DNA of 19,748 nt from Planctomycetota bacterium (lineage in GTDB: Bacteria; Planctomycetota; GCA-002687715; DRQF01). Each line of letters begins with the position of its first letter. The stretch's first letter is position 1. Made by a program: the position numbers and the translations under genes. The stretch covers positions 1-19,748 of the forward strand of contig JAZGFI010000141.1 in NCBI GenBank assembly GCA_036479435.1, given 5' to 3'. Below are positions 1-19,748 of the stretch, piece by piece. Below the pieces are notes generated by a model, which was not told where the DNA came from, searched no databases, and saw only the letters and a program-made list of their open reading frames with translations.

Positions 1-1
1 G

Positions 2-85
2 CTCAGACTAGTCTCGGCGATGCTCGCTGAGAAAAGCGAGGAATGGGAGACCGGGACAATCTATTTGGCGATGGGATCGGAATGA
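2..85 (+). CDS. IS256-family (Mutator-type) transposase, C-terminal 27 aa, partial at window edge
   Basis: Frame +2 reads LRLVSAMLAEKSEEWETGTIYLAMGSE* with TGA at 83-85. This resembles the LRLVSAxLxExxEEWxTGxxYL C-terminus I recall for IS256-family transposases. Not in the ORF track because it has no start in the window. Confidence 0.8.
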   Translation, partial: LRLVSAMLAEKSEEWETGTIYLAMGSE

Positions 86-96
86 CTCGCTCGTGG

Positions 97-123
97 AAAT
101 TACAGAAGAAATGTTGCGTCATC
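97..123 (+). mobile_element. Probable right terminal inverted repeat of the IS256-family element
   Basis: AAATTACAGAAGAAATGTTGCGTCATC begins 11 nt after the transposase stop and resembles IS256-type ends (TTACAGAAAA...TTG...ATC). The left IR and target duplication are outside the window, so pairing cannot be confirmed. Confidence 0.6.
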
Positions 124-354
124 CGCAGTGTTCGTGACATCCGCGAGGTTGATCTTCGTGCTTCGCCCTAACCGACCCAAATCGATCCGAGCTGTCACCT
201 CGCGACGACGACCAAGGCTATCAAGCAGATCTAATCGGTCGCACAAACTGCGAGCCAACTGCGAGCGAGAGCCGCATTGGTGGCTCTGACCTTGCCTCGT
301 GTCAAGGCTCGGGTATCCAAGTCGACCCTCAGTTCGGTTAAGCAAGTCCACCCA

Positions 355-413
355 AGGCCTTTGGAAAAACGGGGGTAGGCTTTAGAAAACTGGCTAGTTA
401 GCGCCTGGAAAAC
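355..413. repeat. Three imperfect direct repeats, probable IS21 multiple terminal repeats (right end)
   Basis: AGGCCTTTGGAAAAAC (355-370), AGGCTTTAGAAAAC (377-390) and GCGCCTGGAAAAC (401-413) recur at about 20-23 nt spacing just downstream of istB. IS21 ends carry such repeated transposase-binding sites. A canonical terminal TG/CA is not clearly visible. Confidence 0.5.
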
Positions 414-439
414 TCTGCCGTTTTGATTCGCTGGCCGAC

Positions 440-885
440 TCATGAGGCCTGGTTGTTGTCGGCAGGGGGATTCCTAAACGACGCTCCGGTCATGACAACG
501 ACGTGCGCGTGATGAAGCAGCCGGTCCATTGCGGCGGAGGCCATGAGGTCGGCAAGAAACATCGGGTACCACTCCTCGATCGCACGGTTTGAAGTAATGA
601 TGGTGGCTCCTCGTTCGTAGCGCGCCCTAATGATCTCGTACAGATCAATGGGCTCATCACCGCCAAGCGGTCGGAGCCCAAGATCTTCGACGATCAAAAG
701 ATCTGGTGCGGTGAAACGCAGCAGCTTTTTGTCGTAGCTTCGGTCGGCCCTGGCTGCCCTCAGCTCAGAGAGCATCCGATGAGCCGAGGTGTAGCAGACC
801 GCATGCCCGGCGCGGCATGCTCGCTCACCGATGGCTTGGGCTAGGTGGGATTTTCCGACACCGGGGGGTGGGACCGATGAAACCG
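440..885 (-). pseudogene. istB: IS21-family helper ATPase IstB, 5'-truncated and frameshifted remnant
   Basis: GVGKSHLAQAIG (Walker A), DLLIVEDLG (Walker B region), TIITSNR and DRLLHHA are typical IstB motifs. The N-terminal portion and istA are absent, and speA ends at 915. The upstream GFIGPT is in another frame, separated from GVGKS by 4 extra bases in a C-run. Confidence 0.85.
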
Positions 886-914
886 GTCGCATTGCGAATC
901 TACATTACGACCCA

Positions 915-2825
915 CTAGGGTTTCTGAAGATAGGTGTTGCCGTGCAAGACGCGCAGAAAAGCGCCGCGGTAGTCTTGAACCGACTCCCGGCTGCGACTGC
1001 GGTCGACCTTGCGGTCGAAGGCTCTCACCATTTGGTGGGGAGAAAACCCGAAGTGCGCCAATGAGCTTTCCACTGAAGAGCCTTCGTCGGTGTCGATCAG
1101 CCGAAACTCGTCTTCGCCCGTCACTTCAATGACGCCTTCGGCGGCAGTCCCGAATAAGTTGTGAAAGTCGCCCAAGACATCTTGGTAGGCACCGACAAGA
1201 AACATGCCGATCAGACAGGACTGGCCCGGCTCTAGCTCTGGGAGCCATAAGAAAGGCTCTGATTTCCCCTGACCGATAAAGTGCTCGAGCTTGCCGTCGC
1301 TATCGCAAGTGATGTCACCAATGGTCGCGGCTTGACCGCGCGCATCGTCGAAACCCGTCAAGGGGCACACCGGAAACAGCTGCTGCACAGCCCAAGAATC
1401 CGGCGCCGACATGAAAATTGAGAAGTTGCACACGTATTTCGGCGCAAGCTTGCGTTCGAGATCTTTGATGTCTTCACGAACCACACCTGAGGCCTTTCGG
1501 GCGTTTCGCATCAAGCGTCGCGCACTCGCGCAAATGTCGTTGTGCAAACACTCCCCCACCGCGCGATCTTCCATGGACACATAGCCCATTTTGAAGCCAA
1601 GGATCAACTCATTGAGGAGTTGTTCGGCGTCGTGGTAGGCCTCGCGGTAATTTTCGTGTTTGATGCCTTCGAGGGTCTCTTTCAGGTCGGCAATCTGAAC
1701 GGCCTTCGTGTCGTGCCGAGCGTAGTCCCCGGGCTCATGCTCACCGACAACTCTCAGGGTCGAAACGACAATCGCAGCGTGGTGCGCGGTAAGAGCACGC
1801 CCGCTTTCGGTGACAATAGTCGGGGATCGTGCGCCGCTCTCATCGCAAATGCTCTTCACGATGTAGACGACGTCGCGAGCGTACTCGTGGAGCGAGTAGT
1901 TCATGCTCCAGTCTGTCGCCGAACGACTGCCGTCGTAGTCAACACTGAGGCCGCCGCCGATGTCCAAAATGTCGAGGCCTGAGGCGCGTTGTTGCATCGA
2001 GCAAAACAGACGGCTCGCCTCTTTGATCGCCTCTTTCAGATTCAAGATATCGGAGACTTGAGATCCGATGTGAAAGTGCAGAGCTCTCAGATTCTCGACA
2101 AGGCCTTCACGGTCCAGCTGTTCCATGGCTTCGACGATCTCCATCGTCGACAGCCCGAACTTCCCTTTTGCTCCGGAGGACTCAAGCCAACGTCCAGCCC
2201 CTTCAGAATGCAGCCGCGCGCGCAGGCCAATCATCATAAGCACCCCGACTTCTTTGATGGTGCCGATGATGTCGTCAACTTCTTGGGGGTTTTCGGCGAT
2301 CACGAGGATTCGTCGACCGTGGCTCGCAGCGTGGGCCGCAAGTTCGAGATAGTCGCGGTCTTTGAACCCGTTGCACACGACCAGGGCTTCGGCCGAAAGG
2401 TCAATCGTCAAAGCCAAGCAGAGTTCAGCCTTGCTTCCGACTTCAAGGCCGAAATGAGCAGCGCGCCCGGCGCGGGCGAGAGTCGAAACCACAATGTGAT
2501 TGTGGTTTACCTTGACGGGGTATACGCCGCGATAGGGCTGCGGATAGTCATAGAGTTCAATCGCCGCCTCGAAGGCCTCGCGAATCCGTGCTTGCCGGTT
2601 TTCCAAAATCTGCGGAAATCGAAGCAAATAGGGGTCGCTAAGCCCCTGCTCATTCAGCGAATCAATGATGTCGTCGAGTCGCGCACTGTGGCCATCCGGG
2701 CCCTGAGGAAAGACCCTGAGGTCACCACCCTCTTCGCGCTTGAAGTAACCGCCACCCCAAGCCCCCACGCGGTAGCGCTCGTCGCCAGCGCCAGCGTAAG
2801 CATCAGGCAACTCAGCTTCTTCCAT
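915..2825 (-). CDS. speA: Biosynthetic arginine decarboxylase (PLP fold III), 636 aa
   Basis: Motifs YPVKVNH (PLP Lys), GLEVGSKAEL, CNGFKD, HFHIGSQ, DIGGGL, ESGRA, DITCDSDG, GAYQDVLGDFHNLFG and a C-terminal TYL. Start moved from the track's TTG at 2861 to ATG 2825 because GGAGGT (2831-2836, minus strand) lies 5 nt upstream. Confidence 0.95.
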   Translation of the reverse strand: MEEAELPDAYAGAGDERYRVGAWGGGYFKREEGGDLRVFPQGPDGHSARLDDIIDSLNEQGLSDPYLLRFPQILENRQARIREAFEAAIELYDYPQPYRGVYPVKVNHNHIVVSTLARAGRAAHFGLEVGSKAELCLALTIDLSAEALVVCNGFKDRDYLELAAHAASHGRRILVIAENPQEVDDIIGTIKEVGVLMMIGLRARLHSEGAGRWLESSGAKGKFGLSTMEIVEAMEQLDREGLVENLRALHFHIGSQVSDILNLKEAIKEASRLFCSMQQRASGLDILDIGGGLSVDYDGSRSATDWSMNYSLHEYARDVVYIVKSICDESGARSPTIVTESGRALTAHHAAIVVSTLRVVGEHEPGDYARHDTKAVQIADLKETLEGIKHENYREAYHDAEQLLNELILGFKMGYVSMEDRAVGECLHNDICASARRLMRNARKASGVVREDIKDLERKLAPKYVCNFSIFMSAPDSWAVQQLFPVCPLTGFDDARGQAATIGDITCDSDGKLEHFIGQGKSEPFLWLPELEPGQSCLIGMFLVGAYQDVLGDFHNLFGTAAEGVIEVTGEDEFRLIDTDEGSSVESSLAHFGFSPHQMVRAFDRKVDRSRSRESVQDYRGAFLRVLHGNTYLQKP

Positions 2826-2891
2826 CACAGACCTCCGGCTTCGCTTCGAATCCTGCGACAACGATAATGATCTCGTGCCGCGAAGCCGGAA

Positions 2892-2920
2892 ATCGTACCA
2901 GCGGTCAAACTGAGCGACAA
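2892..2920 (-). promoter_or_regulatory. Putative sigma70-type promoter for speA
   Basis: The minus strand reads TTGTCG-N17-TACGAT with an extended TG two bases before the -10 element, 66 nt upstream of the ATG. Confidence 0.4.
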
Positions 2921-2929
2921 GCGTCGGAT

Positions 2930-5900
2930 TTAGAGTTCTCGCAGCGCAAATCGTCCATCAATCGCAGCTAGGATGGTCAGGTTCTTCCCCGCCAATTCTT
3001 GAAAGGAAACTAGCCCGCGACGGTCCGTGCTCCCCTGCGCCACGATTCGAGAACCGTTTCCAACCCGGACTTGGGCTCCAGAGACGACCTTGCCACTGGT
3101 GCGGTCTAGGACTCGGACTTGCAGATCTTTTCCATCACGTCGAACATCGAGTTCCAAGGCCGACACCAGCACCAAGCCCGTCTTGAACTGGCCGCCGCCT
3201 TCCACGACCACTAACCAGGCTCCCTCCTTGAGAACACCGAGATCGAGCTTCACGCGGCGCCGCTGGTAGGGCTTGGCGGGCCATTGCTTGACGTGGTCAC
3301 GGTCGGCGGCGATACCGGTCAGGTTGACGCGGTTGATGTTGCGCAGGCTTTTTCTGGTGGCGAACACCAAAGGCAAATCGACGGCGTAGAGCGAAGCCTT
3401 CACCTCGTTGACGTTCTTCAGCGCAAAGTCGAGCGAGACCTTTCCGGCTGGGGCCTGGTGGAGAGGGGAAAACTCAAGGACTCTTTCTTCAAGGAAATCC
3501 ACCGATCGGGCCGCGTCTGGAACCGATGAGGCCGCGGCCTTATAGAAAACGAGAGCTTCATCTAACTTGCCTTCAACCTCAGCGACTTTGCCGAGGTACC
3601 AGGCTGCAGATTCTGCGTGCTTGCAGTACCGACGATGCTTTGGCAGACCCCAAATTTTCTGCCGGAGCTGCCCTCCAATCGTTCGCACTTCCTTGTAGTC
3701 CGCGGCGAGATACGCCGCTTGCAGTCTCCAGAACTCCACCTGGGCCGCGCGGCCGTCTCGATAACCCAAAGCGGCGTAGTCGCGACCATCGCGGCGCAAG
3801 CGCTCGACGAAGCCAAGCCGACGTAAGCGGGCCAGTCTTTGGTAGCGAACCTCCGCAGATTCGGGACTCTCCGGGTGAAGGGCCAAGAAGCGGTCAAAGG
3901 CCAAAAGCCCCTCTTCCCAGTAATTTTTGCGGCTAACTAAGACGACGTCGAGGTCCTTCTTCGCAGGGTCGCGCGTCAACAGCAGACTCTCTGCCGCCTC
4001 AATCCAAGCCTGACGTGACGCGGGGTTTGAAGGGTGCCGCAGAATCGCATTGAGGACGTCGCGATTGGCCCGAGTCACTTCACCGGATTCAACTAGCGAC
4101 TGCCGCCAGACAAGCTCCCAATCGAATCTCGTCTCCAACAGATCAAGGTAGCGTCGCGCGGCCCGACCGAACTGTCTCTCGCTGGCGAACGCGCGGCCTA
4201 GGCGATGAAGGTCTCCGCTTTCAAGTTTGGGTTCTTCGAAACCGAGATCCGCGATCTCATCAAGCGTGCGCAAGCTCGCTTTGAACCGCCCGAGCTTGAG
4301 GTTCGCCACGAAGAGCTGTCGCAAAACCACGACCCGAACGGAGGTCAAAAGGTCGAGCGCGCCGAGTTCCGCCGCGAGCTTGGCGACGGACTCCCAGTCC
4401 TTGGCGTCCGCCGCTTTTTTGAACGCATCAAAGCGCTCATCAGGACTTGGTGCAGGGATCGCGACACGGCCTAAGCCGGCACTCCGGTTGAGGACCGTCA
4501 AAGAAACGTTTTCGCTGTGTCCACCCAGCTCGGGTTCAAAATCACCGCGAATTTCGGCTGGCAAGATTCGAAATTTCCCCGGCCATAACGCGTAGACCGA
4601 AATCGTGACGCGAGTTAGACCTTCGGGAATGGAATGCAGAGGCAAAACGATCTTCGATCCCTCAAAGCGTAAATTCGGCTGCTCACGAACGACTTCCGGA
4701 GAGAGCACCAGCCCGGTCGGCAATTCATCGACGATCGTGAAATCTGCCTGCAACTGATCGGATTCGATCTCCCACAGCAACTCATAGCGCTCGCCTTCGC
4801 GAAGCTCGGTCAAGCTGGGCGACAGCACGCGGTCAGGTCTGGACTCCGGTCGCAAGACGTTATTTCCGGGCTCGACCACCAAGTGCCGCTCGGAGGGTTT
4901 CCGCCAGGGGATGATCCGACGTCGGATCGAAACGCGATTGGACTTTGCCACGACTTGATCGGCATCGACCAGACAGTCGGCCACCCAGGTGAAGCGCATG
5001 CCCTCAAGACCCGGTGTTTGCAGGACGATTTCTTGTCCGCCTTTGGCGAACTTTGCAAAGGGGATCTCGGCCAAGGAACTCCCCGGCTTTGCCGAACTGA
5101 AGTCGATCGTCGCCAGACTCTTGCCGCCAACTCGAACGACGACTTGGCCAACCGCCGCACGCTGTGATTCGATCGACACGTAGTCCGCGAGCGCCGCGAT
5201 CACCGCCGCAGATTCTGCCATGCGACCATACAAGGGTCCGCGCCGCAGCGATCTTAAGTAGCGCACCAGACCTCGGGCGGAATCCGAGATACCCTCGGAC
5301 TTAACGATCGCCTTCAAGGCCCAAGCCGAAGCGATGACATCACTTTTACACCAGGGAACACGAGCGTTGCCGCGAGCCATTACCAGATCGCCGCGGCGAA
5401 CGAGTCTCCCCTTGAGCCGACGCAGAAAACGAGCGCTAAGGCTGGGTTGCTCAAGACGCTCTGCCGCCAGCACACTACGAGCGAGTCCCATCGCCGAAAG
5501 ACTGCGGTCTTCTCGCGTCATGCGTTCCAATGACTTCAAGGCCGATTTGCGGTTCGCAGTGGCGGCGAGGATGAGCGCCGCACGCGAGTCGCCGTCGAGG
5601 CGGCGTTTCAAAGATTCTTGCACCACGACGCGCGTTCGAAACAAGACCTCCACTACTTCGAGCAAGCCTAAAGAAGCTCCCGCTTCCAAAGTCTCCAGAG
5701 CGAAAGCAAGGTCTTCTGGACGCAGCGTGTCCTCACAAAGGCCTGCCGCGCGCCTTGAGGCCACAAGCTGCCGCAATCCCCGCTTGACCGTCTTCACGAG
5801 CGCGGACCGGACAAAAATCAGATTGGAGTCCTGAGTGTCGAGCGCCGCAAGAATTTGGGTCGCAACCCAGGTCTGGATCAAAGTGCGGTTGCGGAATCGG

Positions 5901-8900
5901 CCTCCACGTTTCGAAATCAGGGCCGCGAAGCCATCGGCCAGCTCATTGGCCGCCCCGGTGGAAATGGCAATCCGCAGGCTCCCCGAACCCGCAATCACAT
6001 CCGCCGGAATCTCAAACCTGAAGCGTTGGTCGCGCTGCAAAGTACCGCTTCCGCCGAAAGAAACGGGGCGGCCAAAAGGAGCCGAAAAGAGTGCGGTCGC
6101 CAAACGGTCTTCGCGCTTGCCGTTCTTCGCGGTGGCGGTTGCCAGTCCCGCGCCGATGGAACTCGCCTTCAATTCTCCGACGACGGTCTTGAATCCCGAA
6201 CGATCGAAACTCAGATCGCCATCACCCAACAACTTCAGCTCAAAAGTACCGTCGTCCATGCTGACGTCCAGGCCGACTTCGCTTCCGCTTTTCCCATGCC
6301 AGGAGACCTCCCAAGCGGCTTCAAATCGATCACCGACCAAAGCGCGCGGTGGTCCGACGAAACGCAGGGCGATCGGCTTCGCGACACGCAGCGTCGTGTC
6401 GCCACCACCGACTTGCGTCGAGGCCGTCGCGCCCACCGTGTGGACGCGCCAGGTCGTTAGGTTGTCGGGAAGATCGAAAGAGACGCGGCCTTTGCCCGAA
6501 GCGTCGGTCTTGAGCTGATGACGGTAATAGGCCAGGTCGAGAAATTTCCTCCGGGTTACCTCTCTTTTGCCGGACAGGGCTCGGTTGAAGATGTTCTCGG
6601 TGCGGGCTCGAAACTCGGTGTCACCGTTGTTGTTGAAGAAAGCCCCGGCGGTGAACTGTCTTGGCTCACCCAATAAACTTCTCTCTTTGCTACTGAGTCC
6701 CTCGCCCATGAACAGAACAGAGTTCTTAGATTGGGAGCGGAGCTCATCTCTCAGCGACATGCCCGCTGCTTTTCGAGCTCTCTTCTTGCCGCCGTGACGC
6801 CCGCCAAAAGCGCCGCCCGCTCCTCCGCCGAGACCGATCGCGGTGTTGGCGCTTGCCATCCCATCCGAAAGCGCATCCACCTCTTCGTCCATTTCCTCTT
6901 CGGCCATCAGTCCAAAGGCGGCGTCTTCTGCGCTGAATCCCCGAGCCGCTTTGCCACGCTCACGATCGCGTCTTTTGCGCTCATCAACAAGATCTTGATC
7001 CAACCACTCACTTCGTGAATGCGTACGCCAAGCGGCTGAGGACTTTGTTCTCACTCGGTGCGATCGGCGTTGACCGTAAAAGGTCGCACGAATGCCCTGG
7101 CTCAATTCCGGCGCCAATGACAAGACCGCCTCGTCCACAACTGTCATGACAAACTCGGCCTCAACGGGATTGCCCTGTTGATCGCGCGCGAGCACATCAA
7201 TGTTTACTTCTTGTCCGGGCTGAGGATTCTCAGGACTGACCTTCAAGGACAAATCCAGCCAGCGTCCTACCACGATCTCTTCTCGACTAGACCGCAAGCT
7301 TCCCCGATGGACCATGGAGGCCGACACCCATAGGTTCGGCGCCGCCCAGCTCTTGAGGGGCAGCTCAAGCGTCGACGATTTCTCACCGGGACGGTGAAGG
7401 CGATACCCGAGAATTTTTTCACCTTCGTAGGTGACGAGAACGGGACGCTCCAAAACCGGAACGTCTAAAACAAAGCGCGCCGTTTCACCTTCTCGCCACA
7501 CGAGTTTCTCCGCCGTCAGGCGCAAGTCGGCCTCGGCCTCGTAGCGCCGCGAGCGCACCGCGATCGACTTCGACGCGATGACTTTTCGATCGCCCTCTTG
7601 GCCCTCAAAAAGAAGTCGCAAGGACTCCACTTCAGGGACTTCGATCTTCAGGCGGGCCCGACCATCTGAGGCCGTCACGACGCTCCGGCGCTCGAGTTCC
7701 TCTTCTTCTTTGGCTCCGTCCCGGCGAACCATCACGCGCAAAAGGCCGGTCCTGGCCAGAGGTTCGTAACGCGAACCGGTGAGGATAATCTCAGCTTCTA
7801 ATTTATCGCCCGGACGGTATGCCCGGCGGCCCGCGCGGATAACCGCGTAGTAGGGAGCAAGACCAGCGGTGAACGACCCGAAAGCCGACTGAGGCTCGGT
7901 GCCGTCAAGCCTGGCCAAAACTTTGATGCCGTAGCGTTGGTCGCGATCCAAAAGGCCGGTGGCAACTCGAAAACGGTACTCGCCGTTCTTATCGCTAACA
8001 CCCTGGCCTCGCTTGACGTCCAGAGACATCGAGGGGCGCGGTCGCCGTTTTTTTTCTTCGAGCCAAGAAAAGGCCTCAAGCGGTGCGGCATCAAAGACGA
8101 AATCTTCGCGCCAGACGATCCAATCCAGCTGGACTCCCGCTCTGATCTGGCCCATGAAGTCTTTGGTGTTCACCACGACTTCCACATCTTCACCCGGCAC
8201 AGCAATGGGTCGGTCACTGAGCTGCGGTGTCACCGAAACTTTCAGCTCGGCTCTTTGGAAGGGCCGCAACTCAAACGCGATATTCCGACTCGATTGCCGG
8301 AAACGTACCGTGATCGTCTGTTCACCGATCTCGCCTTCGCTCGAAGTCTCAAACTCGGCCTCGAAAGACCCTGACTTGGCAAGGGCCACCGACCGTCGGG
8401 CCAAGATAATGCCGCTGGCAGCACGCCACTGAAGATCGACTTTGTCGGCCTCGTCAGGAAGTTCGTAACCATCGTCACCGCCGCGGCGAGCAAAGCCGAA
8501 CACTCGGATCGTCTGCCCGGGTCGATAAAGGGGGCGATCCGAGTCGCACCAAATGGTGTCGCGCCATGCGAAGACTTTTGCCTTTCGGGAACGCCCCACT
8601 GATTCGGCGCAGGCGGCATGAGCACCGTCAAGCGCCAAGACCTGGCGTCTGCGTATCTGGATGTCGACTTTGGTCAACAACACCCCGTCAGACCCAGTCT
8701 TGCCCTCAAAAACGACTTTTTTGCCGTCGCTGAGCAAGATGCGGGCGTTCGGGACCGGATCACCTGAGATTCGCTTCTGAACGAAGACAAGCATCTGCTC
8801 TTTGGCGTGTTTAACGGTAACTTGCAGATCACTGACGAGGACCGCGCGCTCGGCGCGGCGCACGCCGTCTTCTGCACTTACAAGATAAAGGCCGGGCTTC

Positions 8901-10753
8901 AGGGCCGCTTCGTCGTCGGCAAGGGCTAGAACACTCTTTGTTTCCAAATAGGGGCGGGGATCTTTAGGGCCGAGTTCCCAAGTTCGAAGCGGCTTCACGA
9001 GTTCGGTGTCGAGAGTCTCAAAACCCGACGCCACTCCCTTGCGACGAAACCAAGTCTCAAGGTTGACGGGGTGTATCCGCAGGGTTGCGCTCTTGACGTT
9101 GCGAAAAACGACTTCAATCTGCGCTTTAGTTCCGCCTTGAAGCTGGGAGTCTCCTCGCAGTTCAAGGACTTCCGACTGGAAAGTCTGGAGCAAGCGCCTT
9201 GCGGTTTTTGCGGATACGGTTGAGCCAAAACTCAGCAAGATTCGACGCAAGACTTTCACGCTGCCGTCGAGGTCGTGATCTTGGTGCTCCAGGACTGAGG
9301 CCAGGACCAAAAGACTCTTGGCTGCCGTGGCGGGATGAACTTTCGCGTAGCGATTCGCGGTCTCGCGGTAGAGTCGTTTGGCAACTTCGAATTGCTTCGC
9401 GCGTTCGGCCAGTTGGCCGAGGCCTAGCGACGCCATCGGGGCCATGCTCTTGGTGGGAAACAGCTCGAGGTAACGCGCCCACGCAGTTCTCGCCGCGTCG
9501 TAGTCTTTCGCGCGTTCGGCCGCCCGCGCCTCTTCGACGTACAAAAAGGGAACGCTTTGGGCCAAGCCGGGGCCGCGGGAGTCGTCGGGAAATTGCCTGA
9601 GAAAGGCATCGACGGCCGATCGGGCGCCGCTATAGTCTTGCCGGCTTTTTCTGAGTTCGACGATACCCGCGGCAATGGCTGGTGCCCTCGCCGTTTCTGC
9701 GTGGCTTTGGAGGTAGTCCCGCGAGGCTGTTTCTGCCGCCTCAACGTCGGGAATGGCTCGCTGGATGTCGATGATGGCGCTGCGGACCTCTTCTACCTTT
9801 TCGTGGCGCGGCTGTTCGGCGAGAAAGTTGTGCCATGCGGATAGCCCCGCTTCACGACCCTTCACCGAATTGGGCTTGGGCAGGCCATAACTCAGGCCCA
9901 AGTAGTAATGGAGGCCCGAGAACTCCGGTGCCTCCGCGCGCGGCCCCGCCTGCAAGGCGACGATGCCGGTTCGGGCGAGGTCTTTTTTTCCCTGGGCAAG
10001 GGCCGCACGAATCGCCAGGAGTCTCGCTCGACTAGCTAGTTCGGTTGTGAGTGCGGTGTCGCCAAGGAGTTCTTCCAGTTCCTTCACGGTCTTCAGCACT
10101 GCGGGGTGCTGTTTCAGGGAAAGTTGCGATTGCGCGATCTTAAAGAGCAATGGCCCTCGCTTTACGTCCTTGGCGCGGATGCGGCGCGCCTGATTTAGAA
10201 AGGTCAACGCACGATCGAATCGAGGTTCCCGTTTCGACGCGAAGAGGCCCTCCTCCGCTTTCGGGCTCAAGATGGCGTCAGCCATTTTCTCAAACCGGAG
10301 GGCGAGAGCTGCAAGGTGCTCCGGTGCCAGCGTTGCCGCAGAACTGCGCTCTAAGATTTGCGCCCCAAACTCAGCGTTTTTGCCTTCAAGACCCGCCTCC
10401 GCCAACAGGAACTGGGCTTGTGCTGTCCAGGCGCTGTCGACTTTCGATTCTTCGAGTCCGGCTTTTAGCCAATCAAAGGCCGCGTCGTGCTTCGACTGCA
10501 AAATTAAGGCTCGCGCCCTCAGAACGAGGACTTCGGCCTTCATTTCCGCGTTGATATCAGCTCGGTTGAGCACCTGAAGCTTACGGTCAGCCGCCGCATA
10601 CTGGCGGTTGGACAACAGGCGTCGCGCTTCCACGAGATCTTCGGCGGGTTCTGAGGTCCAAACGAGCCGCGCTTGCATCCAATCGTCCAGGCCAAAGCCG
10701 TAGGCGGATACGAGTATCAAGGAGAGGCAGAGAACGATCTTGCGAGAGCGCAT
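2930..10753 (-). CDS. Giant exported alpha-2-macroglobulin-like protein with N- and C-terminal TPR regions, 2607 aa
   Basis: Signal peptide MRSRKIVLCLSLILVSAYGFG, then TPR/BamD-like helices (FLAEQPRH, FLRQFPDD, YLELFPTK). Macroglobulin motifs: SDRPLYRPGQTI, VVDEAVLSL, KTDASGKGRVSFDLPDNLTTWRV and DELPTGL...PGKFRILPA. A second TPR block follows (FLALHPES). SD-like GGAG 7 nt before the ATG. No CxEQ thioester motif. Confidence 0.88.
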   Translation of the reverse strand: MRSRKIVLCLSLILVSAYGFGLDDWMQARLVWTSEPAEDLVEARRLLSNRQYAAADRKLQVLNRADINAEMKAEVLVLRARALILQSKHDAAFDWLKAGLEESKVDSAWTAQAQFLLAEAGLEGKNAEFGAQILERSSAATLAPEHLAALALRFEKMADAILSPKAEEGLFASKREPRFDRALTFLNQARRIRAKDVKRGPLLFKIAQSQLSLKQHPAVLKTVKELEELLGDTALTTELASRARLLAIRAALAQGKKDLARTGIVALQAGPRAEAPEFSGLHYYLGLSYGLPKPNSVKGREAGLSAWHNFLAEQPRHEKVEEVRSAIIDIQRAIPDVEAAETASRDYLQSHAETARAPAIAAGIVELRKSRQDYSGARSAVDAFLRQFPDDSRGPGLAQSVPFLYVEEARAAERAKDYDAARTAWARYLELFPTKSMAPMASLGLGQLAERAKQFEVAKRLYRETANRYAKVHPATAAKSLLVLASVLEHQDHDLDGSVKVLRRILLSFGSTVSAKTARRLLQTFQSEVLELRGDSQLQGGTKAQIEVVFRNVKSATLRIHPVNLETWFRRKGVASGFETLDTELVKPLRTWELGPKDPRPYLETKSVLALADDEAALKPGLYLVSAEDGVRRAERAVLVSDLQVTVKHAKEQMLVFVQKRISGDPVPNARILLSDGKKVVFEGKTGSDGVLLTKVDIQIRRRQVLALDGAHAACAESVGRSRKAKVFAWRDTIWCDSDRPLYRPGQTIRVFGFARRGGDDGYELPDEADKVDLQWRAASGIILARRSVALAKSGSFEAEFETSSEGEIGEQTITVRFRQSSRNIAFELRPFQRAELKVSVTPQLSDRPIAVPGEDVEVVVNTKDFMGQIRAGVQLDWIVWREDFVFDAAPLEAFSWLEEKKRRPRPSMSLDVKRGQGVSDKNGEYRFRVATGLLDRDQRYGIKVLARLDGTEPQSAFGSFTAGLAPYYAVIRAGRRAYRPGDKLEAEIILTGSRYEPLARTGLLRVMVRRDGAKEEEELERRSVVTASDGRARLKIEVPEVESLRLLFEGQEGDRKVIASKSIAVRSRRYEAEADLRLTAEKLVWREGETARFVLDVPVLERPVLVTYEGEKILGYRLHRPGEKSSTLELPLKSWAAPNLWVSASMVHRGSLRSSREEIVVGRWLDLSLKVSPENPQPGQEVNIDVLARDQQGNPVEAEFVMTVVDEAVLSLAPELSQGIRATFYGQRRSHRVRTKSSAAWRTHSRSEWLDQDLVDERKRRDRERGKAARGFSAEDAAFGLMAEEEMDEEVDALSDGMASANTAIGLGGGAGGAFGGRHGGKKRARKAAGMSLRDELRSQSKNSVLFMGEGLSSKERSLLGEPRQFTAGAFFNNNGDTEFRARTENIFNRALSGKREVTRRKFLDLAYYRHQLKTDASGKGRVSFDLPDNLTTWRVHTVGATASTQVGGGDTTLRVAKPIALRFVGPPRALVGDRFEAAWEVSWHGKSGSEVGLDVSMDDGTFELKLLGDGDLSFDRSGFKTVVGELKASSIGAGLATATAKNGKREDRLATALFSAPFGRPVSFGGSGTLQRDQRFRFEIPADVIAGSGSLRIAISTGAANELADGFAALISKRGGRFRNRTLIQTWVATQILAALDTQDSNLIFVRSALVKTVKRGLRQLVASRRAAGLCEDTLRPEDLAFALETLEAGASLGLLEVVEVLFRTRVVVQESLKRRLDGDSRAALILAATANRKSALKSLERMTREDRSLSAMGLARSVLAAERLEQPSLSARFLRRLKGRLVRRGDLVMARGNARVPWCKSDVIASAWALKAIVKSEGISDSARGLVRYLRSLRRGPLYGRMAESAAVIAALADYVSIESQRAAVGQVVVRVGGKSLATIDFSSAKPGSSLAEIPFAKFAKGGQEIVLQTPGLEGMRFTWVADCLVDADQVVAKSNRVSIRRRIIPWRKPSERHLVVEPGNNVLRPESRPDRVLSPSLTELREGERYELLWEIESDQLQADFTIVDELPTGLVLSPEVVREQPNLRFEGSKIVLPLHSIPEGLTRVTISVYALWPGKFRILPAEIRGDFEPELGGHSENVSLTVLNRSAGLGRVAIPAPSPDERFDAFKKAADAKDWESVAKLAAELGALDLLTSVRVVVLRQLFVANLKLGRFKASLRTLDEIADLGFEEPKLESGDLHRLGRAFASERQFGRAARRYLDLLETRFDWELVWRQSLVESGEVTRANRDVLNAILRHPSNPASRQAWIEAAESLLLTRDPAKKDLDVVLVSRKNYWEEGLLAFDRFLALHPESPESAEVRYQRLARLRRLGFVERLRRDGRDYAALGYRDGRAAQVEFWRLQAAYLAADYKEVRTIGGQLRQKIWGLPKHRRYCKHAESAAWYLGKVAEVEGKLDEALVFYKAAASSVPDAARSVDFLEERVLEFSPLHQAPAGKVSLDFALKNVNEVKASLYAVDLPLVFATRKSLRNINRVNLTGIAADRDHVKQWPAKPYQRRRVKLDLGVLKEGAWLVVVEGGGQFKTGLVLVSALELDVRRDGKDLQVRVLDRTSGKVVSGAQVRVGNGSRIVAQGSTDRRGLVSFQELAGKNLTILAAIDGRFALREL

Positions 10754-10805
10754 CGAAGAACTCCGGGTCTAGATGGATGAGACCACCGTGGTGGACGGCC
10801 TGGCA

Positions 10806-10833
10806 TGGAGACGGGGGCGGGGCAAAAAAGTTC
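10806..10833 (-). promoter_or_regulatory. Putative ECF (sigmaE/AlgU-like) promoter for the macroglobulin gene
   Basis: The minus strand reads GAACTT-N16-TCTCCA (-35 at 10828-10833, TCT at 10809-10811). It lies about 55 nt upstream of the ATG and downstream of the preceding gene's terminator. Confidence 0.4.
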
Positions 10834-10846
10834 GCTCCAAAGGCGC

Positions 10847-10891
10847 AAAAAGAAACACCGGATCGGACCAAAACGGTCCAAATCCGGTGTT
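10847..10891 (-). terminator. Rho-independent terminator of the 273-aa membrane protein gene
   Basis: Inverted repeat AACACCGGAT (10854-10863) / ATCCGGTGTT (10882-10891) with an inner GGACC/GGTCC stem, followed on the minus strand by TCTTTTT. Starts about 40 nt after the stop codon at 10931. Confidence 0.75.
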
Positions 10892-10930
10892 GACGTTCGA
10901 TTCAGATGGCCTTGCCTTGGGGTCAAAGGC

Positions 10931-11752
10931 TCAAGTAGGACGAGCCTCGTGCTCGATACTCACCCGCAACGTGCTTCCCAAGCGATCCGTGATGCGCTCG
11001 ATCTTGCGAATGCCTAGGACGTTCTCAAGAATAATAGTCTTGCTCGGCGCGTGAATCACGACCGTGCCCGAGTTGTAACCTGGATGGAAATACTCGACCA
11101 TATCCGTCACTCTCACTTCGACCCGAGGGTGCATCATGTTGATGCGCTCGCGGTCGCCGAAAAAGGCGTTTCGATAGATCTGCATTTCGTTGTGCTCGAT
11201 GACGACGTAGTTGAGTCGCGTCTTAATCCAAGAGACCAGGGCACAAAGCGCGAAAAAGATCGCGAAGAAGAAGTAGGCCTGCTCGCCGAACACCAGTCGC
11301 AGGTTTCGCAAAGTGTCGTAGATCCAGCTGCCCACGGGGAAGTCCGGACTGTTGACCGCAAAACCGATACTGACAATTGACACAAAAGCCCCCAGGAGGA
11401 CCACGGTCCAAGCACGGTTCCATTCGAAAATGAAGATGTTCATGTAGAAGATGAACCAAAAGACCCAAATCAGGCCCCAGACATGTTCCCAGTCTCCCGG
11501 CACTTCATTCGCCCCACTACCGCCCATCACCACGGCAACCCCGCAGATGAAAGAGATGACGGACAGGGGAATCAGAAAGATCGATTTGAAGTGAGCGCGA
11601 ATAATGACCATGTGACCCGCCATGATGCGAGCCCGGCGCCATTCGCTTTCGCTCACGTCGTTCGGACGGGACTGGTCGGCCTTCATCGCGAGATCGCGGA
11701 TGCGGCCAAAGTCGTCCTCTTTCGGGGGGACCGGAGTGTTCTCTTCCGCCAC
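10931..11752 (-). CDS. Hypothetical integral membrane protein (about 4 TM helices plus a soluble C-terminal beta-rich domain), 273 aa
   Basis: GTG start with an AAGGAGA SD at 11761-11767 and a terminator downstream. Hydrophobic segments: IFLIPLSVISFICGVAVVM, VWGLIWVFWFIFYMNIFIF, AWTVVLLGAFVSIVSIGFAV and AYFFFAIFFALCALVSWI. Confidence 0.85.
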   Translation of the reverse strand: MAEENTPVPPKEDDFGRIRDLAMKADQSRPNDVSESEWRRARIMAGHMVIIRAHFKSIFLIPLSVISFICGVAVVMGGSGANEVPGDWEHVWGLIWVFWFIFYMNIFIFEWNRAWTVVLLGAFVSIVSIGFAVNSPDFPVGSWIYDTLRNLRLVFGEQAYFFFAIFFALCALVSWIKTRLNYVVIEHNEMQIYRNAFFGDRERINMMHPRVEVRVTDMVEYFHPGYNSGTVVIHAPSKTIILENVLGIRKIERITDRLGSTLRVSIEHEARPT

Positions 11753-11965
11753 GCTGGTGTTCTCCTTTGGGTCGGGCGACCTTTACACAAAAGGCCGTCC
11801 CGCGTTGAACGACATGTTAACGCGAGACCGATTCTTTGCGAAGGCAGCCTAGGCCCAGATAATTCAAGGCCTCATGCCCGCAGGGAGCGAGCACAAAGGC
11901 AACCTTCTCTTCGGCGCATGAGGTCGAGATTCTGTGGAAAACAGCATTTTTCGACCTAAGAACGC

Positions 11966-13342
11966 CTATCTGGGAAGCAGCGGCACCTCCATTGAGAAAT
12001 CCTGGCGTCGGTAGACGCAGCGTCCGTCCTTATTGACGCAGGTGTGGTAAAGGGCGTAGCCCTTGATGACACACTTATGAACTCTCGCCGGCGTGGAGAA
12101 TTCAAACTCAAGGACCCTGGTTTCGTCGGACTCAGCTTCCTTGGGGTTTTTGAACTCGATCTGACGCTGGGAAGTCATTCCAATGGAGTTTTTGGCGATC
12201 CAGATTCGCAAGGGATCGCCCTCATTGTTCCACTTGCCCTGCACGGGCGTCATGCGAATGTGGACGCGGACCGGTTGCCCGGCCTTGACCTTTGCGGGTA
12301 CCACCGTCCAGGTCATCGCGATCAAGCCCTCATCACGCGTCACTCGCCCTTTGGGATCTGGTTCTATTGAGTCAGATGCCGCCATGACGAACTTTCGGAA
12401 TGGCGGTGCCGTCTCTGCCCCGCTCAGTGCGACCCTTAGCTCAATTGCTGTCTCACCGCGTGCTTTGATTTCGGCGATGGCAGGGTCCACCCAGTCGTAG
12501 AACGGATAGGGCTTATTTTGTCGCGGCCCATACTGCTGGATGCGGCGTCGCCAAATGTATTGATTAGGGTCAGCTCCCAAGGCCGCCGTCCAATTCTTCA
12601 CCGCCTTGCCGAAGTCACCGGGTTGGGCGCCCGCGCTGTCAAATCGAGTTCGATAGGCCACGCCCAAGCGAAAGAGGATTTTGCCCCGACCAGAGGCTTG
12701 GCGAAGGGCACGGGCGTAAGACTTGATAGCGTCGTTGAGCGCGGCGTCATCTTGGCCCCACATCAAGGACTTGTCTCCAGCGGCAACGACCTTAGAGACG
12801 GTTCGGTCTGAAAACTCGGCGCGAAACTTCTTTGATTTTGTTGGTTTCTTTGGTGCCTCGAACTTCGTGTTCACAAATTCAGCGAGCCCACTCGGTCGCG
12901 GCTTTCGGCTTCGAACCACGCCGTGCTCATCGATCAAGATCGCAATGGGCACGGAAGCCAAGTTCAGACTCGTCACGGCGTCTTGAGCCAGCGGCCAAGA
13001 ATACTGACGCCACTGGGCATAGAGCCGCGCGCGCTCAGCATGCTGTTCTTGGACGACACCCAACACGACGAGTTGGCTAGACTTGAGAAAGGGTCTCGCC
13101 GCTTCATTCCACACGGGAATGATCCTTCGGCAACCAGCTCACCAAGACGCGAAGTGGAGCAAGAGAACTTTGCTGCCGCGAAAGTCGGAGAGCGCGATTC
13201 TCGAACCGTTTTGGACACTGGGGAGCACGAAGTCGGGATAAACCTCGCCCTGAACAGGTTGGTAAGACTTCTCCGTCAGTTGAGCGTGGGCGTTAGCAAG
13301 ACTGAATGCGAGCGCAGCGATAAGTGCGATGTACTTCGTCAC
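11966..13342 (-). CDS. Probable selenoprotein: exported thioredoxin-fold (TlpA/redoxin-like) oxidoreductase with a UxxC motif, a helical TPR-like middle and an nDsbD-like C-terminal domain, 458 aa with Sec at residue 68
   Basis: GTG at 13342 follows GGAGGT, and the signal peptide is MTKYIALIAALAFSLANAHA. The frame reads PDFVLPS...IALSDFRGSKVLLLHFASW-TGA(13139-13141)-AGCRRIIPVWNE and continues in frame into track ORF 11966..13114. Also present: SVPIAILIDEHGVVR (Trx cis-Pro strand) and C-terminal YHTCVNKDGRC. Confidence 0.85.
13092..13135 (-). promoter_or_regulatory. Bacterial SECIS-like stem-loop directly 3' of the in-frame UGA
   Basis: mRNA: UGA GCU GGU-UGCCG-AAGGA-UCAUUCC-[CGUGU]-GGAAUGA-AG-CGGCG-AG-ACC. 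The upper stem is a perfect 7 bp and the lower stems are UGCCG/CGGCG and GGU/ACC. The 5-nt apical loop has G at position 2 followed by U and starts after a 23-nt spacer from the UGA. Confidence 0.75.
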
Positions 13343-13420
13343 GGTGACCTCCGTCTTCGCCGGGGTCCACAGCATGACTCATTGCGGTGCCTCCGAACAG
13401 CACGATCTGACGAAATCAGG

Positions 13421-14557
13421 CTAGATCAGCTCCGCCGCCATATGCCGGCATCTATCCACCATCGAATCGACAGCGATGAGCTCAAGGTGGTCCATATCCA
13501 GCAACTCTTCTGCCGCCGATACTTTCCCCTCAATCTCGTGGGCGATCGCATCAGCAACGTGAAGTGCGGTCGCAATCCCCAGACGATCATCGGCAATCGA
13601 AGGCTCGTGGTGAAAGGCCACGCCCTGCACGACGGGATAGCGGAATCCCCAGTCACTAAGTAACAAGGCACCCAGCGCGCCGTGCGTCACGACACTGCCC
13701 GGCACATCGACAAGTTCGCGTTCCCGAGGAAGCCGGGACGCCATCATCAACTTGCCCACGTCGTGCATCATCCCCGCGACGAAAGCATCATCACCCTGCA
13801 GTCGGTCGTTCTCGAACATGTCGCGTGCGATGACGCCGACGAGTGAGCTGTGATCGTTGAAGCTATCCAGCGAAAATTCCGTATGCTTGGCAACCGGAAA
13901 AGCGGCTGCAACCTCTAAGCTCAAGACGACACTGGCAACCATCCGGGCTCCCATGAAGCTGATGGCGTGCTGAACCGTTTGCAATTCAGTTCGCATCGGA
14001 AACCGCGACGAGTTGGCCATCGCCAGCAGCTTGGCGCTAATCGCGACGTCTTTTTCGACAATTTCCCCAACGTCTCCCAACCCCATTCCCGGATCGCCCA
14101 AGGCGAGCATGAGTTGACCATAGATCTTGGGCTGAACCGGCAAGTCGCCGATTTTCTCCACCAAGACACAGACTTCGGCGCCTCGGATGAGAGCATGAAG
14201 CTCGCAGGACCGAAAGATCACCCGGAGAAGCTCATCCATCTCGCAGCGCTTGAGAACGAACTGGTGGGCCACGGCCGTCGCCCGAAGAGGAGCGTCGTCC
14301 TTCATGGTGTCCGACATCACGATACGGACGACATCGGGGTGCTCATCCCGGACTTTCCTGAGGAGCATCGCCCCGTCCATGTCCGGCATGTGAAGGGCCG
14401 AGATGACGGCGCAAAAAGGAGCGCGCTCTATTTCTTTGAGCGCTGCCATTCCGCTGCCTACGAACACCAACTCCCACTCATCTTTGAACTCTTCGAGAGA
14501 GGATTCGACCCAATTCAAATACTCCTGATCATCATCGACAAAGAGCAAGCGCATCAT
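13421..14557 (-). CDS. REC-HDOD signalling protein with a degenerate receiver domain, about 378 aa
   Basis: The N-terminal MRLLFVDDD...MPDMDGAMLL...PDVVRIVMS is a receiver domain. The HDOD domain shows LPVQP, KDVAISAKLLAMANS, GMMHDVGKL, WGF and FHHEP. Start moved to ATG 14557 (or 14554) after an AAAGGA SD; the track's 33-aa extension looks spurious. Confidence 0.88.
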   Translation of the reverse strand: MMRLLFVDDDQEYLNWVESSLEEFKDEWELVFVGSGMAALKEIERAPFCAVISALHMPDMDGAMLLRKVRDEHPDVVRIVMSDTMKDDAPLRATAVAHQFVLKRCEMDELLRVIFRSCELHALIRGAEVCVLVEKIGDLPVQPKIYGQLMLALGDPGMGLGDVGEIVEKDVAISAKLLAMANSSRFPMRTELQTVQHAISFMGARMVASVVLSLEVAAAFPVAKHTEFSLDSFNDHSSLVGVIARDMFENDRLQGDDAFVAGMMHDVGKLMMASRLPRERELVDVPGSVVTHGALGALLLSDWGFRYPVVQGVAFHHEPSIADDRLGIATALHVADAIAHEIEGKVSAAEELLDMDHLELIAVDSMVDRCRHMAAELI

Positions 14558-14679
14558 TCCATTCCTTTGGTCCACGTGCGGGGCGGGATCGCTCGGGACA
14601 CGGCATTGAGAGCAGGCCCCAACGGCACCCAGCGCATCGAGGTCAGAAATGGCCAATGAACCATCTCGGATCTGTACTT

Positions 14680-14707
14680 ACCTCGGCATCATCTCCCTGC
14701 CGCTTAA
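14680..14707 (-). promoter_or_regulatory. Possible sigma28 (FliA)-type promoter for the REC-HDOD gene
   Basis: The minus strand reads TTAAG-N15-GCCGAGGT against the consensus TAAA-N15-GCCGATAA, about 120 nt upstream of the start. The match is imperfect. Confidence 0.3.
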
Positions 14708-14942
14708 GGGCCGTTACGACACCAGGGCCAGATCCGGTCTCGATTTTTCGGGCCACTCCAGACCTCCCGAGTCTCAAGATGAGAAGCGTTGAATAGGCCT
14801 CGATCCAAATGAGTGAGTTGAGGCCAACGAGATCCTATCCTCCGCAAGTCTCGGGTTGCGCGAGTCGATGCCTCGATATGAAACGAGCGCCACCCAGAAT
14901 CGAGAAGAGCCGACAGGAAAAAAGACTTCAACATCGTTCGAA

Positions 14943-15212
14943 TTAACGATGCCTTTGCTCCAAGTACTCCCGGGCGCGTGCCAAGACGCTGTCAATTTCG
15001 CCGTTGAGATCCGTGATCGTCGCTTCGACTTTGACGTCCGGCGAGACTCCCTTGCCGTCATATCGCTGTCCATTGCTGCGAAAGGAAGCCATGGATGAAA
15101 TACGAACGCGCAAACCACTATTGGGAAGCTTGAAAGACCGTGAGCGTCCGCTGCCCCCGCCGCTGCTGGTCCCCATGATGGTCACCTTGGGAAGCCCCTT
15201 GAATCCGCCAAG
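14943..15212 (-). pseudogene. C-terminal remnant of an S41-family (tail-specific protease-like) peptidase
   Basis: LGGFKGLPKVTIMGTSSGGGSG...LPNSGLRVRISS...NGQRYDGKGVSPDV...DSVLARAREYL matches the S41 C-terminal pattern (GxxTxG, GxGVxPD, DxxLxxAxxYL). The catalytic SA motif expected just upstream is missing, and the frame hits a stop about 19 codons further up. Confidence 0.7.
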
Positions 15213-15281
15213 ACGATCCCCGAGGCTACGCTCAGGTTCGGCGGCAAAGATCCAGACTATAGATAATAGTTAACTCTTGCT

Positions 15282-15311
15282 TTGCAGTCCCGAGGACAGA
15301 CCGGGTACAAT
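15282..15311 (+). promoter_or_regulatory. Putative sigma70-type promoter for the kinase-subtilase pair
   Basis: TTGCAG (15282-15287)-N18-TACAAT (15306-15311), 76 nt upstream of ATG 15388. Confidence 0.35.
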
Positions 15312-15387
15312 GCGCAGCGACTTGACCCGAAAGCGACCCTGTCGTCGCGGGTCCACGGTCCACAGGCAGCGAGGTCAAATCCCGAAC

Positions 15388-18108
15388 ATGAAGAGCCGCC
15401 AACAAAGCCATTCCGAGCCGCCGGACGACGAAACACGAAAGATCGTTCGCTCGGAACTACAATCATACTTCGGGAAAACCGCGACCACCCGTCGAGACCG
15501 AGACCAAAACAAAGCTGGAGAGAAGTCCGACCACCAGGCCTTCATGGTCGACCTTGAAGACTGGCTCGTCTCACATGTCACTCCTTCGGGCATCGCTGCC
15601 AGGTCATTCGGCCCCTATCGAATAGAAAAACAGCTCGGCAGAGGCGGCATGGGGGCGGTGTATCTAGCGAGTCGCGAAGGGATCACCGATAAAGTGGCGC
15701 TCAAAGTCTCGGACCGTCACTCGGGGAAGCCCGACCTCCGAGACGAAGCCAAGATGCTTGGATTAGTCAATCATCCGAACGTCGTGGGGGTCATCGATTC
15801 GGGGGCCACTTCGGAACACACCTGGATGGCCATGGAACTCCTCACCGGGCGCAACCTCGCCGACTATCTATTGGGAGATGGTGACTTGTCTTCCGGGTTC
15901 ATCTCTTTTGAGGATTCGGATTCATCGCAAACGGGCGCAGTTGGCAGGAGCGATCACCAGCTCTTACCCGTCGCCGACGTCATCCAAGTTTTTCGCGACC
16001 TTTTGAGTGCCCTAGATACGCTGCACGTGGTCGGACTCATTCACCGTGACATCAAACCCGCCAACATCATGATCAGCGACGAGGGCAAAGCCTTCCTCGT
16101 CGATTTTGGTTTGGTCATCGAAGAGGATGGGGAAAGCGTCACCGGCGTCTTGGAGGGCACCATCCCTTACATGAGCCCCGAACAAACGCTCAACGGCTTT
16201 GTTGATCTCACGCCGGCCAGCGATCTCTACAGCCTCTCCGTGACATTCTTGGAGTGCCTCACCGGTTCACGAGTTGTCGATCGCAGCGGCAGCGATCATA
16301 TCTTGGAGAAGATCGCCTTTGGGCCAATGCGGCCTCCTTCCAAAGTCAGCTCGCGACTGTCCAATCGCCTCGATCCCATCTTCGCCAAGGCCTTAGCCAA
16401 GCACCCCCAGGCCAGATACAAGAGCGGCCGCGAGTTCGACGAAGACCTCGCCTGCTATCTCGCCGATCAAAGACTGGTACACGCCCGCGAGCCTCGGACC
16501 GCGGGCCTAAGGCGCTTTGCGAGGCAAAAGCCCTGGGTCACCACCTTCATCATCCTGGTTGTCCTTGCTGCGCTTGTGAGCACGGTGTTGCCACCGATCC
16601 TCAAGTCGAAGGCTCTCGACGAACTCATCGCGACATCGGATCGTTACGAGAAATCCGGCGACTTGGACTCCGCCCTTGCCGTCCTAGACGACCGCGCCGA
16701 GCGCTTTTCCGGCGATGAGCGTTTCGACGAACGCTACTTACGTTTCATTTCGCAACTCGCGCCGAGTCGCACGGAACAGCTATTTCGAGACACGAATTTT
16801 TCGATCTCCGGTAGGCCCGATCCACCCCGTGTCAAAAGGATAATCGACCAAGCCGAGTTTCATTTCAGTCGGCTGGCTTCTTCCAACGCGGATCTGCTGT
16901 GCCAGATTTGCTGGGGCCATCTTAGAGACGAACGTCACGACCTCGTCCTCGATCGGCTTGAACAACACCACGAAGTCGTGGCCAAGGATCGCAGGCTGCT
17001 CGAACTGCTGGCATGGTGCCATATAGAACGCGGCGACGGCGACGCCGTGCGCCGCGTCGACGATCGCATTCGCAGGCTTGAGGGCCAAGCGAGCGTCGCA
17101 GCTCTTTGCCTAAGGGCCAACCGTATCGTGAAGATCGCAGCCTTGCCCGAGGAAGATCAACTCGGCCTTACGATCGAGATCCAAGAACTCAGGCGTATCG
17201 AATGCGCCCTCAAAGCAGTTCTTGCCACCGAGCCTCGCCACCAGCTAGCCCGCTGTGTCTTAGGATTGCTCCTCTTCGAAATGGGCTACTACGAAGAGGC
17301 CCTCGGCGAGTTCACCGCACTGCACAAAGCCTCGGATGAGGCGGACCGCGATGCCATCCTAATCTGGAAGGCCGCGGCCGCGACGCTCGTGGCCGTCACT
17401 TCGACATCAGTCGAAGAATCGAAGGAGCGTTGGCAGGTCGCTCTGGACGACGCCGCCTTTGCCATCAAAGAGGATGAAGGCCTCCTCGCTTTCCTCGCTG
17501 CGACGATTGGTGAAAAGGCGAGCTGGAAAGGCTCTCTAGATTGGTGTCGTCTGGTGCTTCAAAGCCCGGATCGAGCCTTCGCGGCCTTGCCATCTCAGTT
17601 TTGGGAGACCGCAAACTACGCATGCTATGAAGGATGTGGGGAGCACGCCTTTTCTGCCGTCGCCGCATTCGCTGCACTAGCCGAGGCAAGACTGCCAACT
17701 GAATGCAACACAGCATCGCTCAAGGAATGGCATCAGGTCCAAACCATTGGAGGCCTAGGGATTCTCAGCCTCGCTCAGCACAGCCACGAAGAGAAAAAGG
17801 CCGACGAGACTCTGGCGCATGTCGATCGACTCCTAAACCTCGTGGAGCGTGAGCGTCAACGAGTCGAACACGTCTCCTTCGACTTAGCCTACTCCGAAAT
17901 GGAGGCACTTTTCTTGGCAGCAAAAGCAACAGAGCCGGACAAGAGGAACGTCTGGCAGGAACGAGCTTCAAAGGCCCTCAAAGGCTTCCTGCACCCCGAG
18001 ACTCTCGAAAGGGCCCTCTTGGGAGCAAGCCGCGATGAAGAGCGTGAGAGCATTAAGGCGATGCATCAGCGCATAGCAAAACTCCGAAGTTCGCAGGCGC
18101 AAAATTAA
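15388..18108 (+). CDS. Hanks-type Ser/Thr protein kinase with one TM helix and a C-terminal helical/TPR-like region, about 906 aa
   Basis: Kinase motifs LGRGGMGAVY, VALK, HRDIKPAN, DFGL, GTIPYMSPEQ and SDLYSL. TM segment WVTTFIILVVLAALVSTVL. TPR-like ARCVLGLLLFEMGYYEEALGEF. The start is uncertain: ATG 15388 after GAGGT is preferred over the track's TTG 15277. Confidence 0.92.
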   Translation: MKSRQQSHSEPPDDETRKIVRSELQSYFGKTATTRRDRDQNKAGEKSDHQAFMVDLEDWLVSHVTPSGIAARSFGPYRIEKQLGRGGMGAVYLASREGITDKVALKVSDRHSGKPDLRDEAKMLGLVNHPNVVGVIDSGATSEHTWMAMELLTGRNLADYLLGDGDLSSGFISFEDSDSSQTGAVGRSDHQLLPVADVIQVFRDLLSALDTLHVVGLIHRDIKPANIMISDEGKAFLVDFGLVIEEDGESVTGVLEGTIPYMSPEQTLNGFVDLTPASDLYSLSVTFLECLTGSRVVDRSGSDHILEKIAFGPMRPPSKVSSRLSNRLDPIFAKALAKHPQARYKSGREFDEDLACYLADQRLVHAREPRTAGLRRFARQKPWVTTFIILVVLAALVSTVLPPILKSKALDELIATSDRYEKSGDLDSALAVLDDRAERFSGDERFDERYLRFISQLAPSRTEQLFRDTNFSISGRPDPPRVKRIIDQAEFHFSRLASSNADLLCQICWGHLRDERHDLVLDRLEQHHEVVAKDRRLLELLAWCHIERGDGDAVRRVDDRIRRLEGQASVAALCLRANRIVKIAALPEEDQLGLTIEIQELRRIECALKAVLATEPRHQLARCVLGLLLFEMGYYEEALGEFTALHKASDEADRDAILIWKAAAATLVAVTSTSVEESKERWQVALDDAAFAIKEDEGLLAFLAATIGEKASWKGSLDWCRLVLQSPDRAFAALPSQFWETANYACYEGCGEHAFSAVAAFAALAEARLPTECNTASLKEWHQVQTIGGLGILSLAQHSHEEKKADETLAHVDRLLNLVERERQRVEHVSFDLAYSEMEALFLAAKATEPDKRNVWQERASKALKGFLHPETLERALLGASRDEERESIKAMHQRIAKLRSSQAQN

Positions 18109-18141
18109 GGATTGACGATCACGAGTTGGAGGAAGAACGAC

Positions 18142-19748
18142 ATGATTTTGGTTAAAAAGCTCGCAACACTCTTGGTGTTGATTCTCTTGGCAACCCAAGC
18201 CTTCGCACAAGTGCGATTGGGGAACTCCGACGAGATCCCCATCAGAATCTCAGTAAACCTTGCATCGGGAAAAGTAGCGAGTATCCCGATCCGTAACTTG
18301 GGCGCCGACAAGCTCATCATCTTGTTTCGAGCTACCTTCATCTCCCAACCGCAAGCCTCAAAAGTGGAGTTTAGAATCGTCGACGCTGAATCTGACGTCA
18401 ATAACCTCGGACATCTAAACCAGGCGTTCTTTCAAGTGAAGGCAGCGCAACTATCGCAGTATTCAGAGACCGCCTCCGGCAACTTGATCATCGAGAACAA
18501 GGGGCCGTCGACTGTCCTCGGTTACGTCGCGATCCCAGCTGAGCACGATGCACGCAGGCGGAAAATCTTCGTCATCCAGCCGACACCCAAAACGGTCTTG
18601 GTCGGGACCAGAATCGATGTTGTGGCCAAATCGCAGGGAGCGGAATTGATGGAGGTGCGCGCCATCATGGGCCGAGGTCGGCTTGGCCCTAGAGTCCGGG
18701 CCGAGAAAGTTGACGACCGTTTCTACATGTTCAACGTCCCAGTACCTGCTGGGCGAACGACGCTGCAATTGACCGCAATGCGCGACAACGCCACGACGAT
18801 CGAGCTGATTCCGGTGGAGGTCGTCCGAAGTTCCAGTGACTTGATGCGCCTTCCCGCGCGAAGGGTCGTAGTCGATCTCAAAAACCCTGTGCCGCTCGTG
18901 ATCCAAGACGGTGCGCTGTTCGTCAAGGACCGGGTGGAGACCTTCATCGTAGAATTCGTACAACCGCCGTCAGCAGAACTTTTAAGCAGCACTCACCCCA
19001 ATGCCAGGTTCTTAGAACAAAACTCGCCGACTCAGTTCCTGGCCGAGACCAAGCGCGAATTCGCCGCCCAATTGACGCAACAGGGAAGCGTCCACCGCTT
19101 TTGGCCCAGCGATCGACTGTCAAGATCCGTGCGGTCACACGACTTCGACGCCCATACCGCCATCGGAGCCGATCGCTTCCGCTTCGACGTCATCTTCTTT
19201 CCTCAGGTCAAAAAAGCAAAGGCACTGCGGATTCTGCGAGAAATCGATGTCGAGAGAGTTGAAGGTCCGGGAATGACCCACAACTGGACCGTCGAAGGCA
19301 GCAGGAAGCAAATGCTGAAGTTCGCAGCTTACAAGGCGGTACGGCTGGTTGACGAATCGTCTCCTCCCGCGACCGATGCCGGAGGCCTAGAACCACTCTC
19401 CGCACTGCCGACTGGCTTTGGGATCAAAGTCGGACAATGGGAAGTAAAGGGTGCCAACCCCAGTGAACCCGAACTGTCCACGGCTTTCACTAGCCGAGTG
19501 CAGCTTTTTCCTGCGACCGACGTCGACACTGCCAACGAGCACGCGACCGAAGTCGCGATCATATTCGCGGGAAAATCACAAGGCGCGGGTGCAGCGACAA
19601 TCTGGGGCGACTCCACGGAACGCACTTCTGACGAATCTCAAGCGCAAGCCGACGCCCGAGTCGAGCACAAGCTGAATCTGACCAACAATTCTTGGCGCTA
19701 CATCGATGGCGAGGCAACCTTCAACAAGTACGACCGTACTTCGCTGGG
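18142..19748 (+). CDS. Secreted subtilase-like (S8) serine protease precursor, partial (at least 535 aa, runs off the window); absent from the ORF track
   Basis: GGAGG at 18128-18132 precedes ATG 18142, and the frame stays open to the window end. Signal peptide MILVKKLATLLVLILLATQAFA. S8-like motifs in order: TGFGIKVGQWEVKG (E at 19441-19443), EHATEVAIIFAG (H at 19540-19542) and LTNNSW (19678-19695). The catalytic Ser would lie beyond the window. Confidence 0.75.
   Translation, partial: MILVKKLATLLVLILLATQAFAQVRLGNSDEIPIRISVNLASGKVASIPIRNLGADKLIILFRATFISQPQASKVEFRIVDAESDVNNLGHLNQAFFQVKAAQLSQYSETASGNLIIENKGPSTVLGYVAIPAEHDARRRKIFVIQPTPKTVLVGTRIDVVAKSQGAELMEVRAIMGRGRLGPRVRAEKVDDRFYMFNVPVPAGRTTLQLTAMRDNATTIELIPVEVVRSSSDLMRLPARRVVVDLKNPVPLVIQDGALFVKDRVETFIVEFVQPPSAELLSSTHPNARFLEQNSPTQFLAETKREFAAQLTQQGSVHRFWPSDRLSRSVRSHDFDAHTAIGADRFRFDVIFFPQVKKAKALRILREIDVERVEGPGMTHNWTVEGSRKQMLKFAAYKAVRLVDESSPPATDAGGLEPLSALPTGFGIKVGQWEVKGANPSEPELSTAFTSRVQLFPATDVDTANEHATEVAIIFAGKSQGAGAATIWGDSTERTSDESQAQADARVEHKLNLTNNSWRYIDGEATFNKYDRTSL

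Follow-up and report, generated by a model that had tools for sequence, protein, structure and literature searches.

A probable selenocysteine codon at the active site of a putatively exported, three-domain thioredoxin-fold protein from a planctomycete genome

Gene layout and reading frame

The stretch of planctomycete DNA analysed here (19,748 nucleotides, hereafter the window) contains what we consider, with a probability of roughly 0.93, to be one gene for an exported selenoprotein in which an in-frame UGA is read as selenocysteine (Sec). The codon almost certainly specifies Sec at the active site of a three-domain thiol-redox protein predicted to be secreted. Fold and family matches show that its first domain, which carries the active site W-U-A-G-C, adopts a thioredoxin fold of the ResA/TlpA type.

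The frame is interrupted only by the TGA at codon 79, across which the peptide reads ...LLLHFASW-U-AGC-RRIIPVWNE (feature coordinates are collected in Table 1). Eight sense codons past the TGA, GTG 13114 forms the start of a 382-aa ORF under table 11, and continuous translation gives a product of 469 aa from ATG 13375 or 458 aa from GTG 13342, the latter with GGAGG located 5 nt upstream. A sequence-only reading of this DNA had joined a 78-aa and a 382-aa ORF, lying in one frame and parted by TGA plus eight sense codons, into a single 458-aa selenoprotein with the TGA at the first-Cys position of the TlpA/Trx WCxxC motif. The locus and the ORF arrangement were borne out by frame translation, the active-site position by translation together with fold and family matches, and the length of 458 aa holds from GTG 13342; the strand had to be corrected, the gene lying on the minus strand. 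Gene callers do split the gene in two, as had been supposed, and databases store only post-TGA fragments. The full reading frame could be aligned along the entire protein length with 31 orthologues.

Table 1. Features of the putative selenoprotein gene, with positions in the window.
Feature	Position	Strand	Basis
Whole putative selenoprotein gene	11966..13375	-	Single frame, ATG 13375 to TAG 11968..11966, one in-frame TGA
UGA codon, almost certainly selenocysteine, residue 79, in W-U-A-G-C	13139..13141	-	Frame reading; conservation in related loci
Predicted signal peptide, residues 1-31, ...ALAFSLANAHA/Q	13283..13375	-	Hydrophobic helix 10-31 in model
Redoxin domain (TlpA/ResA-like thioredoxin fold), residues 43-159	12899..13249	-	Pfam and Foldseek
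TPR-like helical middle domain, residues about 191-305	12461..12805	-	Helices in model
Most conserved motif, Y273-IWRRRIQQYGPRxxKPYxFYx-W295	12491..12559	-	Alignment, 31 sequences
C-terminal Ig-like beta-sandwich, residues about 350-469	11969..12328	-	Domain model, pLDDT 95.3
Putative SECIS hairpin with a 5-nt loop and 7 stem pairs, 6 of them conserved	13104..13122	-	Fold, consensus, covariation
Two-tier form with added lower GCCG/CGGC stem	13098..13131	-	-14.3 kcal/mol in this sequence

Domain structure and comparison with known families

An AF2 model of the full protein was obtained with a pLDDT of 90.2 and a pTM of 0.87, with low pLDDT at the N-terminus, where the putative signal peptide would be cleaved at A-H-A/Q. 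The redoxin domain matched Pfam families AhpC-TSA (PF00578, 39.2 bits against a cut-off of 26) and Redoxin (PF08534, 30.0 bits against 26.6), which also matched 30/31 and 29/31 relatives, respectively. Foldseek matches to thiol-disulfide oxidoreductases, ResA and DsbE among them, had E-values of 1e-8 to 3e-9 and TMt values of 0.74-0.81, and U79-A-G-C82 lies at the start of helix 80-98 in the model, with Sec replacing the first Cys of C-x-x-C. The likeness to the extracytoplasmic thiol-disulfide reductases ResA, TlpA and CcmG (DsbE) comprises the fold itself (TMt 0.80 to ResA 1st9_A, with an rmsd of 2.5 across 136 columns, and 0.81 to 4grf), the predicted export signal and the position of the active site. 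The present protein differs from them in having Sec for the nucleophilic Cys, an A-G dipeptide between the redox residues, an invariant Q-E-Q-H (109-112) after strand 3 and two extra fused domains. A V142-P143 pair is nearly invariant, and we take it to sit at the cis-proline loop of the ResA/TlpA-type fold.

In the helical middle part, TPR families match 18-20 of the 31 family members, the present protein itself not being among those matched. This part contains the invariant YIWRRRIQQYGP motif, and the columns Y273, I274, R277, R278, Q281, G283, P284, K288, P289, Y290, F292 and W295 are invariant over 31 sequences. The C-terminal beta-sandwich carries a C446-x6-C453 pair across its last hairpin, and each Cys is kept in 90% or more of the 31 Sec forms. 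Fold searches with this domain (Foldseek, VIA) returned generic Ig-like or MG beta-sandwiches with Z up to 9.4, and its profile had no match among PDB sequences (best E 0.98). An Ig-like beta-sandwich with a Cys pair across the C-terminal beta-hairpin is also found in the DsbD alpha domain (DsbD_N, PF11412), and an hhalign comparison with the genome's own DsbD_N domain brought both Cys into register along a colinear stretch of 102 columns, at a probability of only 6%. Membership of DsbD_N was rejected, the HMM giving no match to the present protein at E<=1 (cut-off 25 bits). The same HMM matched 2/31 relatives with a best E-value of 0.048, and its sole match in a six-frame scan of the genome was at C271:83605-83937. 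No DsbD chain occurred among the 50 matches listed by three fold searches of the C-terminal domain, and the likeness to DsbD alpha is unproven.

A U-x-x-C redoxin entry in a published review (PMC13188914) resembles the present protein in its AhpC-TSA/Redoxin-type thioredoxin fold, in Sec as the first residue of U-x-x-C, in a bSECIS after the UGA and in its predicted status. The present protein has about 460 residues and, in addition, the conserved TPR-like part with YIWRRRIQQYGP and the conserved Ig-like C-x6-C domain, which are absent from the table description of that entry. The best NCBIfam match was NF041054 ('ResA-like WAxxUGC motif-containing protein', WAxxUGC_long), a curated family of ResA-like selenoproteins with a long extension. 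Membership was rejected at 57.6 bits against a cut-off of 300, the redoxin domain alone being aligned (profile 83-206 of 354). Selenoprotein candidates from a planctomycete, annotated as 'thiol-disulfide isomerase-like thioredoxin' and lacking a SECIS, are listed in PMC4807772. A full-text literature search for the W-U-A-G-C peptide and for a peptide motif of the middle domain found no paper containing either.

Given a selenoprotein, its activity could be that of a periplasmic antioxidant peroxidase or sulfenate reductase and not that of a client disulfide reductase, which we regard as rather unlikely. AhpC/TSA is indeed the best Pfam family, weak GSHPx matches were seen in 7/31 relatives, and Sec is described as resisting irreversible oxidation in antioxidant enzymes (PMC13188914). 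In the peroxiredoxin signature given in the same review, PxxxTxxU/C, however, the reactive residue comes second in the pair, whereas Sec here comes first in W-U-A-G-C with no preceding Pro-x3-Thr, and the nearest solved folds are ResA, DsbE and their kin rather than peroxiredoxins.

The domain structure also bears on where translation begins and ends. If it ended at the UGA, the functional product would be the 382-aa protein (TPR plus beta-sandwich) made from GTG 13114, with the upstream 78 codons as a separate ORF. This start lies 8 codons past the TGA and hundreds of database entries begin there, but it would break the thioredoxin fold halfway through helix 1 and yield a product without a signal peptide. 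Protein-level conservation, moreover, extends over the 78 upstream codons and takes in the flank of the active site. We hold such a product to be very unlikely and favour the single, continuous selenoprotein.

Conservation of the UGA, genetic code and Sec machinery

TGA was found at the Sec column in 31/31 orthologous loci, in 80/80 loci of species genomes that bear the labels of several phyla and in 77/79 parsed metagenome loci, and the motif W-U-[AV]-G-C was present in the same proportions of the three sets. Exactly one TGA occurred in all 8 full-length orthologues from 61 related genomes (37-44% identity) and one in 38 of the 41 matches at E<=1e-30 from 401 genomes of the phylum; two of the remaining three have W-U-A-G-C upstream of the matched part and the third is an N-terminally truncated duplicate. 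The protein is conserved on both sides of the codon, with A76 and W78 before it and G81, C82, R83, P87 and W89 after it invariant in 31 sequences. The homologue comparison proposed in the sequence-only reading thus came out in favour of Sec, while the Cys-containing homologues that it had named as the alternative did not appear: no C-x-x-C form was present among about 190 loci, the best 150 of 8317 database relatives and 37 matches to an N-terminal query. The best 150 of the 8317 included seven full-length relatives without TGA, of the types S-x-x-C (four), C-x-x-S (one) and S-x-x-S (two), so that column 79 is Ser in six and Cys only in the lone C-x-x-S form. C453 is gone in all seven and C446 in five.

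All four components of the Sec machinery for which the earlier reading had suggested a search (selA, selB, selC and selD) are encoded in the genome, each above its curated cut-off: tRNA-Sec with anticodon TCA (67 bits, cut-off 47), SelA (1.1e-138), SelB (357 bits summed) and SelD (3.3e-111), whose gene itself contains one TGA. Neighbouring frames of 2607, 943 and 648 codons are open under table 11, and TGA serves as the terminator in 5 of the first 9 orthologues; together these indicate that the genome does not generally read TGA as sense.

These observations weigh against a reading of the TGA as Trp or Gly through genome-wide reassignment, or SECIS-independent read-through, either of which we judge extremely unlikely. 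An in-frame TGA by itself is silent on the inserted residue, and a single TGA also occurs in many other redoxin-like frames of related genomes. Beyond the intact neighbours and the TGA-terminated orthologues, though, the codon always falls at the redox-active position, and it is accompanied by a covarying hairpin (described below) and the full Sec machinery. The chance that the gene of an ordinary CxxC redoxin became a pseudogene through a nonsense mutation, or that the TGA was introduced in sequencing or assembly, is practically negligible. Gene callers see two ORFs and databases hold only the 382-aa fragment, but contigs assembled from 4 public runs, one of them possibly the source of this DNA, span the TGA with zero differing letters, giving it the independent support that had been called for. 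The frame is also conserved on either side, no C-x-x-C relative was found in the sets given above and the TGA is shared by the loci of several phyla counted above.

The putative SECIS hairpin

The hairpin follows the UGA directly within the coding region, its stem formed by UCAUUCC (13122..13116) paired with GGAAUGA (13110..13104) and its loop by CGUGU (13115..13111), all on the minus strand. The first nucleotide of the loop lies 23 nt past the A of the UGA, in agreement with the spacer reported in the sequence-only reading. That reading had described a two-tier structure. Its upper hairpin proved to be conserved and covarying, but the lower GCCG/CGGC tier (13131..13128 with 13101..13098) is absent from the RNAalifold consensus structure of 31 relatives, which consists of 6 pairs. 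Alone, the hairpin folds at -7.6 kcal/mol (z -2.45), and both tiers together fold at -14.3 kcal/mol (z -2.38). As a single-sequence fold this is only modestly better than expected by chance, since the 72-nt stretch folded equally well in 9 of 200 shuffled versions.

The hairpin rises above chance because it is conserved and covaries across relatives. Compensatory changes were seen at 3 of the 6 pairs, with a covariation score reached by 0/500 shuffles; 88% of cells were paired, compared with 25-51% when the partner was slid, and both sides had changed in 18 cells. Among 109 distinct sequences, the five inner pairs were formed in 108-109 and G occupied loop position 2 in 108, with CGKGU or GGUCU as the loop consensus. 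The constraint is visible in the codons themselves, that of residue +7 being the reverse complement of that of residue +11 even though both amino acids vary: in these 109 sequences the pairs were GTG/CAC (77), ATT/AAT (7), CTG/CAG (6), GTA/TAC (2) and, once each, ATA/TAT, GTT/AAC, GTC/GAC and ATC/GAT. The codons of Pro87 and Trp89 build part of the stem, and conservation there may act at the protein level; Trp89 is retained even among Ser-type relatives. In the two Ser-type loci that could be compared, the hairpin was lost in one (2/6 pairs) and kept in the other (6/6).

The bSECIS rules set out in PMC13188914 comprise a loop of 3-9 nt, a stem of 4-16 bp, an MFE of at most -7.5, a G in the first two loop positions and a spacing of 16-37 nt from UGA to loop. 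The present hairpin agrees with all of these as given there (loop of 5 nt with G at position 2, stem of 7 bp, spacing of 23 nt), its -7.6 kcal/mol passing the energy threshold narrowly, and 11/109 relatives, folded in a 24-nt window, do not reach that threshold. With the E. coli fdhF-type SECIS and the bSECIS model it shares its place directly 3' of the UGA within the coding region, a small apical loop with an early G followed by G/U and, by the rules just cited, the spacing. In contrast to that type, it has no evident bulged U, a short stem of 6 conserved pairs and the loop CGKGU or GGUCU. Neither a SECIS nor any other relevant family was found when the whole window was compared with Rfam at E<=10.

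Proposed mechanism and significance

On the selenoprotein reading, SelB-GTP-Sec-tRNA(Sec) would bind the hairpin loop, with its conserved G at position 2 and U at position 5, during a pause of the ribosome at the UGA, and the insertion of Sec would yield a precursor of 458-469 residues that the signal peptide is expected to carry across the cytoplasmic membrane. By analogy with related oxidoreductases, the U79 selenolate may then attack a disulfide or an oxidised sulfur of an exported client, the resulting selenenylsulfide being resolved by C82, and the oxidised U-C pair could be re-reduced by a CcdA/DsbD-type membrane electron shuttle. More speculatively, the TPR-like domain with its invariant basic YIWRRRIQQYGP motif might dock the client, and the C-x6-C pair of the Ig-like domain might serve as a structural staple or else partner U-x-x-C in an internal relay. 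Carried further, the protein could be an obligately Sec-dependent, self-contained periplasmic relay in which U-x-x-C exchanges electrons with the protein's own DsbD-alpha-like C-x6-C, held by the TPR/YIWRRRIQQYGP module. We regard this relay as possible but doubtful; it fits with the fact that no C-x-x-C form was seen and that the C-terminal Cys are also lost in Ser forms.

The family is large: a collection with one genome per species contains at least 527 confirmed stretches, and a threshold of E<=1e-30 gives 312 cluster representatives. Its kind, the UxxC thioredoxin-fold selenoproteins, is already known, and the present gene is a further member, a fairly ordinary type of bacterial selenoprotein, but a real one. 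Databases store the gene and its many relatives wrongly, in truncated form and under names such as 'hypothetical' or 'TPR repeat' protein, and reading the UGA as Sec would give an exported redox enzyme back to the proteomes of genomes labelled as Planctomycetota, Acidobacteriota, Verrucomicrobiota and other groups. The gene may also serve as a teaching case for RNA constraint within a coding region, in which codons four residues apart stay reverse complements despite amino-acid changes. Should a Cys form indeed be lacking, the family would lend itself well to studying what Sec can do and Cys cannot.

A comparison of the two longest flanking frames per side (112 frames) revealed no neighbour gene that is conserved within 1.5 kb of the 31 loci. 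The neighbour here is an HDOD response regulator, and elsewhere the gene lies beside L-PSP, rhodanese, FG-GAP, kinase, permease and other genes.

A single frame interrupted by one TGA

Translation of the minus strand gives a single open frame of 469 codons whose sole interruption is a TGA at codon 79, in the context ...LLLHFASW-U-AGC-RRIIPVWNE. Under table 11 this frame yields two ORFs, one of 78 aa (13375..13139) and one of 382 aa from a GTG at 13114, eight codons past the TGA. The sequence-only reading had proposed one hidden selenoprotein of 458 aa, which matches a start at GTG 13342 (GGAGG 5 nt upstream); the alternative start, ATG 13375, would give 469 aa. Both its observation and its interpretation are supported by TGA conservation, the hairpin and the Sec machinery, and we put the probability that the gene truly decodes Sec at somewhat more than nine in ten. 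Assembled contigs from four public runs, one of them possibly the source, cover the TGA codon with zero differing letters.

Features of the predicted selenoprotein gene, its product and the rest of the window
Feature	Location	Strand	Description
Selenoprotein frame	13375..11966	-	TGA at 13141..13139 (U79)
Signal peptide		-	predicted; N-terminal hydrophobic helix (model), AHA|Q
Thioredoxin fold			U79 at start of helix 80-98 (model)
Linker	after thioredoxin fold		poorly ordered (model)
Helical TPR-like domain			ends in invariant Y273-IWRRRIQQYGPRxxKPYxFYx-W295 (model and 31-sequence alignment)
C-terminal beta-sandwich			pLDDT 95.3 when modelled alone
Response regulator	13421-14656	-	receiver + HDOD + HD; ends 45 nt upstream of selenoprotein ATG, same strand
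2607-aa ORF	2930-10753	-	MG2, bMG3, A2M_BRD and A2M domains, TPR match
150-aa ORF	440-892	-	match confined to the IstB_IS21 C-terminus (profile 99-232 of 238)
CRISPR-DR33, weak Rfam match	7910-7944	+	28.7 bits, gathering score 39; inside macroglobulin-like gene

Conservation of the TGA among relatives

Whether homologues carry TGA or Cys at this column, with conservation on both sides, had been named in the sequence-only reading as a check. The TGA lies within W-U-[AV]-G-C in all 31 loci fetched, and their protein alignment is invariant both before the codon (A76, W78) and after it (G81, C82, R83, P87, W89). Exactly one TGA was present in each of eight full-length orthologues (37-44% identity) from 61 related genomes. 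A phylum-wide sample of 401 genomes included 40 with a match at E<=1e-30, and 38 of the 41 matches contained one TGA. Direct reading of the three TGA-less matches showed that two have a longer linker and carry W-U-A-G-C immediately upstream of the region that matched. The third, locus L141 (G046:C12:47800-50300) in a related genome, is a partial duplicate: a nearly identical second copy, 6 kb downstream of the intact gene at L026, that is truncated at the N-terminus and so lacks the Sec site.

When a collection with one genome for each species was scanned, at least 599 pattern matches came up, 527 of them confirmed, and all 80 loci kept had the TGA in the same motif. One of the two patterns used specified Cys in place of Sec, and the scan was therefore not biased towards TGA. 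Labels on the records of these loci include Pirellulaceae, Planctomycetaceae, Isosphaeraceae, Gemmatales, Phycisphaerae, many Acidobacteriota, Verrucomicrobiota, Poribacteria, Anaerolineae and further groups; binning errors may account for a few of them (Enterobacteriaceae, Alcaligenaceae, Actinomycetota MAGs). A metagenome scan was seeded with the rare Ser-type relatives and, despite these seeds, 77 of the 79 loci parsed (from 80) were TGA forms and two were Ser forms.

Protein databases hold mostly the part after the TGA. The 90%-identity collection contains 2068 relatives; coverage in each of the best 120 is limited to 77-83% of the query, always the post-TGA part, and those with a name are called 'hypothetical protein' or 'TPR repeat protein'. 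An exhaustive search of 50%-identity representatives returned 8317 relatives (312 at E<=1e-30); among the best 150 of these, 143 begin after the TGA and seven are full length. Six doubtful entries were read and all start after the TGA, four at M/V-P-x-W. The seven full-length relatives without TGA (P0174, P0179, P0189, P0190, P0200, P0244 and P0260) read S..C (four), C..S (one) or S..S (two) at columns 79/82, and C..C was found in none of these seven among the best 150 of 8317; C453 is lost in all seven and C446 in five. The hairpin is kept in one of two Ser-type loci with DNA and not in the other (L146, L144). Residues 35-170 as query gave 37 hits, none extending upstream of the TGA. A Cys-for-Sec form of the three-domain family (redoxin, TPR-like and Ig-like domains) was not seen among the sequences searched, which is not proof of absence. 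Two traits are mildly unusual and deserve follow-up: Cys forms are apparently lacking, and the rare Ser forms have lost Sec together with the C-terminal cysteines.

A conserved hairpin downstream of the UGA

The RNA after the UGA folds as UCAUUCC-CGUGU-GGAAUGA, its loop beginning 23 nt after the UGA, above a GCCG/CGGC lower stem. By itself the hairpin has a free energy of -7.6 kcal/mol (z -2.45), and the two tiers together reach -14.3 kcal/mol (z -2.38). Judged from a single sequence the fold is only modestly unusual: of 200 shuffled versions of the 72-nt stretch, 9 fold equally well.

Comparison across loci identifies the hairpin as a conserved RNA element. With the TGA and the next 63 nt of 31 loci aligned without gaps, the RNAalifold consensus has six pairs (columns 21-26 with 32-37) that close a 5-nt loop; 88% of cells are paired, vs 25-51% with the partner slid by 1-3 columns, compensatory double changes occur at three of six pairs (18 cells), and the covariation score was reached by none of 500 shuffles. 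In a larger set (111 loci, 109 distinct sequences), each of the five inner pairs is formed by 108-109 of the 109 sequences and the sixth by 94; loops are CGGGU (45), CGUGU (29), GGUCU (29) or rare variants, with G at position 2 in 108. Selection on the RNA shows most clearly in the codons of residues +7 (Val/Ile/Leu) and +11 (His/Asn/Gln/Tyr/Asp): the first is the reverse complement of the second, and the two amino acids change together across the 109 sequences (GTG/CAC, ATT/AAT, CTG/CAG, GTA/TAC, ATA/TAT, GTT/AAC, GTC/GAC, ATC/GAT); the window's own pair is ATT/AAT (I86, N90). The codons of Pro87 and Trp89 supply the two innermost pairs, and protein constraint may act on these codons as well.

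Of the two-tier structure proposed earlier, the loop, the spacer and the upper hairpin stand, and the lower tier is not conserved in relatives. The hairpin agrees with every bSECIS model constraint quoted in PMC13188914; by itself, the window's hairpin is just 0.1 kcal/mol past the limit for free energy, which 98 of 109 relatives pass in a 24-nt window. A metagenomic subgroup (L147, L150-L155, L157, L160, L161) has W-U-[SRVTA]-G-C-R-Q-[AT]-V-P-[AV]-W-[ND] followed downstream by GCCGUGCC-GGCCU-GGAAC, pairs at only four of six family positions and may use a shifted or different hairpin.

Selenocysteine machinery of the genome

The sequence-only reading had pointed to selA, selB, selC and selD, and all four are present in the window's genome (5.47 Mb, 299 contigs, 92% complete): SelA (1.1e-138), SelB (357 bits summed, on contig C237), SelD (3.3e-111) and a tRNA-Sec (67 bits, cut-off 47; anticodon TCA by ARAGORN). 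Contig C117:33648-36014 (-) carries selA, selD and the tRNA-Sec gene one after another. Since selD has one in-frame TGA, it is probably a selenoprotein gene too.

Domains, related families and possible function

Residues 43-159 match Pfam AhpC-TSA (39.2 bits, cut-off 26) and Redoxin (30.0 bits, cut-off 26.6). The top NCBIfam match, NF041054 ('ResA-like WAxxUGC motif-containing protein'), was rejected at 57.6 bits, far under its cut-off of 300. An AlphaFold2 model built from the 31-sequence alignment, with Cys in place of Sec, is confident (pLDDT 90.2, pTM 0.87). Its thioredoxin fold matches extracytoplasmic thiol-disulfide oxidoreductases, ResA and DsbE among them (TMt 0.74-0.81, E about 1e-8), and TPR families match 18-20 of 31 relatives. 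The C-terminal domain resembles generic Ig-like/MG domains (Z up to 9.4), and C446 and C453, at least 90% conserved, flank its last hairpin.

A likeness of this domain to DsbD alpha was suspected and is a lead only. The DsbD_N HMM matches two of 31 relatives (best E-value 0.048) and not the window's protein; hhalign of the family profile against a DsbD_N domain of the same genome was colinear over 102 columns with both cysteines aligned, at a probability of only 6%. That true DsbD_N domain (C271:83605-83937 (-), 37.5 bits) lies inside an 898-codon open frame; the product is a candidate electron shuttle of the DsbD/ScsB type and might serve exported redoxins like the U79 protein.

Thioredoxin-fold selenoproteins with UxxC are catalogued in Table 1 of PMC13188914, which includes 'Prx-like thiol:disulfide oxidoreductase', 'Thiol-disulfide isomerase-like protein' and 'UGC-containing TlpA family', so the kind is already known. 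Neither Pfam nor NCBIfam was found to have a dedicated model for the three-domain family, and a full-text literature search found its motifs in no paper. In this genome and relatives, a single in-frame TGA also occurs in each of dozens of weaker redoxin-like matches (e.g. C170:21917-22339, C290:108-455, C112:6291-6842), which suggests many thioredoxin-fold selenoproteins in the phylum.

The sequence and model show the UGA, its hairpin, the decoding machinery and the fold, with the Sec position at the nucleophilic site. By analogy with SelB/SECIS recoding and ResA/TlpA/CcmG reductases, Sec would be inserted at codon 79 and the protein exported; the selenolate would attack a client disulfide, C82 would resolve the selenenylsulfide and a CcdA/DsbD-type shuttle would recycle the active site. 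More speculatively, the TPR-like module might dock the client and the C-x6-C pair might act as staple or relay.

Gene neighbourhood

The neighbourhood gives no help on mechanism: the regulator-selenoprotein pairing was not seen in the other 30 loci, and no neighbour gene recurs across the 31. Elsewhere in the window, the CRISPR-DR33 match is probably chance. By its domains, the 2607-aa ORF is predicted to encode a giant bacterial alpha-2-macroglobulin-like protein, and the 150-aa ORF looks like an IS21 helper-gene remnant.
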